Below, one piece after another: positions 1 to 32,000 of a stretch of DNA of 32,000 nucleotides. The notes beneath the pieces are model-generated. The model had not been told where the DNA came from, ran no database searches, and worked only from the letters and a program-made list of their open reading frames with translations. Origin of the DNA: an uncultured archaeon (lineage in GTDB: Archaea; Iainarchaeota; Iainarchaeia; Iainarchaeales; 0-14-0-20-30-16); assembly GCA_964595665.1 (NCBI GenBank), contig CAZQQS010000002.1, positions 1 to 32,000 on the forward strand. Direction: 5' to 3'. Every line of letters starts with the position of its first letter. Positions within the stretch are counted from its first letter, which is position 1. The position numbers were made by a program, and so were the translations under genes.

Positions 1-38
1 ATATTCTCTGATTTTTTAGTTAATGCTTTTTCATCCAT
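1..38 (-). CDS. 5' end of an unidentified gene that runs off the left edge of the window
   Basis: ATG at 38..36 is preceded by AGGAG (complement of 46..50) with a 7-nt spacer. The frame reads MDEKALTKKSEN to the window edge, which is too short to identify. Confidence 0.35.
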   Translation of the reverse strand, partial: MDEKALTKKSEN

Positions 39-220
39 AATTAATCTCCTGTGCTTCCATAGCACCCCGGCCAATTATATAATTAGAACATATATATTTA
101 AAAAAGAAAGAGCAAATAAGAATCTAAAAAATAATATCTATGCGCCTTTAAATGACACACGAAGTAAGATCTTTAAAGATAGGTAATAAAATTTTGATTT
201 TTAAGAAAAAATTTTATTAT

Positions 221-293
221 GACCCCTGTGGGATTCGAACCCACGACACACGGGTTAAAAGCCCGTTGCTCTACCAGACTGAGCTAAGGGGCC
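221..293 (-). tRNA. tRNA-Lys (anticodon UUU), no genomically encoded CCA
   Basis: The reverse complement folds by hand into a cloverleaf. Acceptor stem is GGCCCCT/AGGGGTC, D stem GCTC/GAGC, anticodon stem ACGGG/CCCGT with loop C-U-UUU-A-A. The variable loop is 5 nt and the T arm is GTGGG-TTCGAAT-CCCAC. The base after the acceptor stem is A, then T, so CCA is not encoded. Confidence 0.93.
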
Positions 294-398
294 ACAAAAG
301 GCCTTAAATAAAATCAGTTTATAATTATTACTTGTCATTAATATAATAACTTAAAATATATTTGCCTGCAAATATTTATAAAGGTTGCCCGTGATTTT

Positions 399-1328
399 AT
401 GTTTTTTCCTCAAGAATTTTTAAATAAGATGCAATTAATCTTAGGCGATAGCGAATTAGAAAACTTAAAAACTGCTTTAGATACGCATTTAAGAAAAAGT
501 ATTAGGATTAATACTTTAAGAGCCGATCCAAAAACAACTGTAAATAGTTTAGAAAAACAAGGATTTAAATTAGAAAAAATGCCTTGGTACGATTATGGGT
601 ATTTTATTTCAAATGAAGATAAAACAAAAAGAATAGGAAATACATTAGAACATTATTTAGGAAAAATCTATGTTCAAGAAACCTCTTCTATGCTTCCAGT
701 AATTGCATTAGATCCTAAACCAGAAGAACATATCTTAGATATGTGTGCTGCACCCGGATCAAAAACATCACAAATTGCAATGCACATGAATAACTCTGGA
801 TTGATAGTTGCTAATGAACCTTTAATACAAAGAATAAAACCTTTACAAGAAAATTTAGATAGATCTGGATGTATTAATGCAATAATTACAAGAAACGATG
901 GAAGAAAATTTGCAAACCATAAAGAATTATTTGATAAAGTTTTATTAGATGCACCTTGTTCAAGTGAAGGTACATTTCAAAAAGATATTCAATCAAGATA
1001 TGCTTGGTCTATAAACAAAGTTAAACAATTATCTATTTTACAAAAACAATTATTTGATTCAGCATATGTTGCATTAAAAACAAATGGAACATTAATTTAT
1101 TCTACATGTACAATGTCTCCAGAAGAAAATGAAGAAATTATTAATTATGCTTTAGAAAAATATGATCTAGAAATTTTAGATTTAAAATTTAAAGGATTAA
1201 ATACGAGTAATGGATTAACATATTACTTAGATAAAGAATTTAATAAAGAAATAAAAAAGAGTGTGAGAGTATGGCCCCAAAACACAAACATCGAAGGTTT
1301 TTTCGTGACGAAACTGAAAAAACTATAG
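399..1328 (+). CDS. RsmF/NOL1-NOP2-Sun family RNA (cytosine-C5)-methyltransferase, N-terminal and catalytic part
   Basis: SAM-binding motif DMCAAPGSKT, catalytic PC motif DAPCSSEGT and TC motif LIYSTCTMSPEENE are present. The N-terminus FPQEFLNKM...RKSIRINTL and the end VWPQ..EGFFVTKLKK run colinear with E. coli RsmF as I recall it. The frame stops at 1326-1328, just after an A6 run. Confidence 0.9.
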   Translation: MFFPQEFLNKMQLILGDSELENLKTALDTHLRKSIRINTLRADPKTTVNSLEKQGFKLEKMPWYDYGYFISNEDKTKRIGNTLEHYLGKIYVQETSSMLPVIALDPKPEEHILDMCAAPGSKTSQIAMHMNNSGLIVANEPLIQRIKPLQENLDRSGCINAIITRNDGRKFANHKELFDKVLLDAPCSSEGTFQKDIQSRYAWSINKVKQLSILQKQLFDSAYVALKTNGTLIYSTCTMSPEENEEIINYALEKYDLEILDLKFKGLNTSNGLTYYLDKEFNKEIKKSVRVWPQNTNIEGFFVTKLKKL

Positions 1329-1795
1329 ATCCAGATTACGAAGAATTAAATAAAATAACATCTAAAAAGATATTTGGTTTTTTAGACGAAGCTTATGGTG
1401 TTTTAGAAAAAGATGTTGAAGAATTAGTTTTCTTAAAAAAAGGAAAAGATGTTTGGATTACAAATAAAAGTGCCAAAAATTTTATTTCTTTTGAAAAGGT
1501 ATTAACTATTAATTCTTTAGGTATGCGAGCTATAAGAAATGCTTTTGATAAACCAAAAATCACAACTAATTTTGCAATTTTCTTAAATGATAAACTTAAA
1601 AAAAACATTTATGATTTGAATGATAAAGAATTAGAATTATTTACACATGGTTTTGATTTAGATTTAAATAATAAAGATCTAAAACAATATGTGGTTATGC
1701 GTTATAATAAACAAATTTTTGGTGTTGCAGTAGTTTCAGATAACAAAATAAAAAATCAAGTTCCAAAAGGAAGAAAATTAAAAAACCAAATTTAA
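1271..1795 (+). CDS. RsmF C-terminal (PUA-like RNA-binding) domains in the -1 frame; probably the continuation of 399..1328
   Basis: The tail YVVMRYNKQIFGVAVVSDNKIKNQVPKGRKL matches the RsmF PUA-like C-terminal signature (..[22 protein letters not shown] in E. coli RsmF). The only ATG is at 1271, 58 nt inside the upstream ORF. The frame has no ATG between the upstream stop (1328) and Met-84 (about 1520). Confidence 0.75.
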   Translation: MAPKHKHRRFFRDETEKTIDPDYEELNKITSKKIFGFLDEAYGVLEKDVEELVFLKKGKDVWITNKSAKNFISFEKVLTINSLGMRAIRNAFDKPKITTNFAIFLNDKLKKNIYDLNDKELELFTHGFDLDLNNKDLKQYVVMRYNKQIFGVAVVSDNKIKNQVPKGRKLKNQI

Positions 1796-1797
1796 AA

Positions 1798-2307
1798 TTA
1801 TAAATCTAAATATAAATTCCATAATTGACTATGATCTCTAAGATTTTCAGGGAATTCTTTAAATCCAAATTTTTGATAATATTCTACTAAATGATCTTCG
1901 CAATCCAAAGTAATTCGTTTAATACCATTCATTCTTGCCCATTTTATAAATCTATTTAACAAAACTTTACTTAAACCCAAAGATCCAAAAAAGTCAGTAG
2001 ATCTGGAAAATTCCCCTACAGCTAAACGATCTAAGTTTAAAACATCTCCAAAACTTGTAGCTTTAATACTCACAATATTTTTTAAATTGGGAGTAGAAAA
2101 TCTTAAAAAAACACTCGACATAAAGTCATCAATTGGTTTTTCAATAATAATAATTCGTTTTTCTAATTCTCGTAATAATTTTTGCTTTCTTGCAAACAAT
2201 TGTCTTTGTAATTTATTTGCCAATTCTTGAGCTTCTTCTTTTGATTTTATTTTGCCAAATTTATCTTCAAATCTTTTTAAAGGAGATTTATGAGGCATTT
2301 TGTTCAC
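1798..2307 (-). CDS. GNAT-family N-acetyltransferase with a charged coiled-coil N-terminus
   Basis: The C-terminal half FFGSLGLSKVLLNRFIKWARMNGIKRITLDCEDHLVEYYQKFGFKEF fits GNAT motif A/B (acetyl-CoA pocket). Its start shares a 4-nt ATGA overlap with the upstream small gene. Confidence 0.6.
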   Translation of the reverse strand: MNKMPHKSPLKRFEDKFGKIKSKEEAQELANKLQRQLFARKQKLLRELEKRIIIIEKPIDDFMSSVFLRFSTPNLKNIVSIKATSFGDVLNLDRLAVGEFSRSTDFFGSLGLSKVLLNRFIKWARMNGIKRITLDCEDHLVEYYQKFGFKEFPENLRDHSQLWNLYLDL

Positions 2308-2495
2308 TCATATTTTTTTAAACTTTTAGCTCGTTTTCCTTTAGACTCATCAGGATCTTCAGAAAAATCTACTCGATCTCCAACTTTAATTCCAGAAGCT
2401 TTTTTACTCGAAACAAAGTATTCTTGGCCATCAGCACCTTCAATCACAACAAATTTCTTTGCTAAATTTCTAACTTTAATTATCCCTTCAGTCAT
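2304..2495 (-). CDS. Small cold-shock-domain-like (OB-fold-like) protein, tentative
   Basis: From the ATG at 2495 it reads MTEGIIKVRNLAKKFVVIEGADGQEYFVSSKKASGIKVGDRVDFSEDPDE. This is colinear with the CspA layout (G-I-V-K, KGFGFI, DG..VFVH.S, EGQKVSF), but the RNP aromatic residues are degenerate. The track start at 2549 is a TTG with a poor RBS, whereas ATATAAATATAT lies 10-25 nt upstream of 2495. Confidence 0.55.
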   Translation of the reverse strand: MTEGIIKVRNLAKKFVVIEGADGQEYFVSSKKASGIKVGDRVDFSEDPDESKGKRAKSLKKYE

Positions 2496-2541
2496 AAAAA
2501 AACCTAATATATTTATATCACAGATATTAATAAATGTTTGT

Positions 2542-3753
2542 TTAATCAATTAACTCTTCATTTTTGATTTTAGATAAAAATGTAAATCCCAAAGCTAATA
2601 AGCCCATAATTATAAATAAAATCATTTTTGAAAATTCTGAAAAAAATCCTATACTATATTGAATAATTGAAACAAATAAAAAAATAATCATTGATATTAA
2701 AGATAAGATTGTTGCTCGCTTATAAGATGGGATATAATAATTTATATAATTTAATAATAACGGTTTTCTTGCCAAACCAAAACTCGCACCAAGAATTATA
2801 AATATTAATAATAAATATAAATTTGAAGAAAAAGCAATTACAAAATACATTATTGCAACAAATATTCCAGAGAAAATTAAAAAAATCTTTTTAGAATAAA
2901 AAAACTTTTCAAAAAAATTAAAATTATTCATTAAAATAATTGCCAATATTAACCAAGCAGAATAAATAAAACCCATATAAAACAAACTCAAATTTAATTC
3001 TGTAAATACCTCTTGATAAATCCAGATTATAGGATAAATTAAAACTTGTATTGCAACTAAATTAATAATCAATTTAAATAGTGCTAGATTTGAAATTAAT
3101 AACTTTAATTCTGATTTATAATTCTTAAAATAGTAATCCCAGCTTACAGGATTTTCAATTTTTGCTTCTTTTAAAGTTATAACAATTAAAAACGCAATTA
3201 CATATGGAAACACCATTAAATACATTACAATTTTAGGACTTAATAAAGAAGCTAATATTCCTCCTAAAGGAGTAGCAATTAATACTCCAAAAGATGAAAA
3301 ACTTTCTAATCTTCCAAAAACTGTTTTAGATTTGTGTACATCATCTACATTTCTTAAAGTATCATAAACCAACGCTTCATCTGTTCCTGAAAATAATACA
3401 AATGAAAGTGCCCAAAAAAATTCAGCAATTAGAAAAACCCAAAAATTATTTGTTAAAGCATACAAATAAACTGCAAAAGCATTTAATATTGTTGCCACTA
3501 TTAAAGTTTTTTTTCGTCCAAAATAATCTGCAATTATTCCAGAAGGTATTTCTAATAAAAATATACAAATAGTATAAAATGCTTGCGCATACATTAAATA
3601 TTTAAACGATAAACCAGCATCAATATAAAATGCTAAAAATATTGGTCCTAATAAATAAATGCTTATAAAAATCCTAAATAAGTACAATTTCCAAATATTA
3701 GCATACAAATTAATTTTGTCTTTAGACATATTTGACAAATCCATAAATATCAC
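2542..3753 (-). CDS. MFS-type transporter (about 12 TM segments)
   Basis: It is hydrophobic throughout, and a loop motif DYFGRKKTL resembles the MFS G-R-[KR] signature. The start is either GTG at 3753 (4-nt overlap with the xpd stop) or ATG at 3744. Confidence 0.7.
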   Translation of the reverse strand: MIFMDLSNMSKDKINLYANIWKLYLFRIFISIYLLGPIFLAFYIDAGLSFKYLMYAQAFYTICIFLLEIPSGIIADYFGRKKTLIVATILNAFAVYLYALTNNFWVFLIAEFFWALSFVLFSGTDEALVYDTLRNVDDVHKSKTVFGRLESFSSFGVLIATPLGGILASLLSPKIVMYLMVFPYVIAFLIVITLKEAKIENPVSWDYYFKNYKSELKLLISNLALFKLIINLVAIQVLIYPIIWIYQEVFTELNLSLFYMGFIYSAWLILAIILMNNFNFFEKFFYSKKIFLIFSGIFVAIMYFVIAFSSNLYLLLIFIILGASFGLARKPLLLNYINYYIPSYKRATILSLISMIIFLFVSIIQYSIGFFSEFSKMILFIIMGLLALGFTFLSKIKNEELID

Positions 3754-5549
3754 ATTTGTTTTATAAAATTTTGAAATTTCATAGAATCATATTTAGTAAT
3801 ATTATAATCTAAAGGAAATAAAGGTTTATATTTAGGCCAAGCAAATCTTTTATCCAAAAGCAAAATAAATGCTTTATCTGTTTCAGATCTTATGCCTCGT
3901 CCACAAGCTTGAACAACTTTAGATATTGTAGGATACAAATAAGCATAATTCCAACCCTCTAATTTTTGTGCATCATAATATGCAATTAAAGCATTCATTT
4001 CTAAATCTGGTTCTGGAAACGGCATTCCAACCATTATTATACCAATTAAATCATCTCCTGGATAATCTACACCCTCTGAAAATGATCCTCCAACAACAGC
4101 AAATAATACAGAACCAAAACCAATTTTATTTTTTTTGAAATTATCAATTAATCTTTGCATTTGCACTTGAGTTAAATTTTTTTCCTGAACATAAATCTTT
4201 TTAATTAATTTTTCAGAAACTCTTAAATAAACACTTTGTAAAACATCATAACTTGGAAAAAAAACAGCAATATTTCCTGAAACTCTATTTGTTACATTAA
4301 CAATTATATCTGTAATTTTAGGAATGCTTTCTTTTCTTAATTCGTATTTTGTTGTAACATCATCAACATATTGGATTAATTTATTTTCTTTTGGAAATGG
4401 ACTTTCATATTGTTTAATATATGGGTTTTTTATTCCTAATAAATCAACATACATTTGCATTGGAGAAAAAGTTGCACTCATTAAAATACTTGCAAAAGCA
4501 TCATTAAAAATATCTTTAGATAAATAACTTGGATCCAATCCTTTAATAGAAATTGTATCTTGATTTTTAAATCTTGTTTTTACTTTTTTATCTTCTAACC
4601 ACGAAGCCATAAATCCAGCAATTTTATACAAATAAGGTTTTTTCTTTTCAGATTCTAAAATAAAATCTCCTGCTTTAATTAAACTATCATAAATCTCTTC
4701 ATTCAAAAATAAAAGATCAAAATAATTTTCATCTATAAAACCATTATTTAACTTATCAAACATATATTCAAAAGTTTCTAAAAATTCAGTAATATCATAC
4801 AAATTAGTTTTGGGACTCTTATCCCATTCCTTTTGAGCATAATTAATTTGTTTATTAGATAAACTATCTGATAAAATAGTTCTTAATCTATTTGGCAAAT
4901 TATGAGCTTCATCGAAAATAAATACACAATCTTTTAAAGATAATTCTAAATTATTGAATAACGAAGTTCTAATTTTATTTACAAAAATATAATTTACATC
5001 ACAAACAATTAATTGCGCTTTTTTTGCAATTGCTATGCTTGATGCATACGGACAAACCTCAAATTTTAAACACAATTCTCGCAATTCATTATGATGCATA
5101 GCGTCTGTATGTTCGGCAATTAATTTGTCTAATAATTTATTTTTAAATGGACCTTTACCTGTTGCATTTAAATATGGCAAACACGCTTGATTCTTAACTT
5201 TTTTTTCACATAATTCATAAAATTCAGGACCCAACCCAAATAAAAAAGGATCAATACACAAATTACTTTTTGAAACTAAATCTACAATTTTAAAATTTTT
5301 ATTAAATTTTTTATTTATTCCTTTTATTGTTTCTATAACTATTTTATGTTGGGAATTTTTAGGAGTTATAAAAAAAACTTTTTTATTATTTTTTTCTGCA
5401 AATTCTAAAACTGCAGATAAAGACGCATCAGTTTTTCCTAAACCTGTAGGCGCTTCAAATAAACCTGTAAATCCATTTTCTAAAGAATATTGAATATCTT
5501 TAATTAAAATATCTTGGCTTTTACGTAATTTATCATGTCTAAAATACAT
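3750..5549 (-). CDS. xpd: XPD/Rad3-family (DinG-like) superfamily 2 DNA helicase with an FeS-cluster domain
   Basis: Walker A APTGLGKT and DEAH box FDEAHNL are present. A cysteine cluster lies between them (NLCIDP, ELCEKKVKNQAC, EVCPY). Motif VI is VQACGRGIRSETDKAFILLLDKRF. Confidence 0.9.
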   Translation of the reverse strand: MYFRHDKLRKSQDILIKDIQYSLENGFTGLFEAPTGLGKTDASLSAVLEFAEKNNKKVFFITPKNSQHKIVIETIKGINKKFNKNFKIVDLVSKSNLCIDPFLFGLGPEFYELCEKKVKNQACLPYLNATGKGPFKNKLLDKLIAEHTDAMHHNELRELCLKFEVCPYASSIAIAKKAQLIVCDVNYIFVNKIRTSLFNNLELSLKDCVFIFDEAHNLPNRLRTILSDSLSNKQINYAQKEWDKSPKTNLYDITEFLETFEYMFDKLNNGFIDENYFDLLFLNEEIYDSLIKAGDFILESEKKKPYLYKIAGFMASWLEDKKVKTRFKNQDTISIKGLDPSYLSKDIFNDAFASILMSATFSPMQMYVDLLGIKNPYIKQYESPFPKENKLIQYVDDVTTKYELRKESIPKITDIIVNVTNRVSGNIAVFFPSYDVLQSVYLRVSEKLIKKIYVQEKNLTQVQMQRLIDNFKKNKIGFGSVLFAVVGGSFSEGVDYPGDDLIGIIMVGMPFPEPDLEMNALIAYYDAQKLEGWNYAYLYPTISKVVQACGRGIRSETDKAFILLLDKRFAWPKYKPLFPLDYNITKYDSMKFQNFIKQM

Positions 5550-5554
5550 ATTAA

Positions 5555-6415
5555 TCAGCCCAAAATTAAATTAGTTTCAATTAATGCGCCAAATAATAAA
5601 CAAATTATTGCTACACTTAAAATAATCCCCAAATCTAAAATAATTCTTTTCAAGTTAGATTTTACTTTAATATAATGCCCATGCAATATTGCTGAAATTA
5701 TTCCTCCAACTACTGCCGCTAAAAAATATGCCGATAATTCAAATAAACCGTGAGGTAACAATCCCAAACTCAAAAATGAACCATGTACTATAGCTAATAC
5801 ATGTGCATACGCACCTTTACTAATATATGTTGGCAATATTGCTAATATTTTTGTACCAACTACTGCTCCAAAAATAGATGCTTGATAAACTATAATAAAT
5901 AAAGCTCCAACTCCAAAAATAAATGAAAATAATAATATTGCAAATAATACCCCTAAATTATTTAAGAAGATATATCCAAACAAACCAGAAGGTGAATTTA
6001 AATACAAGTTTCCAGAAACATTTATTGATGCTCGCAAATTATCTATATTCGATAAAGTATCTACTTGCTCTTTGAAAACTATATTTCTATAATCTGTAGG
6101 TAAAAATACAAATAACAAAGTAAAAACAATTACTAAAACAGCAAATATTTTAAAATAAATCTCAATAACAAACAAATATCTTCTAAAAAAACTCGTTTCT
6201 TTTGATAAAACTACTTTTTCAGTATTGTAAAATACTTTTATTAAAAAATACATAAATCCCATAGTTATAAACGCAATAGATAAAATACTTGCATTATTTT
6301 CAAAAAATAAAACAGATACAAATACTGATAAGATCGCTATTAAAAACGTAAACCCTAAAAATAAGAATTTATTATCTAATAAGGCCTTTGTTGGGAATAT
6401 ACTTTCTAAAACCAT
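5555..6415 (-). CDS. SpoIIM-like (DUF95) integral membrane protein
   Basis: Multi-TM protein carrying the family signature LPHGLFELSAYFLAAVVGG. I prefer the start at 6415 (MVLESIF...), because the track start at 6499 would cross the divergent ndk start. Confidence 0.65.
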   Translation of the reverse strand: MVLESIFPTKALLDNKFLFLGFTFLIAILSVFVSVLFFENNASILSIAFITMGFMYFLIKVFYNTEKVVLSKETSFFRRYLFVIEIYFKIFAVLVIVFTLLFVFLPTDYRNIVFKEQVDTLSNIDNLRASINVSGNLYLNSPSGLFGYIFLNNLGVLFAILLFSFIFGVGALFIIVYQASIFGAVVGTKILAILPTYISKGAYAHVLAIVHGSFLSLGLLPHGLFELSAYFLAAVVGGIISAILHGHYIKVKSNLKRIILDLGIILSVAIICLLFGALIETNLILG

Positions 6416-6486
6416 ATCTAAATAATTACAGAAAAAATATAAACCCTTGTTTGTTAGATATATATACTTAATTAAAAGGTGATTTG
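6416..6486. promoter_or_regulatory. Divergent promoter region between the SpoIIM-like gene and ndk
   Basis: A 71-bp AT-rich spacer holds TATA-like strings (GATATATATAC, AAAAATATAAAC). AAGGTGA lies 4-5 nt upstream of the ndk ATG. Confidence 0.3.
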
Positions 6487-6963
6487 ATGCAAAAAACATT
6501 AGTTTTATTAAAACCGGATGCCATTCAAAGAGGTTTATGTGGGGAAATTATTCACAGATTCGAAAGAGCCGGAATAGATATCGTAGGTATGAAAATGGTG
6601 TGGGTTGATAGTGATTTGGCAAAAAAACATTATAGCGCACATGTTGGAAAAACATTTTATTTGGGTTTGGAAAAATTTATTACTGCAAGCCCCGTAATTG
6701 CAATTGTTTTTCAAGGAGTACAAGTAATCTCAGCCGTAAGAAAATTAGTTGGGACTACAGATCCTAGCAAAGCTTTGCCAGGAACAATAAGAGGAGATTT
6801 TGCACACCATACAAACGAATATAGGGATTCAAAAGGATTAGCAACTGCAAATTTAATACACGCATCTGGAAATCCTGAAGAAGCTGAAACAGAAATTAAA
6901 TTATACTTTACAGAAAAAGAATTACACAATTATAAAAGATTAGATGATGAGATTACCTTTTAA
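6487..6963 (+). CDS. ndk: Nucleoside diphosphate kinase
   Basis: LVLLKPDAIQRGLCGEIIHRFERAGIDIVGMKMV, GTIRGDFA, catalytic-His motif NLIHASGN and EAETEIKLYF are all present. ATG at 6487 follows GGTGA; the track's 6484 start is a TTG one codon upstream. Confidence 0.92.
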   Translation: MQKTLVLLKPDAIQRGLCGEIIHRFERAGIDIVGMKMVWVDSDLAKKHYSAHVGKTFYLGLEKFITASPVIAIVFQGVQVISAVRKLVGTTDPSKALPGTIRGDFAHHTNEYRDSKGLATANLIHASGNPEEAETEIKLYFTEKELHNYKRLDDEITF

Positions 6964-6971
6964 GTGAGAAC

Positions 6972-7406
6972 ATGTTGCCAATAGAACATTTAATATTAGG
7001 AATATTTCCAGCAATTTATTTTGTTGAAACTCAAAATATATATTTTGCATTAACTTTCTTTTTGGCAAATGTTTTAATAGATATAGACCATTATCTATTT
7101 GTAATATTTAAAACTAATTTTAAATTTACTAAATTTATGCACATTTACAAATTTTATAAAGAAAATAAAACAAACTTATTAATTGATGCAATATATGTTT
7201 TTCATACAATTGAATTTTTAGGAATATTGTATTTAATTTATTATTTGACAAAGGAAATATTAATTATTGCAATAATATTAGGTATAGTTTACCACATATT
7301 ATTTGATTTTATAGAAGTAATATATTGGAAGATAAGAAAAAGAAAAATACATTTCAAAAAAACATCAATAATTTATTATTTGATAAAAAAATTATTTGTA
7401 AAGTGA
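6972..7406 (+). CDS. Hypothetical small membrane protein (possibly a DUF457-like metal-dependent hydrolase fold)
   Basis: It has 4-5 hydrophobic segments and conserved-looking His/Asp positions (IDIDHYL, FHTIEF, YHILFDF). ATG follows GTGAG. Confidence 0.45.
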   Translation: MLPIEHLILGIFPAIYFVETQNIYFALTFFLANVLIDIDHYLFVIFKTNFKFTKFMHIYKFYKENKTNLLIDAIYVFHTIEFLGILYLIYYLTKEILIIAIILGIVYHILFDFIEVIYWKIRKRKIHFKKTSIIYYLIKKLFVK

Positions 7407-7410
7407 TGTG

Positions 7411-7815
7411 ATGGCTACACAAAAACCAGTAAGAAGAAAAAATTTTGGAACAGAATTTGAAAGAGAAAAATATTTTACTAAAAGAACTAGAAAAATAGAT
7501 AGATTACAAGAATTATTTGATAAAGGCGAATTTATTTCGGTTATTAAGAGAACTAAACCTTTATTAGAATTAGGAATTGCTGATGCCTATATTTTAGCAT
7601 TAAAAGCTTGTGAAAAATTAAAAGCAGTAAGAATTGCAGAAAGAATTGTTCAATTTGGATTAAGACAAGGTAGAATAAAACCAGAATTATTATCTGAATT
7701 ATTAGGAAATGTATATCTAAGTATAAATGATGTTGAAAATTATCACAGATTAATATTACAAGTTAGAGAAATAGAAAGAAAGAAAAAAGAAGCTTTAGAA
7801 AAGCTTACTTTTTAG
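7411..7815 (+). CDS. Hypothetical basic helical protein
   Basis: The ORF starts 5 nt after the upstream stop. I recognise no motif. Confidence 0.45.
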   Translation: MATQKPVRRKNFGTEFEREKYFTKRTRKIDRLQELFDKGEFISVIKRTKPLLELGIADAYILALKACEKLKAVRIAERIVQFGLRQGRIKPELLSELLGNVYLSINDVENYHRLILQVREIERKKKEALEKLTF

Positions 7816-8239
7816 TATTTTTTGTTGTTTTAGTTTCTAAATATTTTGGTAATTCATCTCTTTTTGGAGTTAACATGTGCCAATAGTTTCCAATATTATA
7901 AATAAAGAAACTAAAAAATATTACAACTAACCAAAACAATAATTCTGCTAATGGCCAAAATGAAACCATAATATTAATATTTGCATTATTTATTGTATTT
8001 CCAATTGCAACTCCAGTAGTTTTATAGAAATAATCTTTACACTCTAAAACTTCTGCTTGAGTTAATGATTCTTCAATACAAGGTTTTATTGTACTCAAAG
8101 CTTCCCAATTATGAAATAAATTTGCAAAACTTACTATAAATCCTATTAATCCTACAAAGAATAAAAATGTAGCCATTAATCTAATTATATTGAATGTTCT
8201 TCGATTATTACTCACATAAGGTATTGTTTGCCATCCCAT
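7805..8239 (-). CDS. Hypothetical membrane protein (2 TM with a Cys-containing extracytoplasmic loop)
   Basis: Two strong hydrophobic segments flank a loop with a CIEES...ECKDY cysteine pair. It lies downstream of 8293..9363 on the same strand. Confidence 0.5.
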   Translation of the reverse strand: MGWQTIPYVSNNRRTFNIIRLMATFLFFVGLIGFIVSFANLFHNWEALSTIKPCIEESLTQAEVLECKDYFYKTTGVAIGNTINNANINIMVSFWPLAELLFWLVVIFFSFFIYNIGNYWHMLTPKRDELPKYLETKTTKNTKK

Positions 8240-8292
8240 TATATCACCTTCAAATACCTTATATAAGAATTAATATTATTTAAATGTTTTGG

Positions 8293-9363
8293 TTATTTGA
8301 AAGGAATAGCAATAAACAAATTACCATAGTGTTCTTTACCTTCAGCACCAGCTTTCATTTGATAACCAACAGAAATTATTATTGTAGCGTTCCCCGCAGG
8401 AATTACATTATCAATATTAAATTCAACTATATCGTATTTTTGAGTTACTCCAGCTAAAGCTTTCAAAGATAAATTTCTTAAGTAAGGATTATCAATAAAT
8501 TTTCCAAAATTAAATTTTCCACCTAATTGAACATCAAAATTCTTTGGATCTTTTAAATCCATTTTAATATATTCTGCAACTGCTGTAAAATATTGTGTTA
8601 CACTTTGTTCTAACATTAAAGCTCCCCAAAATTTATCTGGATTTTGTAAATTAAATCCTTTTGCACTTAATGTTGTTCCTTCTTTAGGAGTAAATACTGC
8701 ACCAACAGTCCAACTATTCTTTTGACCTTTTGCAAAACCAGTTCCAACAGCTAATTTTATAGTTTTATTTCCTGCGGCTAAAACAACATCAGTAACCCAA
8801 TTATTTTTTTGACCAACTCTAATTAATTTTACCCCTGGTTCAATAGAAAAACTCAATTTACCTAATTCACCAATAGGAATTCCAAAACTTGTTTTTGTTA
8901 AAGTATATTCAGGATTAACTGAACCCTCTGTATAGTGTTTTACTGTTGGGTTTGTGGCTAAAGGTGCTGCACCAGGCATAGTATCAGCTTTAGCTTGAAT
9001 TGGAGCAGATAATAAAAATAATCCTAACACTGCTTTTGCAAAACCTTTACCAAAAATAGTTCTATATTTTGAAGGATTTGCTGAAACTCTTTCTAAAATA
9101 ATTGCTGCTTGGTTAGGAGTCCTAGTTTTTGCAAATTCTTTTGCAAATGTTCTCGCAGAAGATAAATCTAAAGTTGAAACAAAATCTAAAGCTGATTTAA
9201 ATGTAGTTACATCTTTAGAAGAATTTGTTCTTTTAATATCTTTTACTTTTAAATTTCTTTCTCTCATTTGCCTATCTCTTCTTTTAGCACCTTTATCACT
9301 TCTTGCTAAAGTTTTATTTGATTCTCCTTTTTTAATTGTAACATGAATTCCTCTAACAGCCAT
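8293..9363 (-). CDS. Membrane-anchored protein: basic N-terminal domain, one hydrophobic anchor, beta-strand-rich porin-like C-terminal domain
   Basis: ATG at 9363 follows GGTGA with a 6-nt spacer. Residues 1-110 are Lys/Arg-rich. AVLGLFLLSAPIQAKA-D is a signal-anchor-like segment at about residue 110-127. The remaining ~230 aa are alternating amphipathic strands separated by G/N/K/P turns, ending HYGNLFIAIPFK. Confidence 0.6.
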   Translation of the reverse strand: MAVRGIHVTIKKGESNKTLARSDKGAKRRDRQMRERNLKVKDIKRTNSSKDVTTFKSALDFVSTLDLSSARTFAKEFAKTRTPNQAAIILERVSANPSKYRTIFGKGFAKAVLGLFLLSAPIQAKADTMPGAAPLATNPTVKHYTEGSVNPEYTLTKTSFGIPIGELGKLSFSIEPGVKLIRVGQKNNWVTDVVLAAGNKTIKLAVGTGFAKGQKNSWTVGAVFTPKEGTTLSAKGFNLQNPDKFWGALMLEQSVTQYFTAVAEYIKMDLKDPKNFDVQLGGKFNFGKFIDNPYLRNLSLKALAGVTQKYDIVEFNIDNVIPAGNATIIISVGYQMKAGAEGKEHYGNLFIAIPFK

Positions 9364-9408
9364 TAAAAATCACCATATAAATTAAGCAGAATTGTTTTTA
9401 TATGGTTA

Positions 9409-10155
9409 TCATAAATTTAATTCTTTTAATTTTTTAATTTCTGGTAATTTTAACAAACCTAATTCATTATCAATTGCAATTACTTTTAAATCTTCAAAAT
9501 TTACTAATTTTTTTAATATTGGACTCAATAAATCTTTTTGCTCTTGCAAATTAATCTCTGAATTTGCACTTAATGGAGAAAAACTTGGCAACACTATAAA
9601 ATTTTTATTCTCCAAAGTTTTACCATACAAAAAACAAGGTAATTTGAATTTTTCAAACCCCTCTCTTAATACTATTCCGGGTTGCTCATGTCCTATAATT
9701 AAAGTAGTATATTTTTCTGAATTTGTTTTAGGAAATGCGTGCCCATGAATAAATAAATATTCGTCAATTAACGCCTCATCAACAATTCTAATTTGATATT
9801 TATTTAAAATATTTTGCAAAAAATTATCATGATTACCTTTTACAATAATTATTGTTTTTACATAATTTAAAACTTCAGCAATAAAAAAAGTTATATCATT
9901 CCATTCTTGATTTGCAGCTAAAGAAAAGTCGTGTTTAAAATCTCCATTAATTAATAATTTCTCTGCTTTAGTTTCTTTTAATATCTTTACTAAGTTTTCA
10001 GTCATTAATTTAGTTTGAAATTGAGGAACAAATAATCCTTTTGTTGCAAAATAAGATTCTTGTCCAATTTGTAAATCAGACACAACCAACAATTTTAGAT
10101 CTTCAAAATATAATGCTTTATCAATTGCTTTAATTTTAGAAAAAATTTCAATCAT
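9409..10155 (-). CDS. Calcineurin-like metallophosphoesterase (Lhr-associated MPE/PdeM-like nuclease)
   Basis: Metallophosphoesterase motifs are VVSDLQIG, INGDFKHD, VKGNHDN, FIHGHAFP and IIGHEQP. Its start codon overlaps the lhr stop by 1 nt (TAATG). Confidence 0.8.
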   Translation of the reverse strand: MIEIFSKIKAIDKALYFEDLKLLVVSDLQIGQESYFATKGLFVPQFQTKLMTENLVKILKETKAEKLLINGDFKHDFSLAANQEWNDITFFIAEVLNYVKTIIIVKGNHDNFLQNILNKYQIRIVDEALIDEYLFIHGHAFPKTNSEKYTTLIIGHEQPGIVLREGFEKFKLPCFLYGKTLENKNFIVLPSFSPLSANSEINLQEQKDLLSPILKKLVNFEDLKVIAIDNELGLLKLPEIKKLKELNL

Positions 10156-12788
10156 TAATTACCAACTCTATCAATAATCTTTTTATGTAAATCTAATAAT
10201 ACTTTTTTTCTATCATCCATTAAAACAATATCTGCATCAGATAATACTAATAAATTGTGTGCAAACGGACTTGCCAAATTACTCTCTTGTAAAACCTCTA
10301 ATTTAATTTCATTATTCTTTATTTTATTTAAAATATTTATTGCACTATCAATATCCATATAATCTTGCATTATTTCTCTAAAAGTTTCATCAACTATTGG
10401 GAAATTCTCGATAGCATCACAAATTTTAAATAATCTATCGGCAGACATTTGTTGTCTTCCTGCAGGATTTTCATAACCTTTATAATTTCTTAATATCATT
10501 AAAGATCTTGAAGCTACGTGTCTAAATTTTCTTTTTAATAATTCAGTTTGTTTTAATGCTAATCTTAAAATTCCATAAAAATTATCTTCTCTTAAAGATT
10601 TAAATAATTCATATGGGGATGTAAATAAATTATCTCGGGCATGAACTGTCAAAATAAAACCATTATCATTTATTGTAATAGGAATACTTCGCCCCAAATT
10701 TCTTGACAAAACAAACCCTAATGCTCTGGATAAAGCATCATTTACTCTTCTACCATATAACGCGTGAAAAATAAAATTTTTATTTCCGCCTTCATCGATA
10801 TATGTTTCTACTAATAAAGTTTTATTACTTGGATAAGATTTTGCTTTTACAGAATCTAAAAACTTTTGTTGATAATAAAAATAATCGCTTATTGCTTTTG
10901 CAGCATGTTCATCAATAGGATAATTTTTTGTTAAATAATTTTTAACATCACTTTTAGATTTTAATTTATTTAATTTAAAAATATCATCTCTAAATTTTCC
11001 GATTTCTAAAGCCAAATCATGATTCAAAGGTAATTGTTCTGAAAACCACGAAGGCACAGTAGGCTTTTTATCTTTTAACGGAATAACCATCGCAGTCATA
11101 CCTAAAGAACGAGAAAATTGATAACTCTTACCAGCTAAAACAAAAATATCTCCTTTTGATAATCTTCCCAAAAATTCTTCTTCTATTGTACCTACATTAT
11201 CTCCTTTAGTAGTTTTTACTTTTACTTTAACTTCATCAGGAATTGTTCCAATGTTCATTGAGTAAATCATTCGAGCTAATCTTCCTCGCTTTCCAAATTG
11301 TCCCAATAATTCATCATACCAAATTTTGCCATAAACATGTTTTTCTTCTAAAGAATGATATTCTCCTGACAAATATTTTATTACTCTCATGTATGTTTCA
11401 TAATCTAAATCTTTATAACAATAAGATTTTTTTATTAAGTCAAATGCATCTTTCAAATACCATTTATTTTCTAAGCTCATTCCAACTATTTGTTGTGATA
11501 AAACATCCAAAGCATTTTTCACAATATAAATTCTATCTAACCAATATTCAGACGCTTTATTAAACATCACAGTTGTTTCAATTAAATCATCTCTATCCAA
11601 ACAAATAATTCTTCCTTTAGATGTTTGATGTAATTTATGGTTACTTCTACCTACTCTTTGCAAACCTCTTGCAACACTTTTAGGGGAGCCAATTTGTATT
11701 ACTAAATCTACATATCCAATATCAATTCCCAATTCTAAACTTGTTGAACTTACTATAACTTTTAATTTTCCTTCTTTTAATTTTGTTTCTAAATCCAATC
11801 TTGTTCCTTTTGCAACACTTGAATGATGTGCACCAATATCATCTTCACTATAAGTTTCTGGAAAAGTTTCTTTTAAATGATGGACAATTCTTTCAGTTCC
11901 ACTTCTTGTATTTGTAAAAATTAAAGTTGTTGTGTGTGTCCTAATCATTTTATCTAAGTATTCATATAAATTAGAATTAATTTCTTCTGCATCAGTATAT
12001 AATAAATCTTGTACAGGACTTAAAATCTTGATATCTATTTTCTTTGAAAATCTACCATCTACGATTATACAATCTCTAGGCTCATTATTTTCTTCACCAA
12101 CCAAATATTTAGCAACTTCTTCCAAAGGCTCGATTGTTGCTCCTAAACCAATTCTAATTAATTTTCCTTCTGTTAAGTTTTGCAAACGTTCCAAACTCAA
12201 AGATAAGTGCACCCCTCTTTTGGAATTTGCTAATTCATGAATTTCATCAATTACAATATATTTTACATTTTTTAGTTTTTCTTTAAATTTTAATGTGCTT
12301 AATAATATTGCTAATGTTTCTGGTGTAGTGCATAAAATATGTGGGGGTTTTCTCAATTGTTTTGCTCTTTCTTTTGCTTCTGTATCCCCAGTTCTTATTC
12401 CTACTCTAACATCTAATTTTAGTTTATATTTTTTCTTTGCCAAATCTTCAATTTCATCTAATGGCTCTAAAAGATTTCTGTTAATATCATTAATCAAAGC
12501 TTTCAAGGGGCTAATATATATACAATATACTTCTTCTTTCAATTCTTTTTTTTCTGATTTTTTAAATAAGTCATTTAATATTGCTCCAAAAGCAGAAATT
12601 GTTTTTCCTGATCCTGTAGGAGCCGTTACCAAAGTGTTTTTTCCTAAATGAATAGAAGGTATAGATAGCTTTTGTGGAGGCGTAAACAATTTAAATTTGC
12701 CAATAAACCAATCTTTTACATATGGTCTAAATAAAGCAAATACTTCCTCGTCTTTAGGAGCCTTGTCTACAGAAACACTTTTGATCAT
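10155..12788 (-). CDS. lhr: Lhr-type large SF2 DEXH-box helicase
   Basis: Walker A TAPTGSGKT, DEIH box VIDEIHEL, SSTSLELGIDIG and motif VI QRVGRSNH are present. A long Lhr-like C-terminal domain (about 450 aa) follows. Total length is 877 aa. Confidence 0.88.
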   Translation of the reverse strand: MIKSVSVDKAPKDEEVFALFRPYVKDWFIGKFKLFTPPQKLSIPSIHLGKNTLVTAPTGSGKTISAFGAILNDLFKKSEKKELKEEVYCIYISPLKALINDINRNLLEPLDEIEDLAKKKYKLKLDVRVGIRTGDTEAKERAKQLRKPPHILCTTPETLAILLSTLKFKEKLKNVKYIVIDEIHELANSKRGVHLSLSLERLQNLTEGKLIRIGLGATIEPLEEVAKYLVGEENNEPRDCIIVDGRFSKKIDIKILSPVQDLLYTDAEEINSNLYEYLDKMIRTHTTTLIFTNTRSGTERIVHHLKETFPETYSEDDIGAHHSSVAKGTRLDLETKLKEGKLKVIVSSTSLELGIDIGYVDLVIQIGSPKSVARGLQRVGRSNHKLHQTSKGRIICLDRDDLIETTVMFNKASEYWLDRIYIVKNALDVLSQQIVGMSLENKWYLKDAFDLIKKSYCYKDLDYETYMRVIKYLSGEYHSLEEKHVYGKIWYDELLGQFGKRGRLARMIYSMNIGTIPDEVKVKVKTTKGDNVGTIEEEFLGRLSKGDIFVLAGKSYQFSRSLGMTAMVIPLKDKKPTVPSWFSEQLPLNHDLALEIGKFRDDIFKLNKLKSKSDVKNYLTKNYPIDEHAAKAISDYFYYQQKFLDSVKAKSYPSNKTLLVETYIDEGGNKNFIFHALYGRRVNDALSRALGFVLSRNLGRSIPITINDNGFILTVHARDNLFTSPYELFKSLREDNFYGILRLALKQTELLKRKFRHVASRSLMILRNYKGYENPAGRQQMSADRLFKICDAIENFPIVDETFREIMQDYMDIDSAINILNKIKNNEIKLEVLQESNLASPFAHNLLVLSDADIVLMDDRKKVLLDLHKKIIDRVGN

Positions 12789-12854
12789 ATTCTCACAACA
12801 CTATAAAAAAAATAAAATTAGTATATATTATATAGAAGGAAAAAGAATAAGAAC

Positions 12855-13766
12855 TTAATCCTTCAAAGTATAAACTTTTAATTCTTCTCCGATAATGGAG
12901 TTTTTGAAGATTCTTTTTGCTTCTTTTTGCATTGAACTTAAATCATGATAACGAGCACTAAAATTCATTAAAACTAAAGATTTAACATTAGCTTGCTTTG
13001 CAATATTTGCAACATCTGTTACTACTGAATGCTTGTGCTTTTTTGCTTGCAATCTATCTTGCTCTAAAAACATAGATTCATGAAATAATAAATCCAAATC
13101 TTTAATAAATTCAGAATAATTTTTATCATTTAAATCTACAATATACCCCAAAGATTTACCCTTCTTAACAAAAGTATAATCCATTACCATATCTGGAGTA
13201 ATAATTTTATTATTATATTTGACTTTTTTTCCAGCTTTTAATTCAGAATACAAATTACTTTCGGGCAACCCTAAAGCAATAGCTCTTTCTTTAACAAATT
13301 TTCCAATTATATCTTTTTCTTTCATTACAAAACCATAATTTTCTATTCCGTGTCTAAAATGTTTTGCGTGTATTTCATATTTATCATTTGAATAAACTAA
13401 ACCCTCTTTTAATTCTTTGTAAATAATTTTAAATAAGGGTTTAATTTCAAATAATTTTAATATATTATTTATTCGAGTTCTTACACCTTTAGGACCAAAA
13501 ATATGTAAATCATTAGTTCTGCTATTAAGAGACATTGTTGCTATTAAACCTGGTAAACCTAAAAAATGATCTGCATGAAAATGAGATATAAAAATTTTAG
13601 ATATGTCCATATAACTATAAACACTTTTCATTAATTGTTGTTGGGAACTTTCTCCACAATCAAATAATATTAATTCTGCATCATATTTTACTGCTAAAGA
13701 AGAATGATTCCTATCATTTACTGGAACAGAACTACTTATCCCTAAAAGACTAGCATTAAATGTCAT
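12855..13766 (-). CDS. rnz: Ribonuclease Z (tRNA 3' endonuclease)
   Basis: Metallo-beta-lactamase motif ISHFHADHFLGLPGLI (HxHxDH) and the C-terminal KHSVVTDVANIAKQANVKSLVLMNFSARY are typical of short-form RNase Z. Length is 303 aa. Confidence 0.88.
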   Translation of the reverse strand: MTFNASLLGISSSVPVNDRNHSSLAVKYDAELILFDCGESSQQQLMKSVYSYMDISKIFISHFHADHFLGLPGLIATMSLNSRTNDLHIFGPKGVRTRINNILKLFEIKPLFKIIYKELKEGLVYSNDKYEIHAKHFRHGIENYGFVMKEKDIIGKFVKERAIALGLPESNLYSELKAGKKVKYNNKIITPDMVMDYTFVKKGKSLGYIVDLNDKNYSEFIKDLDLLFHESMFLEQDRLQAKKHKHSVVTDVANIAKQANVKSLVLMNFSARYHDLSSMQKEAKRIFKNSIIGEELKVYTLKD

Positions 13767-13810
13767 AAAATAATATATAAGTATAAATTTATATGTGTTT
13801 ATACTTTAGT
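13767..13810. promoter_or_regulatory. Divergent promoter region between rnz and the PIN-CCA gene
   Basis: A 44-bp spacer, AAATAATATATAAGTATAAATTTATATGTG..., has TATA-like boxes readable on both strands. The spacing implies very short or leaderless 5' ends. Confidence 0.3.
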
Positions 13811-15394
13811 ATGCAAATTAAAGTTTTTGATACTTCGGCTTTCTTAAATAGGTTTAACTTTCAGGATTTTTCTGAAATTTATACTACTAATTCAGTAATT
13901 AATGAAATCTTAAGCTCAGAAAACAAATTTATCTTTGAAAATTTAATTTCACAAAAAAAAATTAAAATTCAAGACCCAAAAAAAGAAACAATTATCAATA
14001 TGAAAAAAAAATGCCCTAAAAGCTTATCTAAAACAGATATAGAAATATTATCTTTAGCTTATGAATTAAAGGCAGAATTACATACAGATGATTATATGCT
14101 AAGAAAGATTGCAAATGATTTTAAATTAAAAATTAAAGAAACATTATACGATATAAAATTAGATTTAGATAAAATTTATAATAAAATAAAACCATCTGAG
14201 AAAGAATTAAAGGATATTGAAAATATAAAAAATGAAATAATCCCCAAAATTGAAACTTATGCTAAAAAAAATAAAATTCCTTTGAAAAAAGTTTTATTAG
14301 CTGGTTCAAGTGCGCGAGGCACTTTTATCCACAATAGCAAAGATATGGATATATTTTTATTATTTGATTTATCTTTAGACATTAATGAAATAAAAGAGCT
14401 AAATGAATCAATATTAAAAAATGTTTTCCAAAACTTAGAATTTAAAGAAGAATATGGTGAGCACCCCTACTTAAAAACTAATTACAAAAATCAAAATATA
14501 GATTTTGTTCCAGGATTCTATATAAAAAATATAAAAAATAAAAAATCCTCAGTAGATAGAACACCTTTACATTTAGAATTTTTAAACAAACATCAAGATA
14601 AAGAAATAAAAAAACAAGTTATTTTATTAAAACAATTTTTGAAAAATAATTTATTGTATGGAGCAGACCAAAAAAATAATGGTTTTTCAGGATATTTAAC
14701 TGAACTATTTATCTTAAAATACAAAACATTTGAAAACTGCTTAAAAGTATTCGCAAAAATTGAAGATAATAAAAAAATAACTTTAACTGATTTTCCCAAG
14801 AAAAAATTCGATGATTATTTAATATTTATTGATCCTACAGATATAAATAGAAATGTTGCTTCAGCAGTTTCTAAAAAAAATTGGGCAATATTAGAAAAAA
14901 TATCCAAAGATTATTTAGAAAACAAAAGTGAAAGTTTCTTTTTTAAAAGCTATTATAATTCAGATTTAACTAATAACATTACTTTTTCAATAAATGTTGA
15001 TGCTAATACTTTAGATACTAATTGGGGCATAATTAAAAGTATTGCAAATAAACTAAGAAATGAGTTGAATAATAAAAACTACAATATTGAAAAATATTCT
15101 GGAATATATTCTAATGAATTAGGATATGTAATATTACAAAGTAAATTAAAGAATACTTTAAGAGGCCCATTAACAACAGATAAAAAAAATGCAAAAGCAT
15201 TCTTAAAAAAACATCCTAAAGCATTTGAAAAGAATAAACAATTATATTGTGATATAAAATTCACTAAAAAAGATATAATTGATTATACTAAAAAAGTGTT
15301 TAAGAAAAATTATCCTAAATTAAAGATAAAACTCGCAAATATTAGCGAAATAAATGACTTAAATAGAGTAAAAAAGGACTTTTTTGACTTTTAA
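13811..15394 (+). CDS. cca: Fusion protein: N-terminal Nob1-type PIN nuclease domain plus archaeal class I CCA-adding enzyme
   Basis: Residues 1-120 carry PIN features: VFDTSAFL, NEIL, SKTDIEILSLAYELKAELHTDDYMLRKIANDFKLKI. Residues ~125-527 are colinear with archaeal CCA-adding enzymes as I recall them (GSSARGTFIHNSKDMDIFLLF, GEHPYL, VDRTPLHLEFL, GFSGYLTELFIL, DPTDINRNVASAV). It is one uninterrupted frame. ATG at 13811 is preferred over 13793. Confidence 0.85.
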   Translation: MQIKVFDTSAFLNRFNFQDFSEIYTTNSVINEILSSENKFIFENLISQKKIKIQDPKKETIINMKKKCPKSLSKTDIEILSLAYELKAELHTDDYMLRKIANDFKLKIKETLYDIKLDLDKIYNKIKPSEKELKDIENIKNEIIPKIETYAKKNKIPLKKVLLAGSSARGTFIHNSKDMDIFLLFDLSLDINEIKELNESILKNVFQNLEFKEEYGEHPYLKTNYKNQNIDFVPGFYIKNIKNKKSSVDRTPLHLEFLNKHQDKEIKKQVILLKQFLKNNLLYGADQKNNGFSGYLTELFILKYKTFENCLKVFAKIEDNKKITLTDFPKKKFDDYLIFIDPTDINRNVASAVSKKNWAILEKISKDYLENKSESFFFKSYYNSDLTNNITFSINVDANTLDTNWGIIKSIANKLRNELNNKNYNIEKYSGIYSNELGYVILQSKLKNTLRGPLTTDKKNAKAFLKKHPKAFEKNKQLYCDIKFTKKDIIDYTKKVFKKNYPKLKIKLANISEINDLNRVKKDFFDF

Positions 15395-15433
15395 TGTAGA
15401 AAACTATATATATTTCTTAAAGGTAATATTATT

Positions 15434-16234
15434 ATGTCAAATTTATTTGATATTAACAATTATACTGATGAACAAGAAATATTAAGAGAGATATCTAATT
15501 TTGAAAATAAATTGAAAAAGTGTAAAAATCCTATAAAACAAAAAGAATTACAAAATAATATCTACTTATTAAAAAGAGCACTGCAATCTATTTATTCTTT
15601 AGACCCAAAAAAATTACAATATAGAATAGATGATTTGCAAAAGTCTTTAATTAAAGAAAGAAATAATAATCAAGAATCAAAAATATTGGCAAATTATTTA
15701 AAATTTTTAGTAAATAAAAATATTGAAAAAATACAACACCAAAATATGGGTGAATTAAAGGAGTTAGTATCTCAAGATTCAATAGATTTTGATATGGTTC
15801 TAGAAAAAATTAAACCTAAAAATTATTCTTATACTAAGAATTATATGAAAGCAATTGAAAATTGGTATGAATTATTAGATGATGATTTTGAGATAATAAC
15901 TCAAAATATCCCTAATTTTACGCTAAATGCAAAAGAAATATTACAATTAAAATCAGGAACACAAGCAGATATTTGTATTTTAACTTGTGCAATAATGCAC
16001 AAATTAGGAGATTATGCTGCAAAAGTAAATTGTGCAGAATTAAATGATTTTGAAATAATTTATTTTGTACAAACACAATATAAGAAAAAGACTTTAATAT
16101 TTGATTTCTTTCATTCTATGAATTATAATGATTTTTATAACCTCGAAGAAAAGGTTTTTGACAAGTATAAACCAAATAGTAAAACCATTAGAAAAATAAA
16201 ATTTAGCTTTAATGCATTTGATTATGAATCATAA
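15434..16234 (+). CDS. Hypothetical soluble protein: coiled-coil N-terminus and a possible transglutaminase-like C-terminal core
   Basis: It has no TM segment or signal peptide. The C-terminal LKSGTQADICILTCAIMHKLGDYAAKV loosely resembles the Cys-containing helix of transglutaminase-like cysteine proteases, but no clear His/Asp partners are seen. Its end overlaps the first pilin-like gene. Confidence 0.5.
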   Translation: MSNLFDINNYTDEQEILREISNFENKLKKCKNPIKQKELQNNIYLLKRALQSIYSLDPKKLQYRIDDLQKSLIKERNNNQESKILANYLKFLVNKNIEKIQHQNMGELKELVSQDSIDFDMVLEKIKPKNYSYTKNYMKAIENWYELLDDDFEIITQNIPNFTLNAKEILQLKSGTQADICILTCAIMHKLGDYAAKVNCAELNDFEIIYFVQTQYKKKTLIFDFFHSMNYNDFYNLEEKVFDKYKPNSKTIRKIKFSFNAFDYES

Positions 16235-16691
16235 AGGTTTTTTTGCAACGATTATAATTGCATTAATTATATCTATGATCATTCTGTTTGTTGGATTAAA
16301 TGTTAAAACCTTAAATGCAGAAACTAATTTTTTTGAAAATATTCTAGCAACAAAAGAATTAGAATTTAAGAGAAATACTTTTGAATATAATTTATATTAC
16401 TTATTAAAATATAATTTGGATACGAGCTCTAAAGAAAGTCAAGATTTAGATTTAGTTAAAGGAAAAATAGATTTAATATTACTTAATTATTTAATAGAAA
16501 ATGAATTTTATTCTATACCCATAACAAGCTTATTAATAAAAATTGTTGATTGTATCCCTAATGATTGTGTATATTATAGCTATTCAATATTGTCTTCAAT
16601 TAAAAAAAATATCACTTACAAAAATAAAGAAATTACAATAGGAATCCCTTTAAATTATACCATATCTAATGTGGTGATAATTAATGAATAA
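16224..16691 (+). CDS. Type IV pilin-like protein 1 (class III signal peptide)
   Basis: The N-terminus is MNHKG/FFATIIIALIISMIILFVGL. A C-terminal Cys pair is DCIPNDC. The start overlaps the upstream gene by 11 nt. Confidence 0.7.
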   Translation: MNHKGFFATIIIALIISMIILFVGLNVKTLNAETNFFENILATKELEFKRNTFEYNLYYLLKYNLDTSSKESQDLDLVKGKIDLILLNYLIENEFYSIPITSLLIKIVDCIPNDCVYYSYSILSSIKKNITYKNKEITIGIPLNYTISNVVIINE

Positions 16692-16929
16692 AGGGCAAAT
16701 ATCCATCGCACTTTTAATTAGTTTAATATTAATTCTAAGTATATTTGCAATATTCCTAACAAAATTAAAAGACTTAAATAAATTAAATATAGAATTAGAA
16801 CAAAAAAATAATAACAATCTTACACGAATTAATAATATTGAGAATAGTTTTAACATTAAAAAAATTAACAATATTAATCAACCATATATTTTACAGCAGG
16901 ATGTAGATTATGAAAATCATTACGAATAA
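16684..16929 (+). CDS. Type IV pilin-like protein 2 (class III signal peptide), short with an Asn-rich tail
   Basis: The N-terminus is MNKG/QISIALLISLILILSIFAIFL. It shares an ATGAATAA overlap with the upstream stop. Confidence 0.7.
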   Translation: MNKGQISIALLISLILILSIFAIFLTKLKDLNKLNIELEQKNNNNLTRINNIENSFNIKKINNINQPYILQQDVDYENHYE

Positions 16930-17293
16930 AGCACAAATATTAATCGACTTGCCAATTGTAATTTTAACAATAATCCTTTGCTTTGTATTATTTTTTCAGA
17001 TATATGAAATAAAAAAATATAATAATTTTTTAGAATTGATAACTATAACAGAAAATGCAATTACTAAGAAAAACTCTAAAATTGGATTTGTTAACTATGG
17101 GGAAACAAAAACATTACATTCGAATGTTATTTCGGAAATTAGATTAGAAGATCCAATAAAAAGAATTACAATTTATGATTATAATTCTAAAATTTATGAA
17201 CAAGGAATTCATTGCGAAAAAGAAATAAATATCTCTAGAGGAGTAATTTATGAAAATAAAATTTCTAAAATCATATTCACATTTTGCAAATAA
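16910..17293 (+). CDS. Type IV pilin-like protein 3 (class III signal peptide)
   Basis: The N-terminus is MKIITNKA/QILIDLPIVILTIILCFVLFF, with Asp at +5. Outside the TM segment there is a Cys pair (IHCEKE ... FTFCK). It overlaps the upstream gene by 20 nt. Confidence 0.65.
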   Translation: MKIITNKAQILIDLPIVILTIILCFVLFFQIYEIKKYNNFLELITITENAITKKNSKIGFVNYGETKTLHSNVISEIRLEDPIKRITIYDYNSKIYEQGIHCEKEINISRGVIYENKISKIIFTFCK

Positions 17294-17630
17294 AAAAGGT
17301 ATTTTATTTATTATAGAAATGCTTTTAGTATTATTATTAATTTTAGCCGTACTATTAGGTTTAACTAAAATAAACTTAACTAATAATTATGACCAATATT
17401 ATAATTTTTTAAAAATAAATGATATTTATACAATCATCTTAGGAAAAAATATTTATGATGCAGATGAAATAAAACAATTAATAGAATTTTATATGCCTTA
17501 TTCAGAATATGAAGTTATAAGTAATAAATTAATATCAAATAATATTACAAAAAACAATTGTTTAATAAAAAATATTGAGATTTATCATGAAGGAAATAAA
17601 AAAGCTATTCTAATTAAGATTTGTTATTAG
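17250..17630 (+). CDS. Type IV pilin-like protein 4 (class III signal peptide)
   Basis: The N-terminus is MKIKFLKSYSHFANKKG/ILFIIEMLLVLLLILAVLLGL, with Glu at +6. A C-terminal Cys pair is NNCLIK...KICY. There is no alternative in-frame start before the hydrophobic core. Confidence 0.65.
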   Translation: MKIKFLKSYSHFANKKGILFIIEMLLVLLLILAVLLGLTKINLTNNYDQYYNFLKINDIYTIILGKNIYDADEIKQLIEFYMPYSEYEVISNKLISNNITKNNCLIKNIEIYHEGNKKAILIKICY

Positions 17631-18042
17631 AAATATACCACAAAATTAATATTAAAAATGACATTAATATCCAACCTAAAAAATGAACTAAGTTAAAATG
17701 ATTTGGAGATATAAAAAATATTAATAATCGTAAAATATTTGCCAAATATAATATTGCCGAACCAAAAATACTGTAAATTAATTTCTGTTTCTTGTTTAAA
17801 TTAGTTAAGGGGCTTAACATAATTGCTAAAAATACAAATATAGAAAAAAAACCAGAACATTCATAATCTATAAGCATATTTGTTGAATTTAAAACAACAA
17901 AACCATTAGAATCAACTAGATTTAAAGCATGAAAAAACTTAATAACTGGGTATTCTAATGGCAAAAAGCTTAATGTATAAAACAAGATTAATGCCAAAAC
18001 AACATAAATTATGAAGAAAAGTACCTTTTTCTGAGAATCCAT
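17614..18042 (-). CDS. Minimal archaeosortase/exosortase-family protein
   Basis: It is a 142-aa polytopic membrane protein with the family's Cys/Arg/His triad in the expected order and context: IDYECSGFFSIFVFLAI (C62), LANILRLLIFF (R105), NLVHFLGWILMSF (H120). Confidence 0.7.
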   Translation of the reverse strand: MDSQKKVLFFIIYVVLALILFYTLSFLPLEYPVIKFFHALNLVDSNGFVVLNSTNMLIDYECSGFFSIFVFLAIMLSPLTNLNKKQKLIYSIFGSAILYLANILRLLIFFISPNHFNLVHFLGWILMSFLILILWYISNNKS

Positions 18043-18113
18043 AATATAAGAAGTAAGTCAATTTATAAAAGTTTACCTATTAATATTTATATTCTTTGTT
18101 ACAAAGTGATATT

Positions 18114-19313
18114 ATGGACATAAAAGAGCTGTTTAGAAAAGAAATAAACAAAAAGAGTGTTTTTAAAAATAAAGAACTAATTTCTCCGCATTATGTTCCA
18201 GATACTTTGCCATTTAGAGAATTACAAATTCAAGATATTATTACTAATTTTGCACCAGTTTTACAAAATAATAGACCAACAAATCTATTTATTTATGGGA
18301 AAAGTGGAACAGGAAAAACTGCAACAATAAACAAAGTATTAGAAAAAATGTTAGAAATTCAAAAAGAAAGTAATTTAGAACAAAAAATATTAACTACTTA
18401 TATGAATTGTCGAACTTACAATTCAAAATATAAAATACTATTAAAAATTGCAGATAACTTATTCCCTAAAAGTTATTTTGGATATAGTGCAAGTTATATT
18501 TATGATATGATATTAAAAGAATTACAAGAAAAAGGAATATATATTATTTTAGTATTAGATGAAATTGATTTAATTAAAGATGTAAACGATGCAATTTATT
18601 CTTTAGTTAGAATTAATGATGAATTAAAACAAGGAAGCATTACAATTGCAGGCGTATCTAATAATGTATTATTTAAAGATTCTTTAGATTCAAGAACTAA
18701 AAGTGGATTATGTAAAAAAGAATTATTATTTCCACCATACAATGCAAGAGAATTGCAAGAAATATTAAAACAAAGAATACCAATAAGTTTTGTAGAAAAT
18801 GTAGTGGATGATGGTGCAATTGCTTTAGCTTCAGCTTATGCTGCACAAGAATCTGGAGATGCACGAACTGCATTATTATTATTAGAAAGTGCGGGTGAAT
18901 TAGCAGATAAAGAAGAAACATATTTAATTACTGAAAATGAAATTAAAGGCGCAAAAAAACAAGTAGAAGAAGAAATAATTATTGAAATGTTATCTACTTT
19001 GCCAGAACAAATTAAAGTTGTGTTATATTCAATTGCAACAATGGTAAAAAACAAAAGATTCTCCACACACTTATTAAACGATGGACACGTAATTTATTCT
19101 GGAGATGCATATTTAGAATATGTGAAACAAATAAAACAATTATCTAAAATGCCAGTGTCTATGAAATGGTTTAAACAGTATTTAGAAGAATTAAACACCT
19201 ATGGATTCTTAACAATTACTACTTCTGGAAAAGGAGTTAGAGGTTCTACCACTTTAATAAAAATGGTTATAGATTCAAATACAGTATTAAAAGTTTTAGA
19301 AACTAATTTATAA
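18114..19313 (+). CDS. cdc6: Orc1/Cdc6 replication initiator
   Basis: Present are the N-terminal VPDTLPFRELQI, Walker A YGKSGTGKTAT, Walker B LVLDEIDL, sensor GDARTALLLLE and a C-terminal winged-helix region. ATG at 18114 follows AGTGAT; the track start at 18096 is a TTG. Confidence 0.92.
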   Translation: MDIKELFRKEINKKSVFKNKELISPHYVPDTLPFRELQIQDIITNFAPVLQNNRPTNLFIYGKSGTGKTATINKVLEKMLEIQKESNLEQKILTTYMNCRTYNSKYKILLKIADNLFPKSYFGYSASYIYDMILKELQEKGIYIILVLDEIDLIKDVNDAIYSLVRINDELKQGSITIAGVSNNVLFKDSLDSRTKSGLCKKELLFPPYNARELQEILKQRIPISFVENVVDDGAIALASAYAAQESGDARTALLLLESAGELADKEETYLITENEIKGAKKQVEEEIIIEMLSTLPEQIKVVLYSIATMVKNKRFSTHLLNDGHVIYSGDAYLEYVKQIKQLSKMPVSMKWFKQYLEELNTYGFLTITTSGKGVRGSTTLIKMVIDSNTVLKVLETNL

Positions 19314-19332
19314 TTTTATATGAGGGATAAGT

Positions 19333-19482
19333 ATGTATGGATTATTTACAATAAAATATGGGAAATCATTTTTAGTTCAACAATTTAGAATTGAAGACGA
19401 AGCAAAGAAAAAATATGTTGAGTTAGAATCTATAAAATCATCAGAAAAAGAAAAACAAGAATATTTCATTAGAAAAATATAA
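19333..19482 (+). CDS. Small hypothetical protein (49 aa), not in the ORF track
   Basis: Hand translation gives MYGLFTIKYGKSFLVQQFRIEDEAKKKYVELESIKSSEKEKQEYFIRKI*. ATG is preceded by GAGGG with a 6-nt spacer, 20 nt after the orc1/cdc6 stop. Confidence 0.4.
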   Translation: MYGLFTIKYGKSFLVQQFRIEDEAKKKYVELESIKSSEKEKQEYFIRKI

Positions 19483-19504
19483 TTATAAAAAATAAGAAAA
19501 ATGA

Positions 19505-20074
19505 TTATTTATTCTTCAAAAAAAGAATAAATTCATTAATTCTTTTTTCTTTTGTTTCTGGAAGTTTAGCTTTTAAAATAGCTCTAAAATACATTTTCTT
19601 TATTGATGGTGCAAGTTTTTCAAATTTTAATTTTAATTTTTCATTTATTTTTTTGTTTAATTCCTTTTTTAATTCTTCTGGCATATCTGGATTTTTTGGA
19701 ATCCCAAAATCATGAGTTTGTTTTCTTAATCCTTCTTTATAAAAACGTAATCCTTGTTCGCGCATTCTATTTTCTAAAATTAATTTTTTACCATAAGAAA
19801 TTGTATTATTACTCCATTTACTATTTTTAGTTCGTTTTGAATAAATTATTTTATATCTATCTTCATCAATTCTATGTACAGTAGTATCAATCCACCCAAA
19901 ACAAATTGCTTCGTGCATTAATTCCATTAAATTTGGTAAAGATTTACCAGTATGTTTTTTATATTTTATTACTGCAACTTTGTTTTCAATTATATGATTT
20001 TTTTTTAACCAGTTTGTAAAATCAGAGATCTTAAATACAACTATTTCTGGTATTTTAAGATTATTTTTTTGCAT
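19505..20074 (-). CDS. YdeI/OmpD-associated family protein (DUF1801-related)
   Basis: The central EAICFGWIDTTVHRIDEDRYKIIYSKRTKNSKWS and the C-terminal SIKKMYFRAILKAKLPETKEKRINEFILFL match the YdeI/OmdA pattern. I prefer the start at 20074 (MQKNNLKIPE), which overlaps the upstream gene by 14 nt. Confidence 0.6.
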   Translation of the reverse strand: MQKNNLKIPEIVVFKISDFTNWLKKNHIIENKVAVIKYKKHTGKSLPNLMELMHEAICFGWIDTTVHRIDEDRYKIIYSKRTKNSKWSNNTISYGKKLILENRMREQGLRFYKEGLRKQTHDFGIPKNPDMPEELKKELNKKINEKLKLKFEKLAPSIKKMYFRAILKAKLPETKEKRINEFILFLKNK

Positions 20075-20606
20075 TGATTTCACTTTTTCTTTTTTGATTT
20101 TTTTCTTGATTTGTTTTTTTATTATCATTTTCCTTTGATAATTCTTTTGATAAATCAGATTGTATTTTATAATACAATTGTTCATTAATTAAATTCTTAA
20201 AATATTGTTTTTGCAAAAACTCCAATTGTTTCTTTAATTTATCAAAATACAATAATTCTTTACCAATATTTTGCAAATCAAAATCTAGATAAAATAATCT
20301 TTCATCTAATTCTTTAACTTCTGAAACAAATTGATTCTCAGTTATTTTTCTTTTCAAATATTGTTTTTGCAAATTATTTTTTTGTTCTAAAACGGATTCT
20401 TTTTGTTTATATAAACTTAAAGATTGTTTTAAAGTATTAGATTCACTTTTAGAAAACAATAAATACCCAAAGAATAACACTAAAATAATGCTTATTAAAA
20501 ATATCAATATAAAATACCACACAGGGAAAATAATTAGTAAAATTGCAAATATTATGCTCAAAAATAAAGCAAATATGAAAAAAATCCCTTTTAGTTTATT
20601 GTCCAT
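20061..20606 (-). CDS. Hypothetical membrane protein (2 TM plus a cytoplasmic coiled coil)
   Basis: From the ATG at 20606 it reads MDNKLKGIFFIFALFLSIIFAILLIIFPVWYFILIFLISIILVLFFGYLLF, followed by a long heptad-like charged region. Confidence 0.5.
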   Translation of the reverse strand: MDNKLKGIFFIFALFLSIIFAILLIIFPVWYFILIFLISIILVLFFGYLLFSKSESNTLKQSLSLYKQKESVLEQKNNLQKQYLKRKITENQFVSEVKELDERLFYLDFDLQNIGKELLYFDKLKKQLEFLQKQYFKNLINEQLYYKIQSDLSKELSKENDNKKTNQEKNQKRKSEINAKK

Positions 20607-20707
20607 AAATTTTATATTTAAGATATATTTATATATATATAGCAGGAAATATATATTATACAAAAATACTTATTTTAATGTATAATATTTGATTTAGAGG
20701 GATATTT

Positions 20708-21463
20708 ATGGGATTAAGACCAGGAAGATGTTGTAGAAATATAGAGCGATCTTTTACTAGAATTGCTCCAAAAGTTCAAAGAAAGAACTTTTTAGGAGGA
20801 GTTCCAGGAGTAAGAACAAGAGACTTCGCAATTGGAAACCAAACTAAAGATTATAATAGTGTTTTAGACGTTATAGCTAAAGAAAGTATCCAAATAAGAG
20901 ATAACGCTTTAGAAGCATTAAGACAAAAATTGGTTAAGAAATTAACTGCAGAAGTTGGAAAAGAAGAATATTTTATAAAAATAAGATTATATCCTCACCA
21001 CATATTAAGAGAGCACAAATCTGCTTCTGGTGCTGGTGCCGATAGAGTATCAAAGGGTATGAAATTAGCTTATGGTAAAAATACTGGAAGAGCTGTTCAA
21101 ATTAGAAAAGGACAAACTTTATTATCTATTGTAGTAGATGCGAGTAATATTGCAAAAGTAAAGAAAATTATAGATACTATAAGATACAAAGTAAATATGG
21201 CTTTTGAAGTAAAACAAGGAATACACGAAAACAAAAAATTAACTGGTAGAAAGAAGTGGACTAGAGAAGCAAAATTACAAAAGTTACAAGAGCCAGTTAA
21301 AGAAGAAGCTAAAGATGCTAAAGGTAAAGCTCCTGCTAAAGGTGGAAAGGCAGCACCTGCTGCTAAAGCAGATGCTAAAGCTGCTCCAGCTGCTAAAGGT
21401 GGAAAGGCAGCACCTGCTGCTAAGGCAGATGCTAAAGCACCAGCTAAGAAAGGTAAGAAGTGA
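20708..21463 (+). CDS. rpl10e: Ribosomal protein L10e (uL16) with a ~85-aa Lys/Ala/Pro-rich C-terminal extension
   Basis: The N-terminus MGLRPGRCCRNIERSFTRIAPKVQRKNFLGGVPG and the segment LYPHHILREHK...GAGADRVSKGM are classic L10e. GAGGG precedes the ATG. The tail is KGGKAAPAAKADAKAAPAAKGGKAAPAAKADAKAPAKKGKK. Confidence 0.92.
   Translation: MGLRPGRCCRNIERSFTRIAPKVQRKNFLGGVPGVRTRDFAIGNQTKDYNSVLDVIAKESIQIRDNALEALRQKLVKKLTAEVGKEEYFIKIRLYPHHILREHKSASGAGADRVSKGMKLAYGKNTGRAVQIRKGQTLLSIVVDASNIAKVKKIIDTIRYKVNMAFEVKQGIHENKKLTGRKKWTREAKLQKLQEPVKEEAKDAKGKAPAKGGKAAPAAKADAKAAPAAKGGKAAPAAKADAKAPAKKGKK
21335..21445 (+). repeat. Near-perfect tandem duplication (57-bp unit, about 2 copies) inside the L10e tail
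   Basis: GCTAAAGGTGGAAAGGCAGCACCTGCTGCTAAAGCAGATGCTAAAGC... recurs at 21335 and 21392 (19-codon period). It differs by one A/G change and a short indel near the end of the unit. Local GC is far above the window background. Confidence 0.85.
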
Positions 21464-21500
21464 ATTCACTTCTTTCTTTATCTCTTTTTTTTATTTTTTT
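21455..21500 (+). terminator. Hairpin plus T-tract terminator candidate after rpl10e
   Basis: A perfect 20-nt palindrome AAGAAGTGAATTCACTTCTT (21455-21474) spans the stop codon. It is followed by TCTTTATCTCTTTTTTTTATTTTTTTATTT. Confidence 0.45.
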
Positions 21501-21564
21501 ATTTATTGAAATATTTTAACTATTTATTTATAAATCCTAAAGACATTATTTATAAGGGGATATA

Positions 21565-21840
21565 TTGAAAAAAAGCCTTTTAATTTTATTATTAAGTTAT
21601 TTTGTAAGTGTAAATGCGATAATTGGAAGTATAGAATATAATAATGTAAAATCTTATTTGAAAAGTGTAAATGCTTTAAAAAATAATCCAGAATATATAT
21701 CTACAATTAGAATTAGTTTAACCAAATTAAAACAAAAATTTTCTTTAAGCAAAATAGAAGAAGAAACATTATTAAAAATTAGAATGAAAAGAAGGGTTTA
21801 TTCTTCTTTATCTTTTCTTTTACTTGTTCTTACAATATAA
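21565..21840 (+). CDS. Possible small secreted or membrane-tethered protein (TTG start)
   Basis: AAGGGGA lies 4 nt upstream of TTG. The N-terminus MKKSLLILLLSYFVSVNAIIG is a good signal peptide, and the C-terminus ends in a hydrophobic tail SLSFLLLVLTI. The last 43 nt overlap the convergent 65-aa gene, so it is uncertain. Confidence 0.35.
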   Translation: MKKSLLILLLSYFVSVNAIIGSIEYNNVKSYLKSVNALKNNPEYISTIRISLTKLKQKFSLSKIEEETLLKIRMKRRVYSSLSFLLLVLTI

Positions 21841-21995
21841 CCTGATAATCTATTTCTAGTTTTTTTAGAAATAGGCAATTTCATATCATTAATTGTTTTT
21901 TTATTTTTATCAAAATCTTTACCAAACTTTTCTTCACCAAATTCCATCATGAATCCAGCTTTTGTTTTTAATGGCTTTGCTAATGAATTACCCAT
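21798..21995 (-). CDS. Small basic hypothetical protein, translationally coupled downstream of rpoK
   Basis: ATG lies 4 nt after the rpoK stop, with GGAAGTGA just upstream. The 65-aa product is Lys-rich, and I recognise no motif. Confidence 0.5.
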   Translation of the reverse strand: MGNSLAKPLKTKAGFMMEFGEEKFGKDFDKNKKTINDMKLPISKKTRNRLSGYIVRTSKRKDKEE

Positions 21996-21999
21996 AATA

Positions 22000-22167
22000 T
22001 CACTTCCTTATTACTTTTAATGGAGTTCTATTCTCTTTAAACTCTTCTTGTGTTAAATCTAAAGTATTTTCTTTAGAAGTTTTAACATATGCAGTTGCAC
22101 CATCATTTATTTGTAATGCCCTTGCAGACAATATTCTAGTCTTTTCAAATTTAGTTAATTTAATCAT
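22000..22167 (-). CDS. rpoK: DNA-directed RNA polymerase subunit K (Rpo6/RpoK), not in the ORF track
   Basis: Hand translation gives MIKLTKFEKTRILSARALQINDGATAYVKTSKENTLDLTQEEFKENRTPLKVIRK*. This matches the RpoK/Rpb6 core (LT.FE.ARI.S.RALQI..GA ... A..E...g..P..i.R). AGGTG lies 5 nt upstream of the ATG. Confidence 0.85.
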   Translation of the reverse strand: MIKLTKFEKTRILSARALQINDGATAYVKTSKENTLDLTQEEFKENRTPLKVIRK

Positions 22168-22230
22168 AATCACACCTAGATTAATATAATTAGTATATAT
22201 TATTTACATAGAGAGGTTTAAAAATATAAC

Positions 22231-23193
22231 CTATTTCTCAATTACGTTTTCTAATTTATCTTCTAACACATCTCCATACTTATCCAAGAACTTTTCTAAT
22301 TTAGTTTTCTCAGCACCTTTAGGAGCTACTTTTCCAGCCAAAATCTCAGCTAATCGAGAAAATTCCATAGGAAAGATAATTTTTGTAGAAGCGCCTTTAG
22401 ACATCTCTTCCAAAGCTTTTATGTAGTAATAACTTATAGACTTATCCCCTAATTGAGATGCAGATTCATTTATTGCAGAAATCTTTGCTTTCTCAGCTTC
22501 AGCGATTTGAACTATAGCCAATCTTTCTTGTTCAGCAGCTTTTTGTTTATGCATGGCATCAATTACAATATCTGGAACAATAATCTCCTTTAATTCAACA
22601 CTATCTACATTAATTCCCCATTCAGAAGTTATTTTTGCCAATTCTTTTAATAATCTTACATTCAAGTCATTAATATTACTTATAACCTCGGATAACTCCA
22701 TGTTACCAATAACCTCTCTCACACTTGATTTAACAAATAATTGTGAAGCTTTTTTATAATCTTCAACATTTAAAACAGAATTTGCAACACTCTTTGGATC
22801 TTTTTTAACAGACAAAAATATAATTGCATCAACTTTTATTGCAACATTATCTCTAGTTATTACTTCTTGTTTTGCAACATCAATTGTTTGGACCCTTAAA
22901 TCAACTTTAGTATAATTTTCTAATCCAGGTATAATTAATGCCCAACCAGGTCCAGAAATCCTATGTATTTTACCAAATCTTAAAATTACTGCTCGTTCGT
23001 ATTCTTGTAAGAATAATACTAAACCCGATTTAAAAAAAATAGCAATTAATGTTATCAAAACAATTATGCCTAAAAATATAGTTTTAATCATTAATGGCAA
23101 AGATAAAAACATATCTAACAAAAAATAAGTTAATAACAAAACAGAAATCAAAATAAATATTAAAAAGAATTGTCTCTTTGTAGCATTATCCAT
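22231..23193 (-). CDS. SPFH/Band 7 (stomatin/prohibitin-like) membrane protein
   Basis: Two N-terminal TM segments are followed by EYERAVILRFGKIHRISGPGWALIIPGLENYTKVDLRVQTIDVAKQEVITRDNVAIKVDAIIF. A coiled-coil AAEQERLAIVQIAEAEKAKI comes next. The start is 1 nt after the lonB stop. Confidence 0.9.
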   Translation of the reverse strand: MDNATKRQFFLIFILISVLLLTYFLLDMFLSLPLMIKTIFLGIIVLITLIAIFFKSGLVLFLQEYERAVILRFGKIHRISGPGWALIIPGLENYTKVDLRVQTIDVAKQEVITRDNVAIKVDAIIFLSVKKDPKSVANSVLNVEDYKKASQLFVKSSVREVIGNMELSEVISNINDLNVRLLKELAKITSEWGINVDSVELKEIIVPDIVIDAMHKQKAAEQERLAIVQIAEAEKAKISAINESASQLGDKSISYYYIKALEEMSKGASTKIIFPMEFSRLAEILAGKVAPKGAEKTKLEKFLDKYGDVLEDKLENVIEK

Positions 23194-23194
23194 A

Positions 23195-25057
23195 TCATTT
23201 CCCCAACCTTAATTCTTTTTTTAGTTTTTCTAGTAAAGTCTTTTTAGTTTTTCCATTTACTAAAACCTCTTTTAATACATCGTACAAATTACTCGCAGGA
23301 ATTATTTTAATCAATTTTCTTTCTGAATCTAATAAAACAACATCATCAATATTTGCTTTTGGCAAAATAACTTTTTTAAATCCAGCTTTAATTGCAGCTC
23401 TTACTTTAGCAGTTGCACCACCAATAGGTAATACTTCCCCTTTAACACTTAAAGAACCAGTCATAGCTATTGTTTGGTCTGCAGGTATATTCATAATAGA
23501 CGAAACTACCGCACTAGTAATTGAAACAGATGCGCTATCTCCTTCTACTCCAGAATATGTTTGTAAAAATTGTATATGAACATCATAATTTGATAAATCT
23601 TTATTCGAGATTTTTTTAATTAATGCAGAAATATTTAATACTGCTTCTTTTGCAATATCCCCTAATTTTCCAGTTGCAATAATTTTACCTTCTGTTTTAG
23701 ATTGTGTTGGAGCAATTTCTGCCTCAATAGGAATTATAGTTCCAGTTTGCATATCACTTAATACAGCTAAACCATTTATCTTACCTATTTTTTTACCAGT
23801 TGTTTCAAATACCTCATAATTTTTAGTTTGTTCAATATATTTCTCAATCATTTGTTCTTCCAAAGTTCCAGATAATATTTTTGCATCTAAAACATCTTTG
23901 GCATCAACTAAATTTTTTCCTCTTTCTAAACACAAATCACCAGCAGCTCTTATTAAACCACCCAATTCTCTTAATTTTAAAGTCAATTTATTTTTTGCAG
24001 AAGCCCTTCTTCTTGCTTCAAAAATAATTACATCTACAGCTTCTTTTGTGAAATGAGGAATTTTACCATCCATTTTAATTTCTTGGGCTACAAATTGAAC
24101 TAATTTATCTCTATTTTCTTTTGTGTCTTCCATATCTTTATTCATAAAAACTTCATAACCATAACCTCTAATTCGAGATCTCAAAGCTGGGTGAACGTGT
24201 TTTAATGCCTCATAATTTCCAGCAGCAATCAAAACAAAATTACAAGGAACTGGTTTTGTTCTAACCATTGCACCAGAACTCAATTCACTTTGCCCAGTAA
24301 TAGCCATTTTCTTTTCTTGCATAGCAGTTAAAATATCTTGTTGTGAACTTGGACTTAAAGTAGCAATTTCATCTATAAATAAAACACCTTTATCTGCTTT
24401 ATGAATCATACCCGGCATAATTCGTAAATGTGCAGGAGTTCCTAATCCTCCAGATTGTAAAGGATCATGTTTTACATCCCCAAATAATGCTCCAGCTTTT
24501 GCACCAGTAGCATCAACAAAAGGAGCTGTTTTTTTACCATCATTATCAATTAATATTTTTGGCACTTTGATTTTACCTTTAACACTCATTTGAGAAGATA
24601 ATGCCAATCCTACAATAATAAATGTTCCAACTAATAAACTCGCAGCAAAAATAATATCTGAAATATAGCCTAAACGCCAAAATATTAATGCTAAAATAAA
24701 CCATCCTAAAGGAATTAAAAAAGAAATTATTTTGAATGAATCTTTAGTACTTTTTTCTTCTAATTTTATAGCTTGTACTAATTTTTTTCCATCTCCAGAA
24801 TTCGCAACATGAATTATTGGTTCATTAGAATCTAAAGGATTAGGATAAGATAAAATATCATTTAATTTATCTATAGGCATAATATCTGCCATAGCTTTAG
24901 CTAACATTGATTTTCCAGTTCCGGGTTCTCCAACTAATAAAACATTTCTTCTTTGTTTTGCAGCTTTTGCAATTATTTTTACACCTTGTTCCTGGCCTAT
25001 TACTTGATCAATTAACTTCTCTGATACTTTTATTTCTGCAGTAGTTTTATAATCCAT
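23195..25057 (-). CDS. lonB: Archaeal membrane-bound Lon protease (LonB)
   Basis: Walker [16 protein letters not shown] is present. Two TM helices are inserted in the AAA+ module ([31 protein letters not shown]), and Walker B is VLFIDEI. The protease domain has the Ser motif [17 protein letters not shown] and the Lys motif [16 protein letters not shown]. Confidence 0.93.
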
Positions 25058-25111
25058 AATATCCCATAATTAGCTATATATATTTATATATAAGTGAATA
25101 TATAAATGTTT

Positions 25112-25705
25112 CTAATAAGAAGAAAATAGAATCTCACATTTTTCCATTTTTTTATAAAATTCGTAATCTTGTGTTTGTTCTTTACTATAAAATATTGCTA
25201 AATCTAAACCTTCCCAAGCAAAAAACCAACCCGCTGGTTCCATAACTATTAATAAAAACGCTAAAAAATAACTTGTATTTCCATAATTTACTAATAAATA
25301 AGTTGCCATAAATAATAAACAAACTCCAATAACTATAAATGAAATTCCTTTTTTAATTATTTTTTTTCGCTCTTTTTTTTGCATACGATAATGCTTTACA
25401 AAGTGCTCATGCAACCTTTTCGTTATTATTTCTTCTTCTTCCGAATCTCTTAATTTTTCATCAATTAATAAATTCAAATGATAATTATCTAATACAGTAT
25501 ATCTTAAAGCTCGTTTAGATTCTTCCAAAAAATCTTGAGATAGTGCTCTTTGAGAATTTGGCCTAGGATCAAAATCAGAAAATACATCGTCATAAGAATC
25601 TAACCACAAACTAATTTCTGATTTTTTTAATAATTCAGTTCTTTGCTTTTCAAAATTGGTCTGAATATTTTGTCTATTTAATAAAGTTTGATTCTTAATA
25701 ACCAT
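25112..25705 (-). CDS. Hypothetical membrane protein (cytoplasmic N-domain plus 2 C-terminal TM)
   Basis: SLWLDSYDDVFSDFDPRPNSQRALSQDFLEE looks like a conserved acidic motif. Two TM helices lie near the C-terminus. No confident family assignment. Confidence 0.5.
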   Translation of the reverse strand: MVIKNQTLLNRQNIQTNFEKQRTELLKKSEISLWLDSYDDVFSDFDPRPNSQRALSQDFLEESKRALRYTVLDNYHLNLLIDEKLRDSEEEEIITKRLHEHFVKHYRMQKKERKKIIKKGISFIVIGVCLLFMATYLLVNYGNTSYFLAFLLIVMEPAGWFFAWEGLDLAIFYSKEQTQDYEFYKKMEKCEILFSSY

Positions 25706-25752
25706 AATAAAAATACAATAACATTAATATATATCTTTCTTTTTAATATTTT

Positions 25753-26925
25753 GTGCTTTATTTTATTGCTTTTGGCACTTTATTAGGATTGATTTTTGGT
25801 ATTATTTCTGGATTAATCCCAGGCCTACATATTAATTCAATAATTTATTTAATTTCAGAATTACCTTTAAATTTAGAAATAAATGCTATAACAATAATTA
25901 TTTCTTCAATTATCTTTAGTTTCTTAAGTATTTTACCATCAACAATATTGTCTATTCCAAATAATGATAATTTTATTGCTGTTTTACCTGCACAAAAAAT
26001 GTATTTAAAAGGTAAGGGTTTTGAAGCAATAATGCTTTATTTAAAAGGTGCAAAATATTCTTTAATTTATGGTTTGCCAGTAATCATTTTATTTTTAGTT
26101 TTATTACCTTATTTGCCAAACTCTTTAAAAATTATAACTCCAATAATATTAATTTTAAGCATAATTTTTTTATTTTTTAACACAAAAAATCATTTTGGAT
26201 ATTTGATAATAATTTTTGCGGGATTGATTGGATATTTATCTATGAATTATTTTACTTTGCAAAATCCTTTGTTACCATTAATCTCTGGATTATTTGGATT
26301 CAGTTCATTAATATTTATTCTAAAAGAAAATGTATTGTATATAAAACAAAAAATAACTTTTCCGAATATTTCAAAATATACAAAAATAAAAATTGGAATA
26401 ATTGCTCCGAGTTTATCAATAATAGTATCATTATTTCCCGGATTAGGAAATGGTTTTGCAACTTATTTTGGTTCAAAAATTTCTAATTTAAAAGATGAAG
26501 AATATATAATTTTAAATGGAGGAATTTCAACATTGGTAATGGTTTTATCTTTTTTTGTAGTTTATGTTTTAAACAAATCAAGAACTGCATCAGCAGTATT
26601 CTTCAAAGATTTTGCTCAAAACACAATAATTTATAATTATTATTTAATAATTGGACTAATTATTTTAAGCTGTTTATTTGGTTATTTTATTACAAAAATT
26701 TTGGCTGAAAAAATCTTGTTGCGCACCACAAAAATAAATACTAAAAAAATTAGTTATTTTTTAATTGTTTTTTTGCACATATTAGTATTAATATTTTCAG
26801 GATATATTGGAATATTAGTTTTTTGGATTTCAAGCTTAATTGGTTACCTATGCATAATATCTAAAAATCCCAGAATATTATTGTTATCTTGTATAATTAT
26901 TCCTGTATTGATTTACTTTATTTAA
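25753..26925 (+). CDS. Polytopic membrane protein, possibly TctA/DUF112-like
   Basis: It has about 10-11 TM segments. Repeated G-x-I/F-P-G-L motifs (SGLIPGLHIN, LFPGLGNGFATYFG) recall DUF112/TctA. The start is GTG. Confidence 0.45.
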   Translation: MLYFIAFGTLLGLIFGIISGLIPGLHINSIIYLISELPLNLEINAITIIISSIIFSFLSILPSTILSIPNNDNFIAVLPAQKMYLKGKGFEAIMLYLKGAKYSLIYGLPVIILFLVLLPYLPNSLKIITPIILILSIIFLFFNTKNHFGYLIIIFAGLIGYLSMNYFTLQNPLLPLISGLFGFSSLIFILKENVLYIKQKITFPNISKYTKIKIGIIAPSLSIIVSLFPGLGNGFATYFGSKISNLKDEEYIILNGGISTLVMVLSFFVVYVLNKSRTASAVFFKDFAQNTIIYNYYLIIGLIILSCLFGYFITKILAEKILLRTTKINTKKISYFLIVFLHILVLIFSGYIGILVFWISSLIGYLCIISKNPRILLLSCIIIPVLIYFI

Positions 26926-26962
26926 TAGAAATGTATTTTAATACTTTGTGATATAATTAAAT

Positions 26963-27277
26963 ATGGACTCAGAATCAAAAAAGAACTTTATTATATTTTT
27001 GCAAAAAAATCCTAAATTATTCTCTATTGCAAAATCAGAATTGTGCATTTCGTTATTGCGATTCTTACAAGAAAGGGGTTTGTCTGTAAATGATTTTAAA
27101 GATACTGAATTTGGTTATTTGAAAAATGAAGACTTAAAAACATTATTAGAGTTGTTATATGATTTAAGACTTTTAGAAAAACATCAAATAATTGGAAAAG
27201 AAATTTATTACACAAATAACAATACAAACGATTTTTTAGAAGTATATGATTCAACAAAAAAACAATATGATTTGTGA
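26963..27277 (+). CDS. Hypothetical small protein (winged-helix-like?)
   Basis: A 104-aa soluble ORF whose stop overlaps the start region of the next gene. I recognise no motif. Confidence 0.4.
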   Translation: MDSESKKNFIIFLQKNPKLFSIAKSELCISLLRFLQERGLSVNDFKDTEFGYLKNEDLKTLLELLYDLRLLEKHQIIGKEIYYTNNNTNDFLEVYDSTKKQYDL

Positions 27278-27282
27278 TATTT

Positions 27283-27885
27283 ATGGTTAAAGAAACTTTA
27301 GAAGATGTAAGATTTAAAATGAGCAAAGGAAGTACAATGAAGAAAATGTATGCTGCTATAGAAAATAAATATGTTGATGAAATGTTAGTTCCTTTTTTAA
27401 AAAAATTCAATAAAAAAGAAAACTATTTTACTACATCTTCATGTTGCGGAAGAATAATGTTATTGGGTTCAGATGAAGAAGAAACAAAAAAACCCCAAAT
27501 GTTTGTTGGAAAATGGCACAGAACTGTAAAATTTAATGAGCTTTATGCTATATTAGAAAAAGAAACAAAACATAAAGAAATTTGGTTAAAACAAGAATCA
27601 TTTATATTCCACATAGTTGCAAAAAATTTAGATTGTGCTAAAAAGATATTAGATTTAAAAGCAAATTATGGTATACGAAGAGGGGGAATATTTATTGTTG
27701 AAGATGGACGATATATTGTAGAATTAATTGGCTCTAATAATATAAGTATGCCTGTAAAATTTGATAATAAAATCTTACTAAACAAAAAACAATTAAAAAT
27801 AATTGTAAAAAAAGCTAATTTAAAATTAACTAAAAACTATAAAATTTTAAAAGAATTATTTAAAATATTTATGAAGGAATTATAA
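27283..27885 (+). CDS. taw3: tRNA wyosine-derivative methyltransferase Taw3 (TYW3 family)
   Basis: The TYW3 signature FTTSSCCGRIMLLG is present, followed by WLKQESFIFHIVAKNLDCAKKILDLKANYGIRRGGIF...VELIGSNNISMPV. Confidence 0.75.
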   Translation: MVKETLEDVRFKMSKGSTMKKMYAAIENKYVDEMLVPFLKKFNKKENYFTTSSCCGRIMLLGSDEEETKKPQMFVGKWHRTVKFNELYAILEKETKHKEIWLKQESFIFHIVAKNLDCAKKILDLKANYGIRRGGIFIVEDGRYIVELIGSNNISMPVKFDNKILLNKKQLKIIVKKANLKLTKNYKILKELFKIFMKEL

Positions 27886-28827
27886 TCTTAAATTTCTAGT
27901 TATTTTTGCCATTCGTCTTTTTCTTTGTCCTTTTTTGCCAGAATTATATTTTAATGTTGGTTTTCCATTTTCCGAAGATCCAATTATTTTATCTCCTGTA
28001 CGTTTTAAAAGTCTTTGCGTTGCAAAAGTTTTTACTGAAGGAATACCATATTCTGATAAAATTATTAAATCTTGAATTGTTAAATCGGGCCTTTTTTCTA
28101 CAGCATTTAAATTACCATATCCAAAATTCTTAGAAGTACAAAATCTTAAAAATTCTTGTTTAGAAGCAAATTTTGGATTTGAATATAATATATTAATTAA
28201 TGCATCTTTTATAAAGATATTTGGTGCGTCTTTTATTGCCTCAAATATTTCTCCATATGTAAAATCAGATCTATTAGCTATTGCATAAATCGCACCAAAA
28301 GATATTTCTTGTTTAGGATTGAGAATTAAATCAAAAAGACTTTTCTTAGAAAAATCTGATTTTGATCCTAATAAAATTGTGGCATTTCCTAAAATTAAAG
28401 GATCAATTTCTTTTTGTAAGATTCTTAAAAAAAATGATTTTGGTAATTCAGGAATTAAAATCTTTTTAGTATATATATTCTCTAACCTAAAATAAATTCT
28501 TTCAAATTCTGAAAATTTATTTTGCTTTAAAATTTCTTTTAACAATCTAGAAAATGCATTTTTAACTGTATCTTTATATATACAAAATCCTCTTTTTTCA
28601 AAAGCTAAGGCTAAATTAGCATATAATTTTAATGGATCTTTAATGTGTATTAAACCATTTAATATTACACTTGTAGCTTCAATTAATTCATACCTGTATT
28701 TAACATCAGTTTTATTTTTTGGATCTAAAGCCAAAGATTCTAAAACAATATTTATTGTTTCTTCTACAGTTTTGCCTTTTGGCAATTCTTTTTCTAAAAT
28801 ATAATTCTCTAAAAAAGTTAAAGTCAT
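27880..28827 (-). CDS. Hypothetical helical-repeat protein with a strongly basic C-terminal tail
   Basis: A 315-aa soluble ORF ending GKKGQRKRRMAKITRNLRL. I recognise no motif. Confidence 0.45.
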   Translation of the reverse strand: MTLTFLENYILEKELPKGKTVEETINIVLESLALDPKNKTDVKYRYELIEATSVILNGLIHIKDPLKLYANLALAFEKRGFCIYKDTVKNAFSRLLKEILKQNKFSEFERIYFRLENIYTKKILIPELPKSFFLRILQKEIDPLILGNATILLGSKSDFSKKSLFDLILNPKQEISFGAIYAIANRSDFTYGEIFEAIKDAPNIFIKDALINILYSNPKFASKQEFLRFCTSKNFGYGNLNAVEKRPDLTIQDLIILSEYGIPSVKTFATQRLLKRTGDKIIGSSENGKPTLKYNSGKKGQRKRRMAKITRNLRL

Positions 28828-28837
28828 AATAATATTG

Positions 28838-28879
28838 TATTATAAAAATTTAAAAAGAGATTTAGCAAAAGCTAAATCT
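28838..28879 (-). terminator. Hairpin plus T-tract terminator candidate after the aCPSF1 gene
   Basis: A perfect 9-bp stem with a 4-nt loop, AGATTTAGC-AAAA-GCTAAATCT (28858-28879), overlaps the TAG stop. On the minus strand it is followed by CTCTTTTTAAATTTTTATA. Confidence 0.4.
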
Positions 28880-30770
28880 ATCGAATTCTTAAACATTCTA
28901 AATTTTTAGGTGCATAACAAGATATTCCAAATTTAGATGAAATATACTTTGCAAAGCCAACACTTTTTTCTTCTTCACCATGATCTAAATAAATTCTTTT
29001 AGGCATTGGATTTAAATTCTTAATATATGCCATTAATTGATTTCTATCACTATGTCCAGAAAATCCTTCAATAGTTACTACTTCCATATTTACTGGAATT
29101 CTTTTTAATTTGCCATTGCTATCTGTGATAGTTATTTCTTCGATTCCTTCTTGCAATCTTCTTCCTATTGAACCTTGAGATTGATAACCTACAAAAATTA
29201 AAGTGTTATTTTTATTTTCTGCAAATTTATGCAATAATTCTACTGATGCACCACCAACTAACATACCAGATGTTGCTAAGAAAACATTTCCAGTTGTTTT
29301 AGAGACTTCTTCCAATTCATTTTTAGATGCAATATCCTTAAATATTGGACAACTAAATGGAGAATTATTTTGTAATACTCTACGCTTTAAATTATCTTTA
29401 AAGTAATCTGGATATACAGTATGTATTGCACAAACTTCTTTAATAATTCCTGCCAAATAAACATTGTTAGCCAACAATTTTTTTCTTCTATAATATTCTT
29501 CTAAAACTAACATTACTTCTTGACTTCTTCCAACACCAAAAACTGGAATTAAAACATTTCCACCTTTTTTTATTGTGTTATTAATTACATCTATTAACCT
29601 ATCTTCAGAAATATTTCTTTGTGGCATAATATCATTATTTCCACCATAAGTACTTTCTAAAATTAATGTTTCTAATCTAGGATATTTTTGTTCCAAATTA
29701 TTAAACAATCTTGTAAAACCAAATTTTAAATCTCCAGAATACATTAAATTATGCGCACCATCACCAATGTGTAAATGTACACTTGCTGAACCTAAAATAT
29801 GTGCTGCATTATGAAAAGTTAATCTTATATCTGGAGTAATATCAGTTACTTCTTCATATTCTCTTGTTATTACATGTTTTAACATTTCATTAACATCGCC
29901 TTCAGCATAAGGTGCATTACTACCTTCTTTTACAGCAACATTCAAATAATCGAACATTAAAATGTACATCAAATCTCTTGTTGGAGGCGTACAATAAACT
30001 GGCCCTTTGTAACCCATTCTATACAAATAAGGAACAAATGCAGCATGATCTGTGTGCGCATGTGAAATTACAACTGCATCAATATCATTTAAAGTATAAC
30101 CCATACTTTGTAATTCTGGATAAGAATCACCATTATTATTTCCAGGATTAACTCCACAATCTAAAATAATTCTTGAATTTGCAGTTTCCACTAAAATACA
30201 ACTTCTACCAACTTCTCTAAACGCACCTAATGCACAAAATCTAACCCAATCTTTTTTAGATTTCTTTTCCGCAAATATTTTTTCTGCTGCAAAAGACATA
30301 TTCTTTTTTCTTTCAGAACTATATTTGTAAATTAATCCTCTAATCTTTTTTAAATATTGACTTTCAGTAACTGATTTTCTTAATATTACAGGAGTCCATT
30401 TTGTATCGTGAATTATTTTCTTACTTGTTAATCCACCTTTGCCAATTACTAATCCTGGTTTATTTGCTTCAATTACAACTTCAGCAAAAGCAGTATCAAA
30501 ATATACTGCTGATACTCCTGCATCTTCAGGAATACTTTTCATAATAATATCTTTTGCTTCTTCTATACCCATTAATTCAGAAACATCGCTTCTAATGTTT
30601 ACTTTCTTTTTTAATGCAAAAGCTAAACTAGATATATATTTATCATCTTCATAAAATTTAGATAAATTTTTTGTATATATATAAATTTCTGGTCCTAAAA
30701 ATTCGATTTTACTTGTACTAACATCAATTAAAACTTCTTTAATTTGTTTAATAATATCTTCTTTGATCAA
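28878..30770 (-). CDS. fttA: aCPSF1/FttA: KH-domain beta-CASP metallo-beta-lactamase ribonuclease (archaeal transcription termination factor)
   Basis: The N-terminus has KH domains (LVIGKGGLTSKKI). The MBL motif is VVISHAHTDHAAFVPYLY. Beta-CASP region motifs are ESTYGG and IYLDHGEE. Length is 630 aa, and the TTG start follows GGTGA. Confidence 0.9.
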   Translation of the reverse strand: MIKEDIIKQIKEVLIDVSTSKIEFLGPEIYIYTKNLSKFYEDDKYISSLAFALKKKVNIRSDVSELMGIEEAKDIIMKSIPEDAGVSAVYFDTAFAEVVIEANKPGLVIGKGGLTSKKIIHDTKWTPVILRKSVTESQYLKKIRGLIYKYSSERKKNMSFAAEKIFAEKKSKKDWVRFCALGAFREVGRSCILVETANSRIILDCGVNPGNNNGDSYPELQSMGYTLNDIDAVVISHAHTDHAAFVPYLYRMGYKGPVYCTPPTRDLMYILMFDYLNVAVKEGSNAPYAEGDVNEMLKHVITREYEEVTDITPDIRLTFHNAAHILGSASVHLHIGDGAHNLMYSGDLKFGFTRLFNNLEQKYPRLETLILESTYGGNNDIMPQRNISEDRLIDVINNTIKKGGNVLIPVFGVGRSQEVMLVLEEYYRRKKLLANNVYLAGIIKEVCAIHTVYPDYFKDNLKRRVLQNNSPFSCPIFKDIASKNELEEVSKTTGNVFLATSGMLVGGASVELLHKFAENKNNTLIFVGYQSQGSIGRRLQEGIEEITITDSNGKLKRIPVNMEVVTIEGFSGHSDRNQLMAYIKNLNPMPKRIYLDHGEEEKSVGFAKYISSKFGISCYAPKNLECLRIR

Positions 30771-30893
30771 TAAATCACCTATTAATTTGTTTTTTGTTTT
30801 TAATTCTTAATTCTTATTTTGTTAATTATAATTTGAATGGTCTAGATTTAATTTCATTTTTTTATTTAACTCGAGAAAAAATATAAAAGAAGA

Positions 30894-31508
30894 TTATTTT
30901 CTAATAAACTCCATTCCGTGTTTATTAATAAAATATATATCAATATTTTCTCCACCAGTAAATATATCTCTTTTCTTACTTGCATTTATAGCATCACAAA
31001 CTAAAGCTATTGCTTCTTCTTTAGTCATTTTTTCTTTATATCCTTTATCTAATATACTTGTTGCAAAACTACTTCCCGAACCTATAGACACTAATTTCAA
31101 ATTATTTTGCATACCACCATAAGCATCAGTTTCTAATAATTCAGGTTTATCTACAAAACCACAAACAATAAAACCAACCATATAAGGATAATATCTATTT
31201 GAATTTAACACATTAGAGGTCAAAGTCATTAAAGCATTTGCATTCATTCTTTTATTCCTTTCATTTTCATAAATAGAGGCTTGCATTTTTAAAACTCTTA
31301 TTACTTGTTGAGCATCTCCTACAGACCCAGCAATGGCTAAAACTAAATTATTAGTTATAGGAAATAATTTTTGTACTTCTAAATTGCTTTTTGTATACCC
31401 CATAGTACTTTGTTTATCTGAAGCTAATATTACAAAGTCGTTTGTTTTTATTCCTACTATTGTAGTTCCAGATTTCAAAGCCTCTGGCTTATTCTCATCA
31501 TGAGTCAA
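30894..31508 (-). CDS. psmB: Proteasome beta subunit (with propeptide)
   Basis: The propeptide MTHDENKPEALKSG is followed by the catalytic Thr motif TTIVGIKTNDFVILASDKQST. Also present is GSGSSFATSIL. The TTG start follows AGAGGTG. Confidence 0.9.
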   Translation of the reverse strand: MTHDENKPEALKSGTTIVGIKTNDFVILASDKQSTMGYTKSNLEVQKLFPITNNLVLAIAGSVGDAQQVIRVLKMQASIYENERNKRMNANALMTLTSNVLNSNRYYPYMVGFIVCGFVDKPELLETDAYGGMQNNLKLVSIGSGSSFATSILDKGYKEKMTKEEAIALVCDAINASKKRDIFTGGENIDIYFINKHGMEFIRK

Positions 31509-31580
31509 AAGAACACCTCTAAATAAAAATCAAAATTAGATAAATAATACAGAACCAAAAAGTATATAAAGGTTTTTTAC

Positions 31581-32000
31581 TTATCCGGCGCCTCCGCCTC
31601 CACCACCGCCCCCTCCAGATGAACCTCCAGAAAATCCAGAAGCCCCAGAATTTGCCATTGCAGAAGAAAAGGCATTACTAAAATCACTATTTATACTTGC
31701 CAAATCCGAAACACTTATTGAACCAACAACAAATATAGTTGAATTTGTTTTTCCAGTATAATTCTCAAAAACTAATTTCATATTTTTTTGTACTTTTTTA
31801 GCTACTCCTAAAGGAATAGCATAAACCAAATATCTTTCCCATAATTTTATATCCATAATTTCTTTGTTATTAAAATCTGAAAAGTGATTTAAATATTTTT
31901 TTAATGCATTCCATTTAGAATATTGTAAATCTGTTTCCAAATCGAATTTTATAAAAAATTTCTTTACGAAAAACAAAGGTATTAAAAATACAAAATAAAT
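31581..32000 (-). CDS. C-terminal part of a DUF2207-like membrane protein with a poly-Gly tail (partial; continues past the right edge)
   Basis: WERYLVYAIPLGVAKKV and the tail SGASGFSGGSSGGGGGGGGGAG are typical of DUF2207 C-termini. The frame stays open upstream to position 32000 (..IILYFLIP..), so the track's TTG at 31976 is not the true start. Confidence 0.6.
   Translation of the reverse strand: MYFVFLIPLFFVKKFFIKFDLETDLQYSKWNALKKYLNHFSDFNNKEIMDIKLWERYLVYAIPLGVAKKVQKNMKLVFENYTGKTNSTIFVVGSISVSDLASINSDFSNAFSSAMANSGASGFSGGSSGGGGGGGGGAG

Follow-up and report, generated by a model that had tools for sequence, protein, structure and literature searches.

Why should an archaeon carry a Nob1-type PIN endonuclease and its CCA-adding enzyme on one polypeptide, and which RNA would the nuclease half cut? 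The question is raised by a gene at positions 13811-15394 (+) of the window, the 32,000-nucleotide stretch of DNA from an uncultured archaeon that we analysed as a whole. The fusion breaks two rules and is both conserved and selected: class I CCA enzymes are regarded as stand-alone proteins, and Nob1 as a PIN domain plus a zinc ribbon.

Architecture of the fused gene

The two enzymes are encoded by a single ORF with no internal stop codon, ending at 15394 (+), whether it is read from the ATG at 13811 or from the alternative in-frame ATG at 13793. This bears out the one unbroken frame seen in the preliminary description of the locus. The start at 13811, which gives 527 amino acids plus the stop, is the probable one and is favoured because distant homologues start at the aligned Met and because the ATG at 13793 lies inside an AT-rich palindrome of the upstream spacer.

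The predicted protein consists of a PIN domain of the Nob1 type without a zinc ribbon (residues 1-110; 13811-14140, +), recognised by PIN_6 and by a match to 2LCQ, an inter-domain linker (about residues 111-118; 14141-14164, +) and a class I archaeal CCA-adding enzyme that is complete from the head through neck and body to the tail (residues 119-527; 14165-15391, +). The AlphaFold2 model has a mean pLDDT of 95.3 and a pTM of 0.81, and its sole pLDDT dip, to ~75, is at linker residues 111-120. The linker varies in sequence and length across the fused family, with 19-28 residues separating fixed anchor positions. Its mean pairwise identity is 37%, compared with 62% in the PIN domain and 65% in the CCA head and neck. 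The fusion is a new domain architecture built from known enzymes, and our literature search for a PIN-CCA fusion found no description of it.

Recurrence of the fusion across assemblies

The fusion is genuine, inherited and restricted to a small, low-GC clade of DPANN archaea whose MAGs are labelled Ca. Diapherotrites. We collected 17 fused protein clusters (38-100% identity) from NCBI, JGI, ENA and Logan, and at least 18 distinct full-length fused proteins over the same range of identity come from independent assemblies. Three GTDB species representatives, labelled Ca. Diapherotrites, have the fusion, and further copies are found in metagenomes.

The fused gene could in principle be an assembly or annotation artefact, in which the loss of a stop codon, a shift of frame or chimerism of the contig merged a PIN gene with an adjacent cca. 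The window is probably metagenome-assembled, and one lone 'split' copy exists, P0121, a PIN-only fragment 77% identical to the N-terminal domain of the window's protein. But the P0121 contig has 0.5x coverage and every gene on it is shattered, with Lhr, rnz and cca all in fragments. The same unbroken architecture is kept down to 38% identity in sequences from independent samples and assemblers, and the N-terminal helix of the CCA enzyme comes directly after the PIN domain, with space for neither a start codon nor a ribosome-binding region. The recurrence in many assemblies effectively refutes an artefact, to which we assign a negligible probability, and it excludes the lost stop or frameshift for which the preliminary description had advised a check.

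The CCA half

The C-terminal half is a complete class I archaeal CCA-adding enzyme, in agreement with the preliminary description, whose quoted motifs are all present. Residues 119-499 match the NCBIfam equivalog TIGR03671 (cca_archaeal) with 298.6 bits against a cut-off of 281.3, covering model positions 2-402 of 410. The match to tRNA_NucTransf2 scores 112.6 bits, and the A. fulgidus CCA enzyme (AfCCA) is matched at E = 1.8e-33. The motifs GSSARGT...DMDIF, IDFVPG, SVDRTPLH, GFSGYLTE and DPTDINRNVA, among them the nucleotidyltransferase catalytic motif and the third carboxylate, align with AfCCA and vary little or not at all among 20 sequences. Using Foldseek, the model was aligned over 420-444 columns to 4x4o, 2zh7 and 1r89 (E ~1e-28, target-normalised TM ~0.66-0.69), and it has the head-neck-body-tail fold. 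Signature motifs and predicted fold are common to this half and AfCCA (1R89, 1SZ1, 4X4N; TIGR03671).

The fused protein differs from other class I archaeal CCA enzymes in its additional N-terminal nuclease domain of ~118 aa and in its divergent body and tail. The latter follows from PF21133, the Pfam model of the CCA C-terminal region, which is reported neither for the fused family nor for its nearest unfused relatives. The unfused archaeal CCA enzymes among our matches are mostly ~405-502 aa long, with a few shorter or partial entries, and have no N-terminal nuclease domain, as expected from the earlier statement that these enzymes stand alone. In a tree of the CCA domain the fused clade is found in 46 of 100 bootstraps, too weak a value for ordering fusion versus fission.

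The organism needs a working CCA-adding enzyme, since the tRNA-Lys(UUU) of the window (220-293, -; ARAGORN and Rfam) lacks an encoded CCA. As had been noted before, the gene ends without it: the sequence reads ...AGGGGTC-A and continues with the 3' flank TAATAA. We looked for tRNA genes in 17 related loci for a count of CCA-encoding ones, and none of these loci contains any.

The PIN half and the missing zinc ribbon

The fused PIN domain is, on its sequence relationships, a descendant of Nob1. Residues 5-86 match PIN_6 with 46.7 bits against the Pfam gathering score of 27. Among PDB sequences, the domain matches P. horikoshii Nob1 best (PhNob1; 2LCQ, E = 2.5e-17), with yeast and human NOB1 next, and the identity to PhNob1, a member of the same PIN fold family (PIN_6/COG1439), is ~45% by eye over 105 aa. 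The acidic active site of Nob1 has four residues, D15, E43, D92 and D110 in yeast (PMC5499597, PMC3326319). Taking the residue roles from PMC3326319, we aligned the catalytic residues of the fused protein as D7, E32, D76 and D93/D94, and the substrate-contact Ser as S73. D7, E32, S73, D76, D93 and D94 are invariant in 17/17 fused proteins; these include the equivalents of D12, D82, D99, D100 and the substrate-contact S79 of PhNob1, whereas the equivalent of its R115 is mostly Lys.

Both halves are under selection, judged by the invariant PIN residues, the similar identity of the PIN domain and the CCA core, the invariant CCA motifs and the passed equivalog HMM. This pattern bears on the idea that the PIN half has ceased to be a specific processing nuclease and is either an appendage that binds RNA for the CCA enzyme or regulates it, or else a general decay nuclease acting apart from 16S rRNA and tRNA ends. 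PIN domains are versatile, degenerate structural ones such as Utp23 have been described, and a PIN domain by itself has low affinity and little specificity for single-stranded RNA. Yet no member of the family departs from the four acidic residues or the substrate-contact Ser, and conservation of the domain equals that of the catalytic core of the CCA enzyme. A PIN that had degenerated or was purely structural would not show this pattern. We consider such a role improbable.

The label 'Nob1-type' given in the preliminary description holds for the fold and for the complete acidic set, but not for the whole of Nob1, as the defining zinc ribbon is absent, a fact that had been overlooked. No CxxC motif occurs anywhere along the fused proteins (0/17), so the Nob1 ribbon (CxxC...CxxC) is missing, and the C-terminus of the PIN domain runs instead into the 409-aa CCA enzyme. 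The ribbon is the anchor of Nob1 on helix 40 of the 16S/SSU rRNA, and Veith et al. found it in every Nob1 homologue they examined (PMC3326319). The NCBIfam models of whole Nob1-like proteins (PRK12496 series) score at best 68.9 bits against a cut-off of 268. The HMM check proposed with the preliminary description came out in its favour for the individual domains: PIN_6 and TIGR03671 are both above their cut-offs and the conserved Asp residues are kept in the alignments.

Two other PIN families were considered for the domain and rejected. A VapC-type toxin is not indicated: PF01850 has no match to the window protein, and the neighbours of the PIN domain are an opposite-strand rnz and the fused CCA domain, not an antitoxin. 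The protein-only RNase P family HARP/PIN_5 (PF08745) scores 18.6 bits against 27 and covers residues 73-108 only, and the HARP matches in the PDB have E >= 0.3.

Ribbon-less PIN domains are common among the nearest relatives of the fused one. The PIN domain alone gave one match in a word-indexed protein search, and we used an exhaustive profile search and then a broader profile instead. The top matches listed by the exhaustive search, two fused clusters aside, are PIN proteins of 107-195 aa, the majority of them canonical Nob1 with a zinc ribbon. Among the nearest relatives 43/166 are Nob1-like PINs without the ribbon, and a quick NJ tree places the fused PINs inside a group of ribbon-less PIN-only proteins. 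This placement suggests that the ribbon may have been lost before the fusion. Ribbon-less P0125 lies next to pheS-pheT, in the same position as the canonical ribbon-bearing Nob1 P0183, which indicates that Nob1 orthologues can lose the ribbon.

Two short motifs set the fused PINs apart. LNRF at residues 12-15 is clade-specific when compared with Nob1, being found in 18/18 fused PINs versus 1/148 other PINs. It is restricted to PINs associated with cca, i.e. the fused proteins, all new fused copies from metagenomes and P0122, and the PIN-only genes linked to rnz have LNNFGP in its place. The second motif is the QN pair after the catalytic DD, canonical in Nob1 and found in 85/103 ribbon-bearing PINs, versus RK or RS in most fused proteins and mostly RK. 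The replacement suggests an altered substrate surface. As a marker of the fusion the change from QN to RK is true only in part, since the basal fused proteins P0123 and L065 keep QN.

Gene neighbourhood

The fused gene shares its upstream region with a gene for another tRNA 3'-end enzyme. The short-form RNase Z gene rnz (12855-13766, -; 303 aa) passes TIGR02651 with 300.1 bits against 292.95 and is separated from the fused gene by a divergent spacer of 44 bp (13767-13810), an arrangement that the preliminary description had given correctly. The spacer contains an AT-rich palindrome, TATAAATTTATA, at 13782-13793. It lies ~22-24 bp from either start codon and is a possible TATA element for both directions. 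We looked for a conserved bidirectional promoter in the related loci and found spacers of 44-111 bp with unconserved sequence, in which the palindromic TATA of the window does not recur.

The gene order itself is conserved. In every fused locus with visible upstream DNA rnz faces the fused gene (divergent in L001-L003, L047, L051, L066, L070, L074/75 and L076). Unfused sister PIN genes have a neighbouring rnz in L049/50, L067, L071 and L073, and in one case, L048, the unfused sister PIN faces an unfused cca. The link does not extend to all ribbon-less PIN-only genes, since P0125 is found with pheS-pheT, P0135 with RtcB-enolase and P0127 with RFC. The association with rnz/cca is found only in the fused clade and among its nearest sisters. 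Its three arrangements, together with the cca-specific LNRF, exceed what simple co-regulation predicts, and conserved gene order and LNRF strengthen the link of the clade's PIN to tRNA 3'-end processing.

Possible targets of the PIN half

The fused protein may combine two activities within a 'stable-RNA 3'-end maturation' module, in which the PIN domain would most likely still be Nob1; we hold this composite proposal with evenly balanced confidence. The CCA half would add CCA to tRNAs once RNase Z has cut them. The PIN half would be a metal-dependent endonuclease, and we assume Mn2+ as its metal, as used by the P. horikoshii enzyme.

For the PIN half considered by itself, the most likely reading, with chances that we put slightly above even, is that it is still the lineage's Nob1 and generates the mature 3' end of 16S rRNA. 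Its target would be the D-site of 16S rRNA, UCACCUCCU, with the cut at the end of this sequence. The fusion and the pairing with rnz would then provide co-expression and perhaps a substitute RNA-binding anchor. In vitro, the Nob1 proteins of P. horikoshii, M. psychrophilus and M. maripaludis generate the 3' end of 16S rRNA (PMC3326319; PMC10515664). We favour a Nob1 orthologue here because of the 43 ribbon-less relatives, the shared position of P0125 and P0183, and the nesting of the fused PINs in the ribbon-less group. The preliminary description did not weigh this simpler option.

Several observations weigh against a Nob1 function. The helix-40 anchor present in all homologues examined by Veith et al. 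is absent, the QN pair is mostly RK/RS, and the links to rnz and cca together with LNRF go beyond simple co-regulation. In addition, a small part of each fused genome is visible, leaving space for a separate canonical Nob1. In favour of the Nob1 function, on the other hand, a phmmer search of the window and 46 loci found no second PIN_6 gene within the window or within ~10 kb of any fused gene. P0183 and P0318 were considered as the canonical Nob1 of the fused genomes on the basis of matching source patterns and were rejected, as both come from other assemblies.

The PIN half could also, or instead, cut RNA held by the CCA half, for which we see somewhat less than an even chance; this estimate and the one for a Nob1 function overlap. 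One specific form of this idea is that the PIN was retargeted from the ribosome to tRNA, with the tRNA-binding CCA enzyme replacing the zinc ribbon on a flexible tether. The cuts proposed would remove trailers that RNase Z cannot handle, e.g. on CCA-containing precursors, or ends that are damaged or carry a CCACCA tag, so that these could be rebuilt or the tRNA degraded. Trimming or repair of tRNA by the fused protein, the model put forward in the preliminary description, is plausible. On its own the PIN domain of PhNob1 is 'only marginally specific', and its affinity for the longer D-site substrate is about ten-fold lower than that of the complete protein (PMC3326319). It is a weak and barely specific RNA binder when the anchoring supplied by the ribbon is missing, and in the fused protein the CCA enzyme sits where the absent ribbon would be.

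The genomic observations point partly in the same direction. PIN genes of this clade are linked with rnz and cca, both of which encode tRNA 3'-end enzymes, either by fusion or by facing genes as in L048; LNRF is kept for the cca-associated PINs and LNNFGP for the rnz-linked ones; and canonical QN is replaced in most fused proteins. There is also a precedent for a hydrolase joined to a CCA polymerase: bacterial class II CCA enzymes bear an HD phosphohydrolase domain that is implicated in tRNA 3'-end repair. E. coli Cca, one of these, unites CCA polymerase and RNA-3'-end hydrolase in the same way, and it serves as an analogy only, as it is class II and not class I, has an HD phosphatase/phosphodiesterase and not a PIN domain, and differs in domain order and domain of life.

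Other observations speak against a retargeted PIN. On the quick NJ tree the loss of the ribbon predates the fusion, and ribbon-less PIN-only genes also have unrelated neighbours, so the loss cannot be tied to tRNA targeting in particular. P0123 and L065, which are basal, retain the canonical pair, an endonuclease tethered beside the CCA active site could needlessly cut mature ends, and the 16S 3' end would still need maturation while a second Nob1 is not seen in the window and ~10 kb around the fused genes. We regard an exchange of anchors as possible but unlikely.

We also considered the fusion as a dedicated 'cut-and-rebuild' or 'tag-and-cut' machine for tRNA 3' ends, with RNase Z co-expressed through the common promoter. 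The CCA enzyme would carry the anchor-less, Nob1-derived endonuclease to the acceptor end, where trailers, damaged ends or CCACCA degradation tags would be removed, and the same polypeptide would rebuild the tRNA or commit it to decay. Such a dedicated machine seems doubtful to us. If it were true, a ribosome-biogenesis nuclease would have been repurposed for quality control of tRNA ends in exosome-poor, reduced archaea, and the 16S 3' end of this lineage would be matured without a classical Nob1.

Each target would have its own consequences. If the PIN has kept its role in forming the 16S 3' end, then Nob1 works without its ribosome anchor, and the maturation of tRNA and small-subunit rRNA is physically tied. 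If it was redirected to tRNA, the protein would be the first archaeal endonuclease-polymerase enzyme for tRNA 3'-end editing and a natural test of the model that the anchor domain sets PIN specificity. It might then also supply the activity for tRNA precursors that RNase Z leaves unprocessed, a question raised in PMC5499597.

Likeness to a processome protein

A CCA-enzyme-like fold is linked to small-subunit rRNA in eukaryotes as well. The model of the fused protein also matches the human SSU-processome chain 7mq8_NH in Foldseek (E = 3e-10), a chain that is presumably the NOL6/Utp22 homologue. Utp22 lacks catalytic activity and is not known to be joined to a nuclease, whereas the CCA half of the fused protein has every catalytic motif and must serve tRNA. 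With Utp22/NOL6, which acts in small-subunit rRNA maturation as part of the eukaryotic SSU processome (PMC3794860), a fold like that of class I CCA enzymes is connected with the biogenesis of small-subunit rRNA, as it may be in the fusion.

Domain composition of the fused protein

A PIN endonuclease domain and a CCA-adding enzyme are encoded in one stop-free ORF (13793 or 13811 to 15394, + strand), confirming the fusion claimed in the preliminary description. With residues counted from the Met at 13811, residues 5-86 match PIN_6 of Pfam with 46.7 bits (gathering score 27), tRNA_NucTransf2 (112.6 bits) and NTP_transf_2 are also matched, and residues 119-499 score 298.6 bits against TIGR03671, the NCBIfam equivalog for archaeal CCA enzymes, whose cut-off is 281.3. 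The best PDB match of the N-terminal 118 residues is the P. horikoshii Nob1 (PhNob1, 2LCQ, E = 2.5e-17); the NOB1 proteins of yeast and human rank next. The C-terminal 409 residues align in all signature motifs with AfCCA, the class I enzyme of A. fulgidus (E = 1.8e-33), and every testable feature places the protein in the class I family. An alignment of 88 sequences gave a very confident AlphaFold2 model (mean pLDDT 95.3, pTM 0.81), which matches AfCCA structures across 420-444 columns. Its sole pLDDT dip lies at residues 111-120, between the two halves, and the N-terminal helix of the CCA enzyme comes directly after the PIN domain.

The acidic residues D7, E32, D76, D93 and D94 are unchanged in 17 of 17 fused proteins, hence the acidic set is intact as had been noted earlier. 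They correspond to D12, D82, D99 and D100 of PhNob1 and to D15, E43, D92 and D110 of the yeast protein, and the invariant S73 corresponds to the substrate-contact residue S79 of PhNob1. Pairwise identity averages 62% in the PIN domain and 65% in the head and neck of the CCA enzyme, against 45% in its body and tail and 37% in the linker, where 19-28 residues separate fixed anchor positions. The variable linker between conserved domains fits two constrained domains on a flexible tether, and the sequence evidence indicates that both halves would be functional. A non-catalytic or unrelated role of a PIN half with such an invariant acidic set appears improbable to us.

Recurrence of the fusion

Seventeen protein clusters from NCBI, JGI, ENA and Logan carry both PIN_6 and CCA domains, with lengths of 527-551 aa and identities of 38-100%. 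The full-length fusion is encoded by three GTDB species representatives, two of them titled Candidatus Diapherotrites archaeon, and a metagenome scan added further fused copies (loci L065, L066, L074/75 and L076). An assembly artefact is ruled out by this recurrence across clusters, GTDB genomes and metagenomes, and we give it practically no chance. The one near-identical PIN-only entry (P0121) lies on a contig of 0.5x coverage, on which Lhr, rnz and cca are all in pieces.

An exhaustive PIN profile search covered 1.84 billion representatives, and of its 150 best matches just two 50%-identity clusters are long fused proteins; the architecture is therefore rare and confined to a single clade. 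The closest unfused CCA enzymes come from Ca. Ainarchaeum/Iainarchaeum MAGs. No description of the PIN_6-CCA architecture was found in the classification of the PIN superfamily (PMC5499597), the paper on archaeal Nob1 (PMC3326319), the 2026 survey of archaeal CCA enzymes (bioRxiv 10.64898/2026.05.29.728689) or our full-text literature searches. PIN-CCA combines known enzymes in a domain architecture and gene module that are new and conserved; the finding is real, undescribed and directly testable, and is limited to a small uncultured clade. An analogy is offered by the bacterial class II CCA enzymes, which carry an HD hydrolase domain.

Gene order around the PIN genes

The fused gene is divergent from rnz (12855-13766, - strand, an RNase Z equivalog match) across a 44-bp spacer, and a tRNA-Lys in the window has no encoded CCA, both as previously described. 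The gene lies beside that for RNase Z and encodes a protein of two domains, in which both the Nob1-type nuclease site and the CCA polymerase are intact. The same pairing is seen in L001-L003, L047, L051, L066, L070, L074/75 and L076, that is, at every fused locus with visible upstream DNA, down to 38% protein identity. The unfused PIN genes of the P0124 type face rnz directly in L067 and L073, and across one intervening gene in L049/50, L069 and L071. The PIN-only P0122 in L048 is a complete gene with its own stop codon, head-to-head with an unfused cca. Across three arrangements, this gene order ties the PIN clade to two tRNA 3'-end enzymes, RNase Z and the CCA enzyme. The neighbours of more distant PIN-only proteins lacking the Nob1 zinc ribbon are unrelated, and the unfused cca genes of sister lineages have no rnz and no PIN gene within 10 kb.

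At L049 (5364-5948, - strand) and L050 (2734-3318, - strand), which belong to the PIN-only sister lineage, the PIN gene is separated from rnz by a GGACT-like gene on the strand of rnz; this gene weakly matches gamma-glutamyl cyclotransferase-like proteins. The synteny of L049 with the window extends further, to MFS, RsmB/F and PUA genes.

Loss of the zinc ribbon and role of the nuclease

The PIN domain is Nob1-derived, yet the fused protein is not a canonical Nob1 by its defining feature, since the C-terminal zinc ribbon is missing: no CxxC motif occurs in any of the 17 fused proteins examined. Veith et al. (PMC3326319) found that the ribbon alone binds helix 40 of 16S rRNA with a KD of about 2 µM while the PIN domain alone does not (KD above 1000 µM), and suggested that the ribbon anchors Nob1 near the cleavage site. 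We classified 166 PIN domains, comprising the fused family and the other listed matches of the exhaustive search: 103 have a CxxC...CxxC ribbon, 43 have none, 18 are fused and two are ambiguous. Ribbon-less Nob1-like PIN-only proteins of ~112-140 aa are hence common among the nearest relatives (43 of the 166 top matches), for example P0125 in L052-L054, P0135 in L055-L057 and P0127 in L058-59, at odds with the published claim (PMC3326319) that the ribbon occurs in all Nob1 homologues.

In a quick neighbour-joining tree, not bootstrapped, all fused PINs form one clade with the PIN-only P0122 and P0124; next to it are the ribbon-less P0125, P0127 and P0135, and further out is a mixed group including the canonical Nob1 P0183. 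The ribbon-less P0125 and the ribbon-bearing P0183 look like positional orthologues, as each lies divergently upstream of pheS-pheT. We conclude that the ribbon was lost in the Nob1 orthologues of some lineages, probably DPANN, before the fusion to cca.

The CCA half would serve tRNA, a need arising from at least the tRNA-Lys without encoded CCA. The PIN half would remain the Nob1 of the lineage, producing the 16S 3' end, a reading to which we give about an even chance. It is favored by the descent from Nob1 orthologues, the retained catalytic and contact residues, a ribbon loss not peculiar to the fused clade, parsimony given the reduced genomes, and the biochemically demonstrated role of archaeal Nob1.

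All 18 fused PINs have the motif LNRF at residues 12-15, as do P0122 and every new fused copy from the metagenomes, and the other PINs examined lack it; the rnz-linked PIN-only genes have LNNFGP in its place. The motif thus tracks the cca link. The QN pair after the catalytic DD, found in 85 of the 103 ribbon-bearing PINs, is RK or RS in most fused proteins and is retained in the basal ones. Both features, together with the anchor model of Veith et al. and the double linkage to rnz and cca, speak for the CCA enzyme having taken the place of the ribbon, bringing a low-specificity PIN domain to tRNA 3' ends; as the exclusive role of the PIN half this is less likely than a retained Nob1 role. Some dual use is possible. 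The interpretation given in the preliminary description is partly supported as a whole, and the tRNA 3'-end trimming or repair role proposed in it is plausible.

The fused-protein model (13811-15391) also matches chain 7mq8_NH of the human SSU processome (E = 3e-10), which we take to be a Utp22/NOL6-type CCA-enzyme-like protein, the match being labelled by the entry title only. The match is a reminder that a CCA-enzyme-like fold was recruited to small-subunit rRNA maturation in eukaryotes, as in Utp22 (PMC3794860).

Surroundings in the window

The window, at 25% GC, looks like any other stretch of archaeal chromosome and has genes for Orc1/Cdc6, LonB, FttA/aCPSF1, a proteasome beta subunit, TYW3, uL16, XPD and Lhr. 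A perfect palindrome, TATAAATTTATA (13782-13793), lies midway between the divergent start codons of rnz and PIN-CCA; two leaderless mRNAs may share it as a bidirectional TATA element. The related loci have spacers of 44-111 bp, in which the palindrome is not conserved. In L002 (~9965-9985), L003 (~9974-9991) and L074, whose spacer sequence is the same as that of L003, a G+C-rich element, TACTGTCTA(A/G)TGGGCA, is conserved immediately before the start codon of the fused gene; the rest of the spacer is AT-rich, and the window lacks the element.

Directly upstream of rnz is an Lhr-MPE-like pair (9409-12788, - strand), made up of an Lhr-type helicase (877 aa; DEAD, Helicase_C, WH_Lhr and DEAD_assoc domains) and, after it, a calcineurin-like metallophosphoesterase; L047 has fragments of Lhr at the same position. 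Directly downstream of the fused gene are four consecutive small ORFs without Pfam match (16212-17630, + strand), whose N-termini (...HKG|FFATIII, NKGQ|ISIALL, NKAQ|ILIDL and KKG|ILFIIE) resemble archaeal class III (type IV pilin-like) signal peptides, followed by a weak match to an exosortase-like membrane protein (17614-18042, - strand). The uL16/L10e ORF (20708-21463, + strand, 251 aa) may have a C-terminal extension of ~80 aa or wrong gene boundaries, as its Pfam domain covers residues 22-167 only. An RsmB/F-type RNA m5C methyltransferase (399-1328, + strand) overlaps its partner, an ORF with a PUA-like RNA-binding domain (1271-1795, + strand), by ~58 nt; the related genome L049 has the same split (1717-2649 and 2592-3128), which may reflect a conserved frameshift or two genuinely separate genes.

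Follow-up and report, generated by a model that had tools for sequence, protein, structure and literature searches.

A clade-specific five-gene module with candidate type IV pilin-like proteins in Iainarchaeota

The locus considered here lies in a 32-kb stretch of archaeal DNA (the window, 32,000 nucleotides), in which a run of small overlapping genes was proposed, from the sequence alone, to encode an orphan set of type IV pilin-like proteins with class III signals. This raises the question of whether these short, anonymous proteins are genuine gene products, whether they are pilin-like, and what role such a set could play at a site where the prediction itself had seen no assembly machinery.

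Four small genes under purifying selection and a fifth upstream

The genes and elements discussed below are the following.

15395–15433, plus strand: 39-nt gap upstream of up267, containing the TATA-like sequence TATATTT some 25 nt 5′ of the ATG
15434–16234, plus strand: up267, 266 aa, its stop overlapping the g1 start by 11 nt
16224–16691, plus strand: g1, ORF of 155 aa
16684–16929, plus strand: g2, ORF of 81 aa
16910–17293, plus strand: g3, ORF of 127 aa
17250–17630, plus strand: g4, ORF of 126 aa
17614–18042, minus strand: mini exosortase/archaeosortase-family gene, 142 aa, convergent with g4 and sharing a 17-nt 3′ overlap with it

The four consecutive small ORFs of the original prediction were confirmed on the plus strand, together with their overlaps of 8, 20 and 44 nt (g1/g2, g2/g3 and g3/g4, respectively); an alternative g1 start at 16212 was discarded, as orthologs do not back it. 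The window (W) was compared with the loci of relatives designated L001, L004, L007, L010, L013, L014, L016, L017, L018 and L020. Against L001, which is about 80% identical, the dN/dS values of g1 to g4 were 0.11, 0.21, 0.12 and 0.21, a range that matches that of the neighbouring housekeeping genes. Gene order, lengths, overlaps and motifs are kept even where the proteins are only about 30–50% identical to those of the window, and the layout, the gene order and most of the cysteine pairs recur in at least eight diverged lineages of Candidatus Iainarchaeota (Diapherotrites), so that the conservation of the four-gene order, proposed as a check, was borne out. Nine lineages were checked for the 44-nt overlap of g3 and g4: six retain it, L017 has one of 38 nt, and L014 and L020 lack it. 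Shine–Dalgarno-like motifs precede the g2 start (GGTGA in W, L001, L007 and L010, in the last as GTGAT) and, in the window, g4 (GAGGAG).

The GC content here is about 20%, and hydrophobic, Lys/Asn-rich ORFs easily arise in DNA so rich in A and T. Nevertheless, we assign a vanishingly small probability to the four being chance open frames: dN/dS values of 0.11–0.21, ORF lengths and order kept in at least eight lineages, and invariant Cys, Gln and Glu positions all stand against it, and the conservation data already refute it. The four small ORFs are real genes under purifying selection.

While the unit of four stood, its count did not, since a fifth gene, up267, also belongs to it. In all seven lineages in which the side upstream of g1 is visible, L014 among them, its orthologs immediately precede g1 and overlap it at the ends; the dN/dS of up267 against L001 is 0.16. 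Scans of genome contigs and of metagenome contigs returned two up267 loci each, all from the same clade. The protein has neither a signal peptide nor a transmembrane segment (no N-terminal hydrophobic stretch and no C-terminal TM helix); its N-terminal half is coiled-coil-like, and its C-terminal domain (residues ~125–266) is transglutaminase-like. In five of seven lineages, residues ~110–240 gave sub-threshold transglutaminase-like matches, of which the top co-located ones across lineages were DUF553 (PF04473; best 19.7 bits, cutoff 20.5), Transglut_core (PF01841; E 0.006–0.03) and CEP76_peptidase (PF24656; E 0.013–0.06). A G-x-x-x-D...L-G-D helix motif has the spacing expected of transglutaminase-like domains. 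Unlike these families, however, up267 scores below the curated cutoffs and, by motif alignment, appears to carry Gln, Lys or Pro at the position of the catalytic Cys, and the His of the triad is not conserved; of the two marks of the superfamily, a profile match above cutoff and a Cys-His-Asp triad, up267 thus shows neither. Judged from these residues, the C-terminal domain is probably transglutaminase-like in fold only and inactive. No match was found for up267 among PDB sequences, and the protein may serve as an assembly or regulatory accessory.

The intergenic stretch at 15395–15433 may be the promoter from which the five genes are transcribed as one leaderless mRNA. The sequences upstream of up267 are similar in W, L001 and L007. 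At L014, the upstream neighbour is different and divergently oriented, and the module there must therefore carry its own promoter.

Class III signal architecture and the four small proteins

All four small proteins begin with a short basic leader and a [K/R/N/Q]-[G/A] junction followed by about 20 hydrophobic residues: MNHKG/FFATIII in g1, MNKG/QISIALL in g2, MKIITNKA/QILIDLP in g3 and ...ANKKG/ILFIIEM in g4. Class III signals are defined by a basic leader that sits at the very N-terminus and ends in [KRDE]-[GA], and by the hydrophobic helix of some 20 residues into which it runs directly; each of the four proteins shows both. The leader/helix junction is invariant or nearly so in seven to nine lineages per family, and in none of the families is any other part of the N-terminus as well conserved. 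Profile–profile alignment (hhalign) of the four families showed similarity only at [K/R]-[G/A] and the helix, in register, with no globular similarity; this also disposed of a paralogy between g3 and g4 that had been considered because both carry a penultimate Cys. The prepilin architecture first proposed is kept across four non-homologous families and at least eight lineages. The Gln at +1 that is characteristic of Epd/DUF361-type class III signals is present in g2 and g3, and the 'QIS' motif in g2 as well. An acidic residue at +5 or +6, noted in the original prediction for two of the four, was likewise found, as Asp at +5 in g3 and Glu at +6 in g4, with none in g1 and g2.

The whole 32 kb was scanned in six frames for a [KR][GA] near an ORF start that leads into 20 residues free of Lys and Arg, 13 or more of them strongly hydrophobic. 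The scan returned g1–g4, one other real ORF start, belonging to a protein with two TM helices, and three internal or antisense artefacts. The ORF at 20061–20663 on the minus strand was rejected as a fifth pilin, having two TM helices and a motif that is not conserved in L007.

C-terminal cysteine pairs had been described for three of the proteins and are indeed present in the window (C110/C115 in g1, C102/C126 in g3 and C104/C125 in g4), but their conservation is incomplete, with the g1 pair absent in L014 and the last g4 Cys absent in L016. In g1, the leader MNHKG is followed by a hydrophobic helix of about 22 residues, a helix-rich middle and a C-terminal beta region containing C110-x4-C115; its K-G is invariant in seven lineages, and its Cys pair is kept in six of these seven. 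Homologs of g1 occur only in close relatives, no match was found in Pfam, NCBIfam or PDB, and its AlphaFold model, computed from an alignment of close homologs only, was unusable (pLDDT 39.5).

The short g2 protein combines the leader MNKG with a predicted mature start QIS and a conserved C-terminal H-Y, and [KR]-[GA]-Q-[IM]-S is invariant in seven lineages. Orthologs of g2 align in register with the class III signal profile PF04021 (Class_IIIsignal) at sub-threshold scores: 13.9 bits over profile positions 2–26 of 27 in one and 12.4 bits over positions 1–23 of 27 in a second, with a cutoff of 23.7. A weak match of g2 to a PDB sequence, 'FlaL2', proved to involve only an ordinary Sec signal peptide and was discarded.

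In g3, the leader MKIITNKA precedes a predicted mature QILID with its acidic +5, and Cys102 has its partner in Cys126, the last residue but one. When 1.84 billion representative sequences were searched exhaustively with phmmer, nine further proteins were recovered (E 2e-21 to 2e-5), eight of which are family members of 110–148 aa; the ninth, of 1,210 aa, matched in eight short stretches and was set aside. The resulting alignment (A8) shows the pattern [KQI][GA]/[QFL]xxx[DE] and invariant C102, C126, R110 and Y114. The AlphaFold model based on it (pLDDT 71.5, pTM 0.50, sheet pLDDT ~85) predicts a continuous N-terminal helix of 49 residues (4–52) and an antiparallel four-stranded sheet (strands 83–90, 93–99, 105–114 and 117–126), with the invariant Cys pair positioned to staple the C-terminus. 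The helix-plus-sheet arrangement sought in the models was predicted for g3, the one protein of the four with a usable model.

In g4, the leader is unusually long, at 17 residues (MKIKFLKSYSHFANKKG), followed by a predicted mature ILFIIE, in which position +3 is aromatic; Cys104 has its partner in Cys125, the last residue but one. Both G(−1) and E(+6) are invariant in eight lineages. The NCBIfam model ComGD matched g4 weakly (14 bits, E 0.05, cutoff 70).

Searches for pilin relatives and comparison with known systems

None of the curated pilin or class III models in Pfam and NCBIfam was passed by g1–g4 or their orthologs, and PF04021 gave no match at E ≤ 1 for the window proteins. Profile searches of PDB sequences with g1–g4 and up267 returned no pilin and nothing meaningful, and a concatenated g1–g4 profile from five lineages found no match among 8000 candidates. 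In the Foldseek comparison, which the original prediction had put forward as a check, the g3 model retrieved no pilin from PDB, only insignificant uS3 fragments (best E 0.3). The window was searched for assembly machinery with Pfam and NCBIfam on most ORFs and through precomputed Pfam matches of syntenic orthologs for the rest. Neither a prepilin peptidase nor an assembly ATPase or platform was found in the 32-kb window or in flanks of up to 10 kb in relatives, and the earlier statement that no PilB/FlaI ATPase, PilC/FlaJ platform or prepilin peptidase lies within the 32 kb was upheld.

A recognisable pilin occurs at one of the relatives' loci. In L014, a 66-aa PF04021 member ('RA/QISAE', 26.1 bits, cutoff 23.7) lies 0.8 kb upstream of the module, and a second protein at the same site has an 'RG/QISLEF' N-terminus, with a PF04021 score of only 13.4 bits. 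Epd-type pilins are thus in use in this clade.

The Epd pilus is built from EppA-processed DUF361/PF04021 proteins, with EpdA–C as minor pilins and the short EpdE as the major pilin. The module resembles this system (archaeal TFF system 1 or clade 1 T4P, in Methanococcus maripaludis and relatives) in its short basic leaders ending in [KR]-[GA], in the Q(+1) of g2 and g3, the acidic +5 of g3 and the 'QIS' of g2, in having several non-homologous small pilin-like proteins per operon, and in the bona fide short PF04021 pilin beside it in L014. It differs in that PF04021 stays below its cutoff with g2 orthologs and does not match g1, g3 or g4, that the module has no gene for EppA, an ATPase or a double platform, that g1 and g4 would start with Phe, Ile or Leu rather than Gln, and that the transglutaminase-like protein accompanying it is cytoplasmic and without the catalytic Cys.

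Four small non-homologous pilin-like proteins in a compact operon also recall the bacterial quartets GspH-I-J-K, FimU-PilV-W-X and ComGD-GE-GF-GG, as do an acidic residue near +5 in some members, the disulfide-stapled C-termini of g3 and g4 and the predicted α1 helix with four-stranded antiparallel sheet of g3. Here, however, the host is archaeal, the junction is [KR]-[GA] with Q(+1), the acidic residue of g4 is E(+6), no HMM is matched (ComGD 14 bits against a cutoff of 70, ComGC 12 against 75), and neither a major pilin nor machinery is linked. The bacterial G(−1), F/M(+1), E(+5) motif is incomplete, with G/A(−1) present and D/E(+5) in g3 only, and no bacterial HMM claims the proteins. The likeness to minor-pilin or pseudopilin sets, as originally read, is therefore reasonable as a working principle, but not as membership of those families.

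The further claim that the layout is more like minor-pilin sets than a typical archaeal locus was overstated, since distant pilin genes and multi-minor-pilin sets are common in archaea (PMC4858521, PMC6393860, bioRxiv 10.64898/2026.04.22.720090). Nor do the present results support the host dependence that the original prediction took as probable. Archaeal pilin genes commonly lie outside T4P operons, and clade-1 T4P loci have about five minor pilins each (PMC4858521); system 1/Epd occurs in DPANN (bioRxiv 10.64898/2026.04.22.720090), where pilins are often unrecognisable by sequence (PMC6393860). Transglutaminase-family proteins have also been linked to clade-1 T4P, where they are described as surface peptidases (PMC4858521), whereas up267 is cytoplasmic and has no catalytic Cys. 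A search of the literature on T4P machinery in Diapherotrites and on PIP-CTERM/ArtD brought up nothing specific.

A probable minor-pilin set and its alternatives

Taken together, we consider it rather more likely than not that in this five-gene module, specific to one clade of Iainarchaeota (DPANN), g1–g4 are type IV pilin-like and very probably subunits of a heteromeric minor-pilin set belonging to an Epd-like pilus, with up267 as a cytoplasmic partner. The prepilins would first be inserted through Sec. Cleavage behind the conserved Gly or Ala would fall to a membrane prepilin peptidase of the PibD/EppA type, whose gene would lie elsewhere, and would leave mature N-termini that start with Gln or with Phe, Ile or Leu and continue into the hydrophobic helix of about 20 residues. 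An ATPase and platform, also encoded elsewhere, would then draw this helix out of the membrane for packing in the filament core, where g1–g4 would act as a priming or tip set of a TFF system 1-like pilus. Signal-peptide cleavage, filament incorporation, the minor-pilin role and the function of up267 are all proposals. Unrelated globular parts, a fixed order and apparent translational coupling argue for a minor-pilin set over four alternative major pilins, although g2, being short and with a QIS start, could be a filament subunit instead.

The most serious competitor, albeit an unlikely one, is that the four proteins stay uncleaved as signal anchors (N-in/C-out) of an envelope complex that builds no type IV filament, the K-G merely following the positive-inside rule. 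This would fit the absence of any pilin HMM or fold match and of assembly machinery nearby, as well as g4 itself, which has a long leader and does not fit the strict FlaFind pattern; its orthologs would presumably fail that pattern too. Simple anchoring does not, however, explain the conserved Q(+1)/'QIS' and the acidic +5/+6, nor would it call for four unrelated families to keep Gly or Ala without exception precisely at the edge of the helix; the continuous 49-residue helix predicted for g3 is far above the length of a TM anchor, and the bona fide PF04021 protein beside the L014 module also speaks for pilins. It is improbable that, instead of an attachment pilus, g1–g4 build a pseudopilus that serves uptake or secretion, in the manner of a bindosome or a competence system, and has no part in adhesion. 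Its appeal lies in the general resemblance of four small pilin-like proteins, only two with an acidic +5/+6, to GspH-K and ComGD-GG, in the weak ComGD match of g4 and in the lack of a major pilin gene in the window; against this, the ComGD score is at noise level, no solute-binding, ComEC/ComEA-like or secretin-like gene was found in the window or flanks, and a candidate Epd-type major pilin lies beside the L014 module.

The convergent mini-archaeosortase raises a separate issue. It passes the family model TIGR04178 (36.3 bits, cutoff 23), falls below the cutoffs of ArtD (28 against 125) and XrtG (38 against 103), and keeps invariant C-S-G-F-F-S, N-I-[LF]-R and H..GW motifs. It adjoins g4 in W, L001/L004, L013, L017 and L018; in L007, one unrelated gene lies between the two, and in L016 an HTH gene takes its place. 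Whether it is a member of the pilin-like system is uncertain. A working partnership, with a g1–g4 pseudopilus aiding export, presentation or anchoring of its substrates, or with the enzyme handling g1–g4 themselves, would agree with the overlap of its gene and g4 at their convergent 3′ ends in at least five lineages, with the intact Cys/Arg/His motifs, with ArtD being its best-scoring archaeosortase model and with the existence of NCBIfam TIGR04205, a 'class III signal peptide domain-containing protein, archaeosortase D/PIP-CTERM system-associated'. The small size (~150 aa) of an archaeosortase-family enzyme beside class III-signal proteins is indeed reminiscent of the ArtD/PIP-CTERM system (TIGR04175, TIGR04205). 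We nevertheless judge this partnership very improbable. The adjacency carries little weight because the whole CCA-to-Orc1 region is syntenic in those lineages, and the L016 and L007 arrangements break it; g1–g4 have no C-terminal motif followed by a TM segment and a basic tail, neither they nor their orthologs match TIGR04205, the ArtD score is far below its cutoff, and no protein with a sorting signal, such as a PIP-CTERM-type target, was found in the 32-kb window. Side searches found no ORB-type origin repeats around orc1/cdc6 and, with Rfam, only a tRNA.

A broader conjecture, to which we give little credence, joins the five genes and the mini-archaeosortase in one clade-specific surface-biogenesis system, in which a four-subunit pseudopilus would be nucleated from the cytoplasmic side by the dead transglutaminase-like coiled-coil protein and would cooperate with an ArtD-like archaeosortase in displaying or anchoring surface proteins. 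If this were true, the processing of type IV pilins would be tied mechanistically to sorting by archaeosortases.

Returning to the favoured minor-pilin set, the finding leaves current views as they are, divergent pilins away from their machinery being already expected in archaea and DPANN. Mildly new are a cytoplasmic, dead transglutaminase-like protein apparently translationally coupled to pilin genes and the recurrence of a mini-archaeosortase beside them, the functional link of the latter being unproven. If the reading is right, five 'hypothetical' genes found repeatedly in one Iainarchaeota (DPANN) clade would gain a role, and the known pilin-like families would grow by four new ones that evolve very fast yet keep their genes in a fixed order. 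Together they would then be a candidate minor-pilin or tip complex for the filaments that ultra-small archaea may use for attachment.

A five-gene module and its conservation

Inspection of the open reading frames revealed five co-oriented, overlapping and co-conserved genes in this very AT-rich archaeal DNA (GC 0.20–0.31 in the window). The N-termini, Cys pairs and acidic +5/+6 residues quoted in the original prediction were all found in the ORFs of g1–g4, the small genes with class III (prepilin-type) N-termini, which overlap successively by 8, 20 and 44 nt. The four-gene operon proposed there is present but incomplete, as an upstream ORF for a 266-aa protein (the fifth gene) had been overlooked; the description had also omitted a convergent 142-aa minus-strand gene overlapping g4, here termed the mini-archaeosortase. 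Since the fifth gene overlaps g1 in every lineage where this is visible and is still joined to g1–g4 in the most divergent relative, L014, although a cold-shock gene rather than the CCA enzyme lies upstream there, the conserved unit comprises five genes.

Features of the locus and its surroundings
13793-15394, +, archaeal CCA-adding enzyme (TIGR03671, 299 bits)
15434-16234, +, fifth gene, ORF, 266 aa, 3' end 11 nt inside g1
16224-16691, +, g1, ORF, 155 aa
16684-16929, +, g2, ORF, 81 aa
16910-17293, +, g3, ORF, 127 aa
17250-17630, +, g4, ORF, 126 aa
17614-18042, -, mini-archaeosortase, 142 aa, 17-nt overlap with the 3' end of g4
In the window, Orc1/Cdc6 gene (TIGR02928, 330 bits)
In the window, L10e, Lhr helicase, XPD-type helicase and NDK (Pfam/NCBIfam scans)
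In the window, Lon, TYW3, beta-CASP nuclease, S17e and Rpb6 (precomputed Pfam matches on syntenic orthologs)

Several features of the surroundings merit a separate record. The CCA-adding enzyme (13793-15394, +) carries a fused N-terminal PIN_6 ribonuclease-type domain, a fusion shared by every related lineage seen (L001, L004, L007, L010, L017 and L018). The uL16/L10e protein (20708-21463, +) ends in a Lys/Ala/Pro-rich tail (…GKAAPAAKADAKAAPAAKGG…) encoded by a 57-nt tandem repeat at 21313-21426, and the ORF at 31581-31976 (-) has a long Gly/Ser-rich C-terminal tail (…SGFSGGSSGGGGGGGGGAG). The sole RNA gene detected in the window by ARAGORN and Rfam was tRNA-Lys(UUU) (219-294, -), and no ORB-like repeats were found in the short intergenic flanks of Orc1/Cdc6 (18042-18114 and 19313-19505), which adjoins the locus.

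The window was scanned in six frames for [KR][GA] close to an ORF start, with the next 20 residues free of K/R and including 13 or more strongly hydrophobic ones. Besides g1–g4, this picked up a 2-TM protein unrelated to them and three artefacts, internal or antisense. The ORF at 20061-20663 (-) is probably not a pilin, having two TM helices and an ortholog in L007 that lacks the motif; it encodes a coiled-coil-tailed membrane protein that probably starts MDNKLKG/IFFIF, a sequence resembling a class III signal.

Conservation is a stronger argument than the motif scan that these genes are real. Homologs of g1 were found in close relatives only, and the relatives' contigs were reached through g1 homologs, the archaeosortase, the upstream protein and g3. 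The same gene block was seen in L001–L005 (~80% identical), L007/L008/L011, L010/L012/L013, L017 (GCA_053535955.1), L018, L014, L016, L019 and L020/L021, with the order g1-g2-g3-g4 retained wherever visible. One relative is Candidatus Diapherotrites archaeon CG08_land_8_20_14_0_20_30_16 (Archaea; Nanobdellati (DPANN); Candidatus Iainarchaeota). In a comparison that leaves Orc1 with 78% and the CCA enzyme with 60% identity, g1–g4 share only 38–47% and hence evolve fast; their dN/dS against L001 is 0.11–0.21, similar to that of neighbouring genes. An exhaustive phmmer search with g3 across 1.84 billion representatives returned nine other proteins, of which eight are family members, so the g3 family is limited to a small clade.

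Prepilin-type N-termini and the model of g3

Four of the five genes encode a conserved prepilin-type N-terminus, and one of these four, g3, has a helix-plus-sheet model. Profile–profile comparison among the g1–g4 families aligned the K-G and hydrophobic helix alone, in register, and gave no mutual alignment of the globular parts. Leaders are 3–24 residues long, and the conserved junctions are K-G/[FYV] in g1, [KR]-[GA]/Q-[IM]-S in g2, [KQI]-[GA]/[QFL]-x-x-x-[DE] in g3 and [KN]-G/x-x-[FY]-x-[FY]-E in g4. Class III signals of the DUF361/EppA type are reportedly marked by Q at +1 together with an acidic +5 residue.

The window's g1–g4 proteins matched no family in Pfam or NCBIfam, and profile searches found no pilins among PDB sequences. 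A link to DUF361/EppA-type signals is nevertheless supported by g2 orthologs, two of which aligned with PF04021 near full-length and in register, at sub-threshold scores (13.9 and 12.4 bits vs 23.7), and by two proteins of a relative. In L014, a 66-aa PF04021 member (3865-4065; RA/QISAEMII; 26.1 bits, cutoff 23.7), a candidate short major pilin, lies at most 0.8 kb upstream of the module and has no counterpart in the window; a 149-aa ORF (4034-4483; N-terminus RG/QISLEF), 0.8 kb upstream, scored just 13.4 bits against the same family.

In the AlphaFold model of g3, built on the family alignment (mean pLDDT 71.5), a continuous helix (4-52) leads through an ill-defined loop to four antiparallel strands in succession (83-126, pLDDT ~85). 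As a whole, the predicted protein has the lollipop form typical of type IV pilins. Invariant Cys102 stands ahead of strand 3, and strand 4 finishes with Cys126; in a hairpin, such a topology would place the two side by side. Foldseek comparison of the model with the PDB gave no significant match. When tested against named pilin families, g1–g4 fell outside them; our claim is that they probably work like pilins, and membership of a named family is not part of it.

The fifth protein and the archaeosortase neighbour

Neither terminus of the 266-aa protein carries a hydrophobic segment, so a cytoplasmic location is most likely. Its N-terminal half gave coiled-coil-type noise matches and no others, while three transglutaminase-like families ranked top and co-located on the C-terminal domain in five of seven lineages, each below its cutoff: DUF553 (19.7 bits vs 20.5), Transglut_core and the CEP76 peptidase-like domain. 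The conserved motif G-x-[QKP]-x-D-I-x-I-L-x-C-x-x-M-H-x-L-G-D has a spacing that we take to be that of the transglutaminase-core Cys helix, with Q, K or P at the presumed nucleophile position. Transglutaminase-family peptidases are strongly linked to clade 1 T4P loci (Makarova et al. 2016, PMC4858521), but the parallel is loose because those are described as surface enzymes, whereas the 266-aa protein is predicted to be cytoplasmic. The same study noted an intracellular coiled-coil component in a haloarchaeal system (PMC4858521).

The 142-aa neighbour belongs to the exosortase/archaeosortase family (TIGR04178, 36.3 bits vs 23 cutoff) and falls below the cutoffs for ArtD (28 bits vs 125) and XrtG (38 bits vs 103). 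A functional tie between it and the module would fit its invariant Cys, Arg and His motifs and its convergence with g4 in most lineages; however, where it is convergent the entire CCA-to-Orc1 stretch is also syntenic, a 'Decapeptide' repeat gene separates it from g4 in L007 (also L008 and L011), and in L016 an HTH gene takes its place downstream of g4. The L007 insert (10473-11081) encodes 202 aa of 10-residue G[YF]xxxxLxxx repeats (PF25296 Decapeptide) and occurs in one lineage only. Pairing of ArtD with a pilin-like protein has precedent, since NCBIfam contains TIGR04205, 'class III signal peptide domain-containing protein, archaeosortase D/PIP-CTERM system-associated'. Because neither TIGR04205 nor ArtD was matched at this locus, we retain the tie as a low-probability alternative; in addition, no C-terminal sorting signal was found on g1–g4 or was visible in the 32-kb window.

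Proposed role of the module

We propose that g1–g4 would enter the membrane via Sec and that a PibD/EppA-type peptidase, its gene lying elsewhere, would cut them after G/A; an ATPase/platform pair, likewise encoded elsewhere, would then assemble their hydrophobic helices into a filament core of Epd-like (TFF system 1-like) type. The cytoplasmic 266-aa partner may act as an assembly or regulatory factor. Because the globular parts bear no relation to one another, the gene order does not vary and the genes appear translationally coupled, a stoichiometric minor-pilin (priming/tip) set is likelier than four alternative major pilins, yet assignment of g1–g4 to that specific role stays tentative, and g2 may be a subunit of the filament instead.

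Pilin genes outside machinery operons are common in archaea, with ~5 minor pilins per clade-1 locus (PMC4858521); signal-peptide-bearing DPANN 'dark matter' proteins beside T4P genes were previously read as divergent pilins (PMC6393860), and system 1/Epd has been reported in DPANN (bioRxiv 10.64898/2026.04.22.720090). With dispersed pilin genes, minor-pilin sets and divergent DPANN pilins thus described, the arrangement is already of a known type. What is new here is four pilin-like families, with two modest additions: the coupled transglutaminase-like protein, putatively inactive, and the archaeosortase that recurs next to the module.

Follow-up and report, generated by a model that had tools for sequence, protein, structure and literature searches.

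The window, by which we mean the whole 32,000-nt stretch of DNA analyzed here, has a GC content of 25% and carries archaeal housekeeping genes, including those for Orc1/Cdc6, a PIN-fused CCA-adding enzyme, an RNase Z-like protein and an Lhr helicase. It also encodes uL16, S17e, Rpb6, Lon, a Band 7 protein and a TctA-family protein, together with TYW3, the beta-CASP factor FttA, a proteasome beta subunit, XPD and RsmB. No convincing origin-of-replication repeats were found beside cdc6. Next to the Orc1/Cdc6 gene lies the gene of a short membrane protein of the exosortase/archaeosortase family (hereafter the sortase), and convergent with it is a run of four small pilin-like genes preceded by a gene that we call p266 (Table 1).

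Table 1. Features of the sortase locus and its surroundings in the 32-kb window (in the N-terminal sequences, a slash marks the end of the [KR][GA] motif).
Feature	Positions	Strand	Description
p266	15434-16234	+	266-aa soluble protein, family unassigned; overlaps first pilin-like gene
First pilin-like gene	16212-16691	+	159 aa; NHKG/FFATIIIAL...
Second pilin-like gene	16684-16929	+	81 aa; MNKG/QISIALLISL...; conserved C-terminal ...HYE
Third pilin-like gene	16910-17293	+	127 aa; NKA/QILIDLPIVIL...; conserved C-terminal ...FTFC[KES]
Fourth pilin-like gene	17250-17630	+	126 aa; ...NKKG/ILFIIEMLLV...; Glu at +5; conserved penultimate Cys; TAG stop at 17628-17630
Sortase gene ('mini-archaeosortase')	17614-18042	-	142 aa; ATG start, TAA stop at 17614-17616; four-TM exosortase/archaeosortase-family protein
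Orc1/Cdc6 gene	18096-19313	+	Pfam Cdc6_lid, Cdc6_C and AAA_22; divergent from sortase gene, 53-nt spacer
TctA-family gene	25753-26925		8 kb from the sortase gene

An earlier interpretation made from the letters of the window alone (the sequence-only reading) had assigned the 142-aa open reading frame to the exosortase/archaeosortase family and had located its catalytic motifs as ECSGFF (C62), NILRLL (R105) and VHFLGW (H120). The reading frame and the three positions proved correct (E61-C62-SGFF, N102-ILR105-LL and V119-H120-FLGW), and family membership is borne out by the exosortase/archaeosortase signature TIGR04178. In the NCBIfam search, this model scored 36.3 bits against a curated cut-off of 23 (E = 5.1e-9), with sortase residues 57-137 covering model positions 2-91 of 97. 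The Pfam model PF09721 (Exosortase_EpsH) matched residues 46-137 at model positions 150-250 of 254, with a score of 23.4 bits that falls narrowly under the gathering score of 25.7. Read from these alignments, the protein consists of the family's catalytic C-terminal core preceded by a single helix. The closest named relatives are in 'Candidatus Diapherotrites' MAGs, which marks the organism as a DPANN-type archaeon. A homolog 80% identical to the sortase has already been labeled 'exosortase/archaeosortase family protein' by JGI.

The Cys/Arg/His triad proposed in the sequence-only reading is conserved at every depth of comparison. C62, R105 and H120 are kept in eight close homologs (44-92% identity), and these residues, together with N102, are also invariant in a 13-sequence alignment. 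Among 50 diverse homologs with a mean column identity of 28%, the same four positions are the sole invariant columns, which adds Asn102 to the conserved set; 49 of these 50 proteins match TIGR04178. The dN/dS ratio against an 80%-identical ortholog is 0.12, at a dS of about 1 that is near saturation, and this indicates purifying selection on the sortase gene. With the 50-sequence alignment as input, AlphaFold2 returned a model with a pLDDT of 95.1, a pTM of 0.87 and four TM helices; its helices span residues 3-26, 31-39, 65-76, 84-111 and 113-140, with a beta-hairpin at 48-57. No PDB relative was found by sequence search or by fold search.

These data bear directly on the suspicion that the reading frame is spurious or decaying and has no function. 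DNA of 25% GC yields many hydrophobic open reading frames, and the PF09721 score lies under its gathering score. Against this, the NCBIfam signature TIGR04178 is passed, full-length orthologs at 43-92% identity retain invariant catalytic residues, the dN/dS value is low and the structural model is highly confident. We give a spurious origin next to no credence and regard it as effectively refuted by the conservation data. The sortase is a genuine member of the exosortase/archaeosortase family, short in form and probably active, from a DPANN-type archaeon with DNA of 25% GC.

The positive-inside rule puts the segments MDSQKK, NLNKKQK and NNKS on the cytoplasmic side, which would bring C62, R105 and H120 near the outer membrane face. 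Archaeosortase substrates are exported proteins, temporarily retained through a C-terminal TM domain (PMC6098224), and the predicted placement therefore fits the expected site of archaeosortase action.

Like other members of the exosortase/archaeosortase family, the sortase is a polytopic membrane protein in which Cys, Arg and His are conserved. ArtA, XrtA and EpsH have roughly eight TM segments and about 300 aa, whereas the sortase has four TM segments, 142 aa and a single TM helix ahead of the catalytic core. The sequence-only reading took this 'minimal' size as unusual. However, a length of about 150 aa is ordinary in the family. An exhaustive HMMER search over 1.84 billion cluster representatives yielded 91 matches with E-values of 1e-3 or lower; almost all are 140-200 aa long, and several curated subfamily models have 150-187 positions. 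XrtG (TIGR03110, 187 positions) gave the best subfamily score, 37.8 bits against a cut-off of 102.75, and only the C-terminal half aligns. ArtD (TIGR04175, 150 positions) aligned at model positions 5-134 with sortase residues 6-134 and scored 28.1 bits (cut-off 125). XrtX, or exosortase X (NF046081, 168 positions), scored 23.1 bits (cut-off 170). The pacearchaeosortase model (NF033505, 167 positions), whose name likewise indicates DPANN archaea, aligned at positions 13-143 with residues 12-137 and scored 18.3 bits (cut-off 80); this alignment and that to ArtD span nearly the full length. All of these models are of the same size class as the sortase. ArtA (TIGR04125) and ArtE (TIGR04124) gave no match in the NCBIfam search at E up to 10.

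The profile searches thus place the protein in the family through TIGR04178, but every subfamily cut-off is missed. It follows that the sortase belongs to none of the named subfamilies and forms an unnamed clade, and that its cognate sorting signal is not inferable by homology. For the 50 diverse homologs, the best E-values against the subfamily models range from 1e-14 to 5.5e-26, which, judged as E-values without per-member bit scores, look too weak for membership. By sequence, the sortase is best described as an unnamed clade inside a known class in which enzymes this short have already been catalogued.

The four pilin-like genes share a class-III or type IV pilin-like signal, consisting of a few basic residues, a [KR][GA] motif and about 20 hydrophobic residues. 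Such N-termini fit all four genes in the window and in the related loci L001, L004, L012 and L008 (with R-G in the third gene of L008). At locus L011 the pattern is present in three of the four, and the 74-aa ortholog of the 81-aa protein has no [KR][GA]. The Glu at +5 of the fourth protein is a feature of bacterial type IV pilins. The third and fourth proteins each have an internal Cys in addition to the conserved penultimate Cys, which suggests a pilin-type C-terminal disulfide loop. Orthologs at five other loci preserve these traits, apart from the motif loss at L011. No curated pilin model in Pfam or NCBIfam was matched above threshold by any of the four proteins, the best being ComGD (E = 0.05); the fourth protein shows weak sub-threshold similarity to both ComGD and ComGC.

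The p266 gene probably heads the pilin-like operon. Its product has no Pfam or NCBIfam match and is 48-79% identical across the clade of the sortase. A profile search with p266 found homologs within this clade only, at identities of at least 47%, and several of the matches sit on contigs that they apparently share with sortase homologs. The same profile revealed no independent occurrence of the p266/pilin operon outside the clade. Neither p266 nor any of the pilin-like proteins has a C-terminal TM segment, and so none of them resembles a classical archaeosortase substrate.

The sortase gene and the fourth pilin-like gene overlap tail to tail by exactly 17 nt (17614-17630), as the sequence-only reading had stated. 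Because the two are convergent, they are not co-transcribed. We compared this junction among related loci gathered by exact-protein look-ups and pattern scans; a narrower alignment used as the query gave three genome and nine metagenome loci. Exact look-ups of the first and last complete proteins of the window gave no match. Every relative with a sortase of 43-92% identity and enough flanking DNA has the same order: a divergent Cdc6 gene, the sortase gene, four convergent pilin-like genes, p266 and the CCA-adding enzyme gene. The shared order covers the window, L001-L008, L011, L012/L016, L015, L017 and L019. Wherever a clade member has enough DNA, its Cdc6 gene adjoins the sortase gene; Cdc6 is a member of the synteny block and lies outside the sortase system. 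Genes for Band 7, Rpb6, S17e and uL16 are also in place where the clade loci reach that far, giving a conserved block of Band7-Rpb6-S17e-uL16-x-Cdc6-Art-pilins-p266-CCA. Identities across the clade loci are 73-92% for Cdc6, 52-82% for the CCA-adding enzyme, 78-94% for Lon and 43-80% for the sortase.

The junction itself varies within the clade. The 17-nt overlap is identical in the window, L001, L008, L011 and L012; it measures 26 nt in L015 and L019, and there is no overlap in L017. In one lineage, L004-L007, the gene of a 202-aa repeat protein splits the junction between the sortase and pilin-like genes. The housekeeping neighbors are equally syntenic, so conservation of the adjacency does not rise above the general gene order of a narrow lineage.

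The nearest sortase relatives beyond the clade (33-38% identity) are in other contexts and have no pilin-like neighbors. In L013/L021 and L010 the order is TrmB, sortase, PAP2_C and GT2. The Art-PAP2_C-GT2 genes are co-directional (L013, 3654-5465; L010, 8001-9151), and the PAP2_C-like proteins are 47% identical. In L014, a histone gene is followed by the sortase gene, and on the P0011 contig a HAD gene is followed by a sortase gene convergent with PAC2. One gene near the L010 sortase is 53% identical to its counterpart in the window, similar to the 55% found for L020, a member of the clade. The L010 organism may therefore be not much more distant than the in-clade organisms, yet its arrangement differs.

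The sequence-only reading had asked whether the position of the sortase beside class III signal peptide proteins is functional, and had named an adjacency confined to this genome as grounds for refutation; that objection applies only weakly. The adjacency is indeed present in many metagenomic relatives, but all of these belong to one clade in which the housekeeping flanks are syntenic as well, and it is absent in the next-closest relatives. From these comparisons, the adjacency is best read as inherited gene order in a compact, conserved housekeeping block. The sortase and pilin-like genes form no operon and have no demonstrated functional pairing.

We nevertheless weighed the idea that the sortase works with the adjacent operon, either by maturing or lipid-anchoring a pilus-associated component or by being needed where pili mediate DNA uptake or host attachment. 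All clade loci that reach past the sortase 3' end show the adjacency, across 43-92% identity, and the 17-nt overlap recurs unchanged in the five loci named above. Wherever the context could be read, p266 and the sortase are found together in one clade, as a functional link predicts; this co-distribution is equally compatible with vertical inheritance. The sequence-only reading knew of no link between archaeosortases and pili. This is not quite accurate: there is published genetic evidence for one, which may be indirect. In Methanococcus maripaludis, ArtE (MMJJ_17200) was shown by a transposon screen, in-frame deletion and complementation to be needed for natural transformation, and its deletion abolishes this type IV-like-pilus-dependent process (PMC10133366). 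Transformation also depends on type IV-like pilus genes and on a TctA-like protein (PMC10133366). In the window, a TctA-family gene, the counterpart of another hit of that screen, lies on the far side of the Cdc6 gene (Table 1). In L001, L004 and L012 it likewise belongs to the syntenic block, and for that reason it is not independent evidence.

Other observations speak against such a partnership. The genes are convergent and lack co-transcription, the flanking housekeeping genes are just as syntenic, an inserted gene parts the sortase from the pilin-like genes in L004-L007, and sister-clade sortases have no pilin-like neighbors. The pilin-like proteins carry N-terminal rather than C-terminal signals. 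A pilus ATPase (T2SSE), a platform protein (PilC) and a prepilin peptidase (A24) were all sought in the 32-kb window and none was found. ArtE of M. maripaludis is an uncharacterized archaeosortase-family protein whose phenotype need not act through pilins, and even a threshold of E = 10 gave no ArtE-model match for the sortase. On balance, we judge a partnership with the pilin-like operon to be distinctly improbable. A more elaborate version is more doubtful still, in effect a long shot. Here, the sortase, the four minor-pilin-like proteins, p266 and the TctA-family transporter would make up a module at the cell surface for taking up DNA or contacting a host, in which the sortase would mature or anchor a pilus-associated factor. 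Such a module would mirror natural transformation in Methanococcus, which needs ArtE, TctA and type IV-like pili.

We scanned all open reading frames of at least 50 aa for a C-terminal TM segment followed by a basic tail. In the window, the scan picked up the sortase itself and an MFS transporter and no substrate, in agreement with the sequence-only reading, which had seen no C-terminal tripartite sorting signal there. Extended to L001-L012 (about 200 kb), it returned multi-pass membrane proteins, spurious AT-rich reading frames and one S8 protease. This lone candidate is a 1119-aa subtilisin-like (S8) protease in L011 (11128-14487) with a signal peptide and a C-terminal TM segment; its C-terminal sequence is ...NSGFNVKFVFWIVGIVVAVLVGAFLVWKLY, ending 'WKLY'. 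No curated CTERM model matched it, and a single example cannot define a sorting signal.

Some further candidates were set aside. The 202-aa 'Decapeptide'-repeat protein inserted in L004 has neither a signal peptide nor a TM segment, and its gene has an in-frame stop in L006 and L007. The 278-aa neighbor of the sortase in L014 is soluble. In the window, a 91-aa open reading frame at 21565-21840 begins like a signal peptide and ends in a hydrophobic stretch; because it overlaps the S17e gene at the latter's 3' end, and no basic tail follows the hydrophobic stretch, it is probably spurious.

The sequence-only reading also made a point of the missing substrate. None is visible in the window, but this says little. 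A stretch of 32 kb is perhaps just a few percent of a genome like this one, and adjacency to the enzyme gene is not a known requirement for ArtA substrates. For both reasons, the lack of a substrate in the window is uninformative. The number of ArtA substrates per genome ranges from 1 to 52 (PMC6098224).

A rival reading would be that the sortase is an 'orphan' short exosortase-like enzyme with a non-classical role, for instance in a lipid- or glycan-linked envelope pathway, like the 'family protein' members XrtG, ArtE and ArtF. XrtG gave the best subfamily score, though far under the cut-off, the sister-clade genes stand in the co-directional Art-PAP2_C-GT2 arrangement, and no examined locus showed a tripartite-signal protein, the one protease excepted. 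However, the Cys/Arg/His set typical of proteolytic or transpeptidase members is strictly conserved, the window sortase gene has no PAP2_C or GT2 neighbor, and the inspection for substrates spans a small part of any genome. We consider an orphan role unlikely, though not negligible.

We think it probable that the sortase is a membrane Cys-transpeptidase that removes the C-terminal anchor of exported surface proteins whose genes lie elsewhere and attaches a lipid in its place. The presumed chemistry is that of Haloferax volcanii ArtA, which carries out PGF-CTERM processing and lipid anchoring. At the outer face of the membrane, ArtA uses a Cys to cleave a C-terminal tripartite signal, and a lipid is then attached (PMC6098224). 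By analogy with ArtA and the family literature, the sortase would sit in the cytoplasmic membrane with its Cys/Arg/His near the outer face. Its targets there would be Sec-exported surface proteins with a C-terminal motif, TM helix and basic tail. The Cys nucleophile would cleave off the C-terminal tail, and the new C-terminus would be transferred to a membrane lipid. Note that the analogy has its bounds: the sortase is half the size of H. volcanii ArtA and does not match the ArtA model, and the window has no PGF-CTERM protein. Genes for its substrates most likely lie in other parts of the genome.

Should the pairing with the pilin-like genes turn out to be functional after all, the locus would offer a simple, small-genome system in which to explain why an archaeosortase homolog is needed in pilus-dependent archaeal DNA uptake. 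If instead the sortase is the membrane transpeptidase that we favor, it would add another unnamed clade to the many short archaeosortase-like enzymes already recorded, an unsurprising finding that would nonetheless help the annotation of DPANN genomes.

Across all loci examined, we found a single candidate secreted protein with a C-terminal anchor. This is a subtilisin-like (S8) protease at L011, a related locus of the same narrow clade. The protease begins with a signal peptide and closes with a transmembrane (TM) segment ending in 'WKLY'; its distance from that locus's own sortase gene is 4.4 kb.

The pilin-like operon is headed by p266, a protein that matched no family and was detected only within the sortase gene's own clade. 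Several of its residues are invariant, among them C185, H189, D193 and D224. In one lineage, a gene for a 'Decapeptide'-type (PF25296) repeat protein separates the sortase gene from the pilin-like genes. This gene may be decaying at two of the related loci (L006 and L007), because it carries an in-frame stop in both.

In Methanococcus maripaludis, the hits of a single natural-transformation screen included type IV-like pilus genes, the archaeosortase-family member ArtE and a TctA-like protein (PMC10133366). We note that all three gene classes (TctA-family, sortase and pilin-like) occur near each other in the window, but that their closeness falls within one conserved syntenic block.

Features discussed in this part, with their coordinates
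Feature	Location	Strand	Remark
S8 protease, 1119 aa	L011 11128-14487	+	
p266, soluble, 266 aa	window 15434-16234	+	
TctA-family membrane protein gene	window 25753-26925	+	8 kb from sortase gene and pilin-like operon
ORF listed with TctA-family gene	window 25112-25705	-	
ORF listed with TctA-family gene	window 26963-27277	+	
Sister-clade mini-sortase arrangements	L013 3654-5465; L010 8001-9151		co-directional
'Decapeptide'-type repeat-protein gene, 202 aa	L004 10473-11081; L006 1388-1996; L007 7696-8361		
CCA-adding enzyme (NTP_transf_2 + tRNA_NucTransf2) with N-terminal PIN_6 ribonuclease domain	window 13793-15394	+	
uL16/L10e	window 20708-21463	+	tandem repeats at 21313-21426
356-aa protein	window 8293-9363	-	
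Conserved membrane protein, 154-200 aa	window 20061-20663	-	between uL16 and Cdc6

The membrane protein encoded between uL16 and Cdc6 is probably not a pilin. Despite a superficially class-III-like N-terminus (MDNKLKG/IFFIF...), it runs on into a second TM helix and then a coiled-coil-like cytoplasmic domain. The 356-aa protein, for which no family match was found, possibly belongs to the cell surface or envelope; its first 50 residues are highly basic, it has a single hydrophobic segment (approximately residues 110 to 130), and the rest is beta-rich. The fusion of PIN_6 to the CCA-adding enzyme is kept in all related loci. Ribosomal protein uL16/L10e has a C-terminal extension rich in Lys, Ala and Pro, coded by a 57-nt tandem repeat, and this tail differs in length and sequence between related loci.

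Among more distant relatives, the mini-sortases of the sister clade (L013 and L010) are 33 to 38% identical to the window's sortase. Both loci share the order TrmB, sortase gene, PAP2_C-like membrane protein, followed at L013 by a GT2 glycosyltransferase gene. The two PAP2_C-like proteins are 47% identical to each other; short archaeosortases may have in them a partner that handles lipids.
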